Shown here: in pieces, positions 1-62,279 of the stretch | Layout of the letters: the number at the start of each line of letters is the position of its first letter | Position numbering within the stretch: the stretch's first letter is position 1 | Source: Pseudomonadota bacterium | GTDB lineage: Bacteria > Pseudomonadota > Gammaproteobacteria > Enterobacterales > JBCCZV01 | NCBI GenBank assembly: GCA_039187085.1 | Contig: JBCCZV010000005.1 | Span: 1-62,279 of the forward strand | Reading direction: 5' to 3' | Length of the DNA stretch: 62,279 nucleotides | Translations under genes and position numbers: made by a program | Notes under the pieces: generated by a model | Seen by the model: the letters and a program-made list of their open reading frames with translations, nothing else | What the model was told of the DNA's origin: nothing | Database searches by the model: none

Positions 1-2
1 AA

Positions 3-191
3 ATCTCAAGTCTTAATTATATTAATGAATTGAATATTGCGCACGAATACTACATGAAGATCCAATGTGATTCTGGTGTTTCACTTTATAGTGGTATTGT
101 TACATCGAGTAGCAGCGAATTTGATATAAAACCTGAACTCTTTGAAAAAACAGAAGATTCTGTAGATTCTGGTGAATTGGAATTCTTTTAA
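3..191 (+). CDS. 3' end of a window-truncated paralog of the downstream receiver/CheX-like gene
   Basis: The frame is open from the window edge to TAA 189-191. The C-terminus ...FDIKPELFEKTEDSVDSGELEFF* parallels ...WSPEKFNEDEKLVDDYLSSGELELL* of ORF 209..1171. Both share the nucleotide string ggtgaattggaatt just before the stop. Confidence 0.5.
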   Translation: MSSLNYINELNIAHEYYMKIQCDSGVSLYSGIVTSSSSEFDIKPELFEKTEDSVDSGELEFF

Positions 192-208
192 AAATTTGGA
201 GACGCCTT

Positions 209-1171
209 GTGGCAATAAAAAGTAAAGTCATCGTCCATGATAGTGACCCTGACGCACTCGCAAGAATCAAAGCTTTTCTCGATACCAATAATTTAATTGG
301 GCTAAGAACACATACTTGGGAAGTCGTGAAAACTCTTAATGAAAACGTTGATTTAGGTGCCGTTTTGCTAAGCGATTCTCCTGATGCTAATGGAGTGAGT
401 GGTATAGACATTGCCAAGCGTGTGCATGCCATACGTCGTGAATTGCCTATATTTTTAAGACGTACTTCAAAAACCGCTGATGATAATTTACCTGGTGATA
501 TTAAGGATGTGATATCCGGGACCTATAGTATCACAGATATGAATGAGTTAAGCGCATTAATAGAGCGTTACTTATTTGCACAGTACTATCCCGAAAAATT
601 GGTGACAGGTATACAAGAGATAACTGAAGAGGCACTACAATCAACTTTTAAATCTAGCCATGTTATGACAGAAACACCTATCGTGGTGCGTGATCAATTC
701 ATCTATGGTGAGTTATTTAGTTTAATCAGTTTAGATAGTGATTGGTGCCGCGGTTATATGATGATACAAACCGATGAATCTGCAGTCGCTGAGGTGATTC
801 GTACCGGAGGTACTTGGTTAGAAAGAACGCAAACGGATTTTCGTCATGTTAACAGCATACTGAGTGAAGTCACCAATATGGTGTGGGGCAATGTTAAATC
901 AAAATTTATGCGTGCATCTGAAACTAAAGAAGGTGTAACTAAAGCACAAGTGCCTATTATTATTAATCATGCGAGAAGATTTGTGTCTTTCGGAACAACA
1001 AATCCTCAATTAGTATTGCGTTATCAAGTTTTTGGTGCACAAAAACAAATTGAACCTATTTCGATTATTCAAAAATTTATTTTCAATTTAAATTGGTCTC
1101 CGGAAAAATTTAATGAAGATGAAAAACTTGTTGATGATTATCTAAGTTCTGGTGAATTGGAATTATTATAA
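209..1171 (+). CDS. Receiver-like N-terminal domain fused to a CheX-like (CheC/CheX/FliY-type phosphatase) domain
   Basis: GTG start. The N-terminus KVIVHDSD...AVLLSDSPD resembles a divergent REC domain. The C-terminal half contains ...SILSEVTNMVWGNVKSKF, matching the CheX ExxN...G active-site motif. It lies directly upstream of a CheY-like gene. Confidence 0.6.
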   Translation: MAIKSKVIVHDSDPDALARIKAFLDTNNLIGLRTHTWEVVKTLNENVDLGAVLLSDSPDANGVSGIDIAKRVHAIRRELPIFLRRTSKTADDNLPGDIKDVISGTYSITDMNELSALIERYLFAQYYPEKLVTGIQEITEEALQSTFKSSHVMTETPIVVRDQFIYGELFSLISLDSDWCRGYMMIQTDESAVAEVIRTGGTWLERTQTDFRHVNSILSEVTNMVWGNVKSKFMRASETKEGVTKAQVPIIINHARRFVSFGTTNPQLVLRYQVFGAQKQIEPISIIQKFIFNLNWSPEKFNEDEKLVDDYLSSGELELL

Positions 1172-1211
1172 ATCTATCGTTAAACCACCTTATGAAGTGA
1201 GAGGAATAACA

Positions 1212-1577
1212 ATGGCTCAAATATTAGTTGTCGATGACTCAGCGACAGTAAGAAATGAAGTAAGTGAATTTTTATCATCTAATGGTATAGCTGTGCAAAC
1301 GGCTGTTGATGGTAAAGATGGCTTGGATAAACTGAAATCTGACGCGACTATCAAGCTGGTAATTACTGATGTGAATATGCCAAATATGGATGGACTCACT
1401 ATGGCAGAAAAAATTCGTAGTGAACTGGGTAATAGTTCAGTTAACATTATCATGTTGACGACCGAGAATGACCCTAGAATGAAACAACGAGGTAAAGATG
1501 CGGGAGTCAAAGGTTGGATTGTTAAACCTTTTAAAGGCGATGCGGTTCTAGGAAGTATCCAGAAGCTTATAGGTTAA
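1212..1577 (+). CDS. Single-domain CheY-like response regulator
   Basis: MAQILVVDDSATVRN..., LVITDVNMPNMDG (phospho-Asp), IMLTTE (Thr), VKPF (Lys). SD gagagg lies about 7 nt upstream of ATG 1212. The ORF-track start at 1152 is probably an upstream extension. Confidence 0.9.
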   Translation: MAQILVVDDSATVRNEVSEFLSSNGIAVQTAVDGKDGLDKLKSDATIKLVITDVNMPNMDGLTMAEKIRSELGNSSVNIIMLTTENDPRMKQRGKDAGVKGWIVKPFKGDAVLGSIQKLIG

Positions 1578-1585
1578 TGAATAAC

Positions 1586-1620
1586 AAAGGAGTAGCTTAA
1601 TAAAATCAAGCTACTCCTTT
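1586..1620. terminator. Bidirectional intrinsic-terminator-like hairpin between convergent genes
   Basis: Perfect 13-bp stem aaaggagtagctt/aagctactccttt with a 9-nt loop. It is A/T-flanked on both sides and sits between the stop at 1577 (+) and the stop at 1629 (-). Confidence 0.7.
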
Positions 1621-1628
1621 AATTTGAA

Positions 1629-2093
1629 CTATAACGTCTTAAATACATGAGGTTGTAGAGATTTATTTGAGGTTTTATTATTTCTTTGTAGTAATAGCTC
1701 TTCAACATTGATTTGAGAAAGATTATTAATTCCTTTAAGTACTACAGACATTTTGTGTATGTTACCAACGGGTGTGAGTTTAGCAACACCTGAAAACAAC
1801 ATGGCGATGTCATTTCCAACGTTAGTTTCAATTAAAGTTTCTTTATGGTTTTCGTCATCTTGATAATGAATAGCAAGATGTAAATCGACCTGATTGCGAT
1901 TATAAACACGAATCCAAGCTGCAACGTTAAATTCTAAATGCCATTTTATAGGTTTTTTGAACAGTATTTTCCTAGTGTAATGATGCTCGGGAACTTCAGC
2001 TAATATCACATAGCTTTTTGTATTTTTTAACCTATAAAATATGTCTTCTTGAATGAATTTGTTCACACACAATCCTCCACAATATACTTGCAT
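1629..2093 (-). CDS. Hypothetical protein (154 aa), no family recognised
   Basis: Clean ORF convergent with the CheY gene. I could not recognise any motif. Confidence 0.45.
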   Translation of the reverse strand: MQVYCGGLCVNKFIQEDIFYRLKNTKSYVILAEVPEHHYTRKILFKKPIKWHLEFNVAAWIRVYNRNQVDLHLAIHYQDDENHKETLIETNVGNDIAMLFSGVAKLTPVGNIHKMSVVLKGINNLSQINVEELLLQRNNKTSNKSLQPHVFKTL

Positions 2094-2301
2094 TCATAAA
2101 GGCATTATTACGTTGTTTTAAGAATTTAGGTTAAGATGAAATACCCTAAAGTATGGATAATTGGTTATAGTTTTATAGGTAATGTTGTTTAATGCCTTTT
2201 GCAATCGAGTATAGTTAAAGGTCATTCAATGGATAGGAATAGAGTTCACACTTTAACAAAGAAGAAAGTATTAAAAAAAAATGATATAAGAGGTTAAGGA
2301 T

Positions 2302-2350
2302 GCATAAAAATCTCACAGGACCTAAGCGATAACCTTCAAGATTTTTATGC
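2302..2350 (-). terminator. AU-rich 12-bp inverted repeat downstream of the TorF-like porin gene (possible terminator)
   Basis: gcataaaaatct ...25 nt... agatttttatgc lies immediately after the stop at 2362. There is no clear U-tract, so the call is weak. Confidence 0.3.
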
Positions 2351-2361
2351 GAATTATTTGA

Positions 2362-2985
2362 TTAAAACGAAGCTGAAATGCCAGCAAAAACTTCACCATC
2401 GGCATACTCTGAATCTTCTTCGTGATCACTGTAACCTACGAATACTGAATAACTATCGTTAAATGCATAAGATACAGATAATGAGTAATCATAAACATCG
2501 TCACCTTCATCTGGAGAAAATGTACCATAGTGCAAATCTAAAGAAACTTTATCAATCAATTCATAGCTATAACCTAACTCGTAATAATGTGATTCTAAAG
2601 TTTCATCGTAATAATAGGTAAAACCAAAATCCAGGTAACTCAAACCTATATGATATTCTGTTGTGTGTTCGCCAACACCTGGGTAGTAATACCTTAGTAC
2701 GCCTACATCCACGCTAAAGTCATCAGAAACTGAAAAAGCATAGCCCCCATAAAAATCGATTTCACCGTTACCTGAATCTGATGAACCCCAAACACCTAAG
2801 TAAGCACCAGAAGAGTGGGATAAATCAAAACCACCTTGGGTTGCGGGTTCATCGTTAGAGAGAGAGACACCACGAAAAATATAATTACTAACAAGGCTGA
2901 CATTAGCGCTGACTTCAAATTCTTCAGCATGCGAAAAATTGGAAAATAAAGGAAGTGTTAAGAAAAGTATTGCTTTTTTATTCAT
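2362..2985 (-). CDS. TorF-family putative outer-membrane porin (Gcw_chp-type beta-barrel)
   Basis: Signal peptide ...FSHA|EE. Hallmark motif VSLVSNYIFRGVSLSNDEPATQGGFDL...GAYLGVWGSS...EIDFYGGY. Alternating aromatic beta-strand pattern and a C-terminal Phe. Confidence 0.8.
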   Translation of the reverse strand: MNKKAILFLTLPLFSNFSHAEEFEVSANVSLVSNYIFRGVSLSNDEPATQGGFDLSHSSGAYLGVWGSSDSGNGEIDFYGGYAFSVSDDFSVDVGVLRYYYPGVGEHTTEYHIGLSYLDFGFTYYYDETLESHYYELGYSYELIDKVSLDLHYGTFSPDEGDDVYDYSLSVSYAFNDSYSVFVGYSDHEEDSEYADGEVFAGISASF

Positions 2986-3093
2986 GAATTCACCTGCTAC
3001 AAAATCGAATTAAAGTATCCTTATTAATAACCTTAGCAAGTCCGATACCAAATTCGATTTTGTTTCAGAAAAAAGCAAGAGCAAGAGGTCTTT

Positions 3094-4137
3094 TTATTGA
3101 TTAATCAATTTATCATTGAGTTGCGAATGAAGAATTTTATCAGCTTCTTGCATCAAGCGAGAGTTTAATAAACTTTGGTCTGTGGCACTGACTTTAAAGC
3201 GCCAGGTTTGACTATTCATAAGCGCTTTCGAATCAGTATCTTGCACATCAATTGTTAATGTGCCTCTGGCCCAATACCAGCCTCCTCGCGGATTTAAAGT
3301 ATCCATGCTTAATTGCCCCAATAATTGATAGCCACCACTAAATTCGACGCGGTAACCGTCTTTTTTTAGTGCGCTTTTTAACGAGTTAGCAAGTTCTGAC
3401 TCGTAAGCACCTTTGGTTGAAATAGAAAATATAATTTGGTCAGCCAGTTTCAATCGTAGGGTTTTAAGTTCTTCTAATGGCCATTTTGGTGCGACTCCGA
3501 TTCCACTTGCATCAATAACTTGCAATTGTTGTTGATATCCAAAACGTTTTGTCTGTAATTTTATCGCTTTATCTAAGCTTCGTAATGTGGTGAGTTTTGG
3601 TGCATTTGAATGACTGGGTTTTAAAAGGAGCGCGGATGCTTGGTCGAGTTCAGAAATTTTATCGCTAAGTTGTTGATAGAGTTGCATTCTATTCAAGCTT
3701 GCTAAAGCAAAATACTCTTGTGTGGTTGGATTTTGCCAACTTTCCATAATGGTAATGCCTGACAGAGTTTGTTCAGTGCTAGCAATTAATTCGCGCTGCA
3801 AACTATTAGACTCTTCTGAATACTGCTGGTTTGCTGAGAAATTTATCGTCGCTTTTTGTTTATCAACAAGTACTTCATTAATAGCTACTTGAAAAACTTT
3901 GGCCAAGTCACTACGTGCTCTATCCTTAGCTAAGTCTAAAGTTGTAGCACTACCCACGCCAGTAAAATAGTTAGAAACTGGATATGTTTGGTTAGGATTT
4001 AAAATCCAACCGGGTGTTTGCGATATATCCTTAGTCGGTTGCGATGAACAACCACTAATGACTAGGAAAATAAAACAAGCAGTGAGTCGTTGGGTTTTTT
4101 TAAAGCAAGATATGAAGTGGGTGAACACATTTAGCAT
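3094..4137 (-). CDS. LPP20-like lipoprotein (long form)
   Basis: Lipobox LVISG|C. GWILNP...YFTGVGSATTLDLAKDRARSDLAKVF resembles the LPP20 domain. Start taken at Met13 of the tracked ORF (ATG 4137). Confidence 0.65.
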   Translation of the reverse strand: MLNVFTHFISCFKKTQRLTACFIFLVISGCSSQPTKDISQTPGWILNPNQTYPVSNYFTGVGSATTLDLAKDRARSDLAKVFQVAINEVLVDKQKATINFSANQQYSEESNSLQRELIASTEQTLSGITIMESWQNPTTQEYFALASLNRMQLYQQLSDKISELDQASALLLKPSHSNAPKLTTLRSLDKAIKLQTKRFGYQQQLQVIDASGIGVAPKWPLEELKTLRLKLADQIIFSISTKGAYESELANSLKSALKKDGYRVEFSGGYQLLGQLSMDTLNPRGGWYWARGTLTIDVQDTDSKALMNSQTWRFKVSATDQSLLNSRLMQEADKILHSQLNDKLINQ

Positions 4138-4182
4138 GGCTAGCCTCGTTGACAAAAAGTAAAAAAATGACACTCGAATGTT

Positions 4183-5415
4183 TTATCCATGCCAATAAAT
4201 CGATTGCACACTCAAACGGTCATTGCCTGGAGGTTGTAACAACTCGTCAGATACGTGTATCGATTCTTGATGCCATGGCACTCTAACCAGATAGAATTCA
4301 GCAGGTAATAAGCTCCATTGCCTTGTATCGGCAGTTTGTAAAACGGATGCGGCTAAATTGAATACATGCGCGAGAATCTCGCTTTGCTCTTCGGTTTTAT
4401 TGACAACGACTTGTGAAGCAATAAGTCGTGAAATAGCTTTAGCACGCATGCTTGGAAGTTGATCATCTAGTTGCCTTTCGATGGCCATTGACAAATCAAA
4501 ACCCAATTGTATGGCATAGGCATCGTCGTTAACTTTTAAAACACTATCGATGGCAGGTACAGAGCGATCGAGCAATTTGGGTACGGAGATATGTAGAATA
4601 TAACCTTCATCTGGGTGTAAAGCGGTTATTGAATTGGGTACCAGGCGAGGTACAAAGCCAACATGATAGACTAAGAGGCTTTCTTGAGTTGCGCACAGTC
4701 TCGCAGAGTCCGCTCCTTGAAAACGTTCTTTAAACGTTTTGAATTCCTCGTCTATGGAGAGTGTTTTTGCTAAACAGACGAGTTGATGCGCTAAATCGTT
4801 AGGAATAGTGATTCCTTCGATTTCGAAAGCTTTCAGAGATTGTTTAAAAGCAATATAAGCGTTGTCGATTTCATCAAGACCTTGGAAAACCACACCAGAG
4901 AGATAGCGAGCAAAACCCTCAACACCAAAATATTGATGTGTACCCAAACGCTTTAAATAGGCATCTAATTGCATCGCTTCGACTCGGGCGCTTTCAAAAT
5001 CATGGATCTCTAAAAAATTAAGCATTTGATAAACAAAAATTAACAAGGTATCTATAGGTGTTGCTTGGTAAGCTTTCGTGTTTTCGCTTAAGGTTAAGCT
5101 GGATAAGGTTCCCGTGATACTGGTTGCTTCAGAACCTAGAATAATCGCTTTTGCTTGAGCAAAACTCTCAATACTAGACTGATAATTTTTATCGTAACGA
5201 TAAATAACACCAGCATTTAACCAATAAAGTAAGCGGTCAAATGATGATGTTTTCAAAGACTCTATGGAAGCCAACGCTTTTTTTGGAGCTTCCATTACTA
5301 AATAATTTTCAGCTTGAGCCAGTTTGGCTTGAGAAGCACATCCTTGTAATTGACTTATGATAAGAAGTAAGCCAAGAAAGCTGATCCATCGTTTTGATGA
5401 GAAATCAATTTCCAT
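4183..5415 (-). CDS. Lipoprotein with TPR-like helical N-terminal region (COG3014-like uncharacterised family)
   Basis: Start taken at Met26 (ATG 5415), giving signal+lipobox LQG|CAS. Helical repeats (YWLNAGVIYRYDKNYQSSIESFAQAK). It is embedded between LpoB-like and LPP20-like genes. Confidence 0.6.
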   Translation of the reverse strand: MEIDFSSKRWISFLGLLLIISQLQGCASQAKLAQAENYLVMEAPKKALASIESLKTSSFDRLLYWLNAGVIYRYDKNYQSSIESFAQAKAIILGSEATSITGTLSSLTLSENTKAYQATPIDTLLIFVYQMLNFLEIHDFESARVEAMQLDAYLKRLGTHQYFGVEGFARYLSGVVFQGLDEIDNAYIAFKQSLKAFEIEGITIPNDLAHQLVCLAKTLSIDEEFKTFKERFQGADSARLCATQESLLVYHVGFVPRLVPNSITALHPDEGYILHISVPKLLDRSVPAIDSVLKVNDDAYAIQLGFDLSMAIERQLDDQLPSMRAKAISRLIASQVVVNKTEEQSEILAHVFNLAASVLQTADTRQWSLLPAEFYLVRVPWHQESIHVSDELLQPPGNDRLSVQSIYWHG

Positions 5416-5467
5416 TATTAGTATTCTTTTAATTAAATAAAAATGATATGGCTCGAACCGATTTAAT

Positions 5468-6073
5468 TTAAAAACGGTATTTTCTGCCACTAATAATTTT
5501 TTTGATTTTCTCCTGACCTAACCAAACTTTACGATTATCTTTCATGCTGATTAGAGTCAGATCAACTTGATAAAAAGTGACTTGTTGTTTATCCAGTGCA
5601 TCAACAATCGTATTAATACTACCAATCAACATATAATCAGCACCAATTTCTTGCCCCATGGCACTACGAGTTGCTTCACTCGCATTAAGGTCTTGATCGG
5701 CACGTTCATCACGGATTTGACCCCTTTCTTGGCTTGAAGCGACAAAGCTTACACGTCCAGAATTGATAAGTTCACGTTCAATATCGTTGATAAACGTATT
5801 GACATTAATGTGCTCATGACTGAGGTTTCGGATATTCCCAACAATCACAGTAGGCGCTTTTCCTGTTGCTCCACGATGTTCGCCTAACCATGCGCGACTG
5901 AGCATGTCGGTGACCATGGTAGCGGACACCATGCGTGAGTCGGTATCATTCCAGTAACCACTTAAATCTTGTGTTGTTCCAGGATCAACACGCTCTACAC
6001 TGGTGGTTTGACATCCCATGATGCTCAAAGTGAGTAGCAAAAGGCTAAAACGGGCATGCATTTTACTCAACAT
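5468..6073 (-). CDS. LpoB-like (COG3417) outer-membrane lipoprotein
   Basis: Lipobox SIMG|CQT. The core ...TVIVGNIRNLSHEHINVNTFINDIERELINSGRVSFV...GADYMLIGSI...YQVDLTLISM is typical of the penicillin-binding-protein-activator LpoB family fold. Confidence 0.7.
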   Translation of the reverse strand: MLSKMHARFSLLLLTLSIMGCQTTSVERVDPGTTQDLSGYWNDTDSRMVSATMVTDMLSRAWLGEHRGATGKAPTVIVGNIRNLSHEHINVNTFINDIERELINSGRVSFVASSQERGQIRDERADQDLNASEATRSAMGQEIGADYMLIGSINTIVDALDKQQVTFYQVDLTLISMKDNRKVWLGQEKIKKIISGRKYRF

Positions 6074-6104
6074 AAATTATCCTGCTTTATTGATTATGAC
6101 TAAA

Positions 6105-6662
6105 TTATTGGTCACTGATAAGTTGATCAAATAGCGAGTCGCTTTTTGATTCAAAAAATTGCTGGAAAGAATTATCCATTTGTTTAGCGGTTGAAACAAT
6201 GTTTTGAACTTTTGACATGTTCAATTCAGCCAGTGAATAGACACTTCCACTTTTTTGATCTTTCCAACGTGCGATGATTACTGCCCCTGAAACATTGAGT
6301 TTGGTGATATTTTCAATTTTTCGGGCAATAGATTGTTGAGAAATTTCGTTCTCTTGACTACCTGCTGAGGCAATGTAATCTCGTGATACCACTTCCATAT
6401 AACTCGACAGAGTTTTAGCCACCTCTGCTCGTGCTCGTGTATCTGCAGTACTACGCTGTAAAGAGGCGTCGAGCATTCTAGGTGCAAATCCTACACCATG
6501 AAATAATCTACCATCGTCGTTATTGAGCGCCTGATAACCTTCATTGACCCAATCGGGGGCATCGGCAATACCAAGATCACTTTCCACGCGTGTTTGGGTT
6601 GAGCAAGCTGAAAGTAGTGATGCGAGTAGAATAAAAACGCCAAAAGAATTAAGTTTGTTCAT
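6105..6662 (-). CDS. LPP20-like lipoprotein (short form)
   Basis: Start at Met28 (ATG 6662). Lipobox LLSA|CST. APDWVNEG...FHGVGFAP...LQRSTADTRARAEVAKTLSSYMEV parallels the motif in 3094..4137. Confidence 0.7.
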   Translation of the reverse strand: MNKLNSFGVFILLASLLSACSTQTRVESDLGIADAPDWVNEGYQALNNDDGRLFHGVGFAPRMLDASLQRSTADTRARAEVAKTLSSYMEVVSRDYIASAGSQENEISQQSIARKIENITKLNVSGAVIIARWKDQKSGSVYSLAELNMSKVQNIVSTAKQMDNSFQQFFESKSDSLFDQLISDQ

Positions 6663-6909
6663 AGAGAAACACCTGATGACTGATAAACCTTGACAATAAT
6701 ATACACAATTTAAAACATTTAGGAAAAATTTAGAGCAGCACATATGAATGCTATTTTACATGCGCTGACTGAATGATAACTGAATAGGTAAGTATCTTGG
6801 AAATCCTTTACAATTTGTTGACAATTCAAGTATGTAGATTTATAGGGAATATGAGTGAGAACTCGTGATTCGCTTATTTCCTTATAAGCGGTAGACAGGT
6901 TATTTGGAT

Positions 6910-7572
6910 TTAAGCTGAACGGCTTAGAGTTTCATAGTCATTAAACAAGTGGGAAAAACGATCGATATAATGGACATTTGTTCCATCTTCGTAGGAAAAA
7001 CTACGGCTATGTGAATAGTAAACACCGTGACTAATCAATTGATCTCTAAATAAATGAATAAAAGCATTAATATTATTGGCGAGACGTTTTTTTTCGTATT
7101 CTTCGTGCCCATAAACAATAATCTGCCCATAATCTCCTAAATGATCAGGATCCAGATCTACGGCAATGTGATTGCCAAATTCATCCGACGCGAAGGGTAT
7201 CCAGTATGGATTGGAATACTGTGGTTTGACATAACCGGGAGGCGTTGAAAAAGTGTCTTCAGCAAACGCTTCATTAAACATTCCAAGACCGCGCCATTCA
7301 TCCCAAGTCTCAACTAATTTGTCAAAACTGAGTAAACGCATACCAAAGAAAATACCACCAAAACGTCGCGATTGTTGGCCTCTTTGTAGCTGGTAAAAAA
7401 GTTTGAGGTCCAGAGGAACACAACAACCTAATTGATTTTCTATTAGAGACCAATCGTGATCGTGCTCCCAAGCATCTGCCCAAATCTCGTGAATGAGATC
7501 TTCACAGTGGAGTTTTAGCCAATCAATGACTGAGTACCAAGATTCAGTGAGGGAATGATTCATCGTTTTCAC
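6910..7572 (-). CDS. SMI1/KNR4 (SUKH superfamily) protein
   Basis: WSLIENQLGCCVPLDLKLFYQLQRG...GMRLLSFDKLVETWDEW...WIPFASDEFGNHIAVDLDP matches the SMI1_KNR4 domain pattern. Confidence 0.7.
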   Translation of the reverse strand: MKTMNHSLTESWYSVIDWLKLHCEDLIHEIWADAWEHDHDWSLIENQLGCCVPLDLKLFYQLQRGQQSRRFGGIFFGMRLLSFDKLVETWDEWRGLGMFNEAFAEDTFSTPPGYVKPQYSNPYWIPFASDEFGNHIAVDLDPDHLGDYGQIIVYGHEEYEKKRLANNINAFIHLFRDQLISHGVYYSHSRSFSYEDGTNVHYIDRFSHLFNDYETLSRSA

Positions 7573-7730
7573 TTATGTAAAGTCTGTATTGATTCAAATG
7601 CTTATAGCGCCATTATGTATAAGTGTCTCATGATCATGCATAATGTTCTGATACGCTTTTCTCAGATAAAAATTGAATCATTTGGTATAAAACGACATAA
7701 AAAACAGTGGAAAAAACATATTTCATGACG

Positions 7731-7759
7731 AAAAAAAGCCCACTGAACAAAGTGGGCTT
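7731..7759 (-). terminator. Rho-independent terminator of the 7789..9195 gene
   Basis: On the minus strand: aagcccact-ttgttc-agtgggctt followed by ttttttt. It lies about 30 nt after the stop. Confidence 0.85.
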
Positions 7760-7788
7760 ATGAGTTCAAAGAAGATTTTAATTTGTGA

Positions 7789-9195
7789 TTAGCGTCGAGT
7801 ACGCATTCGGCAGAACATAGCGCCGAAGAGTACCAGTAACAATGTCGCGCCATTGCCTGCTGTGCTGGTTGAAGAAGAGCTAGTTGATTCACTATCAACA
7901 GACTCAGCAGGTGCATCATCGCTTGAAGCATTGTCAGGAGGCGTACTACCGGTATCGCCATCACCTGTGTTATCGTCATTGCCGTTATCAGCACTTTGAT
8001 TGATATAGGTCGTTAACTCTGATTTTGAAACTGTCTGGTCACCATTCGTATCGATACGTGTTAATGCAGAAGTATTAATGTTGACAAAGCTCTGGTTTAG
8101 AAAGTCAAAAGTTAGTAAGCCATCAGCATCTTCGTCTAAGTCATCAAAGTCTTCCATAAGCACTGTAGCAAATTCCATGGGTGACATTTGCAAGGCGTTG
8201 TACTGTGCGGTTAGCATAACGCTCTTTTCATCAGTTGCTCCCGTTGCATCGGTGATGATTAAAGCGACTTGATGACGACCTGGTTCTTCGAAAGTCGCTT
8301 CGATCTCGGTCATACCATCAAATTCAGGTCGCATGATTCCCGCGATTTTCCATTGATAGTTAGTGATTTCATCCGATTGCTCTGCGGTAAGTTTTACACT
8401 CAAAGGAACAACTCCGAGAAATAAATCGGGACTTAGTGCTGCAAGCAAGGCATCGGCATTGAGTGCTTTAACAGCTGTTGTGATTTCGTTAGTCAGTCCT
8501 GCAATGTCAGTGGCTGTTAATTTAACGGTGTAATCACCCGGTGTATTAAATGTGTGTTGCGCTGTGACGCCACTGACGGCTTCACTACCATCACCAAAAT
8601 CCCAGCTATAGGTGACACCTTCTGCATCATCTGTTGTAGCTGCAGCATCAAACATGATGGTAAAAGGGACTTTACCTTCTTCCGATGAAGCTGTGAACTG
8701 CGCGGCTGGTGGTTGATTTTGAACAGCTTCAACAATTTTGATGTCGGTACAAGAATAGTATGGGTTGTTCAAATTAAACTTAAGTTGTAGTGTACAAGCC
8801 TCACAAGGAGTATCCGGTACCGTGATTTTCTGTTCGTACTTGACGGGTTCGCCGTTTTGCGGATTACCAACATCAGGGATGTTGTCCATGATGATGTTAT
8901 CATCGAAACCTTCATCATTAGCGGGCGAAAAAGCAATGCGGAAGCTACCGTTATGTGGGCGAGTTTCCTCAAATTGAAAAACAACTTCTGACCCAGCGAC
9001 CAACTGAACCGAAGTTGCTCCTCTCGCATCACCGCCACAAGGTGCGCGCGTGCTACCGAGAGTATTTGGGTTTCTAGGAGAAAGTTCTGCACCTGGTGTG
9101 ACACGCGAATGTGCGAAGGCGTTCGCGCTAATAATAAAAGACGTCACAATCGTCGAAGCGATTATGGTCTTTTTATTAACCCCAAAAAATTTCAT
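7789..9195 (-). CDS. Secreted multidomain protein. It has an N-terminal-His (histidine-brace/LPMO-like) domain, 2 PKD-like domains, EF-hand-like loops, an acidic S/T/D linker and a C-terminal TM+RTRR tail.
   Basis: Signal peptide ...SANAFA|HSRV. Motifs ETRPHNGSFRIAFSP, PCEACTLQ, YYSCTDI. PKD signature YSWDFGDGS...HTFNTPGDYTVKLTATD. DEDADGLLTFDF and DTNGDQTVSKSEL loops. Tail GNGATLLLVLFGAMFCRMRTRR*. Confidence 0.75.
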   Translation of the reverse strand: MKFFGVNKKTIIASTIVTSFIISANAFAHSRVTPGAELSPRNPNTLGSTRAPCGGDARGATSVQLVAGSEVVFQFEETRPHNGSFRIAFSPANDEGFDDNIIMDNIPDVGNPQNGEPVKYEQKITVPDTPCEACTLQLKFNLNNPYYSCTDIKIVEAVQNQPPAAQFTASSEEGKVPFTIMFDAAATTDDAEGVTYSWDFGDGSEAVSGVTAQHTFNTPGDYTVKLTATDIAGLTNEITTAVKALNADALLAALSPDLFLGVVPLSVKLTAEQSDEITNYQWKIAGIMRPEFDGMTEIEATFEEPGRHQVALIITDATGATDEKSVMLTAQYNALQMSPMEFATVLMEDFDDLDEDADGLLTFDFLNQSFVNINTSALTRIDTNGDQTVSKSELTTYINQSADNGNDDNTGDGDTGSTPPDNASSDDAPAESVDSESTSSSSTSTAGNGATLLLVLFGAMFCRMRTRR

Positions 9196-9447
9196 GTGTA
9201 CCTACCTCTTTTTAAATATGATGATGTGTGTGTGGAACATCAAATGAAATGATAAATAAACATGTGGATTTATACATAGATGTCGTCTAGGTTTTGATTG
9301 CGAAGAAGGTGGCAGTTATTGAAGAAATTGCTGGAGAGCGTTTGGAATGAAAAATTACCGTTTAACTTATTGAAAATAAATAAAAAATAAAATGATGAAA
9401 TTATCACAAAAACACTGACAAATTTAATTTGTTTACAAAGTAAACAA

Positions 9448-9478
9448 GGGCCAAATCTTTTTTGTTCAGTTTTGGCCC
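9448..9478 (-). terminator. Putative terminator after yceI
   Basis: Minus strand: gggccaaa-(15 nt)-tttggccc followed by a T-rich sequence (cttgtttactttg). Confidence 0.45.
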
Positions 9479-9502
9479 AGGGAAATTAACTTGGCAGCAG
9501 AA

Positions 9503-10072
9503 TTAACGTTTAATACCTTCAACATGCAAGGTTAAGAAAACTTCTTCTGATTTGGGTCCCAAGCTTTTCTTAACATTGTAGTCTGCCATTTTGAAAGAAG
9601 TGGTGCCTTCAAAACCTTGGCGAAAACCACCCCAAGGATCTTTACCACCACCAATATGCTTCGCATCAATAACCAACTCTTTGGTCACACCATTAAAAGT
9701 AAAGTCACCGATTATTTTAAAGTCGTTCATGTCACCTTCAATTTTTTTGCTGACAAATTTGGCTTCAGGGAATTTTTTGGTGTTAAGGAAATCTGGGCTG
9801 CGAAGGTGCTTATCTCTTTCCGCATGGTTGCTGTTGACACTATTGGTATCGATAGTAATTTCAACCGTTGAATTTTTGAAGTTTTTATCGTCAACAATAA
9901 ATAGGCCATCAAATTTGTCGAAGCGCCCAAGCAACCAAGAATATCCTAAATGGTTGACTTTAAAATTAATTGAAGCGTGCATTCCAGGAATATCTACCAT
10001 GTATTTAGCCGCTTGAGCAGTTAATGTTAATGATGCAGCAATCAATGCTGAGAAAAAGAGTTTTTTTATCAT
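9503..10072 (-). CDS. yceI: YceI-family periplasmic polyisoprenoid-binding protein
   Basis: Start at Met13 (ATG 10072, SD ggaga). Signal peptide ...LTAQA|A. Motifs INFKVNHLGYSWLLGRF, HAERDKHLRSPDFLN, FPEAKFVS are typical of YceI. Confidence 0.85.
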   Translation of the reverse strand: MIKKLFFSALIAASLTLTAQAAKYMVDIPGMHASINFKVNHLGYSWLLGRFDKFDGLFIVDDKNFKNSTVEITIDTNSVNSNHAERDKHLRSPDFLNTKKFPEAKFVSKKIEGDMNDFKIIGDFTFNGVTKELVIDAKHIGGGKDPWGGFRQGFEGTTSFKMADYNVKKSLGPKSEEVFLTLHVEGIKR

Positions 10073-10108
10073 CGTCGTTCTCCAGTTTGGGTTAGGTAAA
10101 AGAAACAA

Positions 10109-10657
10109 TTAGTAATGACTTTTTAACATGCGTTTTAACGTAGGATCTTTCTCGATAAAGTGATGTTTGATAGCGGCGGCAATGTGTAAAACACTTAAAC
10201 CAACAATCAGGTAAGCACTGTATTCATGAATGATTCCAACAGAAATAAAGTCTGGGTAAGGACCTTGCACTAATGCGGGTACTGTAAACCAATCAAATAC
10301 ACTGATCCCTTGCCCCTTCTCTGTAGATATAAGGTAACCAGAAATTAATATCGTGAAAAGTAGAGCATAAAACAGCCATTGCACGGCTAAAGCAAGTTTT
10401 TGCTCAAGTGCATTTTTAGCGATAGGTCGGGGTGTTGGTTGACTTGTGCGAAGGAATAAACGTAGAAGACTCAGAAAGAGTAAAAGTATACCAACACTTT
10501 TATGGTAGAAAGGAGCGTTATGATACCAGGGATCGTAATAATCCAGCCCCACCATCCAAAAACCCACAGCAAATAAGCCGTAAACGGTCAGTGCACTCAA
10601 CCAGTGTATTACAATATTAGCGTGCCCATACCTTACGGAAGAATTGAATAAGCTCAT
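10109..10657 (-). CDS. cybB: Cytochrome b561 family membrane protein
   Basis: RYGHANIVIHWLSAL..., four TM helices, conserved His residues (HW, HKS, HEYSAY, H..AAIKHH). The stop directly abuts the yceI ORF, which is the classic cybB-yceI pair. Confidence 0.85.
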   Translation of the reverse strand: MSLFNSSVRYGHANIVIHWLSALTVYGLFAVGFWMVGLDYYDPWYHNAPFYHKSVGILLLFLSLLRLFLRTSQPTPRPIAKNALEQKLALAVQWLFYALLFTILISGYLISTEKGQGISVFDWFTVPALVQGPYPDFISVGIIHEYSAYLIVGLSVLHIAAAIKHHFIEKDPTLKRMLKSHY

Positions 10658-10833
10658 TTAGCGAGTCCAAATTATTATTGTTAAATCAAAAATAGCACGA
10701 GTATCAGTTGTATAGAAGTATATGGGGTAATCTGCAACAGAAATCAAATGAGTTTAGTAAGATAGAGTTAACAAATAAGCAGATTTAGTGAGGTGACCAA
10801 ACGTTTATACTAATAAAAGTGAGTACTAAAATT

Positions 10834-10865
10834 AAAAAAAGCATTGACAGTAATGCCAATGCTTT
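10834..10865 (-). terminator. Rho-independent terminator of the 10899..11891 gene
   Basis: Minus strand: aaagcattg-(10 nt)-caatgcttt followed by ttttaatttt. Confidence 0.7.
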
Positions 10866-10898
10866 TCGGTTTGTAATATAAAGTCAGTTAACTTGTAA

Positions 10899-11891
10899 CT
10901 ATTGTTTGCGTCGTAAGCCAATCAAAGTCATTAGCATCAGCAATAGGAAACCTAAATGACCAGATTCTTCTTCCGTACTTAATGGGTTATCACTAAGGTT
11001 TTCTTCAACTGCAGCATTATCATTAGCACTTTCTTCATCGGTCGCGGTGTTTTCATCTTCTGAATTATCAGTGCTGTCAGAGTTTTCATTATCGCTGTCA
11101 CCATTGCTTTCACCGCCACTGTTGGCTGGTGGATCGTCAGCAGGATCTTCTGGTGATGCGTCAACAGGCTCTTGTGCACCAGCGGCAATTAATTCTTCTT
11201 TAGTGAGAAAGCCGTCAGAGTCCGTATCTAAGCCCGCAAAATTTTCTTCAGCCAACTCAACTACCACCTGAATTTCTTGAAAGTCTAATTGCCCATTATT
11301 ATCCGTATCGATAGCTTCAAAATCGTCGTAGATTTGTTGCGTTACGCTAATGGGAGTATCCGCTGGCGGCGCTGGGTCAACAGGTGGAGGTGGCTCCGGT
11401 GCTGGTGCAGCAGCAAGCACTATATCCGCACAAGAGTAGTAATTGCTATTGTTATTCTGCATAAACTGAACCATTTGCAGAACGCAATTGTTGCAAGGTT
11501 CAGTAGGTAGAGTGATATTTGCGGTGTACTCGGCGGGCACTTGATTGTTGGGATCAACCTCTTTGTGCAGAAGGTTGGTTTCATCCGCAAGATCGGCAAC
11601 GCTAGACGGTAAACCTTGCTCGCCATCCGGTGAGAAGAAAATATAATACATGCCGGTGTGATTAATGGTTTCCGTCCATTGTACCGTTATAGTTTGACCG
11701 ACCTGAAACGTCATCGGATTGGGTGAACGATCAAGGTTGCCGCAAGCACCCGTTTTAATGTTATCAACATCTGCGCGTGCTGTTAATGTACCACCGAATT
11801 TCCACTTGGCATGCGCATCAACAGGTTGTGGTGTAGCAAGCAAGGCAACACTGCCTATGGTTGCAAAAGTGAACAAAGTTTTAAACTGCAT
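10899..11891 (-). CDS. Secreted protein. It has an N-terminal-His (histidine-brace/LPMO-like) domain, a Pro-rich linker, two EF-hand loops, an acidic linker and a C-terminal TM+RRK tail. It is a paralog of 7789..9195.
   Basis: Start at Met6 (ATG 11891). Signal peptide ...PQPVDA|HAKW. Motifs ETINHTGMYYIFFSP, PCNNCVLQ, YYSCADI. DTDNNGQLDFQEI and DTDSDGFLTKEEL loops. Tail SGHLGFLLLMLMTLIGLRRKQ*. Confidence 0.75.
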   Translation of the reverse strand: MQFKTLFTFATIGSVALLATPQPVDAHAKWKFGGTLTARADVDNIKTGACGNLDRSPNPMTFQVGQTITVQWTETINHTGMYYIFFSPDGEQGLPSSVADLADETNLLHKEVDPNNQVPAEYTANITLPTEPCNNCVLQMVQFMQNNNSNYYSCADIVLAAAPAPEPPPPVDPAPPADTPISVTQQIYDDFEAIDTDNNGQLDFQEIQVVVELAEENFAGLDTDSDGFLTKEELIAAGAQEPVDASPEDPADDPPANSGGESNGDSDNENSDSTDNSEDENTATDEESANDNAAVEENLSDNPLSTEEESGHLGFLLLMLMTLIGLRRKQ

Positions 11892-12026
11892 GACCCTAAC
11901 TACCATTGTTTGTGTGTGTGATTTCAGGAAAGTATCATAGGTCGTGCTTGTATACGTGTGAATTGAGCCTCTCTTTACCAGATGTAATCCTAGCCAATCA
12001 GGGTTATGTGAATCAATACCACAAAT

Positions 12027-13124
12027 TTAGCGAACAAGTTTACTATTTAATACCGTTTCGCTCTGTAAAATAACAGCATTAGCTGTTAGTGAACTTAAGC
12101 AGTGGTAAGGAGAAGTTGATACACAACGTGAGCGTAAACAATGGCTTTCACATGGAGTCGGGCCTTTTAATATCGTAACGTTTTTACCCATAGGTCCCCA
12201 AAATTTCTCATTGGTGGGCCCGAAAATAGCAATGCAAGGACGTCCAGTTGAGGCTGCTAAATGTGATGGGCCTGTGTCATTACCAATGATCAAAGCACAG
12301 CGTGTGTAGAGGGTGTAAAGTTGAGGTAATGATAACCGATTGCATAAATCAATCACTGGGGCGTGAGCATTTTCAAGGATCACATCAACTTTTTCTTTAT
12401 CCAGTTTTCCTGCCCCAACGAGTACAACTTGGCAGCCTTGTTGTGACAAAGATTGTGTTAACTGAGTAAAATTTGCAACAGGCCATTGCTTATAAGCTTT
12501 GTTGGCGCTGGGGTGAATTGCCACGATAGGCTGCGTGTTATCAATGCCATAGCGTTCAAAAACATGATCGATTTGCTGCTTAATGGCTGTAGAAAACTGT
12601 AATCGCGCGTAGCTTTGGTTGGGCTTTTGAATAGGCAGCCATTCGATCACACGCCAATAATTTTCCCAGCGGGTTTCTGCCTCGTCTTGATTTTGAATAA
12701 TTTTGTTAAAACGATTTTTTTTGTGTGAAAACCGATTACCCACGCGCAACTGCGCGCCAGACAAGCGTGCAAAATTGCCATGCACATTATCGCCATCAAT
12801 ATCTAATACAATATCTGCCTTAATCTGTCTTAATTCGCGCAAAAAGTTAGTCATGATGCTTATGCGGGACCAGAATTTTCCTTGTTTCATTGAGCGTCTA
12901 GGGTAATAAATACAGCGCATGACTTTGGGTAAGCCTGCGGCTTCAACAAGAGGTTGATAGGACGCGTCGAATAGGCCTACAGGCGTATGACCTTGTTGAG
13001 CAAGCTGCACAGAGGCGGCTTTAACTAAATCTAATCCAATTAATAAATTACCCAAATATTTGCTGGCGAGGAGAAAAAGCAATGTTTTAGGTGCTTCAAA
13101 CTCACTAAGATCAATTGTTTGCAT
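12027..13124 (-). CDS. Glycosyltransferase family 9 (LPS heptosyltransferase-like)
   Basis: C-terminal GT9 signature ...LIIGNDTGPSHLAAS..RPCIAIFGPT and the overall RfaF/RfaC-like layout. The specific acceptor is not assignable. Confidence 0.8.
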   Translation of the reverse strand: MQTIDLSEFEAPKTLLFLLASKYLGNLLIGLDLVKAASVQLAQQGHTPVGLFDASYQPLVEAAGLPKVMRCIYYPRRSMKQGKFWSRISIMTNFLRELRQIKADIVLDIDGDNVHGNFARLSGAQLRVGNRFSHKKNRFNKIIQNQDEAETRWENYWRVIEWLPIQKPNQSYARLQFSTAIKQQIDHVFERYGIDNTQPIVAIHPSANKAYKQWPVANFTQLTQSLSQQGCQVVLVGAGKLDKEKVDVILENAHAPVIDLCNRLSLPQLYTLYTRCALIIGNDTGPSHLAASTGRPCIAIFGPTNEKFWGPMGKNVTILKGPTPCESHCLRSRCVSTSPYHCLSSLTANAVILQSETVLNSKLVR

Positions 13125-13602
13125 GCTGTGGATTTCAATAATTTTGTCGTACGAGATTTGGTTTTAAGAAAGCGAGTTTAGCATTTTTTTTATAGAATTC
13201 AGTAGTTAAAATCCAATTTATTGGAAATGTATGCAGCGGGTTAGCAATAACACGATGAACACGAAATTTTGCTAAGCTTTGATAAATTTAAGAAAGCCTA
13301 TTTAGAAATGACAGGAGTAAATCTTCTCATAAGGTGTTGTTTTACCATGGAGAGGAGGTTAAAGAAGCTAAGTCAATGAAAATGACAAAGAGAAGGCATT
13401 AAGAGATATCGATAGATGGTCATTATTACTTGTTAATGTGTGTGGTTACGAGATTCTAGAGATCGTATTATCAGACCTTCATCTTACATCTGATTAATAA
13501 GCTGTCGTTGTCGAATCACTTTATTATTAAAACTTTGGTTTATTCAATGGAAAAAATAGGGACGTTGGTGCTTTATGCTGGCTCTAAAACAGGCAGTGTT
13601 TA

Positions 13603-14019
13603 ATGTATTATAAGCTTTCAATTCAATCGGTTATATGGTTTTTTTGCTTTTTACTTTTGACCGCTTGTGAAAAAACGGTGATAAAGCCTGAAAATATTGC
13701 CGTAGATTATGTTAACGCTGTTTACGCGGGCGATTTAGAAACCTTCAAAACCTTAACTTTGCCAGAAAGCTATACACTTGAAGCTAGCGAAGATTATTAT
13801 TTGTTTGTCACGGGTAAATCGACAGCACGAATGCTTACAGCAATTCAACGAAAAGGCGTTAATGAAATCGTCATTGAAAAGGTAAAAATTTACCCGTCAG
13901 ATGGCAAAGTAACCATCAAAGTGCGATTTAATAATGAACAAGTCAAACGAGTCTCATTGCCTCTTATTAAAGTTAATGAACGCTGGTACGTAGAGGCAAC
14001 TCATTGGCGTTATTGGTAA
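13603..14019 (+). CDS. Small lipoprotein, DUF4878-like
   Basis: Lipobox LLTA|CEK. N-terminal AVDYVNAVYAGDLETFKTL is typical of DUF4878-type lipoproteins. This is a weak family call. Confidence 0.5.
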   Translation: MYYKLSIQSVIWFFCFLLLTACEKTVIKPENIAVDYVNAVYAGDLETFKTLTLPESYTLEASEDYYLFVTGKSTARMLTAIQRKGVNEIVIEKVKIYPSDGKVTIKVRFNNEQVKRVSLPLIKVNERWYVEATHWRYW

Positions 14020-14366
14020 CTTTTGGGAGGTAAATGAATAATTTTGCTACGTTTTTGTGGGTTTCTCGTTAAAGAAGTTTGAGGTCTTTGCCAAACTTCT
14101 CCCGCTTTAAAAGCTGTAAGAGCGTCGTTTAAATCAGAGAAACTTTCATTCATCATATTGAAGATTCGTAACATTCTATCAACCGGGTTTTTGGCGACTT
14201 CTTTTTGAGCATCTATTTTAAACTGGAGCCCACGAAGTTTTCGCTGACCGTCAGTATTGCGTCGAGACAAAATCGCATTAAACTCTTTCTCATAAAGCGA
14301 TTCGAGTGCTTGAGGTTGAGTTTCAGCTAAATGCCTGAGGGTGTCAAAGTCGGGTAATCCGGCCAT
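14010..14366 (-). CDS. DUF3135-like protein
   Basis: LPDFDTLRHLAETQPQALESL....RKLRGLQFKIDA resembles the DUF3135 pattern. Its 3' end overlaps the convergent gene by 10 nt. Confidence 0.5.
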   Translation of the reverse strand: MAGLPDFDTLRHLAETQPQALESLYEKEFNAILSRRNTDGQRKLRGLQFKIDAQKEVAKNPVDRMLRIFNMMNESFSDLNDALTAFKAGEVWQRPQTSLTRNPQKRSKIIHLPPKSYQ

Positions 14367-14585
14367 AGTTTTTTGTACCTTAAAGTCTCTACAAAATTAC
14401 TATACGCTCAGAGTTTCCCATTGGGTAGGCTGATTACAACGAATTGTGATTACAAACGAAAGAAAGACCGTTTAGTTTTTATATCTGTTAATGCGTTAAA
14501 ATAATAATCGCTATCAATCACGCACTTTATACAAAATAGCCATAATTCTAGAAAAAGTTGTGAGGTTGTTAGATTTTCATCACGA

Positions 14586-15065
14586 TTAACGGTTTTGATC
14601 TTTAAGAATACGTTCTTTTGAGCGCTTCCATTCCTTATCTTTTTCTGTTGCACGCTTATCGTGAAGTTTTTTACCTTTCGCTACTCCGACGTCTAATTTA
14701 ATCAAATGCTTTTTCCAGTAAAGTGCCAAAGGTACGATCGTATAGCCATCACGGTTTGCCGCGCCAAAGAGTTTAGAGAGCTCACGATTATGCAATAATA
14801 GTTTGCGCTCGCGTGTAGGTGTTGTGTTGACATGAGTGGACGCGGTATTCAGAGGGCTGATGTGGCAATTTGTCAACCATGCTTCGCCGTCACGCATATG
14901 AATGTAACTTTCAGCCAAATTGACTTTAGCTTCTCTTAAACTTTTTACCTCCCAGCCTAGAAGCGATAAACCCGCTTCGTAATTTTCTTCGATGAAGTAA
15001 TCAAATTTGGCTTTTTTATTGAGTACGATGGTATTAGGGGAGGATTTTTTGGATTTTTTACTCAT
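14586..15065 (-). CDS. smpB: SsrA-binding protein SmpB
   Basis: Start at Met21 (ATG 15065). [26 protein letters not shown]...HISPL...H....R.RKLLLH..E is canonical SmpB. Confidence 0.95.
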
Positions 15066-15308
15066 TGAAAGTCTTACTTGCCTAAAATGATCGTTGACTA
15101 TAACGGATTCACATGTCACAAACAATCAGTAGTACTCGCATTAATGCTATAAATTGACCAGAATAAGCAATAAGCCATGGTATTGACTGGACAGAATGAT
15201 CAACTCTACTTTGCTGCCGTGATAAGCTTTGCTACTATGTAGCGAATTTTATTCCAATCTATTTAGATGAAGTCAGTTTTCCCTGTGAATGACCAGAGAG
15301 GTTAGTCA

Positions 15309-15755
15309 TTGACCACAATTAGTCGCCACGCCATCGTGCCTTACGATGCTCAAAAAATGTATGAGCTTGTCAATAATGTTGTTGAATATCCAGAATTTTT
15401 ATCGGGTTGTGATCGAGTATTGATCCATCAAGAATCTGAGCTTGCCATGCGGGCTAGCTTGTTTATTAAAAAGATGGGAATGTCTTTCGAATTGGAAACC
15501 GATAATGTTTTAAAGCCGGGTGAAGCGATAGAGATGTCTTTAAACTCTGGTCCGTTTAAATATTTACAAGGAGAATGGCAGTTCGCTCAATTAAGAGAGA
15601 ATGCTTGCAAGGTAGCTTTGCATATGGAATATCGTTTTAAGTCAAAAACCTTTGAATTGATGTTAGGGCGAGTTTTTTCTGAGTTGGCCAACAATATGCT
15701 TCAATCTTTTGTGAGAAGGGCCCAACAAAAATTTGGTGTTGTGAAACAAGGTTAG
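15309..15755 (+). CDS. ratA: SRPBCC-family RatA/YfjG (ubiquinone-binding Coq10-like)
   Basis: ISRHAIVPYDAQKMYELVNNVVEYPEFLSGC... aligns by eye with E. coli RatA (ISRTALVPYSAEQMYQLVNDVQSYPQFLPGC). TTG start. Confidence 0.85.
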   Translation: MTTISRHAIVPYDAQKMYELVNNVVEYPEFLSGCDRVLIHQESELAMRASLFIKKMGMSFELETDNVLKPGEAIEMSLNSGPFKYLQGEWQFAQLRENACKVALHMEYRFKSKTFELMLGRVFSELANNMLQSFVRRAQQKFGVVKQG

Positions 15756-15775
15756 GCCATCGTTTTGAATGAATT

Positions 15776-16102
15776 ATGAACAACGAAAAGACCTCATCTC
15801 CAATACTTATTGAAGTGGCTTATGCACTACCCGATAAGCAGACTTTACTCGCTTTGCAGGTTCCTGAAGGTACTCGTGTGGCAGAGGCAATTCATTTATC
15901 AGGGATATTGGATAAACACCCTGAAATTGACACGCAAGTTAACAAAGTCGGCATTTTTTCCAAATTGGCAAAACTGGACACAGAATTGCGCGACAAAGAC
16001 CGAGTAGAAATTTATCGGCCTCTGATTGCGGACCCTAAAGAAGCGCGTAGAAAACGCGCTGAGAAAGCGAAAATTGAAAAGAAGTTAAACAAAGGAACGT
16101 AA
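15776..16102 (+). CDS. rnfH: RnfH-family ubiquitin-like protein
   Basis: IEVAYALPDKQ...VGIFSK......L.D.DRVEIYRPLIADPKE.RR.RAEK is a typical RnfH/YfjF motif. Position is conserved after ratA. Confidence 0.85.
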   Translation: MNNEKTSSPILIEVAYALPDKQTLLALQVPEGTRVAEAIHLSGILDKHPEIDTQVNKVGIFSKLAKLDTELRDKDRVEIYRPLIADPKEARRKRAEKAKIEKKLNKGT

Positions 16103-16107
16103 TCGTT

Positions 16108-16518
16108 TCAACTTTGTTCCTTTTTCTTCGTCACGTAAAGTACTAGGGAGTGGTCAGCAAGATCAAAACCATGCTTTTCAGCAATAATTTTTTGGCGTTT
16201 TTCTATTTCTTCATCAAAAAACTCGATCACTTCTCCTGTTTCGATACATACCATATGATCATGATGATCGCCTGTGGATAATTCAAAAACGGAATGTCCA
16301 CCTTCAAAATTATGTCTTTCTACCAAACCAGCGGCTTCAAACTGTGTGAGAACTCGGTATACCGTTGCGAGACCAACATCATCTCCTGCGTCCAGCAAAA
16401 GCTTGTAAACTTCTTCTGCGCTTAAATGCTTGCCAATTTTAGTTTCAAGAATCTCTAATATCTTGACTCGTGGTAAAGTGACTTTTAGGCCCGCTTTTTT
16501 GAGTTGTTGATTATCCAA
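16108..16518 (-). CDS. fur: Ferric uptake regulator Fur
   Basis: LKKAGLKVTLPRVKILEILE...GLATVYRVLTQFEAAGLV.RHNFEGG.SVFEL...HHDHM.C is near-identical in pattern to E. coli Fur. Confidence 0.95.
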   Translation of the reverse strand: MDNQQLKKAGLKVTLPRVKILEILETKIGKHLSAEEVYKLLLDAGDDVGLATVYRVLTQFEAAGLVERHNFEGGHSVFELSTGDHHDHMVCIETGEVIEFFDEEIEKRQKIIAEKHGFDLADHSLVLYVTKKKEQS

Positions 16519-16775
16519 AAACCTTGCTCCTTTTCTACTCGCTGAGGTAATAGGTAGGCCAATAAAGTTGGCTCGTCAATGGAAGTTTCATTATACTCTG
16601 TGACTATCTAAGAGCAAAACTTTGGCTTTGAAGCGATTGAAAAAGCCGTAATATCAGTGAGTTTGTCAAGTGGACAAGCTATCTCACCAGTTTGCAGCTT
16701 AACAAAAATACAAAGCTTTGAAACTAAACTGCCATTTATGTATCAAAAACTTAGCGTTTGATAGAGGTATACTAA

Positions 16776-17162
16776 GTGAATTTCCAAAACATTGTACAGC
16801 GTTTTTATCAACTATTCTTGATGGCTTTTTGTGTGATTAACACTTCTGCCTGTATCTATATTCTTGACCCGATTACTTATAAACTGGCGATCCAACAAGG
16901 TAATGTTCTCGAAAAAGAGCAAGTCGATAAGTTGGAAATCGGTATGACACAAGAACAAGTCTCTTTTGTGTTAGGTTCTCCCATTATTGAAGACACTTTC
17001 ATGACAGATCGTTGGGATTATGTTTATCGGTATAAAAGTTCACACGGCAAAATCACTGAAGAATCGTTATTCGTTGAATTTAAGGCCGGTAAGTTGACCA
17101 ATATTGGTGGGAGCTTCCTAGAAAAAATTAAAGCAGAAGAAAAAGAAAAGTCTTCTAGTTAA
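16776..17162 (+). CDS. bamE: Outer-membrane protein assembly factor BamE (OmlA/SmpA)
   Basis: Lipobox NTSA|C. IQQGNVLEKEQVDKLEIGMTQEQVSFVLGSPII.D.F..DRWDYVY. It is divergent from fur, as in Pseudomonas. Confidence 0.85.
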   Translation: MNFQNIVQRFYQLFLMAFCVINTSACIYILDPITYKLAIQQGNVLEKEQVDKLEIGMTQEQVSFVLGSPIIEDTFMTDRWDYVYRYKSSHGKITEESLFVEFKAGKLTNIGGSFLEKIKAEEKEKSSS

Positions 17163-17174
17163 ACGAACACATCA

Positions 17175-18845
17175 TTAGAACTGTGCATTTTTTAGCAATT
17201 CTTTCGCGTGTTTTTTCGACGTTGCTGTGACTTCAAGTCCACCAATCATGCGGGCGATTTCTTCGATTCTCTCGGTTTGGTCGAGTTTAGCGACCGCTGT
17301 TTGTGTACTAACTTGGGATTTGGTTTTACAGACAAATAGGTGGTGGTGGGCTTGTGCTGCAACTTGGCCTTGGTGTGTTACGCAAAGCACTTGACTCGAA
17401 CTGCCCAGTTTTCTGAGTAATTTACCGACAATTTCCGCGGTACCGCCGCCTATGCCCACATCAACCTCGTCAAAAATTAAACAAGGCGTATCACCGCCTT
17501 GTGCGAGAATGACTTGTATCGCTAAGCTAATGCGGGAAAGCTCACCCCCAGAGGCGACTTTACTTAGAGGTTTAGGGGGCTGTCCTGGGTTGGCACTTAC
17601 GAAAAACTCGATTTTTTCTTGTCCAAAACGGGATAAGCCTTGTCCTTGGTTTTCGAAATGAATATCAAACTGACCGCCACCCATATTTAAATCAGCAATT
17701 TGTTGAGTGATCATAGGCTCCAAGCGTTTGGCTGCGGTTCTTCTACTTTCAGTAAGCTGATTGGCGACGATAAAATAGGCTGCTTTAGCTGCCTCCAGCT
17801 TTTCATAAAGTACATTAATTTTATCATCGGTTGAATCTAAGGATTCCAGCTCTTCTTGTAATACAGATTGGTGCTGGCAGACCTGATCGGGTTCAATACG
17901 ATGTTTGCGTGCTAAAGTTTGATAATGTGATAAGCGTTCATCAACCCATTGCAGGCGAGCGGGTTCATTATCGATGGTATCAACATGATGACGCATATCT
18001 GCCGTAACTTCACGTAGCGTTATGCTAGCTTCATCCAATTGCTCACGGAAATTTTTGAACTGAGGAGCCATGGGTTCCAGCTTGGCAAAGCGCGTAGACA
18101 GAAGATCCAGTAGGGGGAGGATAGCATTATCGTCCTGTTCGTTAAGTCTATGAATAGCCGTGTGCAGTTCATGTTGTAACAAGTCAGCGTTAGCTAACTG
18201 CGTGTGTTCTAAATCTAGAGCCTCGTATTCACCTTCAATTGGAGAGAGTTCGTTCATTTCTGCAACTTGATAGGATAGTAATTCAAGGCGTGCGTCGTTA
18301 TCGTCTTGCTGCTGTTTAAGTTGCTCTATATCATGGCGGCACTGGCTATAATCTCGATAAAGGTCTGTGAGTTTCGCAAGTAGGTTTTGGTTATTAGCAT
18401 AAAGATCCAACAAATGCCTCTGAGTTTCTGTCTGAACCAACGACTGATGCTCATGTTGCCCATGAATATCTATCAGCTGTTTACTGAGTTCTTTTAGCAT
18501 TTGTAAGGTCACTGGATGACCATTGATGTAAGATTGTGAACGACCAGAGCGTCGAAGAATACGGCGAATGACACATTGATCCTTATTCGCCATGGCTTTT
18601 TCTTCAAGCCAATGACAGGCTGGGCTGTGACCTTCAAATGCAAAAGCTACACAGACTTCGGCATGATCTTGCTCATGCCGAATGACGTTGGTATCAAAAC
18701 GATCACCCATGGCAAAGCTTAACGCATCAATCACAATGGATTTGCCTGCGCCTGTTTCGCCGGTTACCGCGGTCATGCCTGTTTCCAATTCCAGATGCAG
18801 CGTTTGGATGATGGCAAAATCTTTAATGATAATTTCAGAAAGCAT
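17175..18845 (-). CDS. recN: DNA repair protein RecN
   Basis: Start at Met21 (ATG 18845). MLSEIIIKDFAII..L.LE...GMTAVTGETGAGKSI (Walker A). C-terminal ASGGELSRISLAIQV...LIFDEVDVGIGG. Confidence 0.95.
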   Translation of the reverse strand: MLSEIIIKDFAIIQTLHLELETGMTAVTGETGAGKSIVIDALSFAMGDRFDTNVIRHEQDHAEVCVAFAFEGHSPACHWLEEKAMANKDQCVIRRILRRSGRSQSYINGHPVTLQMLKELSKQLIDIHGQHEHQSLVQTETQRHLLDLYANNQNLLAKLTDLYRDYSQCRHDIEQLKQQQDDNDARLELLSYQVAEMNELSPIEGEYEALDLEHTQLANADLLQHELHTAIHRLNEQDDNAILPLLDLLSTRFAKLEPMAPQFKNFREQLDEASITLREVTADMRHHVDTIDNEPARLQWVDERLSHYQTLARKHRIEPDQVCQHQSVLQEELESLDSTDDKINVLYEKLEAAKAAYFIVANQLTESRRTAAKRLEPMITQQIADLNMGGGQFDIHFENQGQGLSRFGQEKIEFFVSANPGQPPKPLSKVASGGELSRISLAIQVILAQGGDTPCLIFDEVDVGIGGGTAEIVGKLLRKLGSSSQVLCVTHQGQVAAQAHHHLFVCKTKSQVSTQTAVAKLDQTERIEEIARMIGGLEVTATSKKHAKELLKNAQF

Positions 18846-18927
18846 ACTCGTGCACACCTTAGGTTGCAGCCGTTGCGTCACGTCCAAACATAAGATACCG
18901 CACAAATGGTCAGTTTTCCAGTGCTGT

Positions 18928-19806
18928 TTAGAGTTTACTGCCCCAGCCGAGTTTACTTCTCAGAATGTGGTAGTAGTCGTGATTGGTTGGGTGTAATAAC
19001 CGTAAGGGGTTCGATTTTTTGTTAATATTAATCACATCCCCTGGCGCGACAGGGATGTTAACCTGGCCGTCACAACTGACTTGTGGATAATGTTGGTTGG
19101 ATGCTGAAACCACAATTTCTATGCGGCTTGAACCATCGATAACAATCGGACGACTGCTTAAGGTGTGAGGAAACATGGGCACTAAAGCAATAGCATTTAA
19201 GCTTGGGTGTAAAATAGGACCACCACCAGAGAGTGAGTAGGCAGTGGAGCCTGTCGGCGTTGAAATGATTAAACCATCAGCCCGCTGGCTATAAACAAAC
19301 TTTTCGTTGATATAAACTTCAAACTCTATCATGCGCGATATTTCACCAGGATAGAGTACGATATCATTCAAGGCTTCACTTTTACCAATCGTATCGTCAT
19401 GACGAATGACTTCTGCAGATAATAGGAAACGGGCGTCTTCAATATAGTTACCCTGCAAAATATCTTCGATAATATCTTGCATTTCGATAGGGCGAATATC
19501 AGTTAAGAAGCCAAGATGGCCTCGGTTGACACCTAAAACCGGCACATTATGTTCGCTTAGCGCGCGCCCTGCGTTTAAAATACTGCCATCTCCACCGACA
19601 ACGATTACCAGGTCGGAATGAGCGCCTAGGTCTTCGCGTCTGACATGTTCTTCTTCAGGTATTCCTAAATCGATGGCAATACTTTGTTGCATCAACACCT
19701 TCAGTTGTTTACTCAACAGAAATTGGCGCAAGTTAGTCATGGTTTCGGCAGCCTCACGATTGCGCGGTTTTCCCATGATACCAATGGTTTGGAATTGCGA
19801 CTCCAC
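18928..19806 (-). CDS. nadK: NAD kinase
   Basis: DLVIVVGGDGSILNAGR, GVNRGHLGFLTD and STPTGSTAYSLSGGGPI are canonical NadK motifs. Confidence 0.95.
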   Translation of the reverse strand: MESQFQTIGIMGKPRNREAAETMTNLRQFLLSKQLKVLMQQSIAIDLGIPEEEHVRREDLGAHSDLVIVVGGDGSILNAGRALSEHNVPVLGVNRGHLGFLTDIRPIEMQDIIEDILQGNYIEDARFLLSAEVIRHDDTIGKSEALNDIVLYPGEISRMIEFEVYINEKFVYSQRADGLIISTPTGSTAYSLSGGGPILHPSLNAIALVPMFPHTLSSRPIVIDGSSRIEIVVSASNQHYPQVSCDGQVNIPVAPGDVININKKSNPLRLLHPTNHDYYHILRSKLGWGSKL

Positions 19807-19907
19807 TTTATGTTGCTCCAGTGCAAATGTAATGGGTATAACTTACCCTAATTCATGGTTTTATGCCAATGGATGGGGCTTGTGTTGCTGATTAGGTCGC
19901 GAATTCA

Positions 19908-19935
19908 TTGAATCTCTTGTATCTGGCCCGCATAG
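19908..19935 (+). promoter_or_regulatory. Sigma-32-type heat-shock promoter candidate upstream of hrcA
   Basis: TTGAAT-13 nt-CCCGCATAG compared with consensus CTTGAA-N13-14-CCCCATNTA. It lies about 130 nt upstream of the hrcA start. Confidence 0.5.
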
Positions 19936-20066
19936 TATTTGAGTATGCTCTTATCACAGATTTTCAGTGACGAATTGCTTAAACTAAACTTAGTAAAATA
20001 GTAGAGCGTTAACCCATATAAATAAGTGATAATTGTGAGTAGATAGGGTCACAACGAGTTGCAAAA

Positions 20067-21107
20067 TTGGAGAAAGTCGTGGTAGTTGCTAACGAACGTG
20101 CGTCAAAGGTTTTAAGAGTGCTCATCGAAAACTATTTGGAAAATGGTATGCCAGTGAGTTCTTCTGCCATCGTCAAATCGGCAGGTTTAGGGGTTAGCGC
20201 TTCTACCGTGCGTAACGTTCTCAGTGAATTAGAAAGTTTGGGGCTGGTGATGTCGCCTCATACTTCAGCGGGGAGAATACCAACAGCGTTAGGCTATCGC
20301 TTTTTTGTAGATAATATCTTGCAGGTTAAACCTATCATAGGGGCAGAGATGCGCAGAATACAGCATGTGGTCGAACGAGCAAAAGGTAACAATGAGTTGC
20401 TTGATAATACGACGCAGGCCTTGTCTAAACTCACTTCCATGTGTTCCCTTGTTGGATTGCCGCGTAAAAATGAAGTGGTCATTGAACGTGTGCAGTTTGT
20501 GCCGATAGCAGAAACTCGTGTCTTGGTGATATTTGTCCTAAGTAATGGAGAGATTCAAAACCGACTTTTAAATATTGAAAATGCCCAACAACTCAAACAA
20601 TTGGACCGTGCATCGGCATTTATCAATGAACACTTCAGTGGCCTAACGCCGGCACAAACTCGCCAACATTTATTACGCCTTTTAAATGAAGACAGGGCCA
20701 AAATTGATGGTGCAATGCGCTCAGCCATCGATGTTGCTGACCAAGCCCTAATGGCTAATCATGATGAAGGCAACATTGTTGTATCTGGGCAAAGCCATCT
20801 ATTCGACATTGAATGGCAAGGAGATATGGATAAATTACGCGCTATCTTTGATGCCTTTACGGAGAAGCGCAGTTTTCTTAATTTACTCGATCGTTGCTTA
20901 GCTGCCGATCAGTTCCAATTATTTATTGGTGAAGAGTCAGGGTTTGACGAATTACAAAATTGCAGCATTGTGGCTGCTCCTTATGAAATCAATGGGAAAC
21001 GAGTTGGTGTGCTGGCCGTTATTGGCCCAACTCGTATGGATTATCGTCGAGTGATCCCACTTGTGGATATTACCGCGAAAATGCTGACTTCGACCTTGAA
21101 CCCCTAA
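20067..21107 (+). CDS. hrcA: Heat-inducible transcription repressor HrcA
   Basis: N-terminal winged helix (RASKVLRVLIENYLENGMPVSSSAIV...STVRNVLSELE..GL...PHTSAGRIPT..GYRFFVD). C-terminal ...GVLAVIGPTRMDYRRVIPLVD. TTG start as tracked; the exact start is uncertain. Confidence 0.93.
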   Translation: MEKVVVVANERASKVLRVLIENYLENGMPVSSSAIVKSAGLGVSASTVRNVLSELESLGLVMSPHTSAGRIPTALGYRFFVDNILQVKPIIGAEMRRIQHVVERAKGNNELLDNTTQALSKLTSMCSLVGLPRKNEVVIERVQFVPIAETRVLVIFVLSNGEIQNRLLNIENAQQLKQLDRASAFINEHFSGLTPAQTRQHLLRLLNEDRAKIDGAMRSAIDVADQALMANHDEGNIVVSGQSHLFDIEWQGDMDKLRAIFDAFTEKRSFLNLLDRCLAADQFQLFIGEESGFDELQNCSIVAAPYEINGKRVGVLAVIGPTRMDYRRVIPLVDITAKMLTSTLNP

Positions 21108-21123
21108 AATACAGCCCCATATA
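21095..21123 (+). promoter_or_regulatory. Near-consensus sigma-32 promoter upstream of grpE (overlaps the hrcA 3' end)
   Basis: CTTGAA (21095-21100), 14 nt, CCCCATATA (21115-21123). Confidence 0.7.
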
Positions 21124-21235
21124 GCCCTTATCTACTACTACCCTAATGTGTTTGGGATTGCAGAACTCGCGCAGTGTTTACATCGCATTGGGTATTACTT
21201 TTTGATTATTTTGTGTATGAGAATAAGGGGAAGGC

Positions 21236-21862
21236 ATGTCCACAGAACCGAAAAATGAAAGCCAAGACATTGAAAAGGAACAGGTTACTGAAAATGTCGA
21301 GCTATCTGCAGCGGCGGATGACGATCAAGATAATGCTCAAAATGCATCAGAAAATGCGCAAGAGCTTGATTTATCAACGCTGCAAGCTGAACTAGAAACA
21401 GCGCAGACTAAAGCATCAGAAAATTGGGATCTTTTGCTCAGAGAGCGAGCGGAAGCACAAAATATCCAGCGTCGCGCAGACAGAGAAGTTAGTAATGCCA
21501 AAAAATATGCTGTAGAGCGTATTTGCAACGATTTATTGCCGGTATTAGATTCTTTAGAACAAGGTCTTTCTCTACCTGCTTCGAGTGATGAAAGTAAAGC
21601 TGTTTTGGAAGGTGTTGAGTTAACAGTTAAAATGATGGTTGATGTTTTGCACAAGCATAATGTTAAACAATTAAACCCGGTAGGCGAAAATTTTAATCCT
21701 GAGCACCATGAAGCTATGGCGATGCAAGAAAGCGCTGAACATGAAGCGAATACTATCATTAATGTTTTTCAAAAAGGTTATTTGCTTAATGGTCGCTTGA
21801 TTCGGCCAGCACGTGTGGTGGTTTCCAAAGGTTCAGGTTCTCAAGTTGATACACACGCTTAA
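21236..21862 (+). CDS. grpE: Nucleotide exchange factor GrpE
   Basis: Acidic N-terminus, then RA.AE..N...R..RE......A.E....DLLPVLDSLE.....G.......L....V..........FNPE.H.A. Confidence 0.95.
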   Translation: MSTEPKNESQDIEKEQVTENVELSAAADDDQDNAQNASENAQELDLSTLQAELETAQTKASENWDLLLRERAEAQNIQRRADREVSNAKKYAVERICNDLLPVLDSLEQGLSLPASSDESKAVLEGVELTVKMMVDVLHKHNVKQLNPVGENFNPEHHEAMAMQESAEHEANTIINVFQKGYLLNGRLIRPARVVVSKGSGSQVDTHA

Positions 21863-21927
21863 AACCAGAAGTGCGAAATTCAACCGAAATAAAATGCTAT
21901 TTATTAGTAATTGACATGCGAAGCTGA

Positions 21928-21955
21928 GTTGAACTTTGTGATAGATACCCCAATA
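21928..21955 (+). promoter_or_regulatory. Sigma-32-type promoter upstream of dnaK
   Basis: TTGAAC (21928-33), 13 nt, CCCCAATAT (21947-55), about 55 nt upstream of the dnaK ATG. Confidence 0.65.
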
Positions 21956-22010
21956 TTTTACACAACTTTAATGATTTTATTTTTATAGAAATACTGCTGG
22001 AGAGAAAGGC

Positions 22011-23951
22011 ATGGGAAAAATTATTGGTATTGATTTAGGTACGACGAACTCTTGTGTTGCCGTACTCGACGGTAAAGAACCGAAAGTTATTGAAAACGCT
22101 GAAGGTGGTAGAACAACGCCCTCTATTGTTGCTTACACCAAAGAAGGCGAAACGTTAGTAGGCCAATCTGCCAAGCGTCAAGCGGTAACCAATCCTGACA
22201 ACACCTTATTCGCGATCAAGCGTCTAATCGGCCGTCGTTTCAAAGACAAAGTTGTGCAAAAAGACATCTCTATGGTCCCATACAAAATTGTCGAAGCCGA
22301 TAATGGCGATGCTTGGGTTAAAGTCAATGATGACAAGCTAGCTCCACCGCAAGTTTCTGCTGAAGTTTTAAAGAAGATGAAAAAAACAGCAGAAGACTAT
22401 TTGGGCGAGACAGTCACTGAAGCGGTTATTACCGTACCAGCCTACTTCGATGATACACAACGTCAAGCAACAAAAGATGCGGGTCGTATTGCTGGGTTGG
22501 AAGTTAAACGAATCATCAATGAGCCCACCGCTGCAGCATTGGCTTATGGCTTAGACAAAGCACGTGGCGACAAAAAAATTGCTGTTTATGACTTAGGTGG
22601 TGGTACTTTCGATATTTCAATTATCGATATCGCAGAAGTTGAAGGCGAAAATACCTTCGAAGTTTTGTCTACTAATGGTGATACTTTCCTTGGTGGTGAA
22701 GATTTCGATATGAAAGTTATCGATTATTTGACCGAAGAATTCAAGAAAGAGTCAGGTATCGACTTGCATAACGATCCTTTAGCTTTGCAACGCTTAAAAG
22801 AAGCGGGTGAAAAAGCAAAGATTGAGTTGTCATCATCACAACAAACGGATGTTAATCTTCCTTACATCACAGCCGATGCGACGGGACCCAAACATTTAAA
22901 CATTAAATTGACTCGCGCTAAATTAGAATCGTTAGTTGATGATTTAATTACCCGTTCTTTGGAGCCGGTGAAGGTTGCTTTAGAGGATGCCGGCTTGTCG
23001 GTTTCAGAAATTGATGATGTTATCTTGGTCGGTGGACAAACGCGTATGCCGAAAGTGCAAGAAACCGTTGCTAATTTCTTCGGCAAAGAGCCACGTAAAG
23101 ATGTCAATCCTGATGAAGCGGTTGCTGTAGGTGCTTCGATCCAAGCTGGCGTACTTTCTGGTGATGTTAAAGACGTATTATTATTGGATGTAACACCCTT
23201 AACGCTAGGTATCGAAACCATGGGTGGTGTCATGACTCCTCTGATCGAGAAGAACACGACAATACCAACCAAAGCAAGCCAAGTTTTCTCGACAGCTGAT
23301 GATAATCAAACCGCTGTGACGGTTCACGTATTACAAGGTGAGCGTAAAATGGCGGGCCAAAACAAGTCGTTAGGTAAGTTTGATTTGTCCGACATTCCAC
23401 CGGCGCCTCGAGGTGTACCGCAAATCGAAGTTGCTTTTGATATTGATGCTAACGGTATCATGCATGTTTCTGCTAAAGATAAAGCCACTGGTAAAGAGCA
23501 ATCGATTCGTATTCAAGCTTCCAGCGGGCTCAGCGAAGAAGAAATCGATAAAATGGTTCGTGACGCGGAAACACACGCCGAAGAAGATAAAAAATTCGAA
23601 GAGCTCGTTCAAGCGCGCAATCAAGCGGATGGTATGATTCATGCGACGCGTAAAACCATGGAAGAAGCAGACGATGTGACTGATGAAGAAAGAAGCGCTA
23701 TCGAATCTGCTATCACTGAGTTGGAAACAGCACTTAAGGGTGATAGTAAAGAAGAAATTGATGCGAAAACCCAGGCTTTGACGACCGCTTCTCAAAAGCT
23801 AGCTGAACGCATGTATCAAAAGTCACAAGCTGAAGCAGCTGCTAATGGTGGAGGCCAAGATCAGCCTAATGCGGGCAGTGAGAAAAAAGCGGATGGTGCT
23901 GAAGATGTTGTAGATGCTGAGTTTGAAGAAGTTAAAAACGATAAGAAATAA
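22011..23951 (+). CDS. dnaK: Molecular chaperone DnaK (Hsp70)
   Basis: [18 protein letters not shown]..., [11 protein letters not shown] and [11 protein letters not shown]; full-length Hsp70. Confidence 0.99.
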
Positions 23952-23991
23952 TCGTGATTAAAAGATTCCATCTTTAGTGTCAAATAACATT

Positions 23992-24018
23992 GGGTGTGCT
24001 ATACACCCTTTGTTGTTT
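23992..24018 (+). terminator. Intrinsic terminator/attenuator after dnaK
   Basis: gggtgt-gctat-acaccc followed by tttgttgttt. Confidence 0.65.
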
Positions 24019-24101
24019 CAGGGGGAAGGGACTCTAACTGTCGATCCCAATCAAGCCCTATTCTAGTTACCTAAGTCAACGAGCAACTGAAGTTAAAAAG
24101 C

Positions 24102-25220
24102 ATGGCTAAACGAGACTATTACGAAGCGCTTGGCGTATCAAAATCCGCCTCGCAAGATGACATTAAGAAAGCCTATCGTAAGATGGCAATGAAGTTCCAC
24201 CCCGATCGCAATACTGACGATCCAGAAAAAGCGGAGGAACAGTTTAAGGAAGTTAAAGAAGCTTACGAAGTCCTTTCCAACTCAGAAAAACGTGCCATGT
24301 ACGATCAATACGGCCATGCCGGTGTCGATCCTTCTATGGGTGGTGGAGCGCATGGTGCAGGCGGTGCTAGCTTCAGTGATATTTTTGGTGATGTGTTTGG
24401 AGACATCTTTGGTGGTTCGCGCGGTGGTGGGCGTTCACAACGTGGGGCTGATTTACGCTACAATATGGAGCTGACTCTAGAAGAAGCCGTACGAGGTGTC
24501 AGCAAAAAAATTAATATTCCTAAATATGACCAGTGTAATACGTGTAATGGTACTGGTGCAAAAAAAGGCACCTCGCCAGTAACCTGTACGACCTGTGGTG
24601 GTAGTGGCCAAGTACGTATACAGCAAGGTTTTTTCTCTATCCAACAAACCTGTCCCCAGTGTCGCGGTCAAGGAAAGATAATCAAAGATCCTTGTGAAGA
24701 CTGTCATGGTACTGGGCGGGTGAAAACCGAAAAAGTACTTTCAGTAAAAATTCCGCCAGGAGTTGATACTGGGGATCGTATACGTCTTTCGGGTGAGGGT
24801 GAAGCGGGTGGTCCAGGTACGCAACCCGGTGATTTATATGTACAGGTTGTGGTGCGAGATCATGAGATCTTTACGCGTGATGGTGATAATCTTTTCTGTG
24901 AAGTGCCGATTGGCTTTACAACAGCGGCTTTAGGTGGTGAGCTTGAAGTGCCTACTTTAGAAGGCCGAGTAAACTTAAAAGTACCTCAGGAAACCCAGAG
25001 TGGTAAAATATTCCGCCTCAGAGGTAAGGGTGTAGCCCCGATGCGCGGCGGTGCTGCAGGAGATTTATTATGTCGAGTGGTTGTTGAAACCCCAGTTAAT
25101 TTGTCGCAAAAACAAAAGAATATTCTCAAGGACTTTGAAAATAGCTTATCTGAAAAACCCGACAAACATAACCCGCGCGTTAAAAGCTGGTTTGATGGTG
25201 TCAAATCTTTTTTTGAATAG
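24102..25220 (+). CDS. dnaJ: Co-chaperone DnaJ
   Basis: J-domain with HPDRN, a G/F-rich region, and four CxxCxGxG zinc-finger repeats ([32 protein letters not shown]). Confidence 0.98.
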
Positions 25221-25252
25221 CGCTTAGGGGTATTGCTGCGATTAATGCTTTC

Positions 25253-25283
25253 ATGAAGCCTTAGCCTAGGCTTCATAACTTTT
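25253..25283 (+). terminator. Possible terminator after dnaJ
   Basis: atgaagcc-(8 nt)-ggcttcat followed by aacttttctc. The U-tract is weak. Confidence 0.4.
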
Positions 25284-25403
25284 CTCACCACTTTCATTTC
25301 ATCGTATTGAACGTTTCTTTGTAGATAATATTTTTTTAAACTGTCAATCATAACGTAAATGTTTGATGTTAATACAGGTTGATCTTAACCATAGGAGTAA
25401 TGT

Positions 25404-26204
25404 ATGTCGATAAACTCTCCAATTCGTGTTGGAATTACGGGAGCCAGTGGCCGCATGGGACGTGCCGTAGAAACTGCGGTTGTTGAAAGTGCAGATACTA
25501 AAGTAGGCGCATTGTTTTTACGAGCAGGCCACGAACAGTTGGGTGGAAAATCGATGATCAGTGAGTGCACTTATATGACCGCTGAGTCTGAAAGGCTTGT
25601 CGAAAAAGTAGATATTGTGATTGACTTTTCGTTGCCTGAAAATGCTTTGAATATGGTTAAGCTTTGTGAAAACGCGGGTGTCCCTATTGTCATTGGCACA
25701 ACGGGTTTTAATAAAGAGCAAGAGGCGGAATTACAAGTTGCCAGTCAAAAAATTCCGCTTCTTTTTTCAGCAAATATGAGTGTTGGAGTCAACGCGACTT
25801 ATGCTTTATTGAGAAAAGCTGCCGAACTCTTAGGCACAGAGTGGGATATTGAACTGACGGAAGCACACCACAAACATAAACGCGATACTCCCTCAGGAAC
25901 AGCACTTGCTATGGCCAAGGAAATTGCGACGACATTAAATTGGGATCCCGACGAAGCGTTTAATACCGATAGAGCGACAGAGCAATGTGAACGTAAGCCA
26001 CATCAAATTGGTTTTTCTGTTATTAGAGCAGGAGATATTGTTGGCGAGCACAGCGTTTTGTTTGCTGGTAAGCATGAACGTATTACCATTGGCCATAAAG
26101 CACACTCTCGTTCTGTTTTTGCAGAAGGCAGCGTCGTGGCTGCAAAATACCTGGTTGGACAAGGAGTAGGTTTCTACACAATGAAAGAAGTGTTGGGCTT
26201 GTAA
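25404..26204 (+). CDS. dapB: 4-hydroxy-tetrahydrodipicolinate reductase
   Basis: IRVGITGASGRMGR (NAD(P) fold), EAHHKHKRDTPSGTA, SVIRAGDIVGEH.V.F. Confidence 0.95.
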   Translation: MSINSPIRVGITGASGRMGRAVETAVVESADTKVGALFLRAGHEQLGGKSMISECTYMTAESERLVEKVDIVIDFSLPENALNMVKLCENAGVPIVIGTTGFNKEQEAELQVASQKIPLLFSANMSVGVNATYALLRKAAELLGTEWDIELTEAHHKHKRDTPSGTALAMAKEIATTLNWDPDEAFNTDRATEQCERKPHQIGFSVIRAGDIVGEHSVLFAGKHERITIGHKAHSRSVFAEGSVVAAKYLVGQGVGFYTMKEVLGL

Positions 26205-26424
26205 GCCATTTCCTACACAAGTTGTAAGTATGCTGCCCGACTTGTGGGGTATAAATACTGAAAATAATGCACGAAAACACACATTACGTCATATGATAAA
26301 CTCCATAAGTTCTTGATTATCAATAGTAAAGGCGGATGAGCAAATTTTATGCTCTCAGAAAATGTCGCAAGGTTCGTAGTAACCTATCTTGTCAATCATT
26401 GGTGATAGTTTAATCTAAACCTAT

Positions 26425-26792
26425 CGAAGCGGCACGGATGCAGCTAAGGAAGAACAAAGTCCACGGAGTGGACACCAAGGATAAAATGATAATAACAATT
26501 TTTGATGGACTTCCAAGGTCGGATAAAAACTTCTTAGGATGAGAAGTCAACATGGACGAGAACAACACATCAATGGATTGAGTGGGAAAGGGATAGTGAG
26601 CCAAAGGAAATGGCTTCAAGGATGATAAGGAAAATACTGAGCACTAGGATTGTGCATTAATAAAGCTTCGGGGAATCAGAGTAAAAGGATGTTGACTATT
26701 CCACAGTGACGTGGAGTGCCCAGGATGGGAACACAGCAAAGGAAAAACTTATGCTAGTGAAGGAGAGGTATCTCTCCTTCATGAAGTTTTTT
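26425..26792 (+). ncRNA. CsrB/RsmB-family (CsrA/RsmA-sequestering) sRNA candidate
   Basis: By eye, 23 GGA trinucleotides on the + strand lie between 26436 and 26764, many in CsrA-type contexts (cacGGAtg, caaGGAta, ttaGGAtga, caaGGAtga, aaaGGAtg, caGGAtgg). Several sit in short hairpin loops, for example gtccac-GGA-gtggac at 26460-74, ttct-taGGAtg-agaa and gcac-taGGAtt-gtgc. The 3' hairpin tgaaggagag-gtat-ctctccttca (26758-81) is followed by a T6 run (26787-92). The 5' end is approximate. Confidence 0.65.
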
Positions 26793-27029
26793 CTTATTCA
26801 TCATTGTCTTCACAAAATTTTCTCCATACTAAACTTTCAGCTTATGTCAGTAGTGGACACATTCTCGTTGATAGCATAAAATTACTCTCCAGCCAATGAT
26901 GTGGTTGTCGCCGGTTCTGTACACCGAATGAGACCCATTCCTTAGTATGTATCTTTTAATTCCACAATCTCAATGTTAGAGGGTAATGACCTTTGACTGA
27001 GTTTTACGCACGTCTTTTTGGAGGGTCGC

Positions 27030-28154
27030 TTGAATAAACCAGCAGTGTTAGTGTTGGAAGATGGTAGTGTTTTTCACGGAACGTCAATGGGTGCCAATGG
27101 AAATTCTGTTGGTGAAGTGGTTTTTAATACTTCGATGACGGGCTATCAAGAAATTATTACCGATCCGTCTTATGCCAAACAAATAGTCACCTTGACTTAT
27201 CCTCATATTGGTAATACCGGAATAAACTCAGAAGATGAAGAGTCTGATAAAACCTGGCTATCGGGGCTTATCATTCGCGATCTTCCTGCTTTAGCATCCA
27301 ATTTTCGAAAAGAAAATGATTTATCCCATTATTTGCAAGAGCGACATATCGTGGCCATTGCAGATATCGACACACGTCGTTTAACACGGCATTTAAGAAC
27401 ACACGGTGCTTTGTCTGGTTGTATATCCACCGACGTTGCTGAAATCTCTGAAGCGTTAAAAAACGCCCAAGCTTTCCCAGGATTAAAAGGCATGGATTTG
27501 GCGCGTTTAGTCACAACATCAGCGCCATATGCTTTTAGCCAGGGTGAATGGTCTTTGGGGCACGGATTTTCTAGCGAAAACGCAAAAAAGTTCAAAGTGG
27601 TTGCTTATGATTTTGGTGTTAAGAAAAATATTTTACGAATGTTAGTTGAACGTGGTGCTGATGTGACAGTGGTTCCAGCCAGTACCTCAGCTGAAGAAGC
27701 ATTAAGTCACCAGCCTGACGGGATTTTTTTATCAAACGGTCCCGGTGATCCTGAACCTTGTGATTACGCGATCGAAGCCATCAAACACTTTTTAGTGCAA
27801 GGCATACCTGTATTTGGTATCTGTCTCGGTCATCAGCTTTTAGCTCTCGCTACGGGGGCAACGACCATGAAAATGAAATTTGGTCATCATGGTGCCAATC
27901 ATCCTGTGAAAGACTTACAAAAGAGCCGAGTGATGATTACTAGCCAAAATCATGGTTTTGCTATTGATGATAAACACATTCCTGATACGTTAGACATTTC
28001 TCATGTCTCTTTGTTTGATGGCACGATTCAAGGGGTTCAACACAAAGAAAAACCCGCCTTTGGTTTTCAAGGACATCCCGAGGCCAGTCCTGGCCCTCAT
28101 GATGCAGCTGAGCTTTTCGATCATTTTTTCAGCCTCATGGATAAGCAAAATTAA
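27030..28154 (+). CDS. carA: Carbamoyl-phosphate synthase small (glutaminase) subunit
   Basis: [18 protein letters not shown]...[20 protein letters not shown] and the GICLGHQLL catalytic Cys. The likely start is TTG 27030, 5 nt after GGAGGG (E. coli carA also uses UUG). The track start is 27018. Confidence 0.95.
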
Positions 28155-28233
28155 GTAATGAGCAAATAATTTGCTGAAGATACCAACAAGATATTTCGAA
28201 CACTGAATTCACTGTATTGAAAAGGCGGAAACG

Positions 28234-31200
28234 ATGCCGAAGAGAAGCGACATACAAAGCATATTAATCATTGGTGCCGGACCTATCGTGATAGGCCAAG
28301 CTTGTGAGTTTGATTACTCCGGTGCTCAAGCCTGTAAAGCTCTAAAAGAAGAAGGTTTTAAGGTCATATTGGTTAACTCGAATCCTGCAACCATTATGAC
28401 TGACCCTAACATGGCTGATGTCACTTACATTGAGCCTATCCAATGGGATATTGTTGAAAAAATTATAGAAAAAGAGCGCCCAGATGCGATTTTACCCACC
28501 ATGGGTGGACAAACCGCATTAAATTGTGCACTCGATTTAGCCAAACATGGTGTGCTTGAGAAATTTGGCGTCACGATGATTGGCGCGACAAAGGAAGCGA
28601 TCGATAAAGCGGAAGATCGTGAAAAATTTGCTAAAGCGATGAAGAAGCTTGGCTTAGATATGCCAAAAGCTGGGTTAGCACACTCTATGGATGAGTCATT
28701 AGCCGTACTGGATAAAATCGGCTTTCCATGTATCATCCGCCCTTCATTCACTATGGGTGGAACCGGCGGTGGTATCGCTTACAACCGCGAAGAATTTATC
28801 GAAATCTGCGAAAGAGGTTTAGATCTATCTCCGACAAGTGAGCTCTTAATTGATGAATCCTTGATCGGTTGGAAAGAGTATGAAATGGAAGTGGTCCGTG
28901 ATAAAAACGACAATTGCATTATCGTTTGTTCTATCGAAAACTTTGACCCTATGGGTGTGCATACAGGGGATTCAATCACTGTCGCACCAGCACAAACTTT
29001 AACGGATAAAGAATACCAAATCATGCGTAATGCTTCTATGGAGGTATTGCGTGAAATTGGTGTAGAAACAGGCGGTTCAAACGTGCAATTTGCCGTTAAT
29101 CCTGAAAATGGTCGCATGGTTGTTATCGAAATGAACCCACGTGTTTCGCGCTCATCAGCTTTGGCTTCAAAAGCGACGGGTTTTCCTATCGCAAAAGTTG
29201 CGGCGAAACTGGCTGTGGGTTATACATTGGATGAACTGCAAAATGATATCACTTCTGGTAAAACCCCAGCTTCTTTCGAGCCGAGTATCGATTATGTGGT
29301 AACAAAAATTCCGCGCTTTAACTTCGAAAAATTTCCCAATAGTGATGCTACTTTAACCACGCAAATGAAGTCTGTGGGCGAAGTCATGGCAATTGGTCGA
29401 ACTTTCCAAGAGTCCATGCAAAAAGCAATTCGTGGCTTGGAAGTGGGTATGACAGGTTTTGATGAAGTCGGCGATACCGATATCGAGAATTACAATGATC
29501 AATTGAAAAGTCATTTGTTAGTACCTGGAGCGCATCGTTTATGGTGGATAGGCCAAGCGTTTCGACAAGGGTTTACACGTGATGATGTACATAAACTGAC
29601 TTTGATCGAACCTTGGTTTCTGGTTCAATTAGAAGAGTTAATTCAGCTTGAACAAGAAGTAAAAAAACAAGGCGTGTCGGGTTTGACGGCACCATTTTTG
29701 CGATATTTAAAACGTAAAGGGTTTTCCGATGCGCGTTTGGGCGCTTTAGTTGATACAACGGAGCGTGCTATTCGCCAGCGTCGGATCAACTACGGAATTT
29801 TTCCAGTCTACAAACGTGTTGACACCTGTGCTGCCGAATTCTCTACCAGTACTGCTTATATGTATTCCACCTATGAAGAAGAGTGTGAAGCGGAACCCAC
29901 AGAAAAAGATAAAGTTATTATTTTAGGTGGAGGCCCGAATCGCATTGGTCAGGGTATCGAGTTTGATTATTGCTGTGTGCACGCTGCTTTAGCGTTACGC
30001 GAAGATGGTTATGAAACCATCATGATTAATTGTAACCCTGAAACAGTATCAACAGATTACGATACTTCCGATCGTTTGTACTTTGAACCAGTGACTTTAG
30101 AAGATGTTCTCGAAATTGTTCGTGTTGAAAAACCTAAAGGTGTTATTGTGCACTATGGTGGACAAACGCCGTTAAAGTTATCCATTTCGTTGGAAGCAGC
30201 GGGTGTTCCCATTGTTGGCACATCACCGGATGCTATCGATCGTGCGGAAGACAGAGAAAGATTCAAAAAAGTTATCGATAAATTAGGATTGAAGCAACCG
30301 CCTAATCGGACTGTACGTAGCGTTGATGAAGCAATGGTCATGGCCAAGGAAATTGGTTATCCATTAGTTGTTAGGCCGTCTTATGTGCTAGGTGGTCGGG
30401 CGATGGAAATCGTTTATAACGACGATGAACTACGTAACTACATGAAAGATGCGGTTTCTGTTTCCCACGAATCCCCTGTGTTATTAGATCGCTTTTTAAA
30501 TGATGCTATCGAAGTGGATATTGATGCGATTTATGACGGCAACCAAATATTATTAGGTGGTATCATGGAACATATAGAACAGGCGGGAGTTCACTCTGGT
30601 GACTCGGCCTGCTCTATACCCCCTTACACTTTAAGCATGGCGATGCAGGATCAAATGCGACAACAAATGCAAATGTTAGCTAAAGAGCTTGAAGTTGTGG
30701 GTTTGATGAATGCGCAGTTTGCGATTCAAGGTGATACGATTTATGTGCTGGAAGTTAACCCTCGTGCTTCTCGAACAGTGCCTTTTGTTTCAAAGGCCAC
30801 AGGCTTAGCATTAGCAAAAATTGCTGCAAGGTGTATGATGGGATTTGATTTATCCCAACAAGGTGATTTGCAAGAAAAGATTCCGTCGTACTATTCTGTA
30901 AAAGCTCCTGTTTTTCCCTTTAATAAGTTTCCTGGTTCGGATCCCATTCTAGGGCCAGAAATGAAATCAACAGGTGAAGTGATGGGGGTAGGAATGAACT
31001 TTGGTCAAGCGAGCTTTAAGGCTAAGCTTGGTTCCGGTTCCAATGCACCTAAAGGTGGTAAGGCAATCATTTCTGTTCGCGATGCGGATAAAGGAAGAGT
31101 TGCAGAAGCGGCTCGTAATTTAATCGAGCAAGGGTTTAAGCTTTATGCCACCGATAATACCGCCAAGGTGCTGACAGCAGCGGGTGTTGCTTGCGAACGA

Positions 31201-31446
31201 ATTAATAAAGTTTACGAAGGGCGTCCCCATATTGTTGATATGATTAAAAATGATGAAGCCAGTTACATTGTGAATACAACGGAAGGAAAACAAGCTATCG
31301 CTGACTCCTTTATGATAAGACGTTCAGCGCTACAGCATAATGTGCCCTACACAACGACGCTTAATGGCTGTATAGCCACATGTATGAGCATTCGGGATGA
31401 AGATCGTACACACGTCGTTTCGCTTCAAGAGTTACATAAGAGGTAA
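28234..31446 (+). CDS. carB: Carbamoyl-phosphate synthase large subunit
   Basis: 1070 aa with a duplicated ATP-grasp architecture. [33 protein letters not shown].... Confidence 0.99.
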
Positions 31447-31449
31447 AAA

Positions 31450-31926
31450 ATGCAAAAATTTCCGATGACAGTCAAAGGTGCCGAAGCATTACGTGTCGAG
31501 TTGGAAGAACTAAAAAATGTGATGCGCCCTAAAATTGTTGAAGCCATCGCCGAAGCACGGGCGCACGGTGATCTGAAAGAAAACGCTGAATATCATGCTG
31601 CACGTGAACAACAAGGCTTTACCGAAGGTCGTATCGCTGAGATTGAGGGTAAACTCAGTAATGCTCAAATCATTGACGTCACAAAAATGGATAACGAGGG
31701 TAAAGTGATTTTCGGTGCAACTATTACTTTAACCAAATTAAGTCATGATGAAGAAACAACGTATCGAATTGTCGGTGATGACGAAGCTGATATTAAAGCA
31801 GGTTTACTTTCGGTCAATTCTCCTATAGCGCGTGCAATTATTGGTAAACTTGAAGGTGATGAAGTGACCGTTGCTGCGCCAGGTGGAGAAGTGGTATACG
31901 AAATTTCAGAAGTTGAATATATATAA
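31450..31926 (+). CDS. greA: Transcription elongation factor GreA
   Basis: PMT.KGAE.LR.EL..LK...RP.I...[29 protein letters not shown]. Confidence 0.97.
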
Positions 31927-31979
31927 AGTCGTATACTTTAAAAAACCCGATGGGTAAGGCGGGCGCGTTAGCAGAAAGA

Positions 31980-32273
31980 TTACTGAGGTAAAGTAATCTT
32001 CTGTTTTTTACTGGGTTTGTAAAGCGTCAGAGTATGTCCAATGGTTTGTACATGCTCAGCTTCTGTTTGTTTGATGATACGTTCTATCATCTGACGCTTA
32101 TCTTCTCGGTCTTCTGCGCGAACTTTAACCTTAATTAATTCATGTGCTTCCAACGTGATTTTAATCTCTTCAATAACGCCTTCAGTGATTCCTGCTGCCC
32201 CAGTGAGTACCGTGGGTTTAAGGCTATGAGCTTGCTGACGTAAAAAGCGAATTTGGGTATTACTTAATGGCAT
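31980..32273 (-). CDS. yhbY: Ribosome assembly RNA-binding protein YhbY (CRM domain)
   Basis: LSNTQIRFLRQQAHSLKP.V..G..G.TEGVI.EI...L..HELIKVKV. It is divergent from rlmE, as in E. coli and Pseudomonas. Confidence 0.9.
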   Translation of the reverse strand: MPLSNTQIRFLRQQAHSLKPTVLTGAAGITEGVIEEIKITLEAHELIKVKVRAEDREDKRQMIERIIKQTEAEHVQTIGHTLTLYKPSKKQKITLPQ

Positions 32274-32315
32274 AATAAGGTTTTTCCATCCTATAACCGG
32301 TTTATCATTTGAGAG

Positions 32316-32579
32316 GTGGTAATGTTACGTAGTTCTGAGCCTATGAAGCAACAAAAAAAACAGCTTTTATGGTTGATTTTTCTGGGTGGTGTTTTGTTTG
32401 CTTTGTTACCAGATAGCCTATCTGATTGGAAGCAGTTGATAATCTGTACAAGTTTTGGTGTGATGGGGGCTTTCTGGATTCTTCTCAAAAGCCTGAAAAA
32501 TCAAGCACAATTGCATAATGAAAGAGAGATGGCTACCTCAAAGCCATCATCGGAAATAGATACGGGTACAGAGAGCTAA
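32316..32579 (+). CDS. Possible small 2-TM membrane protein (hypothetical)
   Basis: ORF with two hydrophobic segments (LLWLIFLGGVLFALL, LIICTSFGVMGAFWILL). No family recognised and the start is uncertain. Confidence 0.3.
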   Translation: MVMLRSSEPMKQQKKQLLWLIFLGGVLFALLPDSLSDWKQLIICTSFGVMGAFWILLKSLKNQAQLHNEREMATSKPSSEIDTGTES

Positions 32580-32705
32580 ATCTGTTGAACCCACGCGTTT
32601 ATCGAGTTTTCTTGGAAGTACTCTAAAAGTGATACCGTTAAAAAGAAAAAGTCTTTAAAGTAGTAAGATGAACTGGGTAGTATTGATTGTGGGTTTTAAA
32701 CATTA

Positions 32706-33323
32706 ATGGCTAGAAGTAAAAGTAGTAAGCGTTGGTTAAAAGAACACTTCGATGATCACTTTGTGCGTGAATCACAAAAAAAAGGTTATCGCTCACGTGC
32801 TGTCTTTAAATTAGAAGAACTCAATGACAGGGACAATTTAATAAGAGCAAATCAACACATTATCGATCTTGGCGCTGCGCCAGGAGGTTGGTCGGAATAT
32901 GCATTGTCCGCATCCAATTTTAAAAGTCATGTGATCGGCCTGGATATCCTGCCCATTGACCCTATAGAAGGTGTTGAGTTTATTCAGGGTGACTTTACTG
33001 AACAAAAGGTTTTAGATGAGCTTTTAAAATTGCTCAATGGACAGCAAGTTGATCTTGTTTTATCGGATATGGCCCCCAATATTAGTGGTTTAGAGGCTGT
33101 TGATCAGCCAAAATCGATGTATCTTTGTGAACTCGCTTTAGAACTCGCTACAGAAGTTTCCAAAACCGGCTCAAACTTCGTTTGTAAAGTTTTTCAAGGG
33201 AGCGGGTTTGATGAATATCTCAAGAAGGTGAGACTTACTTATCAAACTGTCAAGATAAGAAAGCCCAAAGCCTCACGGGATCGCTCCAAAGAAGTGTATA
33301 TTGTGGGTTTAGGTTTTAAATAA
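32706..33323 (+). CDS. rlmE: 23S rRNA U2552 2'-O-methyltransferase RlmE (FtsJ)
   Basis: SKRWLKEHFDD.FV...QK.GYRSRA.FKL.EL......I......DLGAAPGGWS...V.SDMAPN.SG. Confidence 0.95.
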   Translation: MARSKSSKRWLKEHFDDHFVRESQKKGYRSRAVFKLEELNDRDNLIRANQHIIDLGAAPGGWSEYALSASNFKSHVIGLDILPIDPIEGVEFIQGDFTEQKVLDELLKLLNGQQVDLVLSDMAPNISGLEAVDQPKSMYLCELALELATEVSKTGSNFVCKVFQGSGFDEYLKKVRLTYQTVKIRKPKASRDRSKEVYIVGLGFK

Positions 33324-33537
33324 ACCATAAAACGAAATGACGCGTTACACTTTAGGAGACGTCGCGAAACTAAAAAATGCGTACACTTCCGATTGAAAAC
33401 ACGTAAGTGTAAGTAGATATTTTCTTCATAGTATTGATAACAACACATCATAGAGGCTGAAATTAGCCATTAAGTTGTTATACATTTATCATTAATCTTA
33501 CGATTGATTGAACGAGAGGTCGAAAACTTTGAACGAT

Positions 33538-35448
33538 ATGGCAAAAAACATGCTGCTTTGGGCTATCATCGCAGTGGTCCTTCTGTTTGTATTTCAGAAT
33601 TTTAGTGCAAGTGCGCCAGGTGTCCAAAATATAGAGTTTTCGGAATTGCTACAAGACGTTCGTAAAGGTCGAGTAGAGTATGTAGAAATTTCGGGATTGG
33701 AAGCCAGTGGTTCTATGAGGAATGGTTCGCGCTTTACAACCTATATTCCTTACGGCACTTCCGAACTTTTCACCAAGGAACTCCTCGATTACAACATCCG
33801 AGTTGATGGTAAACCCATAGAAGAGCAAAGCTTTCTCATGACGCTTTTTGTTTCTTGGTTTCCTATTCTTTTGCTCATTGGTGTGTGGATATTCTTTATG
33901 CGTCAAATGCAAGGCGGTGGAGGCCGAGGCGCGATGTCATTCGGCAAAAGCAAAGCCAGAATGCTGAGTGAGGACCAAGTCAAAACCACCTTTAGCGACG
34001 TTGCCGGTTGCGATGAAGCCAAAGAAGAAGTCAGTGAACTCGTTGAATTCTTAAGAGATCCCGGTAAATTCCAAAAATTAGGAGGTAAGATACCGCGTGG
34101 TGTTCTTATGGTTGGTCCTCCTGGTACGGGTAAAACGCTTATCGCAAGAGCGATCGCAGGTGAAGCTAAAGTGCCGTTTTTTACCATTTCTGGCTCAGAC
34201 TTTGTAGAGATGTTTGTTGGCGTAGGTGCCTCGCGTGTTAGAGATATGTTCGACCAAGCTAAGAAACATGCTCCTTGCATCATCTTTATTGACGAAATTG
34301 ATGCAGTAGGTCGTCATCGTGGTGCTGGTTTGGGTGGTGGTCATGATGAAAGAGAACAGACTTTAAATCAATTGTTAGTGGAGATGGATGGTTTCGAAGG
34401 TGGTGAAGGCGTCATCGTGATTGCTGCAACCAACCGGCCGGATGTCTTGGATCCTGCCCTATTAAGACCTGGTCGTTTTGACCGCCAAGTGGTGGTAGGC
34501 TTGCCCGATATTAAAGGCAGAGAACAGATTCTAAAAGTACACATGCGTAAAGTGCCAGTTGGTGACGATGTAGAGCCTATGGTGGTTGCTCGGGGTACAC
34601 CAGGTTTCTCCGGTGCTGAATTAGCGAACCTTGTGAATGAAGCGGCACTGTTTGCTGCTCGTGCTAATCGTCGCATTGTGGGTATGGAGGAATTTGATAA
34701 GGCACGTGACAAAATCATCATGGGTGCTGAGCGTCGCTCCATGGTCATGACTGAAGAAGAAAAACTCAACACTGCCTATCATGAATCGGGTCACGCGATA
34801 GTCGCTTATCTCATGCCAGATTGTGACCCTGTTTATAAAGTGACTATTATACCAAGAGGTCGCGCTCTGGGAGTCACAATGATGTTACCAGAGCAAGATC
34901 GTTGGAGTGCGAGCCGTGAGTATTATGAAAGTCAACTATCCATGGCATTTGGAGGTAGGATTGCAGAAGAGCTAATCGGCGGTAAGGAAAAGGTTACTAA
35001 TGGTGCAGCTCAAGATATACAACAAGCCACCAAAATTGCGAGACATATGGTTACCCACTGGGGCTTCTCTGAAAGAATGGGGCCTATTTTGTACGCCGAA
35101 GATGAAGGTGAAGTCTTTTTAGGCCGCTCTGTAACACAGCATAAAAATATTTCTGACAGAACCGCTTTGGCTATTGATGAAGAAGTGCGCTCAATCATCG
35201 ATCGTAATTATGAAAGAGCTTATAAAATTCTTACCGATAATATGAATAAGCTACACGCCATGGCCAATGCATTAATGAAATTTGAAACTATTGACGCTAA
35301 GCAAGTAAAAGAAATTATGGAAGGCCGCGAGGTCACTCCACCTAAAGATTGGGATGGACCGACTGATGGTGGGGCTAAAACAGGTGAGTCTTCAGAGGAA
35401 GAAACGGTTAAGCAGCCACCTATAGGTGGTCCAGCTAGCGAGCACTAA
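33538..35448 (+). CDS. ftsH: ATP-dependent zinc metalloprotease FtsH
   Basis: Start at Met11 ([22 protein letters not shown], compare E. coli MAKNLILWLVIAVVLMSVFQSF). Walker [13 protein letters not shown] region and HESGHA zinc motif. Confidence 0.98.
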
Positions 35449-35465
35449 TGATTTACTAGCTTGTT

Positions 35466-36311
35466 ATGTCATCATTTCAAATAGGTAGGCACACTTTTTC
35501 TCATCAAGGTGCCTACATTATGGGTATTCTAAATGCCACCCCAGATTCATTCTCTGATGGTGGCCAATTCCTCAAACTCTCCGATGCGCAATTTCAAATT
35601 GATCAAATGATCGAGTCAGGGGCTGATATCATAGATATAGGCGGTGAAAGTACGCGTCCAGGAGCAGAAGTAGTCAGTGTTCAAAACGAACTTGATCGCG
35701 TCATGCCTGTTATAGAATTTGCTAAAACAACCAATATTGCAATATCTTTGGATACTCAAAAGACTGCGGTAATGGCTGAAGGTATTAAGTTGGGCATTGA
35801 TATGGTTAATGATATCAATGCATTACGCGATGAAGGGGCTGTAGAATTACTTGCTAAAAACTCTCATGTCAATGCTTGTTTGATGCATATGCAGGGTACG
35901 CCACAAACCATGCAGGTAGACCCCCAATACCATAATGTCGTTACCTCTGTCACTGATTTCCTGCAGCAGCGAACTAAACTATGCTTAACGAAAGGTATTA
36001 AAGAAGACAAGTTATTGTGGGATCCAGGATTTGGATTTGGTAAAACATTAACCCATAATTATCAATTATTAGCTAACTTAAATCAGATTGTTGAATCGGC
36101 ACGGGGTGTACCCTTATTAGTTGGTTTATCGCGCAAGTCGATGTTTTCGAAACTGTTAAACATCGATACCACAGATACACTGATTCCTAGCGTGGTAGCC
36201 GCTGCCCTAGCTCAACGTGCAGGCGCTTTAATCTTCCGCGTTCACGATGTTGATGAAACGAAACAAGCGTTACAAATCTTGCAAGCTTGTTCAACGCACG
36301 GCGTTGTTTGA
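35466..36311 (+). CDS. folP: Dihydropteroate synthase
   Basis: IMGILNATPDSFSDGG, DIGGESTRPGA, DPGFGFGKT. Confidence 0.95.
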   Translation: MSSFQIGRHTFSHQGAYIMGILNATPDSFSDGGQFLKLSDAQFQIDQMIESGADIIDIGGESTRPGAEVVSVQNELDRVMPVIEFAKTTNIAISLDTQKTAVMAEGIKLGIDMVNDINALRDEGAVELLAKNSHVNACLMHMQGTPQTMQVDPQYHNVVTSVTDFLQQRTKLCLTKGIKEDKLLWDPGFGFGKTLTHNYQLLANLNQIVESARGVPLLVGLSRKSMFSKLLNIDTTDTLIPSVVAAALAQRAGALIFRVHDVDETKQALQILQACSTHGVV

Positions 36312-36354
36312 GTCACTCGCTCTTCGCAATCTTATCCTAGGTGTATAAATTATC

Positions 36355-37707
36355 ATGAAAAAACAATATTTTGGAACCGATGGTATTCGTGGCAAGGTTG
36401 GGGAATTCCCCATCAATGCAGAATTTATGCTCAAATTAGGCTGGGCTACGGGTAGAGTTTTAGCCAGCGACAAAAACCCTAGAGTGATCATCGGCAAAGA
36501 TACGCGTATTTCTGGATACTTGTTTGAATCATCATTAAAAGCCGGCTTGGTTGCTGCAGGTGTAGAAACTTTATTGATAGGGCCGATGCCTACACCTGGT
36601 ATTGCTTATCTAACGCGCACATTGCGGTGTAGTGCTGGTATCGTAATCAGTGCCTCGCATAATCCTTATTGGGATAATGGGATCAAGTTTTTCTCCAGTG
36701 AAGGCCTGAAACTCTCTGACGATGTTGAGTTAGAAATAGAAAAAGTATTAGCTGAGCCCATGCAAATGTGCGAGTCACATAAGTTAGGTAAAGCCAGGTA
36801 CGTCACAGATGCGGCAGGTCGCTATATTGAGTTTTGTAAAAGTACGGTGCCTTCAAGTATCAATTTGAAAGATCTCACCATTGTGATTGATTGTGCACAT
36901 GGAGCCACTTACCACATAGCTCCTGCGGTATTTCGTGAACTTGGGGCTAATGTCATTAAAATGGGTTGTGAGCCCAACGGTCTCAACATTAATGAAGGTT
37001 TCGGATCCACATCCCCACAAACTTTAGTAGAGAAAGTAAAAGAAACAGGAGCTGACTTAGGCATTGCTTTTGATGGTGATGGTGACCGCGTTATTATGGT
37101 TGATGAAAAAGGACAAATCGTTGATGGTGATGAATTTGTTTACATCATTGCGAGTGATTCGAAGCAATCAGGTCGATTACAAGGAGGGGTTGTTGGCACT
37201 TTGATGAGCAACCTCGGTCTAGAAATTGCTCTCAAAGAAAAAGAGATTCCGTTCGCACGAAGTAAGGTAGGCGACCGTTATGTCATGGAGCTTTTAAAAG
37301 ATAATGATTGGTTAGTTGGAGGTGAGTCTTCGGGCCATATCATCTGTTTAGATAAAACGAGTACAGGCGATGGTATCGTTGCAGCCTTACAAATATTATT
37401 GGCTATGAAGAAATCGCAAAAGTCATTGCACCAACTTAAATCAGAAATGGTGAAATATCCCCAAAAAATGATCAATGTCCGTTTTTCACAAACAGAGAGT
37501 GACCCGATTGAGCATCCTTCTGTAATTGATGCTGTAAAAAAAGTTGAAGATGAATTGGGCGAGGAAGGTCGAGTTCTGCTGCGTAAATCGGGGACAGAGC
37601 CGCTCATTAGAGTGATGGTAGAGGGTAAAAATAACGATGTTGTTACGACCAAAGCTGAACAATTAGCCAAAGTTGTTCGGGAAATTTGTCCAATACCCAC
37701 TCATTAA
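36355..37707 (+). CDS. glmM: Phosphoglucosamine mutase
   Basis: YFGTDGIRG, active-site [33 protein letters not shown]. Confidence 0.97.
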
Positions 37708-37830
37708 AGTGTTCTCATAATAAATAACGCAGGTTTTCAAGAGTAATCCTCTAGACGTTGCCTGCGTCATGTAAGATAATCTTTGTCATTGTTAGGTGTT
37801 TATTTTTAGGACAAACAGTAGGAAGACGCA

Positions 37831-38481
37831 ATGACTGCATCACTCGATATTGATGAACTATTTCATCTGGCTATTCATGCTTCAGGCGAAGGACGTTACG
37901 ACAGTGCCATCACCTTTCTTAAACAGGCTCTAGATCAAGAACCTGAAAATGCTGAAATGATTTATTTATTGGCTGCTCAACATGCACAATTAGGTATGTA
38001 TGATAGAGCCATAGCCGGCATGACTCGCTCTCTTGAATTAAAACCTGATCTGCATACGAACCGTTTTCAATTAGGTTTGTTGCATTTAACCCTAGGTCAA
38101 GTGGACTCTGCGGTATCTACATGGGAAGCGCTTGATAATCTTGAAGATCAAGAATCCTTAAAACTCTTCAAACAAGGTCTTTGCGCATTAATTCAGGAAG
38201 AATTGGATACCGCACATGCCAAATTGGACCAAGGTATACAAAACAATCAGGCTAATCCAGCGTTAAACAAAGATATGCAGAAAATTATTACAGAAATTAA
38301 AAAAATGCGTAATAACTCTGATGAAGCTCTGACAGGTGAAAATGCCACTGAAAATACAATGGATGATCAACAAGTACTTAAGCAACCCAACAATGAAAAT
38401 ACGCTAAAAACTTCTATTCCCAATCCTGTTTTGCTTTCTGCTTATCGACGTGACTCAGATAATGCAAATGATGATGATTAA
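37831..38481 (+). CDS. TPR-repeat protein with an acidic/polar C-terminal tail
   Basis: Three to four TPR-like units (YDSAITFLKQALDQEPENAEMIYLLAAQHAQLGMYDRAIAGMTRSLELKPD...). No specific family recognised. Confidence 0.6.
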   Translation: MTASLDIDELFHLAIHASGEGRYDSAITFLKQALDQEPENAEMIYLLAAQHAQLGMYDRAIAGMTRSLELKPDLHTNRFQLGLLHLTLGQVDSAVSTWEALDNLEDQESLKLFKQGLCALIQEELDTAHAKLDQGIQNNQANPALNKDMQKIITEIKKMRNNSDEALTGENATENTMDDQQVLKQPNNENTLKTSIPNPVLLSAYRRDSDNANDDD

Positions 38482-38522
38482 GCCATTTGTGAACTCTAAA
38501 AAAAATAGTAGAGTCGTTATTT

Positions 38523-38897
38523 ATGATTGATCGTGTATCGCGTATTGAGCGTATGATGCAAGTTGTGCGTGCTCAGCGTCATCAAAAACATACAACACCG
38601 AGTCCGACATTACCTCCATTGCATTCTACTTCGGATCATTTACAAATTGACTCTCCTACATCGCTTCAAACACAATTAAAAGCTTATTGTAAAGATTTAG
38701 ACTTACAAGATAAAATAGCGATGAAATCAGCACGAGCTTATGTATTAAAAGCAGTGTTGGTACATCAACTTGGCGAGGCTATTGAAAATGAGCCTGAGTT
38801 TGCTGGCATTTGTGATCGCATGATTATAAAAATTGAAAATAATGAAGAGTTAAAAACCTATTACAACGGTTTAATTCAATCCATTTTATCTTTGTAA
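38523..38897 (+). CDS. Hypothetical protein (124 aa)
   Basis: ORF 41 nt downstream of the TPR gene and likely co-transcribed. No motif recognised. Confidence 0.4.
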   Translation: MIDRVSRIERMMQVVRAQRHQKHTTPSPTLPPLHSTSDHLQIDSPTSLQTQLKAYCKDLDLQDKIAMKSARAYVLKAVLVHQLGEAIENEPEFAGICDRMIIKIENNEELKTYYNGLIQSILSL

Positions 38898-38946
38898 GAA
38901 CAGATAATAAAGAATGCATTAAAAATACACATAGCTTGTATTCAAT

Positions 38947-39489
38947 TTACTTGGATGATGGTTTTTTCTGTAGCTTTCTTTGCAAGGTGCGTCGGTGCAT
39001 ATTCAACTGACGAGCAGTTTCTGAAATATTGCCGTTATTTTCTGCTAAAATTTTTTGTATATGTTCCCATTCCAAACGTTTAACAGACATAGGATCTCTC
39101 TCTAGGATTTTCTCTTCGACCTTTAGTTCTTCATCATCAAAAGCTTTTAAAATATCTTCGATCGTTATGGGCTTGGGTAGATAATCCGTTGCACCTAATT
39201 TTATAGCTTCTACAGCTGTAGCAATACTGGCATAACCTGTCATCATCACAATTTTAATTTTAGTATTGTTCTGTTTTAATTGTGGTATGAGTGACAAAGA
39301 CGATTCGTTTAAAAGTTTTAAATCCAGTAAAGCGTAATCGAATACTGTTCGCTCGACGACCACTTGAGTGCTTGATAAAGCTTGTGTGGCTTCAACATGA
39401 AATTGGCGCTTTTGAAAAGATTTTACCAAGCGTGATCGTAAGACCGTATCATCTTCAACAATCAATAATTTTAGTGGGTTATTTTGCAT
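38947..39489 (-). CDS. RegA/PrrA/RoxR-family response regulator (REC + Fis-type HTH)
   Basis: LLIVEDD, ALLDLKL (Asp), MMTGYASI, YLPKP. C-terminal Fis-like HTH NISETARQLNMHRRTLQRKL. It is adjacent to a RegB-like kinase. Confidence 0.8.
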   Translation of the reverse strand: MQNNPLKLLIVEDDTVLRSRLVKSFQKRQFHVEATQALSSTQVVVERTVFDYALLDLKLLNESSLSLIPQLKQNNTKIKIVMMTGYASIATAVEAIKLGATDYLPKPITIEDILKAFDDEELKVEEKILERDPMSVKRLEWEHIQKILAENNGNISETARQLNMHRRTLQRKLQKKPSSK

Positions 39490-39508
39490 AAATGATTATC
39501 CGTAACCT

Positions 39509-40759
39509 TTAAGTGTTTTTATTAGCGGGTAAACGCACTAAAATTGACGTGCCTTGTGAAGCAACTTCAAGAACCTCTACACTGCCACCCATTCGTTCAA
39601 TCGTTGCATTAGTCAGAAAAAAGCCGAGACCTAAACCAAAAGTTTTATCACTTTGAAATAAAGAAGTATTGCGTGTCGTTAGTACTTCTTGTGTATAAGA
39701 TTGACCATCATTTTCGATGCGTATCATGAGTGTTTCATGATAATCCACCTGCACTTTGACACTTTCTTGACTGGCTTCAATAGCATTAATTATTAAATTT
39801 AATAATGCTTGCTCAAGTGTGGGGTCCTGTGAAATAAAGACATTCTGTGTGACTGCTGTGAATTGATAATCAATGTGAGAAGCAGGTTTTATCAGTAATA
39901 TATGTTCTTGTAGTCGCGTAAAATAATCTTGAATGGTGATGGGTGGTAAGTTTTTTTGATTCTCATAATCCGCTACTGTTTTTAAACGCGATAATATCGA
40001 ACGGCACTTGTCGACTTGGGCAATCATGATCGATAAATCTTCGGTATTTAACGAATCAATACCTTCATCTTTAATATCATTGAGAATAATGGCAATAGTA
40101 GATAAAGGTGTACCCAGCTCATGTGATGTGCCTGCTGCTAAGGTACCAATCGCCAAAATCTGTTCATTATGCAAAATATCTTCTCGCATGCGTGAGAGTC
40201 TTCTTTCTCGATCTTTTAATGCCCGCGACATTGAGTCAACAAAATAGGCTATTAATATAGCACTAATGAAATAGTTCACCCACATACCAATGAGGTGTAA
40301 ATTAAAACCATGATGATCATGGTGTGCAGAAAATTGAGACCATAATAATAAACCGGTATAAGAAATAAGAGTGGCAAGAGTAATGAGCCAAGTTTTTTTA
40401 GAACCCAGATTGATAGCGGATAAAGTAATAATCACTAAAAAGTAACTGATGAATGGATTTGAGGAACCTCCACTAACGACTAGAATTCCACTTACAATAA
40501 CCACATCAATGAATAAATGGAAAAAAATTTCTTTATCGATTAAATAGGCGTAGCGAAAATAGCGCACCCACCCCGAAAAGATCCAGACTGCTTGTAAAAA
40601 CAAACCGAAAAGAATCCATTCGATATGTTCATTGGTTGAAAACCCCCATTGATTAATGATTGCAATAGTAAAACCCAACAATAGGGCAATGCTTCGAACT
40701 AACAAAATGCTTTTTGTCGTGATTAAGTTGGGTGAGGTGCTCACATCAGCATTCATCAT
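39509..40759 (-). CDS. RegB/PrrB/RoxS-family redox-sensing histidine kinase
   Basis: Six-TM N-terminus containing the RegB quinone-site heptapeptide GGSSNPF (GGxxNPF). H-box AGTSHELGTPLSTI. Cys in a 'redox box'-like QVDKCRSILSRL. N/G boxes (LNLIINAIEA, GLGLGF). Start taken at ATG 40759; the track gives TTG 40825. Confidence 0.8.
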   Translation of the reverse strand: MMNADVSTSPNLITTKSILLVRSIALLLGFTIAIINQWGFSTNEHIEWILFGLFLQAVWIFSGWVRYFRYAYLIDKEIFFHLFIDVVIVSGILVVSGGSSNPFISYFLVIITLSAINLGSKKTWLITLATLISYTGLLLWSQFSAHHDHHGFNLHLIGMWVNYFISAILIAYFVDSMSRALKDRERRLSRMREDILHNEQILAIGTLAAGTSHELGTPLSTIAIILNDIKDEGIDSLNTEDLSIMIAQVDKCRSILSRLKTVADYENQKNLPPITIQDYFTRLQEHILLIKPASHIDYQFTAVTQNVFISQDPTLEQALLNLIINAIEASQESVKVQVDYHETLMIRIENDGQSYTQEVLTTRNTSLFQSDKTFGLGLGFFLTNATIERMGGSVEVLEVASQGTSILVRLPANKNT

Positions 40760-40881
40760 AATTAAAGGTCTCAAATGATAAAGGACAAATAGATAATTAT
40801 AAAGAAACAACTTTGTCACAGCCAATACCGGATTTTGGTATTACTACACACTTTTGCCGCCTGCGACAAAGTGTCGCATTC

Positions 40882-40909
40882 TTATCATGGATAATTCTGA
40901 GTATGATCC
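40882..40909. promoter_or_regulatory. Fur-box-like AT-rich dyad upstream of the TonB-dependent receptor
   Basis: ttatcatgGATAATTCTGAGTATGATC matches 13/19 positions of GATAATGATAATCATTATC by eye and includes a TTATC-atg-GATAA dyad. It lies about 40 nt upstream of ATG 40947. Confidence 0.4.
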
Positions 40910-40946
40910 TGTTGAAAGATTTATAGAAATTCAATAAGGCATAAGA

Positions 40947-43079
40947 ATGAATATGAAGTACGCTAGCCGTTTGACGGTATGTTATTTAGGTCTCTTTATC
41001 CCTGGTACCCCTGTCACTTTTGCAGAAGATGATACCAATATTTCGGCGGAAACTATTGTTGTGACCGGTACCCGAGAAGCACGCCCGATCAGTGAAACAG
41101 CCGAATCTGTTAGCGTTTTAACCGCAGAAGAAATTGCCGAAATTGCGCCCTCGCATCCTTCAGAATTACTCAATCGTGTACCTGGAGTTCATATCAATAA
41201 TTTGGGTGGTGAAGGCCATATGTCATCCATTCGCCAGCCTTTGACCACTTCGGCGGTGTATTTGTTTTTAGAAGATGGAATCCCAACACGTCCTTCCGGT
41301 TTTTTTAATCACAATGGTTTATATGAAATTAATATACCGCAAAGTTCACGTATTGAAGTGATCAAAGGCCCAGGTTCTGCGTTATATGGTAGTGATGCTA
41401 TTGGTGGTATTATCAATGCGATTACCCAACCCGCACCTGAACAAACGGAATATCGATTAAATACCGAAGTGGGTTCACATGGTTGGACACGAGGGTTATT
41501 GAGTGGTGGTACTCGCCTTGATAATGGTATGGGGATACGTGCTGATGTGAACTACACACAAAGCAGTGGTTATCGTGATGAATCCGACTACGACAGAATC
41601 TCGACAAATTTTCGTCTAGACGGTAAGACGGATGTGTTAGGTAACGTCAAAACTATTGCCTCATTTACGAAAGTGAATCAAAGTGGCGCTTCAAGTTTAG
41701 AAGAAGCCGATTATCGTAATAACCCTGAGAAAAATCGCTATCATGGTGATATCGGTTTCAGGGAAGTTGACGCTTTTCGGCTTTCTTCAGAGTTCTCCCG
41801 TGAAATTGATACCTATAGTCTCCTAACTTTAACCCCTTATTATCGACATAACGCGATGACCATGATGCCGAGTTGGATGATCACTTACGATCCCAATGTT
41901 AGGGAATATGATTTTCAATCCTATGGTTTGATGTCTAAATATCGAAGAAATTTTTGGGATGATAAAGGCATACTCATTGTTGGTATCGATGTTGATTATA
42001 CACCTGCAGATTATCAAGAAGATGTGATAACCGTGACTCAATCGGATGATATTTACATTGATTACACACTCACCGGTGTAAAAAATTATGATTTTACTGT
42101 TGATCAAAAATCGATTTCACCTTACGTGCACACTGAATATTTTATAGCACCTCAGTGGTTGATGACAGCCGGTGTGCGTTACGATAATTTTGATGTTGAC
42201 TATCAGGACAATTTGACGAATCAAGCTGTAGATCCCACGCACCTGCGACCAGAGTCGCAAACCCTGAGTTACGATCAATGGAGTCCTAAATGGAGTCTTA
42301 TTTACCAATATAATGACAAACACCATACATACTTAAATTATCGTGCTTCTTTTGTCGCTCCTTCGGTAGGTTCCTTGTTTCGACCAGGTTCGGCCATTGA
42401 CTCTACGGAGTTAAAGCCTATCACGGTTGATAGTTTTGAATGGGGTTTTCGCGGTAATTTTCACGATAAACTTGATTACGAGATCGCCATTTATTCAATG
42501 AAAAAAAATGATGATATCGTCTCTTTTATTGATGGTGAAGATCGCAAGGTGACTAATGCCGGTGAAACCCAACATGAAGGTATTGAGGTGGGTTTAGATT
42601 TTATGGCTTCAGAAGAATGGCAAGTAGCGTTAGCCTGGACACGAACCCACCAAACTTACGAATCTTATTCTTATGTTTTTCAATGCTTCTCTCCGGTTTG
42701 TGGTGCAAATGGTAGACCTATTATTGAAACGCGAGATTTTGCCGGATTTGATATAGGGATTGCTCCAGAAACTTTGGGTAACCTGACTTTAGTTTATACC
42801 CCAAAGTATTGGCAAGCACTACAGCTTGAAGTGGAGTGGGAACATGTAGGGGCTTATTTTACCGATGAAACCAATACGCAAAGCTATGATGGGCACGAGC
42901 TCGTAAATTTACGGGTGAATTATGACGTAAGTCCATCAACACGTTTAATGATACGAGTGACCAATTTAGCGGATGAAAAATATTCCACTTACACATCCAA
43001 CCAAGTGGGCGATCCGGATATCAGTTATCGTCCAGGATTACCACGTAGCTTTTTTGCGGGCGTGACCTTTGATTTTTAA
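40947..43079 (+). CDS. TonB-dependent outer-membrane receptor (siderophore/metal type)
   Basis: Signal peptide. TonB-box-like ETIVVTGTR. Plug motifs (VPGVHINN, IEVIKGPGSALYGSDAIGGIIN). A 22-strand-sized barrel with C-terminal ...FFAGVTFDF*. Confidence 0.9.
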   Translation: MNMKYASRLTVCYLGLFIPGTPVTFAEDDTNISAETIVVTGTREARPISETAESVSVLTAEEIAEIAPSHPSELLNRVPGVHINNLGGEGHMSSIRQPLTTSAVYLFLEDGIPTRPSGFFNHNGLYEINIPQSSRIEVIKGPGSALYGSDAIGGIINAITQPAPEQTEYRLNTEVGSHGWTRGLLSGGTRLDNGMGIRADVNYTQSSGYRDESDYDRISTNFRLDGKTDVLGNVKTIASFTKVNQSGASSLEEADYRNNPEKNRYHGDIGFREVDAFRLSSEFSREIDTYSLLTLTPYYRHNAMTMMPSWMITYDPNVREYDFQSYGLMSKYRRNFWDDKGILIVGIDVDYTPADYQEDVITVTQSDDIYIDYTLTGVKNYDFTVDQKSISPYVHTEYFIAPQWLMTAGVRYDNFDVDYQDNLTNQAVDPTHLRPESQTLSYDQWSPKWSLIYQYNDKHHTYLNYRASFVAPSVGSLFRPGSAIDSTELKPITVDSFEWGFRGNFHDKLDYEIAIYSMKKNDDIVSFIDGEDRKVTNAGETQHEGIEVGLDFMASEEWQVALAWTRTHQTYESYSYVFQCFSPVCGANGRPIIETRDFAGFDIGIAPETLGNLTLVYTPKYWQALQLEVEWEHVGAYFTDETNTQSYDGHELVNLRVNYDVSPSTRLMIRVTNLADEKYSTYTSNQVGDPDISYRPGLPRSFFAGVTFDF

Positions 43080-43107
43080 ACCGTTAAACAATAAGTAGGG
43101 TCTACCC

Positions 43108-44592
43108 ATGCATAAAAAATTAGCGAAATGGTCTTCAAAGTGGCATCGCAAACTTGGCTGGATAAGTGGCTTAGCAGTAGTGATTTGGGCTATTTCAGGT
43201 TTGTTACATCCCATTATGACGTGGACAGGTCCTAAGGCACAAAAATTTTTTGCGCCAACATTTCAGTTGAATCAAGACAGTCTTCAGCAATGGCAGATGA
43301 ATGATTTGAATGCCCGATTAGCTGAGGGAGAGGCGAGTGTTGTTAAAATCGTACCTACAGCAACCGTCCCTCAACTGCAAATCAGTAATGATGCTGGAGA
43401 AAGACAATATCTTTCTCTTCACACATCACAAAATGATGATTACAACGATGAGCAACATGCGCTATGGCTAGGTGAACATTACACCGGGCTCGATGCAGAA
43501 ACTGTCGAAACTATCCAAATGGTTAATCAATTTAGCAGTGAATATCCCTGGGTGAATCGTTTGCTTCCTGTTTATCGAATTCATTACCAAACGCCAGATA
43601 ACCTCGTTGCTTTTATTCATACAGAAACCGGTGCTTTAGCGTCATTAACCAATGATAATAAATCGATTTTGCAAGGCGTTTTTCGTGCATTGCATACCTG
43701 GAGTTGGTTAGATTTTTCGGGTTCATTTCGTGTATGGATTATTGGATTTTTTATGCTGGTTTTATTAGCACAAGCTGTAGTCGGTCTAAGCATGTTGTAT
43801 GCTTTAGCGTGGCGTAAAATTCCTGATATCAAACGTCGCTGGCATCGCATTGCTGGTTATGTATTATGGTTACCTCTATTAGGTTGGTCACTGAGTGGTT
43901 TTTACCATTTGCTCAAAGCTGAATATGTCGATTCGATAAGTGGTATGCGACTAACAGAATCTATAGCGCTACAAGAGTTACAGTTTCCTCAAGACAATCA
44001 GTGGATGTCGGTTCTCAATGGCCAAGCAATTAACGCCATTACTTGGGTGAAGCGAAGCGATAATACGTGGATGATGCGCGTAGGACTGGCTCCTCCAAAA
44101 TCTGCTAAAAAAGTTTCGCGAGAGCAAAAATATCAAGGCGTTGTTAGTGAAAAAAACGCTTGGTATTTTGATAGCGCATCGAGTCAAATTCTTCGACTCG
44201 ATGATAAAACCTATGCAGAATCTTTAGCACTGCGTTTTTATGGCGAAAACGGCACTATTAAAGAGACACAACGGGTCACACGTTTTGGTCAAGGATATGA
44301 TTTTCGTAATAAACGCTTGCCTGTTTGGAAGGTTGAGTTTGATGATGCCGAGAGTACGGTTTTTTTTATTGACCCTATCACCGGCATTTTGGTCGATAGC
44401 AATCGTGCCGTCGATCGTTTGGAATCTTTATCGTTTTCTTTGTTGCATAAGTGGAGCCACCTTAATGCCGTTATGAGTCGAAGTACACGGGATAATATCA
44501 TGGTAGCGACTTTGGTTTTGAGCCTGTTATTTTCGGCAATCGGTATGATGATGTTGATAAAGCGACGAAGAACCCATCGAGTTAATTTTTAG
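43108..44592 (+). CDS. PepSY-associated TM (PiuB/FoxB-like) inner-membrane protein
   Basis: N-terminal KWHRKLGWISGLAVVIWAISGLLHP and a second ...RRWHRIAGYVLWLPLLGWSLSGFYH, both typical PepSY_TM helices with conserved His. It is adjacent to a TonB-dependent receptor. Confidence 0.85.
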   Translation: MHKKLAKWSSKWHRKLGWISGLAVVIWAISGLLHPIMTWTGPKAQKFFAPTFQLNQDSLQQWQMNDLNARLAEGEASVVKIVPTATVPQLQISNDAGERQYLSLHTSQNDDYNDEQHALWLGEHYTGLDAETVETIQMVNQFSSEYPWVNRLLPVYRIHYQTPDNLVAFIHTETGALASLTNDNKSILQGVFRALHTWSWLDFSGSFRVWIIGFFMLVLLAQAVVGLSMLYALAWRKIPDIKRRWHRIAGYVLWLPLLGWSLSGFYHLLKAEYVDSISGMRLTESIALQELQFPQDNQWMSVLNGQAINAITWVKRSDNTWMMRVGLAPPKSAKKVSREQKYQGVVSEKNAWYFDSASSQILRLDDKTYAESLALRFYGENGTIKETQRVTRFGQGYDFRNKRLPVWKVEFDDAESTVFFIDPITGILVDSNRAVDRLESLSFSLLHKWSHLNAVMSRSTRDNIMVATLVLSLLFSAIGMMMLIKRRRTHRVNF

Positions 44593-44607
44593 CTCGATGG
44601 ATTTTTT
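44574..44607 (+). terminator. Intrinsic terminator overlapping the PepSY_TM gene stop
   Basis: ccatcgag-(11 nt)-ctcgatgg followed by a-tttttt. Confidence 0.6.
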
Positions 44608-44686
44608 ATAACTCTTGAATTAACAAAGTTTAAAATTACTTACATTTTTTAAAAGAGACTTTTATGAGGTCTTTTACTTTTTTTAT

Positions 44687-44824
44687 AAATTTGTTTGGGA
44701 TGAAGATAAAAATCAGAAAAATATTAAAAAGCATGGTGTTGGACTAAAAGCTGGTATAACTGTTTTTGAAGATGAATTTCGCATAGAAAGGTATGACGAA
44801 GAACATATTATTTCAGCGAAATAA
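44687..44824 (+). pseudogene. Truncated BrnT-family (DUF497) toxin remnant
   Basis: The frame reads KFVWDEDKNQKNIKKHGVGLKAGITVFEDEFRIERYDEEHIISAK*, matching the BrnT N-terminal signature (F.WD..K...N..KHG..F.....VF.D). There is no in-frame start codon, only about half the normal length remains, and the 3' end runs into the IS630 remnant. Confidence 0.5.
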
Positions 44825-44895
44825 GGTGCTTATGTTAACCTCAAAATGTTCGCTGGTTTCTTCGTAAGTCAGATGGTGCGCTTCCTTGCGCTCGT
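44808..44895 (-). mobile_element. Short remnant of an IS630-family transposase gene (N-terminal HTH region only)
   Basis: The minus strand reads ...NERKEAHHLTYEETSEHFEVNISTLFR*. About 72 nt match 46255-46328 in inverted orientation with 3 mismatches. Confidence 0.6.
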
Positions 44896-44907
44896 TAAAT
44901 AGTTAAA

Positions 44908-45945
44908 TTAAAACGTAGCAACAACGCCATCAATCCAATTAGCGAAAGAAGTAACGCGTGTAAATCCAGAAGGGACGTTAACAGTACAACCTCTAGGAGA
45001 AAAGCTCGTTATCCCAGCAATGAAATCTTGACCATTGGTGCGGAAAAATAATGGCCCACCACTATCTCCTTGACAGATGTTAGAATTATTTGCTTGAGCA
45101 CAGATCTGGCCCGCGTAATCGATCCCCGTTCCGAATACTGATTGACAAGCCCTCTCACTAATAACTGTAAGCCCTGTTTCTTGCAATATATCACTACCTG
45201 AACTGGTACCCCCAATCGTGTTACCCCAACCAATCGCTCTTAACACATCCGCTTGTTGGCCAGTGAAAGGATCCGCTGGAGCAGCAAAACGGTCAGTATC
45301 TTGCACAGTTGGAATTTGCATCAAGCGAGGCACAAGATTGGCAGGTACGTTTTGTATCAGTTGAACAAGGGCGACATCGTTGGTTAGTGTTCGATCATCA
45401 TAATTCGGGTGGTTAACAAATCGTTGCGCACTAAATATCGTAGCATTTCGAGCTGTAAGACCTCCTCCACTATTGAGAGTAAAGTCTGTATCTCGGCTTC
45501 CAACGAACACCAATATGGCCGCTAAGTTGGGCGTTTGTAAACAATGAGCTGCGGTTAATACCCAATCAGCCTCAATAAGGCTACCACCACAAGCTCCAAA
45601 GCTAAAACCTTCTCCATTGCGTAGAAGCTCAAGGTTCTGTGCATCAAGACTAATTGTCCGAACCATCCAAGGATATTCTCCTTCGTCGGCGTTAACCCCA
45701 TTGATGATTTTAGTCTCAGCAATAACAGGGAATGCAACACCATTATCATACGCATCAAGAATACGTTGGCCCAGTTCAGCGCTACCGGTGAATTCTGATG
45801 TACTTGGGGTGACGATATTACTCGACTCTAAGCTTTGTGTGTTAGCAAGCGTGTCGGTTTGCGTATCGTCAACATTACAAGCGGTTAAACCAAGTAGCGC
45901 AGTACAAGCCGCGAAAACCCGAGTTTTGAGTGTTATTGTTTTCAT
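44908..45945 (-). CDS. Trypsin-like (S1 family) serine protease, predicted lipoprotein
   Basis: Start at Met33 (ATG 45945). Lipobox LGLTA|C. Activation-site-like IINGVNADEGEYPWMV. Catalytic triad contexts LTAAHC, NDVALVQL, CQGDSGGPLF. Confidence 0.85.
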   Translation of the reverse strand: MKTITLKTRVFAACTALLGLTACNVDDTQTDTLANTQSLESSNIVTPSTSEFTGSAELGQRILDAYDNGVAFPVIAETKIINGVNADEGEYPWMVRTISLDAQNLELLRNGEGFSFGACGGSLIEADWVLTAAHCLQTPNLAAILVFVGSRDTDFTLNSGGGLTARNATIFSAQRFVNHPNYDDRTLTNDVALVQLIQNVPANLVPRLMQIPTVQDTDRFAAPADPFTGQQADVLRAIGWGNTIGGTSSGSDILQETGLTVISERACQSVFGTGIDYAGQICAQANNSNICQGDSGGPLFFRTNGQDFIAGITSFSPRGCTVNVPSGFTRVTSFANWIDGVVATF

Positions 45946-46204
45946 AGATGACCTTCTATTTTTAGTGAATGATGCCTCCCGTTCCAATAGAACTTCGCTC
46001 CCCTTCTTGTTGGATAAATAAAGTTCATGGGTAGCCACCAAACTTTTTTGATAAGTGATTTTTTATGGGGCTGTTAAAATCCCAAAACAACTACATGCTT
46101 TAGAATTAAAAAGCCAACTTCAGCCTACTACAAAAGTTAGATTGTTGTCATGGGTAATTTTTCATATTATTGCTAAATCAATTTAGTGTGCGATAATACC
46201 CGAA

Positions 46205-46510
46205 TGGCATATAGTTTAGATTTCAGGCAAAAGGTGTTTGCCTATAAAAGAAAAGCACCAACTGACTTACGAAGAAACTAGCGAACATTTTGAGGTTAAC
46301 ATAAGCACCTTGTTTCGCTGAAATAATAAGCTCACCAGTTCAAACGATTGTAACCGAAGTGCTAATAAAGTAGATGATGAAAGTGGTTTCGCACAAAGCA
46401 TGCCAAGGAAATACGGCTATTCTGCGTTAGGAAAACGCTGCTATGTAAGTCATGATTGGCACGCGAAAGCGAGAGTCAATGCCATCGGGGCCATTATGGA
46501 CATGACCTAA
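46205..46510 (+). pseudogene. Degraded IS630-family transposase gene (frameshifted and internally deleted)
   Basis: Starts MAYSLDFRQKVFAYK (compare the IS630-family N-terminus MAYS.DFR.KV). A frameshift is followed by LTYEETSEHFEVNISTLFR, a stop, then a distant fragment PRKYGYSALGKRCYVSHDWHAKARVNAIGAI. The total is about 100 codons against about 340 in an intact copy. No terminal inverted repeats identified. Confidence 0.7.
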
Positions 46511-46713
46511 TGGCTGATAAAAAGTTTACTTATTTCGAGAATGACGTCTTAATTTATGAAGGTCAACACACTATTCAATTTAAATCTAATGCCTATGTTT
46601 ATAAAGCTGCTTTGAAAGATCTGGAAGCACCACCGCAAACTGAAAAACAGCTTTCACAATTTAAACAGGTAAATCTGTTTGCAATCAATAGGCTAATGAA
46701 AAGCCAATTATAG
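46510..46713 (+). CDS. Possible small hypothetical protein (67 aa)
   Basis: The ATG overlaps the stop of the transposase remnant. MADKKFTYFENDVLIYEGQHTIQF.... No family recognised, so this may not be a real gene. Confidence 0.25.
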   Translation: MADKKFTYFENDVLIYEGQHTIQFKSNAYVYKAALKDLEAPPQTEKQLSQFKQVNLFAINRLMKSQL

Positions 46714-46767
46714 ATTTTTAGTCAATACATTAAGTGATTGTACTTTTTAAAAGGATTCCTTGTAAGT

Positions 46768-47448
46768 TCACTCTAACAATTTTTGAATGATAGTAAAATC
46801 TATGTAATCATCTGCCCATTGGGCGTGACTTAGGCGGGGTAAAGTGCCCAAGAGCGGCGCATCCAGTTTGCTTTCTAATGTCGCAATATTTTCATCGATA
46901 CAATCTGCCGAGCTATCAATGCGGTTAGCAATCCATCCTGCAAACTTTAAGGGAGTTTGTGCGATTCTGGCTTGTGTGAGTAATGCGTGATTTAAACAAC
47001 CCAATTTGATGGGCACGACTAAAATAACAGGGAAGTTTAAGGCAATCGCTAAGTCTTCGAAAGTTTCCTTATCATTAATCGGAACAAGCCATCCACCAAC
47101 GCCTTCAACGATTCGTGGTTGATCACCGGTAAAAGAACAAACCAAATTTTGTTTTATAGTACGAACTGTCATCTTTACATGTCGGCGTTCTGCTGCGATA
47201 TGAGGAGCAATGGCTTCAGGAAAACACAGTGGATTAGTCGCTTCATAAGACTGTTCCAAAGCCGAGGCGTTTTGAAGCTCGCGCGCATCGTCGTTTTGCC
47301 AACGGTTATCAATCCATTGTGCTCCAGAAGCAACGGGTTTATGCCCAAAGCAATGAATGCCGCGTTTCGCCAAGCCACGTAAGATGACTGATGTGCAAAA
47401 TGTTTTACCAGCATCCGTGTCAGTTGCGGTGATGAACAAACCTTTCAT
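46768..47448 (-). CDS. bioD: Dethiobiotin synthase
   Basis: MKGLFITATDTDAGKTF (P-loop), ...IVEGVGGW.VP. It is the last gene of the bio operon. Confidence 0.9.
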   Translation of the reverse strand: MKGLFITATDTDAGKTFCTSVILRGLAKRGIHCFGHKPVASGAQWIDNRWQNDDARELQNASALEQSYEATNPLCFPEAIAPHIAAERRHVKMTVRTIKQNLVCSFTGDQPRIVEGVGGWLVPINDKETFEDLAIALNFPVILVVPIKLGCLNHALLTQARIAQTPLKFAGWIANRIDSSADCIDENIATLESKLDAPLLGTLPRLSHAQWADDYIDFTIIQKLLE

Positions 47449-47485
47449 AGAATTTAATATGACTCCTCAAGGGTCTCAAAGAAAT

Positions 47486-48370
47486 TCAGCGTGATTTCTT
47501 TTTGAGTCCACCAATTTTATCAATCGGAATGGCTACACTACCAGGTGCTAACTGGATTTGTTTTATTTCCGTAGCCCAAGCATGCCCGTACACCACTTCA
47601 TAAGTCGCAGGTAAATCCTCATTGCGACGAAATACTTCGTAACTTTCTTCTAAACGTTTAAGTGAAGCGGGAGTTGTTAAACTTTTGCGACGCTGTTGGT
47701 TCAAGTTGTGTGCACCTAACCCTTTTAAGTCTTGCATTAATGCTCTCAACTGCTTGTATTGCATAGTAATACGTTCACAATCCATAACAGGGTCCAAAAA
47801 TTGTGATTGTAATAATGCATCACCCACGTCATGCATATCTACGAAATTATTCACATGCTGGTAGGAATCGATTGCCTGCCATGCTTGACGCAGTTCAAAT
47901 AAAGTATCTGGACCAAAACTGGTGAACATTAATAGGCCGCCTGGCTTCAATACGCGATTCATCTCAGAGAAGAGCCTAGGCAAATCGTAACACCATTGGA
48001 AGGCTAAGTTGGAGAAAATCAGCTCGCAAGACTCGTCAGCTAGTGGTAATGCGTAAGCGTTACCTCCCATTAACAGCGGCTTAGATAATAAGCGCGTATT
48101 TTTGCGCATAGCGGTTTTGAGCATGCCATGGGCCACATCCACTCCGATAACCTGTGCTTTTGGGTAGCGCTTTTTTAACGGGCTAATATAGTGTCCCGTG
48201 CCACAACCTAAATCGAGAATGATTTTAGGTTGTATTTTGACATAATCTAAGCGTTCTAGGAGACGATCGCCCACGGTGTTTTGTAAAATGGCGCAATCAT
48301 CATAGCTAGCCGCGGCCTTGCTAAACGATCGTGCTATCTCTTGAATAGAAATGTCGGGTATGGCTTTCAT
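47486..48370 (-). CDS. bioC: Malonyl-ACP O-methyltransferase BioC
   Basis: SAM-MTase motif ILDLGCGTG and ...F.SNLA.QW. Its position between bioH and bioD matches the Pseudomonas-type bioBFHCD order. Confidence 0.85.
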   Translation of the reverse strand: MKAIPDISIQEIARSFSKAAASYDDCAILQNTVGDRLLERLDYVKIQPKIILDLGCGTGHYISPLKKRYPKAQVIGVDVAHGMLKTAMRKNTRLLSKPLLMGGNAYALPLADESCELIFSNLAFQWCYDLPRLFSEMNRVLKPGGLLMFTSFGPDTLFELRQAWQAIDSYQHVNNFVDMHDVGDALLQSQFLDPVMDCERITMQYKQLRALMQDLKGLGAHNLNQQRRKSLTTPASLKRLEESYEVFRRNEDLPATYEVVYGHAWATEIKQIQLAPGSVAIPIDKIGGLKKKSR

Positions 48371-48373
48371 GAG

Positions 48374-49177
48374 TTAATGGTTTCCGTGACTTGGCGAGTC
48401 GATGTCCAACAAAAATGCTGAAATATCGTTAACAAAATCTTCTTTATGGGAAAGAAAAGGCGCATGACTTGCCTTTGGATAAATAAGATGCTGAGAGCGA
48501 GGGTGAAGACGCGAGGTCTCCTCGGCGGCTTTTACGGGTACCAGTCCGTCTAAACGTCCATACAAGCGCAACCAAGGTTGCTCAATCTGTTGTATGTCCT
48601 GACGTAAATCACTTTGCCTTAACATATCGAGGCCACCGGTTAGAGCTTTGGGCGCGGGTTGACCGTGCAGAAAAGCCGTGCGTTTCAGAGTGACGATGTC
48701 TTCTTTTTGCGTGATACTGCCCATCGTCTGAATACCTAAAAAGCGAATAATAGTCCCCTCATAATCTTCGGTTAGCAATGAAGCAAAGTTGTCCATCACT
48801 TCCGGTTTCATGGCGTGGGGCCAATCTGCGGTTTGAATAAAATACGGATTGCTCGCAACCGTGATTAACTTTTGCAGGCGATGAGGCGCTGTTGCTGCTA
48901 AGTGCATAGTGAGAAGCCCACCCAGAGACCAGCCTAGCCAATAGGCTTGCGCCGGTGCAACGGCAAGGACCGATTCGGCTAACATCGCAAGGCTATACTC
49001 TCTATTCGGAAGGGGACTGCGTCCAAACCCTGGCAAATCGATGCAATGCAAACGAAATCTTTGCTCAAGTTCGGGCTTGATAGTGTCCCAAATATCGCTG
49101 TGCAACCCCCATCCATGCAGCATGACGAGATCAGGTCCAGTGCCTGAGACGGCCACATAAGGTTTAATAAGGCTCAT
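48374..49177 (-). CDS. bioH: Pimeloyl-ACP methyl ester esterase BioH (alpha/beta hydrolase)
   Basis: Start at Met50 (ATG 49177). LVMLHGWGL and nucleophile elbow GWSLGG. C-terminal ...ASHAPFLSH (catalytic His). Confidence 0.8.
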   Translation of the reverse strand: MSLIKPYVAVSGTGPDLVMLHGWGLHSDIWDTIKPELEQRFRLHCIDLPGFGRSPLPNREYSLAMLAESVLAVAPAQAYWLGWSLGGLLTMHLAATAPHRLQKLITVASNPYFIQTADWPHAMKPEVMDNFASLLTEDYEGTIIRFLGIQTMGSITQKEDIVTLKRTAFLHGQPAPKALTGGLDMLRQSDLRQDIQQIEQPWLRLYGRLDGLVPVKAAEETSRLHPRSQHLIYPKASHAPFLSHKEDFVNDISAFLLDIDSPSHGNH

Positions 49178-49188
49178 GATGGTTGATC

Positions 49189-50370
49189 CTAGTAACGGTT
49201 TAAAGCAGCTGCTAAATGCTCGACCAGCTGCGTAATGTGTTTGGGTTGATGAGCTGCGCTCAAAGTAATTCTGAGTCTTGCCGTGCCTTGGGGTACTGTC
49301 GGTGGCCGAATCGCACCCACCCAAAACCCTCGATTTTTGAGTATGGCCGCCAATGCTTGCGTTTTAGCATTATCACCAATAATCAGTGGTTGTATGGCTG
49401 ATTCGCTCGGTAATAATTCAAGGCCTGCATTTCGGCAAGATTGGCGAAAGTAGGCAATATTAGTATGTAGTTGGTGTTTGTGTTGAGGCTCTTTGTTTAA
49501 GAGCGATAAACTGGCTCTCGCCGCTGCTGCTAATGAGGGTGGCAGTGCCGTTGTGTAAATGTAACTACGCGCCGTTTGCATGATATGTTCAATCCAGTGA
49601 GAGGGCCCAGCAACAAAGGCTCCAAAAGTACCAAGCGCCTTGCCGAGCGTGCCCATCAATAACGGAACTTGTTGTTGACTGAGTGCCGTTTGTTCCACAA
49701 GTCCCGCGCCTCTCGCACCCAAAACACCCATTCCATGCGCATCATCAACGATCAAGCTGGCCTGGTAATCTCGTGCGAGTGCCGCCATTTCTGGTAATGG
49801 GGCTAGATCACCATCCATGCTGAAAACGCCATCGGTCACAATCCATTTACGCATATTGTCAGGGCTTTGTTGTAAGCGCTTTTCCAGCGAGTCCAAGTCG
49901 TTATGGGCGTAACGCTTAAACTGGGCATGGGATTGTTGGCCAGCATCAATTAATGAAGCGTGGTTGAGTTTGTCTTCCAAAAAGACGCTATGTTTATTGG
50001 CAAAAGCGCCCAACATGCCTAAGTTAGCCATATAGCCGGTGGAAAATAATAAAACCGCATCACGCTGTAAGAGTTTCGCCAAGTCTTTTTCAAGCTGGCT
50101 GTGCTCCTCGCTGTGGCCATTGACTAAATGAGCAGCGCCACTGCCGACCCCATAGTGCAAAGCCGCTTGGCGATAAGCATCAATAACAGCAGGGTGGCAT
50201 GAAAAGCCTAAATAATCGTTACTCGCAAAATCAATGAAGGTTTGGTTCTCAATATGAATGAAAGGCGGTTCTCTGCGCTCAACACATAGTCGCTGTCGTT
50301 GACGGTGCTCTTGCTCGCGTTGTTGAGCTTGTTGTGCTATCCAATCTTCGGCAACTTGATTCATCCGCAT
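49189..50370 (-). CDS. bioF: 8-amino-7-oxononanoate synthase
   Basis: FASNDYLG, DDAHG.GV.G..G and the PLP-Lys context GTLGKALG. Confidence 0.92.
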   Translation of the reverse strand: MRMNQVAEDWIAQQAQQREQEHRQRQRLCVERREPPFIHIENQTFIDFASNDYLGFSCHPAVIDAYRQAALHYGVGSGAAHLVNGHSEEHSQLEKDLAKLLQRDAVLLFSTGYMANLGMLGAFANKHSVFLEDKLNHASLIDAGQQSHAQFKRYAHNDLDSLEKRLQQSPDNMRKWIVTDGVFSMDGDLAPLPEMAALARDYQASLIVDDAHGMGVLGARGAGLVEQTALSQQQVPLLMGTLGKALGTFGAFVAGPSHWIEHIMQTARSYIYTTALPPSLAAAARASLSLLNKEPQHKHQLHTNIAYFRQSCRNAGLELLPSESAIQPLIIGDNAKTQALAAILKNRGFWVGAIRPPTVPQGTARLRITLSAAHQPKHITQLVEHLAAALNRY

Positions 50371-50378
50371 ATTGAGAT

Positions 50379-51437
50379 TTACGCCGGATAGTACAGAGGT
50401 TTTTCCTCTTGTTGTTGAGGTAACGGTGCAGTTTTAACCTCGGATTCTAAGCGCATTTCAGGTTGAATACCCAGCGAAGCGAATAATTGATGATCGGTAT
50501 TTTCTTCGGGGTTAGGGGTTGTTAATAATTTGTCACCATAAAAAATAGAATTGGCCCCGGCAAAAAAGGCCAAAGCTTGAGTTGTTGACGACATAGTTTC
50601 GCGCCCTGCAGACAGCCTCACATAGGATTGAGGCATCATAATTCTCGCTACCGCGATAGTGCGGACAAATTCGATATCATCGAGAGGTTGTGTATCCGCT
50701 AATGGCGTACCTGGAACAGCTACTAAGCGATTGATAGGCACACTCTGTGGATGTTCGGGTAGATTGGCCAATTCCATCAGAAAATGCAGGCGATCGACTT
50801 CTTCTTCTCCCATGCCAATAATCCCGCCACAGCAGACGTTAATGCCAGCGGCACGCACATTTTCAAGTGTGTCGAGGCGATCATCAAAGGTGCGTGTGGA
50901 GATGATTTGTTGGTAGTAATCACGAGAGGTATCAATATTGTGATTGTAATAATCTAAGCCGGCCTCTTTCAAAGCCGTAGCTTGATCAGAGGAAAGCATA
51001 CCTAAGGTAACGCAAGTTTCCATGCCTAACGCTTTGACAGCTTTAACCATTTCAATGACAACGTCCAAATCTTTGGCACGCGGTGAGCGCCAGGCTGCCC
51101 CCATACAAAATCGGGTTGCTCCGCTTTCCTTGGCTTCTTTGGCTTCTGTGATGACTTCTTGAATCGCTAAGAGTTTTTCTTTTTCAAGCTCAGTGTTAAA
51201 GTGTCCACTTTGCGGGCAATAAGCGCAGTCTTCTGGGCAAGCCCCAGTTTTAATACTCAGTAAACGGCTGGTCTGTACCTGATTGGGATTAAAATGACGA
51301 CGGTGTATGGTCTGTGCTGCAAATAATAAATCGTTAAATGGCAAAGCAAAGAGGGATTGGATTTCGTTGAGTTGCCAGTTGTGACGTAGGTTTCCTTGAA
51401 AAGCAAGGTCAAAGGCAGAATTAGTCATTGTCATCAT
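50379..51437 (-). CDS. bioB: Biotin synthase
   Basis: Radical-SAM [27 protein letters not shown]. Confidence 0.97.
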
Positions 51438-51547
51438 CTTCTCGTTATCATGGCACTGCAGTTACTCGCAGTGGGGCTGTTAGGTGACCTAGTAGAACTC
51501 AACTATCATAGCTTTAACCCTATCACTGTCAACCAGGGAGGTGAATT

Positions 51548-52255
51548 TTGGCAAACAGCTTTTTGCCGCGCTTTATTCGAACGAGTGGGCTAAATGCCTG
51601 TTATCTGTGCGAAACAGCGATAACATCCAATGAAAAAGTGTGTGAATTTTGTTTCAGTGAATTGCAAGAAATACGGGGGGCTTGCAAAGGCTGCGCATTA
51701 CCTATGCAAGTGGATCAAGCGGGTTTTTGCGGTCAATGTCGAGAAAAACGGATGACAACTACTATAATATTGGCAGCTTATCGTTATGCGCCGCCTCTCA
51801 ACTTTTTAGTTCATGGCTTCAAATACCATCAACAAGTGACTATCCTAGATTCCCTTTGTAATAAACTTAACAGTGTGATTAAAGCGGCATATTCAGAGCA
51901 AGAGTCTTTACCCTCGACTTTATATCCAGTGCCTCTGCATCCAAAACGTCATCGAGAACGTGGATATAATCAAGCTGTTGAAATAGCAAAGCGCTTGCGC
52001 GATTGCGAGCTCGCAATTCCGGTTTCCTCACAATGCCGGCGTATAAAAAATACCCGTTCACAGAGTGAACTAACTCATGCAGAACGTGCTCGAAACGTAG
52101 AAGCTGTTTTTGAGATTAATGAAACCGTTGATAGCCATGTGGCTATTATTGATGATGTCCTGACCACGGGCGCTACCGTTGCAGCCCTAGCGCAAACATT
52201 GAAAGAAAGCGGCGCTAAGCGTATCGACGTTTGGTGCATTGCAAGGGCTTTTTAA
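51548..52255 (+). CDS. comF: ComF/GntX-family protein (PRTase-like competence protein)
   Basis: N-terminal double CxxC zinc ribbon (CYLCE...CEFC...CKGC...CGQC). C-terminal PRPP-binding VAIIDDVLTTGATV. TTG start as tracked. Confidence 0.8.
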   Translation: MANSFLPRFIRTSGLNACYLCETAITSNEKVCEFCFSELQEIRGACKGCALPMQVDQAGFCGQCREKRMTTTIILAAYRYAPPLNFLVHGFKYHQQVTILDSLCNKLNSVIKAAYSEQESLPSTLYPVPLHPKRHRERGYNQAVEIAKRLRDCELAIPVSSQCRRIKNTRSQSELTHAERARNVEAVFEINETVDSHVAIIDDVLTTGATVAALAQTLKESGAKRIDVWCIARAF

Positions 52256-52288
52256 AGTCCGGTTGAGCATAGGAACTTTAGATAAAGA

Positions 52289-53659
52289 ATGAATAATCCT
52301 TCTAATTTGTTATCCGGTCGTCGAGGTTTCTATGGCGTAAAAAAAGAGCGCTTATCTGAAATAATGGTGTTGGCGCTTCCCATTATTGGTGGAATGATGT
52401 CGCAGACTTTGCTCAACATCATTGATATCAAAATGGTGAGCCATTTAGGACCTACAGCTATCGCAGCTGTGGGTTTTTGTTCTTTTATCAATTTTGTGGC
52501 GGCCTCTGTCTTTATTGGTTTAAGTGTGGGCGTGCAAGCTATCGTTGCACGGCGCATGGGGGAAAACCAATTGAAGAAAGCCGCCCGACCATTAAATGCC
52601 GGTATCGCCATTAATTTAGCGTTTGCGATTCCTGTTTCTGTCGCGTTAATAGTATTGGCCCCGCAACTGCTTAACTTTATGCTGGATGATGAAGCATTAA
52701 TTGCAGAAGGTTTACCCTATTTACAAGCCCGTTTTGCTGGTATTGCGGCTTTAGGTATCAATTTTTGTTTTCGCGGCTTTTTCAGTGCCATTCGACAAAC
52801 TCGGGTTTATTTGCGCACAATTATTACGATTCATATCATTAATGTAGCTGTCAGTTACCTTTTGGTTTTTGGTGTTGGGCCTTTTCCTGAAATGGGGGCT
52901 TTGGGTGCCGGTTTAGGAACTTCCATTTCCTTGATGTGTGGGTCTCTCATTTATATGATCTATGCCTATATAAAGTGTCGTCATTTCGGTTTTGGTTGGA
53001 CGATGCCGAAGCGTCATGTGGTTTCTCAGGTATTGAAAATTTCCATCCCGGCTTCTTTGCAACAATTATTTTTTGCCGGTGGTTTTACGGTGTTTTTTTG
53101 GATCATCAGTCAAGTCGGTACTGATGAAGTGGCCTTATCCAACATATACGTTAATTTGCTGATGGTAGCGGCTTTACCCTGTATTGGTTTTGGTTTGGCA
53201 GCGAGCACTCTGGTTTCCCAAGCCTTGGGACGTAAAGAGCCGGAAGATGCGCATGCATGGGCCTGGGATGTGGCTAAAGTGGCCAGTGTCGCTGTGTGTT
53301 TAATTGGTGTGCCGTTAGCTATCTTTCCGGAATTTTTCTTGGGCTTTTTCTTTGATGATGAAGAACTCATTCAAAATGGCGCGCCTATTCTGCGTTTAGT
53401 GGGGTTGATGATGCCTCTGGATGCTATGGGCATTGTATTTTTAAACGCTTTGCAAGGCGCAGGGGCAACCAGCCAAACCATGCGGGTGACAGTAGTCGCT
53501 CAATGGCTAGTATGCTTACCGCTCACCTTCTGCGTTGGGCCATTATTGGGGTTAGGCTTGAGTGCCATTTGGATCGTGCAAGTGGCTTATCGTTCGGTTC
53601 AAGCCATGATTTTTATGGGTATGTGGCAAAAAAGACGATGGCAAAGTATTCAATTGTAA
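52289..53659 (+). CDS. MATE-family multidrug/sodium efflux transporter
   Basis: 12-TM protein with LALPIIGGMMSQTLLNIIDIKMVSHLG... and an internal duplication typical of NorM/DinF-type MATE pumps. Confidence 0.9.
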   Translation: MNNPSNLLSGRRGFYGVKKERLSEIMVLALPIIGGMMSQTLLNIIDIKMVSHLGPTAIAAVGFCSFINFVAASVFIGLSVGVQAIVARRMGENQLKKAARPLNAGIAINLAFAIPVSVALIVLAPQLLNFMLDDEALIAEGLPYLQARFAGIAALGINFCFRGFFSAIRQTRVYLRTIITIHIINVAVSYLLVFGVGPFPEMGALGAGLGTSISLMCGSLIYMIYAYIKCRHFGFGWTMPKRHVVSQVLKISIPASLQQLFFAGGFTVFFWIISQVGTDEVALSNIYVNLLMVAALPCIGFGLAASTLVSQALGRKEPEDAHAWAWDVAKVASVAVCLIGVPLAIFPEFFLGFFFDDEELIQNGAPILRLVGLMMPLDAMGIVFLNALQGAGATSQTMRVTVVAQWLVCLPLTFCVGPLLGLGLSAIWIVQVAYRSVQAMIFMGMWQKRRWQSIQL

Positions 53660-53683
53660 TGCGCGATCGCGCTAGTGCGTGCT

Positions 53684-54418
53684 TTAAAAATCGCCAGCGA
53701 GCAGTTGGGCTGCGCTAATCAGAGCCAAGGCTGCTGTTTCGGTACGTAGAATGCGTGGCCCTAAAGTAACCGCTTGAAATCCCTGCTGGATAGCGGTATC
53801 AATTTCCTGCGCGGTCAGCCCACCTTCTGGACCCACTAAAATACACAAGTCTTGAGTTTGTGCATCCATCACTTGAGACAAGCGTTGGGCATCTCGCCAA
53901 TCCATGACGACTTTGGTGACGCTAGCATCAATAGGCTCGAACCACGAGGAGAGAGTGCTGAGGTGGTTGACACTCGGTACAAGATTCCTACCCGATTGCT
54001 CACAAGCACTAATCACAACTTTTTGCCAGTGTTCTTGTTTTTTTTGTAAACGTTGTGTATCGAGTTTGACTCCGCAACGTTCGCTAGTAAGTGGAGTAAT
54101 GCGTGATACGCCAAGCTCCACAGCTTTTTGCAATGTAAAATCCATTTTGTCACCACGTGAAATGACTTGACCCAAATGAATGCGTAGAGGTGACTCTTTT
54201 TGAGTCGCGTCTTTACGGCGTAAAATGACTTGCGTTGTTTTTTTATCGAGCTGATTCACTTCGCCATGATAAGCAAAACTATCGCCGTTAAATAACTCGA
54301 CCAAGGCACCGAGTTTAACGCGTAAGACTCTGGTCAAGTGGGCATGAGCCTCATCAGTGAGAGTGATAGGCTGGTTTAAAGGTAATGGCTCAGGGTGGTA
54401 GAGTCGATGGATGCGCAT
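53684..54418 (-). CDS. rsmE: 16S rRNA (uracil1498-N3)-methyltransferase RsmE
   Basis: Start at Met12 (ATG 54418). MRIHRLYHP..L.......L..E..HH..RVLR, C-terminal VGPEGG....E........G......LG.RILRTETA. Confidence 0.9.
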   Translation of the reverse strand: MRIHRLYHPEPLPLNQPITLTDEAHAHLTRVLRVKLGALVELFNGDSFAYHGEVNQLDKKTTQVILRRKDATQKESPLRIHLGQVISRGDKMDFTLQKAVELGVSRITPLTSERCGVKLDTQRLQKKQEHWQKVVISACEQSGRNLVPSVNHLSTLSSWFEPIDASVTKVVMDWRDAQRLSQVMDAQTQDLCILVGPEGGLTAQEIDTAIQQGFQAVTLGPRILRTETAALALISAAQLLAGDF

Positions 54419-54583
54419 AGCAATGTTAGAAAACGTCAATAAGCTGATCAATTCCAGGAGAAGCAGGTTTTAGCCTTAAATACGGACTCTATAAGTTTGA
54501 GCACTGAGAGAGAGTCTCTTCTAGCAATACTCTCTCAGTGCTCTGATTTATTGGCGTATATAGCTTAAGGCAATTTTGTCCAA

Positions 54584-55876
54584 TTAGTAGCGGTAATGGT
54601 CGGTTTTGAAAGGCCCTTCAACCTTAACACCAATGTAATCAGCTTGTTCTTGGGTTAAAGTCGTGAGGTTGGCACCGATGCGTTCTAGGTGTAAACGTGC
54701 TACTTTTTCATCAAGATGTTTCGGCAATACGAAAACATTTTTCTCATAGTTGCTGTGATTTTTCCATAACTCAATTTGTGCCAGCACTTGGTTTGTGAAA
54801 GAGTTTGACATCACAAAGCTGGGGTGGCCAGTGGCGCAGCCTAAGTTTACCAAACGTCCTTCTGCCAATAAGATAATACGCTTACCGTCAGGGAAAATAA
54901 TATGATCCACTTGTGGCTTGATATTTTCTTTCTCATATTGACTTAATGAAGCAACATCAATTTCGTTATCAAAATGACCAATGTTACAAACGATGGCTTG
55001 GTCTTTCATCGCTAGCATATGATCGTGTTTGATGATATTGAAGTTACCGGTTGCAGTAACAAAAATGTCGACGCTGCTAACGGCTTCTTCCAAAGTGACC
55101 ACGCGGAAACCTTCCATAGCTGCTTGTAACGCACAAATGGGGTCGATTTCTGTGATAAGAACCGTGGCCCCTAAGCTGCGTAACGATTGCGCACAGCCTT
55201 TGCCGACATCACCGTAACCAGCAACCAGTGCAATTTTACCGGCAATCATGACATCAGTGGCGCGCTTGATACCATCAACTAACGATTCGCGACAACCGTA
55301 AAGGTTATCAAATTTGGACTTAGTAACGGAGTCATTAACGTTAATGGCTGGTGCTTGTAATTCATTCTTTTTGGCCATTTCATACAGTCTTAAAACCCCA
55401 GTGGTGGTTTCTTCGGTGATACCTTTGATGTCGGCCATTAGCTCAGGGTAATCTTTATGCATCATTACCGTAAGGTCGCCGCCATCATCTAAAATCATGT
55501 TGGGAGTCCAGCCGTCCGGGCCTTTAATCGTTTGATGAATACACCACTCGTATTCTTCCTCCGTTTCACCTTTCCAAGCGAATACGGGTACGCCTGAAGC
55601 CGCAATCGCTGCAGCTGCATGATCTTGTGTTGAAAAGATATTACAAGAAGACCAGCGCACTTCGGCACCTAAAGCAGTTAAGGTTTCGATAAGTACGGCA
55701 GTTTGAATGGTCATGTGTAAACAACCGGCAATGCGTGCGCCTTGCAAAGGCTTCTCGTTACCATATTCTTTGCGGACCGCCATCAAACCTGGCATTTCGG
55801 TTTCAGCAATTGAAATCTCTTTACGGCCCCAATCGGCTAAGTTGATATCTCTAACTTTAAAATCTGTTGCACTCAT
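54584..55876 (-). CDS. ahcY: Adenosylhomocysteinase
   Basis: [47 protein letters not shown], ...DHYRY*. Confidence 0.97.
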
Positions 55877-55992
55877 GATAGATGCTCCATCGTGGTAATC
55901 CGCTATTAAACGCGGCTATCTGGTGAAAATGGGTGATTGTCAGGAACTGAAAGCGACATCCATCATACGCATGTCGCTTAAAATAGGATGGG

Positions 55993-57153
55993 TTAAATGC
56001 CCGCAGCGTCTTTCAATGCTTGTACTTTATCTGTCTTTTCCCAAGTAAAAGTGGCTTCTTCGCGACCAAAATGACCGTAAGAGGCTGTTGGGGAATAGAT
56101 AGGTCGTAATAAGTCTAGCATCTCTATCAAACCGCGAGGACGTAAATCGAAATATTCACGTACCAGTTTGACTAAGGAGTCATCGTCGATTTTTCCTGTG
56201 CCAAAAGTATTAATACTGATAGAAGTGGGCTCTGCCACACCAATCGCATAAGAGACTTGAATTTCACAACGGTCAGCCAAGCCAGCAGCGACAATGTTTT
56301 TCGCTACATAACGACCAGCGTACGCCGCACTACGATCGACTTTTGAGGGATCTTTCCCAGAAAAAGCACCGCCACCATGGCGAGCCATACCGCCGTAAGT
56401 ATCAACGATGATTTTACGTCCTGTTAAGCCGCAGTCGCCAAGCGGACCACCAATAACAAAACGTCCGGTGGGATTAATAAAAAATTTGGTGCGACTATCG
56501 AGCCATTCGCTCGGTAAAACAGGCTTGATGATGACTTCGCGAACGGCTTCTTCAAGCTCGCTTTGAGAAATTTCCGGGGCATGCTGGGTCGATAAAACCA
56601 CAGCTTCAATGGCAACGGGTTTACCATTTTCATAACGGAAAGTGACTTGGCTTTTGGCATCGGGACGCAACCAGGCAAGTGTGCCACCTTTACGCGCTTG
56701 AGCTTGTTTTTGCACTAAACGATGGGCAAAAGTGATGGGAGCTGGCATTAAAACATCGGTTTCGTTAGTGGCATAACCAAACATTAAACCTTGATCGCCA
56801 GCACCTTGATTGAGCAGCTCTTCGCGATCGACGCCTTGCGCGATATCTTTTGATTGTTTACCGATGGCATTTAAAATCGCACAGGATTCCCAATCAAACC
56901 CCATGTCAGAACTGTTATAACCAATTTTCTTGACGGTGTTACGCGCAATTTCTTCGATATCAACCCAGCTAGACGTGCTGATTTCTCCACCCACAATGAC
57001 CATTCCGGTTTTCACGAAGGTCTCACATGCCACACGTGCGTTGGGATCTTGAGCGATGATAGCGTCTAAAACGGCATCAGAAATTTGATCGGCGATTTTA
57101 TCGGGGTGGCCCTCAGAGACTGACTCTGAAGTAAATACACTATATTCTGCCAT
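55993..57153 (-). CDS. metK: S-adenosylmethionine synthetase
   Basis: Start at Met36 ([26 protein letters not shown], compare E. coli [25 protein letters not shown]). [20 protein letters not shown]. Confidence 0.98.
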
Positions 57154-57530
57154 TACTTTCATTGTCCTCAGAAAATGTGTCGCGCAATGCGAGCTGCTGT
57201 GGATAAGGTTTAAAGACTGGCCATTGTAACGCAAATAAACGTGAGATTTAACCGACAAATTGCATCTATTTTAAAATGTCAAGCCGCTCAAAAAGTGATG
57301 AAAAAAAGCGCAGAAGAAAAGTGAGCTTTTGGTTATGGAAATGTTTAAGGATGATTGAAGCGTATGCTTTTAAATTTAGTAGACTGGATAAATGTTCAAA
57401 TCATCGAAAAAGAAAAGAGTTTTGGTTTACCAGTATGTTCGATGATTTGAGTGCGGTTGTTGCAAAGCAAATCAAGCTGACATTTTAAAGAGCAGCTTGT
57501 TAGTGACAACTAGGCTAGAAAAAGAAAAAT

Positions 57531-57872
57531 TTAATTAGCCTTAATTCCGTTTGGATCATCCGTAGGTTGTATTCTCTCTGTAACTATTGATGATTCTAAG
57601 CCGAAAAATGTAGATTCTGTTGAGATGGGAGTTTGGTCACTTTCTTCAATGATAATGACTTCGGCACCGGCAATGCTTTCAAAGTATTCCGCCATGGACG
57701 CTACTGATTCTGAATCGGGTGTATCGGTTTGAATGGTTACCGTCATTTCTCCAAACTCGTTTTCACCAAAAAGCACTTCAATGGAGTCTTCGCTTTCTAA
57801 TGCATATAGGGGTTGGCTTGCTAATAAACAAACCAAAAATATTGTTAATAATTTAAGTAAATTCACACCCAT
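57531..57872 (-). CDS. Small secreted acidic protein (hypothetical)
   Basis: Signal peptide LLKLLTIFLVCLLASQPLYA|LESE followed by a very acidic mature part. Its 5' end overlaps the 3' end of the upstream 813-aa gene. The start codon is uncertain (GTG 57881, ATG 57872 or GTG 57866). Confidence 0.5.
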   Translation of the reverse strand: MGVNLLKLLTIFLVCLLASQPLYALESEDSIEVLFGENEFGEMTVTIQTDTPDSESVASMAEYFESIAGAEVIIIEESDQTPISTESTFFGLESSIVTERIQPTDDPNGIKAN

Positions 57873-60294
57873 TCTCCTCACGCAATTGTAAATATAGATT
57901 GGTGTAGTCTTTTACCGAACCTGCACCAAATATTGTACGAATGCTATATCTTAATTTGGTTTCATCAATACCTATCTCTTTAGCTATTTCTTTGCCAGGG
58001 AGATACTTCTGTTTTTGATTGAGTAATTCGTTCAAGCAAGCCAGTCGGTATTCATGCGTATTTTTATTTTCCGTTCGATTAAGCTTAGTCGCCACCTGAT
58101 TGATCATGGCTTTGGTCAAAGTGCATTGCGTTACCTCATTCAGCGGTTGGGGTAGCGGATCAACTTCAATCATAGCTTTATTCAATCGTTTGGTGGTTAT
58201 TGAGTCATTAAACTTAATGGACTTGCGGTAATTAAACAGTAAAAGGCTCAGCAATAAAAGGCTCACAACACAAATAATTGTAAGCCACAGATAATTATTG
58301 TTTGATTTTGACGGTAAGGACAGTGTTTTTACAGGGCTACGATTTCCTTTTTTATCACTCATGTAAAAGTACAAATTTGCAGGGGGGTGTTCAGGGAAAA
58401 CAAAGATATCGGTCATTTGAGTGATGTGATAAAAATGCTCATTATTTTCTGACATAAAAAAGTCGTAATCTCGTACAGCCATCAAATTGTCAGAGCGTAC
58501 TTTAAGAATTTGAGCCCCTTTATCTCCTTTATCCGTTATTGATAATGCCAAAGCTGGGATATTCTGGCTTTGGTTTTTTGCTTTCATTAAATCAATAATA
58601 TATAAACCTTTTTCACTACCTACCATTAAATGATTTTTATAGCGTGCAATCACGTTTAGAAAGTATTCATGATCTAAATCTACTAACCTATCAATGTCAG
58701 CAAAGTAAATACCTTGCTCATTAATAGTCAAATATGAATTGTCATAGTTAAGAATGCTGTAGATAGCGCTGTCTTTCTTATACTGTTCAATAAGACCTAA
58801 ATCTTTTCCTAAGGTTTTAATTTCGCCCAGTAAAGATCCCGCAACGATAGAATCTTTCCAACAGTCAAAAGTATGTAGATTAGTTTTAGAAGAATAGTTT
58901 TCGATAACAGCTTCGCTATTAATGCGTATTAACCCATCGCGAGAAGTGCCAACATATAAATTATTAAAGCAGGCTTGAATTTTTTCTATATTTTTAAAAT
59001 GTACTTGTTTACGGCTTAAAAGAAGTTCACCCGCTTTAGAATATTTAAACAACCCTATGTCTTTAACACCGAAAAATACGGCATCTTCATATTCCATAAT
59101 TGAAAGAATGTGTCCTTGCGGAATATCTATATATTTTTGGATATCGAATGAATCTAGATCCATTCGATATACACCTTGATTGGTTACACCTATCCATAAA
59201 TGATTATCAATTATCTTTAAGCTATGGATACGAAACCCTCTAGTATCATCAATTGTGGATATTTTTTGGGTTTGTAAGTCTAAGCGATTTAAACCGTTGC
59301 TTGTGCCAATGAAGAGACTGTTACCATATAAAAGCTCAAGTGAAGTTACCCGATTACTGCTTAATCCATGCTCTTTAGTGAGTTGTTGGTGTATACGTGG
59401 GCTGGAAACAAAGAGCCCAGAGCTTGTGGATGCATAAATATTATTATATTCATCTTTTATCAGCGAGAATCCTGTGACATCAGAAAGTTGGCTATCGCTG
59501 AAGAGCTTATCGCAAGCTATTCTTTGCAATTTGATTGAGCAAATGCCTTTGCTACCGGCCACTAACAAGGTATCGTCATCCACTGGTAAGCTGCGAAAGA
59601 ATTCTCCTTCCCAAAGTAGCTCATGTGTACTTTTATCGTAAACGCCTTTACTGGTTAAATAATATTGTTCAGTAACTTCGTAAACTTTCGCTTTTTTAAA
59701 AACCAGCTGTTTTTCTTGCGTCAGTACGTTGAGTGTAAATAGACCGTTAAAATTCCCTAAAAGAATATGCCTATCATCGTAGGGGGCTACATAAGAGAAG
59801 CTTTCCGTTTCTGTGGTGTAAATTACTTTGGTGCCGGTATTTTCGGCTATATGAATACCGTAATTAGTCAGTAGGAAAAAAGCATGGTTATCTTTATGGT
59901 ACAACTGGGAAATTTTTTCGTTTTCTTTCAACTGAGGCTGTAACGAAGCATCAAAGAGTTCTATGTTACCATTGACTAAATGAAATAATTGTTTGCGAGT
60001 CGCCCCGACCACCTGTCCGCCAACTTTGAGTAGGCCGGCAAACTCTTTGCCACTGACCTCATTCATGTGAATGCCATCAAAGCAGTGCAAGCCTTGGTTT
60101 TTTGCAGACAGGCACAGATAATTTCGATCATCAAAAACGAAGCTGCCGAAACGACTGATTTTTTGCGTAGGAAGAAAGCTTTCTAATGGCTTAAAATGAT
60201 AGTCATACTCAATCGCTTCAGTACTCGGAGATTGGGTTAAAAGAAGCAAAAAAATAAGAAAAAAAGCAGCAGGCATCGTCAATTTCTCCGACAA
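57853..60294 (-). CDS. Single-pass membrane protein with a periplasmic beta-propeller (two-component-regulator 'Reg_prop'/Y_Y_Y-like), a TM helix and a short cytoplasmic AraC-like HTH
   Basis: Signal peptide. Repeated ...G(T/S)xxGL(x)3(D/N) units (FIGTSNGLNRLD, LWIGVTNQGVYRMD, FFGVKDIGLFKYS, LYVGTSRDGLIRIN, MVGSEKGLYIID). TM helix YLWLTIICVVSLLLLSLLLF. C-terminal LPGKEIAKEIGIDETKLRYSIRTIFGAGSVKDYTNLYLQLR resembles the second AraC HTH. I see no HisKA, HATPase or REC motifs. Confidence 0.7.
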   Translation of the reverse strand: MSEKLTMPAAFFLIFLLLLTQSPSTEAIEYDYHFKPLESFLPTQKISRFGSFVFDDRNYLCLSAKNQGLHCFDGIHMNEVSGKEFAGLLKVGGQVVGATRKQLFHLVNGNIELFDASLQPQLKENEKISQLYHKDNHAFFLLTNYGIHIAENTGTKVIYTTETESFSYVAPYDDRHILLGNFNGLFTLNVLTQEKQLVFKKAKVYEVTEQYYLTSKGVYDKSTHELLWEGEFFRSLPVDDDTLLVAGSKGICSIKLQRIACDKLFSDSQLSDVTGFSLIKDEYNNIYASTSSGLFVSSPRIHQQLTKEHGLSSNRVTSLELLYGNSLFIGTSNGLNRLDLQTQKISTIDDTRGFRIHSLKIIDNHLWIGVTNQGVYRMDLDSFDIQKYIDIPQGHILSIMEYEDAVFFGVKDIGLFKYSKAGELLLSRKQVHFKNIEKIQACFNNLYVGTSRDGLIRINSEAVIENYSSKTNLHTFDCWKDSIVAGSLLGEIKTLGKDLGLIEQYKKDSAIYSILNYDNSYLTINEQGIYFADIDRLVDLDHEYFLNVIARYKNHLMVGSEKGLYIIDLMKAKNQSQNIPALALSITDKGDKGAQILKVRSDNLMAVRDYDFFMSENNEHFYHITQMTDIFVFPEHPPANLYFYMSDKKGNRSPVKTLSLPSKSNNNYLWLTIICVVSLLLLSLLLFNYRKSIKFNDSITTKRLNKAMIEVDPLPQPLNEVTQCTLTKAMINQVATKLNRTENKNTHEYRLACLNELLNQKQKYLPGKEIAKEIGIDETKLRYSIRTIFGAGSVKDYTNLYLQLREENGCEFT

Positions 60295-60614
60295 TTTCTA
60301 TTTTTAGTATTTGTAATTTATTGGCGAGTCGCGAAAACCTCTCACCCTACTTGATCATGGAAGTTTTTTATATTAACCAAAAGTACTAGTTAATAAAAAT
60401 GAGACAAGGTTAGTTCATAAAACAACCCATTGTTCTCAGTCGATCGTTGAATAATTCACCTGAAATGATACAGTCAAGTAGGTAAGCCTTATCAAAATAC
60501 TATTTTTGGCTTATTGGATAGCCAAAGAATTTTTTAATCGGCAAGTCAGCGGCCTATTATAGGATATTGGCATCTCTAGGGGTAGATAGCAGAAAAGGTA
60601 TTAAAGTCTAGAGC

Positions 60615-60650
60615 TATCCTGGATTTGTCACCATGAACAAATCCAGGATA
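60615..60650. repeat. Perfect 14-bp inverted repeat (hairpin or protein-binding dyad)
   Basis: tatcctggatttgt-(8 nt)-acaaatccaggata lies 56 nt downstream of the stop of 60706..61779 and about 320 nt upstream of the 813-aa gene start. There is no U-tract on either strand. Confidence 0.5.
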
Positions 60651-60705
60651 AGAAGCCTTTATGCTTCAAAATGACTTGTATTTAATCGAAAGCCTTTTCC
60701 CATGA

Positions 60706-61779
60706 CTAGAAAGGAAAGTGTATAGGACCTTCGTTGGCAGAACGTATTTTCTGCGAATACATCGTGTTTAATGGCATTGAAGTGAATGTTTGTATCCATT
60801 CAAAACCATTATATTGAAAAGGTAGATCAAAGTGGTAGATATTGAAGCCATCAGTCACTTCAAAGAAAACAATAAGATCTGCTCCATAATTGCCTCCCGC
60901 TGGTATATATTCAAAATTAGCGACTCGTAACGTCCATTGGCTTTCAACCGTTTTTAAATATTGTGAGCCGGAACCCCAAACTTCCAGTAAATCATCTGAC
61001 AAATGCCAAAGTGTAATGACTTCGGTGCCTTGTTCGCCCGCCAATTCGATTTTTACTTCGCGTTGATTGTTTTTCACTAATAATTCAGCATCACCACGAA
61101 TGATCAAACCTTGGTCGATATCTTGATAATATTTAATATCGCTAAAGCTGGGTTCGTGAGCAGTATAACCTGCAAGGGTTTCTGTAGGGATATCGCGAGT
61201 GGTATTGACGAAATTCATTGAACCAAGGAAAAGCGCGGGAGCATCCCCAGCAGAGTTCTGAGTATTTAAGGCTAATGGAGCACTTCCGCTGTAGGCTTCA
61301 AAAGCGATGGTCATATCATTCAGTCTCTCAGACAGAGGTGTTTGAGAGGGCTCTTCGTCGGGTGCAGCAGGTGGATTGGGCTCTAAACGGAAATTGATTA
61401 AAGCGCGCAAATCGTTAAATATCCAACTCTCTTGTAAACGTAAAGTCGCTGTGTATCCACCTAAACCATCAGATTCAACTTTTTCAAATCCAGCAAAATT
61501 TAATGTTGAAAGGCAAGAAATTTTAAAATTAGCCCCTACTAAAAATAGCTCTGGCTCGGGTGCTGGAGCGTTGCTGGACGTATTTTCATCCAGTGTTAAA
61601 CGAAAGTTAACTTCTTCGTGACTGATGTTGCCGGCGGAACAGGTTGAATTGCCAATAATTTCGTTGGCTAATGGTGTGGCATTAAATTCTCCTTGTCCAA
61701 CGATGGTGGAGGTTTGTGCAGATACAGCCATGCAAAATGAAGAGAAAAATAATCCTGAAATCAATGTTTTTTTCATCAT
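60706..61779 (-). CDS. Secreted hypothetical protein (357 aa)
   Basis: Start at Met23 (ATG 61779, SD aagga). Signal peptide ...CMAVSA|QT. Two Pro/Ala-rich linkers (APAPEPE, PNPPAAPDEEP). No family recognised. Confidence 0.6.
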   Translation of the reverse strand: MMKKTLISGLFFSSFCMAVSAQTSTIVGQGEFNATPLANEIIGNSTCSAGNISHEEVNFRLTLDENTSSNAPAPEPELFLVGANFKISCLSTLNFAGFEKVESDGLGGYTATLRLQESWIFNDLRALINFRLEPNPPAAPDEEPSQTPLSERLNDMTIAFEAYSGSAPLALNTQNSAGDAPALFLGSMNFVNTTRDIPTETLAGYTAHEPSFSDIKYYQDIDQGLIIRGDAELLVKNNQREVKIELAGEQGTEVITLWHLSDDLLEVWGSGSQYLKTVESQWTLRVANFEYIPAGGNYGADLIVFFEVTDGFNIYHFDLPFQYNGFEWIQTFTSMPLNTMYSQKIRSANEGPIHFPF

Positions 61780-62279
61780 AATATTTTCCTTTAATGCGAG
61801 AACGATGACGTGTTCGATACTAATTGAAGGTGCAAGGAGAAGCAACGACCATAGATGACAAGTCAGTAAAAATGAATATTGATTATTTACATTTTATCAT
61901 TCATGTCATTTCCATGAGGTATTTATCTCAATAGGTTTTAAACCAAAGCTTAACATTTGTGAGCTATCAACGTGGTCCTCAGGATATGATCTTCAACATC
62001 TTTTTTTTGATGGTGAAGAAGCAGATTTTGGTTGGGCGTTACCTGCATCAGACATGTAAAAAACTTCTGTATGGATTTGATGAAGTTATTTGTTCGCCAT
62101 CACTAATCAATTGGCAAACAGCTTTATCGTTCGGACCTCAGGGTAAAACCGTCAATCTCCGAAAATTTAATCATGCTTCAAAGCAATATCAGAATAAAAA
62201 ATAGGAGGAGTTCTTATATTAAGAAATGATTAAAGAATGTAATCCTTCTTAAATTTTCTAGTCATAATTTCCTAAAAAT

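What the first reader, a model, noticed from the sequence alone, without database searches (positions are those of the whole stretch)
7789..11906. Two paralogous secreted 'His-1' (histidine-brace/LPMO-like) proteins bracket a cytochrome b561-YceI pair
Seen in sequence:
- Both 7789..9195 and 10899..11891 have signal peptides whose most plausible cleavage (AFA|HSRV and VDA|HAKW) leaves histidine as mature residue 1.
- The roughly 150-aa N-terminal domains align by eye. Shared elements are a CG, ET(x)2-H-(x)G-[FY]-(x)-I-(x)-FSP (second His), P(x)2PC(x)2C(x)LQ, and YYSC(x)DI (an aromatic near the end plus four conserved Cys).
- Between the two genes, on the same strand, lie cybB (di-haem cytochrome b561) and yceI.

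Established knowledge:
- An N-terminal His plus a second His forms the copper 'histidine brace' of LPMOs. Related Cu sites occur in CopC, PmoB, YcnI and X325.
- YceI-like and cytochrome-domain proteins (Cellvibrio japonicus Cbp2D/Cbp2E) have been implicated as redox partners in LPMO-dependent polysaccharide oxidation.

Inference: this four-gene neighbourhood could be a membrane-to-surface electron relay feeding two cell-anchored copper proteins. The substrate is unknown because no CBM is recognisable; one paralog carries PKD domains instead. I cannot tell by eye which His-brace family the domain belongs to, or whether it belongs to a described one.
Basis: partly seen in the sequence, partly recalled or inferred. 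Interest (0 to 1): 0.8.

Follow-up and report, generated by a model that had tools for sequence, protein, structure and literature searches.

The report
Two surface-tethered LPMO-like copper proteins
Two neighbouring genes encode secreted, membrane-tethered proteins with the copper-binding "histidine brace" of polysaccharide-oxidising enzymes; they belong to a named but unstudied bacterial family, and their position beside a cytochrome b561/YceI gene pair looks coincidental, not a conserved electron-supply system.

Summary
On the minus strand lie B (10899..11891, 330 aa), cybB (10109..10657), yceI (9503..10072) and A (7789..9195, 468 aa). A and B are paralogues: 31% identity over 139 aa, E 6e-15, starting exactly at the His that follows each signal peptide.

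The domain belongs to a described family. Both proteins pass NCBIfam NF043005, "SCE4755 family polysaccharide monooxygenase-like protein". Profile alignments place the internal His on the copper-ligand His of two solved LPMOs, and the first Tyr of YYSC on their axial Phe/Tyr. AlphaFold models of both domains find LPMOs as best structural matches. Across family representatives His1, the second His, three Cys and the Tyr are (nearly) invariant. So the histidine-brace reading is supported.

The electron-relay reading is not supported. None of 51 related loci (489 kb) carries a cytochrome b561 or YceI gene. The closest A orthologue sits in a different context. The four nearest cybB-yceI pairs lack the domain. 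Terminator-like hairpins and gaps of 241 and 307 bp suggest three transcription units. cybB-yceI is a widely conserved pair in its own right.

No carbohydrate-binding module (CBM) occurs in 150 family members, which favours a Bim1/X325-like surface copper role slightly over polysaccharide cleavage. Verdict: new members of a known, uncharacterised kind, of moderate to low interest.

The parts
10899..11891 (-). Gene B, 330 aa. Layout: signal peptide, SCE4755-family LPMO-like domain, EF-hand pair, acidic linker, GlyGly-CTERM tail.
   Evidence: ORF. Public gene call with this start. NF043005 118.6 bits against a cut-off of 75. Pfam LPMO_10 36.2 against 23, C-terminal half only. EF-hand_1 34.3 against 25.4.
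11814..11891 (-). B signal peptide (aa 1-26, MQFKTLFTFATIGSVALLATPQPVDA). Predicted cleavage leaves His27 as residue 1.
   Evidence: Sequence: n/h/c regions with V-D-A at -3..-1. His at profile position 1 in 85/85 relatives. SignalP not run.
11412..11813 (-). B LPMO-like domain (mature residues 1-134). Key residues: His1, Cys24, Glu48-Thr49, His52, Cys107, Cys110, Gln113, Gln116, Tyr125, Cys128.
   Evidence: AF2 model pLDDT 79.3. Best Foldseek matches are AA15 and AA10 LPMOs. His52 aligns with CelS2 His144 and TdAA15A His91; Tyr125 aligns with CelS2 Phe219 and TdAA15A Tyr184. Conservation counts.
11178..11336 (-). B pair of EF-hand Ca2+-binding loops (DTDNNGQLDFQE, DTDSDGFLTKEE).
   Evidence: Pfam EF-hand_1/5/6 above cut-off. 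Lanmodulin EF-hand alignment.
10902..10964 (-). B C-terminal GlyGly-CTERM-type sorting/anchor segment (SGHLGFLLLMLMTLIGLRRKQ).
   Evidence: TIGR03501 GlyGly_CTERM 16.9 bits against a cut-off of 15.5.
10836..10867 (-). Intrinsic-terminator-like hairpin (14-bp stem followed by a T-rich tail), 32 nt after the B stop codon.
10109..10657 (-). cybB: membrane cytochrome b561 (182 aa).
   Evidence: Pfam PF01292 E 3.7e-31. 47-49% identical to cytochrome b561 genes paired with yceI in L059-L062.
9503..10072 (-). yceI: polyisoprenoid/quinone-binding lipocalin-like protein (189 aa from the ATG at 10072; an upstream TTG at 10108 is possible).
   Evidence: Pfam PF04264 E 1.1e-39. NCBIfam PRK03757 260.6 against 232. 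Gene call of 189 aa.
7789..9195 (-). Gene A, 468 aa. Layout: signal peptide, divergent SCE4755-family LPMO-like domain, two PKD domains, EF-hand-like pair, acidic/Ser-rich linker, C-terminal hydrophobic helix with an RR tail.
   Evidence: ORF. NF043005 77.3 against 75. PKD_4 87 bits, 2 stretches. Orthologues P0154 and P0037 (50-51% identity) share the architecture.
8722..9111 (-). A LPMO-like domain (aa 29-158). Key residues: His29 (= His1), His81 (ETRPHNG), Cys131, Cys134, Tyr146, Cys149. It lacks the near-invariant Gln116 and Met118 of the family.
   Evidence: AF2 model pLDDT 90.1, pTM 0.85. Foldseek top hits are AA15, AA11 and AA10 LPMOs. Alignments.
8473..8718 (-). A first PKD domain (aa 160-241). 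A second PKD-like stretch follows, roughly 8206..8430.
   Evidence: Pfam PKD_4 and PKD. PDB ColH PKD alignments.
7792..7860 (-). A C-terminal tail (AGNGATLLLVLFGAMFCRMRTRR): Gly-containing motif, hydrophobic helix, basic end.
   Evidence: Sequence. Aligns with the B tail. No TIGR03501 hit at E<=1, so the type of sorting signal is not established.
7736..7759 (-). Terminator-like hairpin (9-bp stem plus TTTTTT) after the A stop codon.

Best explanation
A and B are two anciently diverged paralogues of the SCE4755 family (NCBIfam NF043005) of bacterial LPMO-like proteins.

Proposed working:
- Each protein is exported by a Sec signal peptide. Cleavage makes a conserved His the first mature residue (inferred).
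- That His, an invariant internal His (ET..H.G) and an axial Tyr (YYSC) form a mononuclear copper histidine-brace site. This is inferred from homology; metal binding was not tested.
- The site sits on a compact, roughly 130-residue beta-sandwich with LPMO topology and two predicted disulfides.
- The domain is held at the cell envelope by spacers (PKD domains in A, an EF-hand pair and an acidic linker in both) and a C-terminal hydrophobic sorting/anchor helix (GlyGly-CTERM in B).

Transcription: the genes appear to be transcribed separately from the intervening cybB-yceI pair. That pair is a self-contained, widely conserved cytochrome b561/lipocalin module of the LcoA-BcnA type. Its flanking by A and B is specific to this genome and most likely incidental.

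Most likely activity (inference, about 40%): a cell-tethered copper capture or handling centre, or a small-molecule redox centre, analogous to GPI-anchored fungal Bim1/X325. Slightly less likely (about 35%): a genuine oxidative glycan-cleaving LPMO.
For: Family membership:
- NF043005 scores 118.6 (B) and 77.3 (A) against a cut-off of 75.
- All 150 scanned relatives hit the same model.
- A relative is named this way by NCBI (P0180).

Copper site:
- His at profile position 1 in 85/85.
- Second His 153/153, Tyr 151/153, three Cys 153/153.
- The second His aligns with the Cu ligands CelS2 His144 and TdAA15A His91. The Tyr aligns with axial Phe219/Tyr184. These were counted from the alignments.

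Fold: AF2 pLDDT 79 (B) and 90 (A), with top Foldseek hits AA15, AA10, AA11 and AA9 LPMOs.

Anchoring: TIGR03501 above cut-off for B. Most relatives end in a hydrophobic helix plus an Arg-rich tail, including MYXO-CTERM types.

Independence from cybB-yceI:
- 0 of 51 family loci (489 kb) contain either gene, using jackhmmer and hmmsearch --max.
- The A orthologue P0154 lies in an unrelated context.
- The relative with B-like architecture, P0033/L009, has unrelated neighbours.
- cybB-yceI is conserved as a pair in L059-L062 with different flanks and no family gene.
- The pair is described as a conserved two-gene unit in PMC9113575.
- A terminator-like hairpin follows B, and the gaps are 241 and 307 bp.

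Leaning to a non-degradative role:
- No CBM in 150 relatives.
- Pfam BIM1-like_dom hits 130/150 against LPMO_10 117/150.
- His1-His2 spacing is about 51 residues, against 109 in CelS2 and 90 in TdAA15A.
- No recurrent CAZyme among the neighbours scanned (148 ORFs from 22 of the loci).
Against: - No metal binding, activity or expression data exist.
- Signal-peptide cleavage is inferred, not predicted by a dedicated tool.
- By sequence and fold, the nearest solved proteins are catalytically active LPMOs (AA15, AA10). X325 did not appear among the top 50 Foldseek hits or in the PDB profile search. An active chitin LPMO of only 142 residues exists (5aa7). A catalytic role is therefore not excluded.
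- BIM1-like scores for A and B are below Pfam's cut-off (21.8 and 23.1 against 27).
- No copper-homeostasis genes recur next to the family either.
- The conservation test sampled relatives at 30-52% identity from other lineages. No close relative of this organism with both gene sets was available, so a lineage-specific functional link cannot be excluded.
Confidence: 0.62

Rival explanations
1. Electron relay. CybB takes electrons from the quinone pool. YceI carries a quinone or polyisoprenoid across the periplasm. The two tethered copper proteins are reduced by this chain to drive oxidative chemistry at the envelope.
For: - Four genes on the same strand within 4.1 kb.
- YceI-like X158 domains and cytochrome domains occur in Cbp2D/Cbp2E, which are candidate LPMO partners, and a Cbp2D cytochrome domain reduces AA10 LPMOs in vitro (PMC8981238).
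- If the C-terminal helix stays in the inner membrane, all four products would share the periplasm (inference).
Against: - Linkage is absent in 51 of 51 related loci and in the nearest orthologue of A.
- The nearest cybB-yceI pairs lack the domain.
- A terminator-like hairpin and long gaps separate the units.
- cybB-yceI is a widespread unit with its own proposed role (PMC9113575).
- Cbp2D/E are secreted, CBM-bearing proteins with c-type haem, not a b561 plus a free YceI.
- If GlyGly-CTERM processing sends B to the outer surface (established knowledge for rhombosortase substrates, recalled and not tested here), no outer-membrane electron conduit is encoded nearby.
Confidence: 0.08
2. Genuine LPMOs. 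A and B are cell-surface-tethered copper monooxygenases/peroxygenases that cleave a glycan such as chitin, peptidoglycan-like beta-1,4 chains, or the cell's own or a neighbour's exopolysaccharide. They would represent a compact bacterial lineage nearest to AA15/AA10.
For: - The best PDB sequence and fold matches are active LPMOs: TdAA15A E 1.7e-7, CelS2 8.2e-5, and Foldseek.
- His brace, axial Tyr and conserved Gln residues are retained.
- The Cys pattern and the CxxCxLQ and YxxCADI motifs are shared with AA15.
- B passes the Pfam LPMO_10 gathering score.
- A 142-aa active AA10 exists (5aa7).
- The family is frequent in Bdellovibrionota and Myxococcota.
Against: - No CBM in 150 relatives and no recurrent glycoside hydrolase neighbours.
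- The region that forms most of the substrate-binding face in AA10 is about half as long.
- The Glu two residues before the axial aromatic in CelS2 is not conserved here.
- A lacks the near-invariant Gln116 and Met118.
Confidence: 0.3
3. Not a copper protein. The domain is a structural or adhesive beta-sandwich, or binds another metal such as Ni or Zn, as in several recently described bacterial His1 'anglerase' or sequestering proteins. On this view the LPMO resemblance is only fold-level.
For: - TM-scores to LPMOs are moderate (0.5-0.6).
- Other bacterial His1 families bind Ni or Cu without LPMO activity (PMC12537917).
- PKD and EF-hand modules are typical of adhesins.
Against: - Residue-level alignment of both Cu ligands' positions and of the axial aromatic to two LPMO crystal structures.
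- Invariance of exactly those residues.
- Family models are significant at sequence level, not only at fold level.
Confidence: 0.07

Closest known systems
NCBIfam NF043005, 'SCE4755 family polysaccharide monooxygenase-like protein' (hypothetical equivalog; named after Sorangium cellulosum sce4755)
   Same: Both proteins score above the model's cut-off over its whole length. They share the signal peptide followed by His1, the ET..H.G, CxxCxLQ and YYSCADI motifs, and a C-terminal sorting helix.
   Different: Many relatives end in a hydrophobic helix with an Arg-rich tail and a preceding Cys, and 3 of 150 match the MYXO-CTERM model. B carries GlyGly-CTERM and EF-hands, and A adds PKD domains. A sits just above the cut-off and lacks two near-invariant residues. 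No experimental work on the family was found (0 papers).
CAZy AA15 LPMOs (e.g. Thermobia domestica TdAA15A, PDB 5msz)
   Same: Best solved-structure match by sequence profile (E 1.7e-7) and by fold. His91 and Tyr184 align with the family's His and Tyr. The CG-Cys, CxxCxLQ and YxxCADI motifs are shared.
   Different: AA15 is eukaryotic/viral, about 195 residues, with a roughly 40-residue longer region between the two His residues. TdAA15A is an active chitin/cellulose oxidase. Activity here is unknown.
CAZy AA10 LPMOs (CBP21, ScLPMO10C/CelS2, JdLPMO10A)
   Same: Bacterial, Sec-secreted, with His1, a second His and an axial aromatic residue. B passes Pfam LPMO_10. Same beta-sandwich topology.
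   Different: Only the C-terminal half matches the Pfam model. The L2 region is about half as long. No CBM occurs anywhere in the family. The proteins are tethered to the producer cell instead of released. A does not reach the LPMO_10 model.
Fungal Bim1/Cbi1 and X325 LPMO-like copper proteins (Pfam PF20238)
   Same: Small LPMO-like domain with a histidine brace. Tethered to the producer's surface by a C-terminal lipid-type or processed anchor. No CBM. 130 of 150 family members hit the BIM1-like model.
   Different: Scores for A and B are below Pfam's cut-off. The anchors (GPI versus GlyGly-/MYXO-CTERM) are analogous, not homologous. The extra Asp ligand of X325 could not be checked. No Ctr-type copper importer or other copper genes lie nearby.
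LcoA-BcnA / YceJ-YceI type cytochrome b561-lipocalin pair (PMC9113575)
   Same: cybB and yceI are adjacent and co-oriented, as in four related loci. Both match the corresponding Pfam families.
   Different: This concerns only the two middle genes. It is a separate system that has no recurrent link to the LPMO-like family.
Cellvibrio japonicus Cbp2D/Cbp2E (candidate LPMO redox partners)
   Same: Both contain a YceI-like (X158) quinone-binding fold, and a haem protein is implicated in LPMO reduction.
   Different: Cbp2D/E are secreted multidomain proteins with CBM2 and c-type cytochrome domains. Here YceI is a free single-domain protein and the cytochrome is an integral-membrane b561.

Membership tests
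NCBIfam NF043005 (SCE4755 family LPMO-like) | Whole-protein score at or above the curated cut-off (75 bits) over the full model. | tested here: met
   B 118.6 bits (model positions 5-145 of 146). A 77.3 bits (3-145 of 146).
NCBIfam NF043005 (SCE4755 family LPMO-like) | Signal peptide directly followed by a conserved His; invariant internal His, Tyr and Cys pattern. | tested here: met
   Both A and B carry all of these.
Histidine-brace copper proteins (general) | His is the first residue of the mature protein (free amino terminus). | tested here: inconclusive
   The -3/-1 rule and 85/85 conservation support it. No SignalP run and no protein data.
Histidine-brace copper proteins (general) | His1 and the second His are juxtaposed and bind one Cu. 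| not testable with these tools
   Model coordinates are not exposed. Only the homology alignment of the second His and axial Tyr to Cu-site residues of 4oy7 and 5msz is available.
CAZy AA10 / Pfam PF03067 LPMO_10 | Score above the Pfam gathering threshold. | tested here: inconclusive
   B 36.2 against 23, but only model positions 83-183. A has no hit at E<=1. 117 of 150 relatives hit at E<=1e-3. The dbCAN/CAZy HMMs were not available.
CAZy AA10 / Pfam PF03067 LPMO_10 | Extended L2 region forming a flat polysaccharide-binding face. | tested here: not met
   About 51 residues separate His1 from the second His, against 109 in CelS2.
CAZy AA10 / AA15 (catalytic LPMO) | Oxidative cleavage of a polysaccharide. 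| not testable with these tools
   Needs an enzyme assay.
CAZy AA15 | Sequence and fold similarity with aligned His, Tyr and Cys residues. | tested here: met
   5msz E 1.7e-7 with profile A6. His91, Tyr184 and the CxxC motif align. Top Foldseek hit for both models. Formal CAZy membership was not tested.
Pfam PF20238 BIM1-like / X325 | Score above the gathering threshold (27 bits). | tested here: not met
   A 21.8 and B 23.1 bits, although 130 of 150 relatives hit at E<=1e-3, best 1.8e-12.
Pfam PF20238 BIM1-like / X325 | Carboxylate (Asp) as fourth equatorial Cu ligand. | not testable with these tools
   The feature is described in PMC10952591. No coordinates or residue alignment to X325 were available.
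GlyGly-CTERM / rhombosortase substrates (TIGR03501) | C-terminal motif scoring above the cut-off. | tested here: met
   B 16.9 against 15.5. For A there is no hit, so it is not met for A.
GlyGly-CTERM / rhombosortase substrates (TIGR03501) | A rhombosortase gene in the same genome. | not tested
   Only a 62-kb window is available. It was not scanned gene by gene for a rhomboid-family protease.
Cytochrome b561-YceI (LcoA-BcnA type) pair | Adjacent, co-oriented PF01292 and PF04264 genes, conserved as a pair in relatives. | tested here: met
Conserved LPMO-like + cybB + yceI system (as proposed) | Recurrent co-localisation across genomes. | tested here: not met
   0 of 51 family loci, and 0 of 4 nearest cybB-yceI loci.

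The most novel reading that the evidence does not exclude
The SCE4755 family is a cell-tethered bacterial sister lineage of animal AA15 LPMOs. Its copper site does something not yet described for bacteria, such as Bim1-like copper capture or oxidative attack on envelope glycans. In this particular lineage two paralogues have been recruited next to a quinone-linked cytochrome b561/YceI module that reduces them, which would be a native bacterial LPMO reductase chain.
Probability: 0.08. Interest if true: 0.75.

Novelty: new member of a known kind. Interest (0 to 1): 0.35.

Why it matters
How bacterial LPMOs receive electrons in vivo is an open question, so a conserved membrane cytochrome/YceI partner would have been valuable. 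The comparative evidence here argues against that for this locus.

What remains of interest:
- The family is large: 1363 clusters (at 50% identity) with E<=1e-10.
- It has a model in NCBI's annotation library but no paper on it was found.
- It has a fully conserved histidine brace and no CBM.
- It is anchored to the producer cell and, on current evidence, is closer to animal AA15 than to AA10.

Characterising one member would show whether bacteria have a Bim1/X325-like surface copper system or a new compact LPMO class.

Tried and rejected
- The search for related loci with the six-sequence alignment A2 failed because no stretch was conserved enough. It worked with A3, but only through the single pattern W[ETD]ETINH[PT], so the 50 loci are a biased sample.
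- The exact 335-aa product from the upstream ATG is not on record.
- The metagenome scan with B found only four distant, mostly short loci.
- Apparent recurrent Myxococcota neighbours, including one with a Cu2_monoox_C hit, turned out to be antisense or overlapping ORFs of the GC-rich family gene itself. I discarded them.
- A Pfam census of 148 neighbouring ORFs showed no recurrent family beyond housekeeping genes. The remaining 201 ORFs were not scanned with Pfam, only with the cybB and YceI HMMs.
- Literature searches found nothing on this family: 'SCE4755' gave 0 papers; I also searched LPMO plus predatory bacteria, and 'polysaccharide monooxygenase-like'.
- The myxosortase preprint does not mention the family.
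- The signal-strapping paper describes other His1 families only, in the parts I read.
- X325 structures did not appear in the PDB sequence or fold searches.
- The His-His distance could not be measured because model coordinates are not returned.

Full report
**Anatomy**

All four genes lie on the minus strand. In transcription order they are:
- B, 10899..11891, 330 aa from MQFKTL. This is the start used by a public gene call.
- cybB, 10109..10657, 182 aa.
- yceI, 9503..10072, 189 aa.
- A, 7789..9195, 468 aa.

cybB and yceI are confident members of Pfam Ni_hydr_CYTB (E 3.7e-31) and YceI (E 1.1e-39; NCBIfam PRK03757 260.6 against 232 bits).

Domain layouts:
- A: signal peptide, then a roughly 130-aa N-terminal domain, two PKD domains (PKD_4, 87 bits), an EF-hand-like pair, an acidic/Ser-rich linker, and a C-terminal hydrophobic helix ending in RMRTRR.
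- B: signal peptide, then the same N-terminal domain, two canonical EF-hand loops (EF-hand_1, 34.3 against 25.4), a long acidic linker, and a tail that passes the GlyGly-CTERM model (16.9 against 15.5).

**Check of the observation**

- A and B align from the His after the signal peptide through YYSCxDI: 31% identity over 139 aa, E 6e-15. They align again over the EF-hand/tail region, E 5e-5.
The only addition is that everything is on the minus strand.

**What the domain is**

Both proteins exceed the curated cut-off (75 bits) of NCBIfam NF043005, "SCE4755 family polysaccharide monooxygenase-like protein": B 118.6 and A 77.3. B also passes Pfam LPMO_10 (36.2 against 23), but only over the C-terminal half of that model. 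Both give sub-threshold hits to the BIM1-like copper acquisition factor domain.

An exhaustive HMMER search with a six-sequence profile found:
- 2269 clusters (at 50% identity) with E<=1e-3;
- 1363 with E<=1e-10.

Family-model hits among 150 of the best hits:
- NF043005: 150 of 150.
- BIM1-like_dom: 130.
- LPMO_10: 117.

Conservation across 153 sequences (the 152 proteins held, of which P0005 is B itself, plus A):
- Internal His: 153/153.
- Three Cys: 153/153. A fourth Cys is present in 139/139 ungapped sequences.
- First Tyr of YYSC: 151/153.
- Two Gln: 146 and 149 of 153.
- Every one of the 85 sequences whose match reaches profile position 1 has His there. It lies 10-51 residues from the start, after a hydrophobic segment ending in A, G or S (T in one).

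**Mapping to known copper sites**

Profile-to-PDB alignments give the following, counting residues in the printed alignments:
- The family's internal His falls on chain residue 110 of 4oy7. This is His144 of ScLPMO10C/CelS2, the second brace ligand.
- It also falls on His91 of TdAA15A (5msz).
- The first Tyr of YYSC falls on CelS2 Phe219 and on TdAA15A Tyr184, the axial position.

The best solved-structure match by sequence is the AA15 enzyme (E 1.7e-7), ahead of AA10 CelS2 (8.2e-5) and AA13 (0.004). The family shares the CG-Cys, CxxCxLQ and YxxCADI motifs with AA15.

AlphaFold models are usable for B (pLDDT 79.3, with one weak loop) and good for A (pLDDT 90.1, pTM 0.85). For both models the top Foldseek hits in the PDB are LPMOs of AA15, AA10, AA11, AA13 and AA9, with TM about 0.5-0.6.

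I could not read model coordinates. The His-His juxtaposition is therefore inferred from homology, not measured.

**Is the four-gene neighbourhood a system?**

Family loci:
- I fetched 50 genome loci encoding family members. They come from Gammaproteobacteria MAGs, Bdellovibrionota, Oligoflexales, Myxococcota and Bradymonadales.
- I added the locus of the closest A orthologue, P0154 (51% identity, same PKD/EF-hand/tail architecture).
- This gives 51 loci and 489 kb, of which 27 loci are at least 10 kb.

Searches of all six-frame ORFs of those loci:
- jackhmmer seeded with the window's CybB and YceI;
- hmmsearch --max with a 120-sequence YceI profile;
- hmmsearch --max with a CybB profile.

None found a cytochrome b561 or YceI gene in any of the 51 loci. 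The same HMMs recovered all positive controls.

Other context evidence:
- P0154 sits between a TraF_2/PorP_SprF-like gene and unrelated genes.
- P0033, a relative with B-like architecture, sits among amine oxidase, HAD, YfiH and RluD genes.
- The four closest cybB-yceI pairs (YceI 62-64% identical; L059-L062, two distinct contexts) keep the pair intact. They have different flanks and no family gene.
- Such pairs are described as a conserved two-gene unit, lcoA-bcnA, implicated in protection against membrane lipid peroxidation (PMC9113575).

Evidence inside the window:
- A 14-bp-stem hairpin with a T-rich tail lies 32 nt after the B stop codon (10867..10836).
- Another hairpin follows A (7759..7736).
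- The B-cybB gap is 241 bp and the yceI-A gap is 307 bp.
- cybB and yceI are 36 nt apart.

The simplest reading is three transcription units. The surrounding genes are a heptosyltransferase-like gene, a SUKH/SMI1 gene and an LpoB/LPP20 lipoprotein cluster. They add neither CAZymes nor copper genes.

The Cbp2D/E precedent is accurately cited. However, it involves secreted CBM2 proteins with c-type cytochrome domains (PMC8981238), not a membrane b561 plus a free YceI.

I therefore rate the relay model at about 8%.

**Most likely function**

Shown:
- family membership;
- conservation of the brace residues;
- LPMO-like predicted fold;
- modular tethering architecture;
- absence of a conserved partner.

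Inferred: Cu binding and surface or envelope location.

Four things lean slightly towards a Bim1/X325-like copper-handling or small-molecule redox role over polysaccharide cleavage:
- No CBM occurs in any of 150 relatives. The extra modules are PKD, FN3, Ig-like and EF-hand spacers.
- The proteins are tethered to the producer cell.
- The region between the two His residues is half as long as in AA10.
- No glycoside hydrolase neighbours recur.

X325 and Bim1 are GPI-anchored LPMO-like copper proteins implicated in copper transport, without convincing LPMO activity (PMC10952591).

Against this lean:
- The nearest solved relatives by sequence and fold are active LPMOs.
- X325 was not retrieved in any search.
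- BIM1-like scores for A and B are below Pfam's cut-off.
- A 142-residue active AA10 exists.

My estimates are about 40% for non-degradative copper or redox handling, about 30-35% for a true LPMO, and the remainder for other roles. A is a divergent subclade, together with P0037 and P0154. It lacks the near-invariant Gln116 and Met118, so the two paralogues may not do the same thing.

**Novelty**

The family is already modelled and named in NCBI's annotation pipeline, and a relative carries that name (P0180). A and B are therefore new members of a known kind. I found no paper on the family. A recent systematic search for bacterial His1 metalloproteins, in the parts I read, describes other families (PMC12537917). 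The proposed four-gene system is not supported as a recurrent entity.

**Verdict**

- Observation: confirmed.
- Interpretation: partly supported. The histidine-brace/LPMO-like reading holds; the electron relay does not.
- Interest: 0.35.

Noticed in passing
L006, L007, L010-L012, L014-L020, L023-L025, L029-L031, L034, L036, L042, L049, L050 (e.g. L030:5450-5944 +): In 23 Bdellovibrionota/Oligoflexales loci a Cys-rich, lipoprotein-like ORF of about 160 aa lies directly upstream of the SCE4755-family gene on the same strand. It has a signal sequence ending in a QNC-type motif and no Pfam or NCBIfam hit. It is the only recurrent neighbour found for the family.
   Followed up: partly
Family-wide; window 11412..11813 and 8722..9111: By sequence profile the bacterial family matches the animal AA15 LPMO TdAA15A better than any AA10. 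It shares the CG-Cys, CxxCxLQ and YxxCADI motifs. This hints at a bacterial relative of AA15, a class described so far from eukaryotes and viruses.
   Followed up: partly
L003-L052: Genomes recovered with the family pattern are mostly from predatory lineages (Bdellovibrionota, Myxococcota, Bradymonadales, Halobacteriovoraceae) plus Gammaproteobacteria MAGs. The sample is biased by the single peptide pattern used.
   Followed up: no
window 2362..6743 (-): Downstream of A lies a run of envelope lipoprotein genes: LpoB-like (5468..6073), LPP20-domain (3094..4173), Gcw_chp (2362..2985) and two ORFs without any family hit (6105..6743, 4183..5490). A SUKH/SMI1_KNR4 gene (6910..7572) lies between them and A.
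   Followed up: partly
window 14586..15125 (-) and whole window: smpB is present, but ARAGORN finds no tmRNA or tRNA gene anywhere in the 62-kb window.
   Followed up: partly
window 9591..10016 (+) and 9617..9871 (+); 8769..9104 (-): These ORFs of 84-141 aa lie antisense to yceI or out of frame within gene A. The antisense ones also appear opposite yceI in related loci, simply because yceI is conserved. They are most likely not genes.
   Followed up: partly
window-wide; The organism appears poorly sampled. The exact A and B proteins occur only on contigs from one sequencing run (SRR22824305). The best YceI homologues are only 58-65% identical (Thiomicrorhabdus, Thiomicrospira, Thiotrichales, Cellvibrio), suggesting a little-known gammaproteobacterial lineage.
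   Followed up: no
L048:3425-3800 (-): Next to a Myxococcales family member, a stretch matches Pfam Cu2_monoox_C, the copper type II ascorbate-dependent monooxygenase C-terminal domain (E 3.2e-5, 23.9 against 23 bits). It was seen once only, inside a long ORF that overlaps the family gene antisense.
   Followed up: no

Follow-up and report, generated by a model that had tools for sequence, protein, structure and literature searches.

Gene organization of the dapB-carA region

The stretch of DNA analyzed here, referred to as the window, comprises 62,279 nt of contig JBCCZV010000005.1 (assembly GCA_039187085.1), and all window statistics given below cover these 62 kb. Its + strand encodes dnaK, dnaJ, dapB, carA, carB and greA in that order, and the region between dapB and carA holds a candidate decoy RNA of the Csr/Rsm type together with its putative control elements (Table 1). 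The dapB-carA spacer measures 813 to 825 bp, in agreement with the length of about 800 bp given in a preliminary description of this DNA. The range is set by two carA starts, a TTG at 27030 with a GGAGG Shine-Dalgarno sequence and the mechanical ORF start at 27018. The TTG start is kept in the window, in the Kangiellaceae loci described below and in two unrelated gammaproteobacterial contigs (L039 and L041).

Table 1. Genes and predicted features between dnaJ and greA (window coordinates)
Feature	Position	Strand	Basis or remark
dnaJ	24102-25220	+	
dapB (4-hydroxy-tetrahydrodipicolinate reductase), upstream neighbor	25404-26204	+	Pfam DapB_N/DapB_C on the identical Logan copy
18-nt inverted repeat TGTAAGCCATTTCCTACA, candidate UvrY/GacA site (upstream activating sequence)	26200-26217		overlaps the dapB stop codon
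Additional half-site TGTAAGTAT, TGTAAG type	26223-26231	+	read from sequence; 5 bp 3′ of the inverted repeat
IHF-consensus match AATCAAGAACTTA, between repeat and promoter	26306-26318	-	exact match; weak, inferred
Predicted σ70 promoter TTGTCA-N16-TAATCT	26389-26416	+	read from sequence
Candidate Csr/Rsm-type decoy RNA, ~370 nt, 23 GGA	~26423-26792	+	5′ end predicted, ± a few nt
Intrinsic terminator: stem 26757-26782 (11 bp, 5 G-C), 4-nt GTAT loop, GAAG, T6 at 26787-26792	26757-26792	+	
Separate carA promoter TGGACA-N17-TAAAAT, 3′ of the RNA terminator	26854-26882	+	promoter scan, 10/12 matches
carA (carbamoyl-phosphate synthase small subunit), downstream neighbor	27030-28154	+	TTG start
carB	28234-31446	+	
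greA	31450-31926	+	

Among 5.8 billion clustered proteins, the best matches reach at most 48% identity for DapB and at most 70% for CarA, and the top CarA matches are scattered across Alteromonadales, Cellvibrionales, Ferrimonas and Kangiella. The window proteins are equally distant from Kangiellaceae and from other Gammaproteobacteria. On protein sequence, the source organism is a deep-branching gammaproteobacterium without a cultured or sequenced close relative. An identical-protein look-up found a second copy of the locus on one contig only (Logan SRR22824305), whose spacer is 100% identical and therefore offers no variation to analyze. Rfam at gathering score assigned zero families across all 62 kb, with no tRNA, rRNA or riboswitch. 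A tblastn search of the same 62 kb with E. coli CsrA gave no match, and the ten window proteins scanned with NCBIfam included no barA- or uvrY-like gene.

Density and context of GGA motifs

The + strand of positions 26425-26792 contains exactly 23 GGA triplets (first at 26436, last at 26762), the number that had been counted by hand, vs. four on the opposite strand. Averaged over the window, a 368-nt segment has 3.35 GGA, and outside this position no such segment holds more than 9. An expectation of 4-5 triplets had been put forward earlier; it is about right for the window average but too low for the local composition. As the segment is purine-rich, shuffling it (n = 5,000) yields 9.8 ± 2.5 GGA, with no shuffle exceeding 20, and the excess is real by either measure.

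The sequence contexts reported in the preliminary description (A(N)GGA, CAGGATG and AAGGATG) were recovered: 17/23 triplets lie in A(N)GGA, 11 in AGGA and 5 in GGATG, although exact CAGGAUG occurs in only one copy and the motifs are mostly AAGGA, UAGGA and AUGGA. Counting AGGA/ARGGA in 240-nt sliding windows gives 16 at this position and 5 at the next-best position on either strand of the 62-kb window. The + strand of 26425-26705 has no ORF that reaches 40 aa, and a Pfam search of the small ORFs of the segment gave no support, in keeping with the earlier view that two small ORFs listed here lack coding support. Direct repeats within the RNA are limited to short two-copy matches of 9-15 nt.

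Predicted fold and terminator

The segment 26423-26792 folds with a predicted energy of -94.6 kcal/mol, and a slightly longer stretch gives a z-score of -3.3 relative to dinucleotide shuffles. Scoring a GGA as unpaired when at least two of its bases are unpaired in the minimum-energy fold, we find 17/23 triplets unpaired, and 9 lie in hairpin loops. In the ensemble, the mean probability of being unpaired is 0.68 for GGA vs. 0.46 for all triplets (permutation p = 0.0016). Seven well-formed local stem-loops present a GGA (26432-26441, 26459-26473, ~26528-26547, 26570-26581, 26598-26616, 26641-26655 and 26719-26729). The second of these is the GTCCAC-GGA-GTGGAC hairpin that had been singled out as an example of a GGA loop, and a further example is GAGCCA-AAGGAAA-TGGCTT at 26598-26616. 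The 5′ end of the RNA (...GCGGCACGGAUG) forms a hairpin with a CGGA tetraloop. At the 3′ end we recovered the hairpin and T6 noted previously, with a stem of 11 pairs where 10 bp had been counted.

We also observed that AAGCCATTTCCT (26203-26214, where the dapB stop codon and the upstream repeat lie) is complementary over all 12 nt to AGGAAATGGCTT (26605-26616, within the loop and 3′ side of a GGA hairpin). By chance, about 0.01 pairs of this kind would be expected in 650 nt. Inspection of one relative, the Kangiellaceae-like locus L038, shows that its RNA lacks this complementarity.

Elements upstream of the predicted RNA

The inverted repeat that overlaps the end of dapB has one mismatch relative to TGTAAGN6CTTACA and is centered at about -214 relative to the predicted RNA start. 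Two sites this close to the consensus occur in the 62 kb, vs. 0.15 expected. Another candidate box, TGAGCAaattttaTGCTCtCA at 26338-26358, was considered initially and set aside, the repeat at 26200 being closer to the consensus.

The second site in the window, TGTAAGTTCACTCTAACA at 46761-46778, also has one mismatch and extends into the 3′ end of bioD (46768-47448, - strand). As neither flank carries a GGA-rich RNA, this box may reflect chance or the control of something else. A 726-bp gap at 46042-46767 has no long ORF and resembles the remains of an IS630-type insertion sequence: its broken reading frames give weak, sub-threshold Pfam matches to DDE_3 (E = 0.088) and to the HTH of the IS630 transposase (E = 0.024).

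Between the repeat and the promoter lies an exact match to the IHF consensus WATCAANNNNTTR. The window contains 16 matches to this consensus vs. 6.3 expected, and because the motif is so common the match at 26306-26318 is weak evidence for an IHF site.

The TTGTCA-N16-TAATCT element places the predicted RNA start near 26423. In a promoter scan its -10 hexamer is weak and falls under threshold; poor -10 elements are common at activator-dependent promoters. Terminator scans found no terminator-like site between the dapB stop codon (26204) and the hairpin at 26757, whereas a terminator-like hairpin follows dnaJ at 25253-25276.

Counterparts downstream of dapB in other genomes

Comparison with relatives, as proposed in the preliminary description, revealed GGA-rich predicted RNAs in the same slot in four lineages and none in seven other loci. 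A Kangiellaceae-like MAG (L038, whose DapB relatives are Kangiellaceae) has a predicted RNA of 122 nt with 7 GGA; Kangiella japonica (L051) one of 121 nt with 6 GGA and a Sel1 gene inserted before carA; another MAG lineage (L057, L058 and L059) one of 203 nt with 14 GGA; and Pleionea sediminis (L060) one of 265 nt with 21 GGA. In all four, the RNA lies directly 3′ of dapB on the same strand, ahead of the carA promoter, and has a terminator at its end, and a TGTAAG-type repeat is found near the dapB stop codon, centered between -175 and -181 from the predicted start. The earlier suggestion that the location may be lineage-specific thus does not hold, as the slot downstream of dapB is also used in Kangiella, Pleionea and two MAG lineages. 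The comparison shows a related, unannotated family of predicted RNAs downstream of dapB in Kangiellaceae.

The upstream elements of these loci resemble those of the window. Their predicted promoters read TTGTTG-N16-TAGTAT (L057), TTGTTC-N16-TAATAT (L060) and TTCCTA-N16-TAATAT (L038), and an alignment identified the 5′ motif GGCACGGA in the window, L038 and L057, with GGCAGGCAACGGA in L060. A repeat consensus built from three Kangiellaceae loci only (L038, L057 and L060), with the window left out, TGTAAGMSATWTC, matches the window once, at 26200, vs. 0.03 matches expected in 62 kb. In Kangiella japonica (positions 1456-1491 of L051) the repeat TGTGAGACATTGACCATT is followed 5 bp on by TGTAGGATA, and the UvrY/SirA repeat of Salmonella csrC is identical to this TGTGAGACATTGACCATT (PMC4682653). 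The identity hints at common ancestry of the csrC-type and dapB-linked promoters or at a strong binding constraint.

The four counterparts match the PrrB_RsmZ model of Rfam over its full length with 32.1 (E = 2e-4), 21.2, 20.1 and 16.3 bits, all short of the gathering score of 44. An nhmmer profile built from the upstream regions of the Kangiellaceae loci matched the window at the repeat only (E = 2.4) and left the RNA body unmatched. A covariance model built from the RNAs of these four lineages picked up terminator hairpins only in the window, with nothing significant. As the RNA body is not alignable, homology between the window and Kangiellaceae loci rests on position and short motifs. Non-alignable RNA bodies are usual among Csr/Rsm RNAs.

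No GGA-rich RNA was found in the best CarA or DapB relatives outside these lineages (L039, L041, L052, L053, L054, L055 and L056); in L053 to L056, other genes stand between dapB and carA or the two do not adjoin on the fetched stretch. A DapB scan of genome contigs returned distant relatives only (30-45% identity, with one partial-length match of 51%), none of which has the RNA; the GGA-dense windows in these distant loci are coding regions or Shine-Dalgarno sequences. A metagenome search with the pattern TGTAAGCCATTTC...GGCACGGA gave 7 matches, which were discarded as unrelated (38-71% G+C, no GGA array).

The promoter upstream of carA is also conserved, TGGACA-N17-TARAAT being present in L038, L057, L060, L039 and L041. 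The Kangiellaceae loci further share a conserved hairpin and T-run just upstream of carA, aaaaagcGGAATCCA...GAATTCCGCttttt (L038, 3925-3975; L057, 3895-3945; L060, 3995-4035), which could be a transcription attenuator of carAB. At the equivalent place, the window has a weak terminator-like site only (26975-26997).

A predicted CsrA-sequestering RNA and its alternatives

We conclude that 26423-26792 is very probably a gene for a CsrB/RsmZ-type RNA that sequesters CsrA. The reading of this segment as a Csr/Rsm-family decoy, proposed in the preliminary description, is supported by all class-defining sequence features, by the upstream repeat and by the counterparts downstream of dapB, although by score the RNA belongs to neither the CsrB nor the RsmZ family of Rfam. 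The observations behind it are the motif density, the strand bias, the predicted exposure of the motifs, the terminator, the layout of the repeat and the counterparts in the same position.

The working of the locus, including transcription, the exact 5′ end and the binding of the regulator, IHF and CsrA, we infer from sequence. A response regulator of the BarA/UvrY (GacS/GacA) type would bind the inverted repeat and the adjacent half-site, the DNA would bend across the AT-rich linker of ~190 bp, possibly through IHF at 26306-26318, and the bound regulator would activate the weak σ70 promoter. Transcription from ~26423 to the terminator at 26792 would yield an RNA of ~370 nt that exposes ~17 GGA motifs, ~7 of them in well-formed hairpin loops and the others in single-stranded linkers. 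These motifs would bind CsrA/RsmA dimers and draw them off their mRNA targets.

The leading alternative differs in the origin of the RNA and not in its function. The RNA could belong to the dapB mRNA as its 3′ untranslated region, processed or not, in which case its level would follow dapB and not a UvrY/GacA signal. Such an origin would fit the weak predicted -10 and the lack of any terminator-like site after dapB ahead of that of the RNA, and it has a parallel in the Pseudomonas aeruginosa sRNA P32, described in the available sections of its report as the final gene in a dnaJ-dapB operon (PMC3902932). We nevertheless regard it as improbable, since a UvrY/GacA-type repeat with a csrB-like layout would have no obvious role there and the -35/N16/-10 arrangement is kept in four loci just 5′ of the conserved 5′ motif. 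Both models could hold at once: because dapB lacks a terminator of its own, read-through from dapB could contribute to the RNA, and its function as a CsrA sponge would be the same in both. Coupling to the heat-shock operon is less likely here, given the terminator-like hairpin after dnaJ.

A regulatory RNA of another kind, whether a base-pairing sRNA, a sponge for a different protein or a carA leader, appears very unlikely. The sub-threshold scores with the Csr/Rsm models of Rfam and the perfect complementarity between 26605-26616 and 26203-26214 would both be consistent with it, but the complementarity is missing from the L038 RNA, and the GGA motifs stand in the A(N)GGA and GGAUG contexts of CsrA binding, in loops and at the density of CsrB. 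The RNA terminator together with the separate, conserved carA promoter at 26854-26882 rules out a carA leader. We attach next to no weight to a non-functional origin, in which a purine-rich spacer, a decayed coding region or a degenerate repeat became GGA-rich by chance. The composition of the segment does by itself predict ~10 GGA; against this, the count of 23 lies above all 5,000 composition-matched shuffles and the opposite strand has only 4. Pfam gives no support to the small ORFs, and direct repeats are confined to pairs of short matches (9-15 nt). Selection is favored by the terminator, by the upstream repeat and by the same-position equivalents in four lineages.

On the preferred reading, that of a CsrB/RsmZ-type decoy, the locus would add a familiar type of regulator in an unstudied lineage and leave the known working of such RNAs unchanged. 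Csr/Rsm decoy RNAs control when many Gammaproteobacteria move between growth and programs of stress, biofilm formation or virulence; they evolve fast, and homology searches miss them outside well-studied groups. A complete CsrB-type module, with UvrY box, bent linker, weak promoter, GGA array and terminator, is predicted here in an isolated lineage; the locus exposes a gap in Rfam-based annotation and supplies sequences for a new covariance model. A more speculative scenario, which we think unlikely, is that the dapB-carA slot has held an Rsm/Csr decoy since before Kangiellaceae split from this lineage, that the RNA grew from RsmZ size (~120 nt, 6-7 GGA) to CsrB size (370 nt, 23 GGA), and that it is made partly by read-through from dapB. 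If so, the slot would offer a natural series for the evolution of decoy capacity, with sizes from 121 to 370 nt, and the titration of CsrA would be tied to the expression of dapB to the extent that read-through makes part of the RNA.

Comparison with known Csr/Rsm systems

Kulkarni et al. (2006) proposed five sequence criteria to define sRNAs that regulate CsrA (PMC1488887). The window RNA shows all five features: an intergenic position, a high density of AGGA/ARGGA, a Rho-independent terminator, repeated GGA motifs in loops or unpaired, and a conserved 18-bp upstream site of the UvrY/GacA type. The Rfam models named in the preliminary description did not recover it. CsrB (RF00018, gathering score 71) gave no match at threshold and at best 11.4 bits (E = 1), and PrrB/RsmZ (RF00166, gathering score 44) left the RNA unmatched at E up to 10. 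In an E-value scan of the spacer, the sole Csr-clan match of the RNA is a 27-nt fragment of CsrB (model positions 252-278), and the other matches are noise. A gathering-threshold scan of L038, L039 and L041 likewise returned nothing.

As a control, we passed E. coli K-12 csrB through the same script as the window RNA. The two are nearly indistinguishable in length (370 nt in the window, 369 in E. coli), in the number of GGA (23 and 22), A(R)GGA matches (20 and 20), GGA unpaired in the minimum-energy fold (17 and 18) and GGA in hairpin loops (9 and 9), and both end in an intrinsic terminator. The likeness extends to the upstream region. In E. coli and Salmonella, csrB is preceded by the 18-nt repeat TGTGAGAGATCTCTTACA, centered at -183/-182, with the partly conserved TGTAGGAGA 5 bp downstream (Zere et al., PMC4682653) and an IHF site between the repeat element and the promoter (PMC4682653). 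We checked this layout of repeat and TGTAGGAGA in the E. coli sequence; the window has the same arrangement of repeat, 5 bp and half-site, at about -214 where E. coli csrB has it at -183. The RNA bodies, in contrast, share no detectable sequence homology, and the flanking genes are yqcC and syd for E. coli csrB and dapB and carA here.

The window locus also shares a GacA-type upstream repeat with RsmZ/PrrB of Pseudomonas, and both the RsmZ consensus and the window RNA open with a small hairpin presenting CGGA, although the window RNA is three times longer than RsmZ. Pseudomonas rsmZ sits between rpoS and fdxA (PMC1488887). The preliminary description knew of no csrB-type locus described between dapB and carA, and literature searches on dapB with csrB, rsmY or GacA found none there; in the tables of Kulkarni et al., where most entries are locus tags only, no named flanking gene is dapB or carA (PMC1488887). 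The sRNA P32 (rgP32) of P. aeruginosa lies downstream of dapB and resembles the window RNA in position only, the available sections of its report not describing it as a GGA-rich CsrA/RsmA decoy (PMC3902932).

A further comparison is Pf1 of Pseudoalteromonas fuliginea, which, according to the available sections of its report, has a terminator, 21 GGA motifs and the GacA box CGTGAGACATCTCTTACA (PMC9927453). A glycogen assay in E. coli as heterologous host led to its being reported as a new Csr sRNA, and homologues were found in Pseudoalteromonas only (PMC9927453). Overexpression in E. coli with glycogen staining was likewise used for V. fischeri CsrB1/2. Pf1 and the window RNA are recognized by the same signs, and Pf1 provides a precedent both for the class of the window RNA and for a route to its validation.
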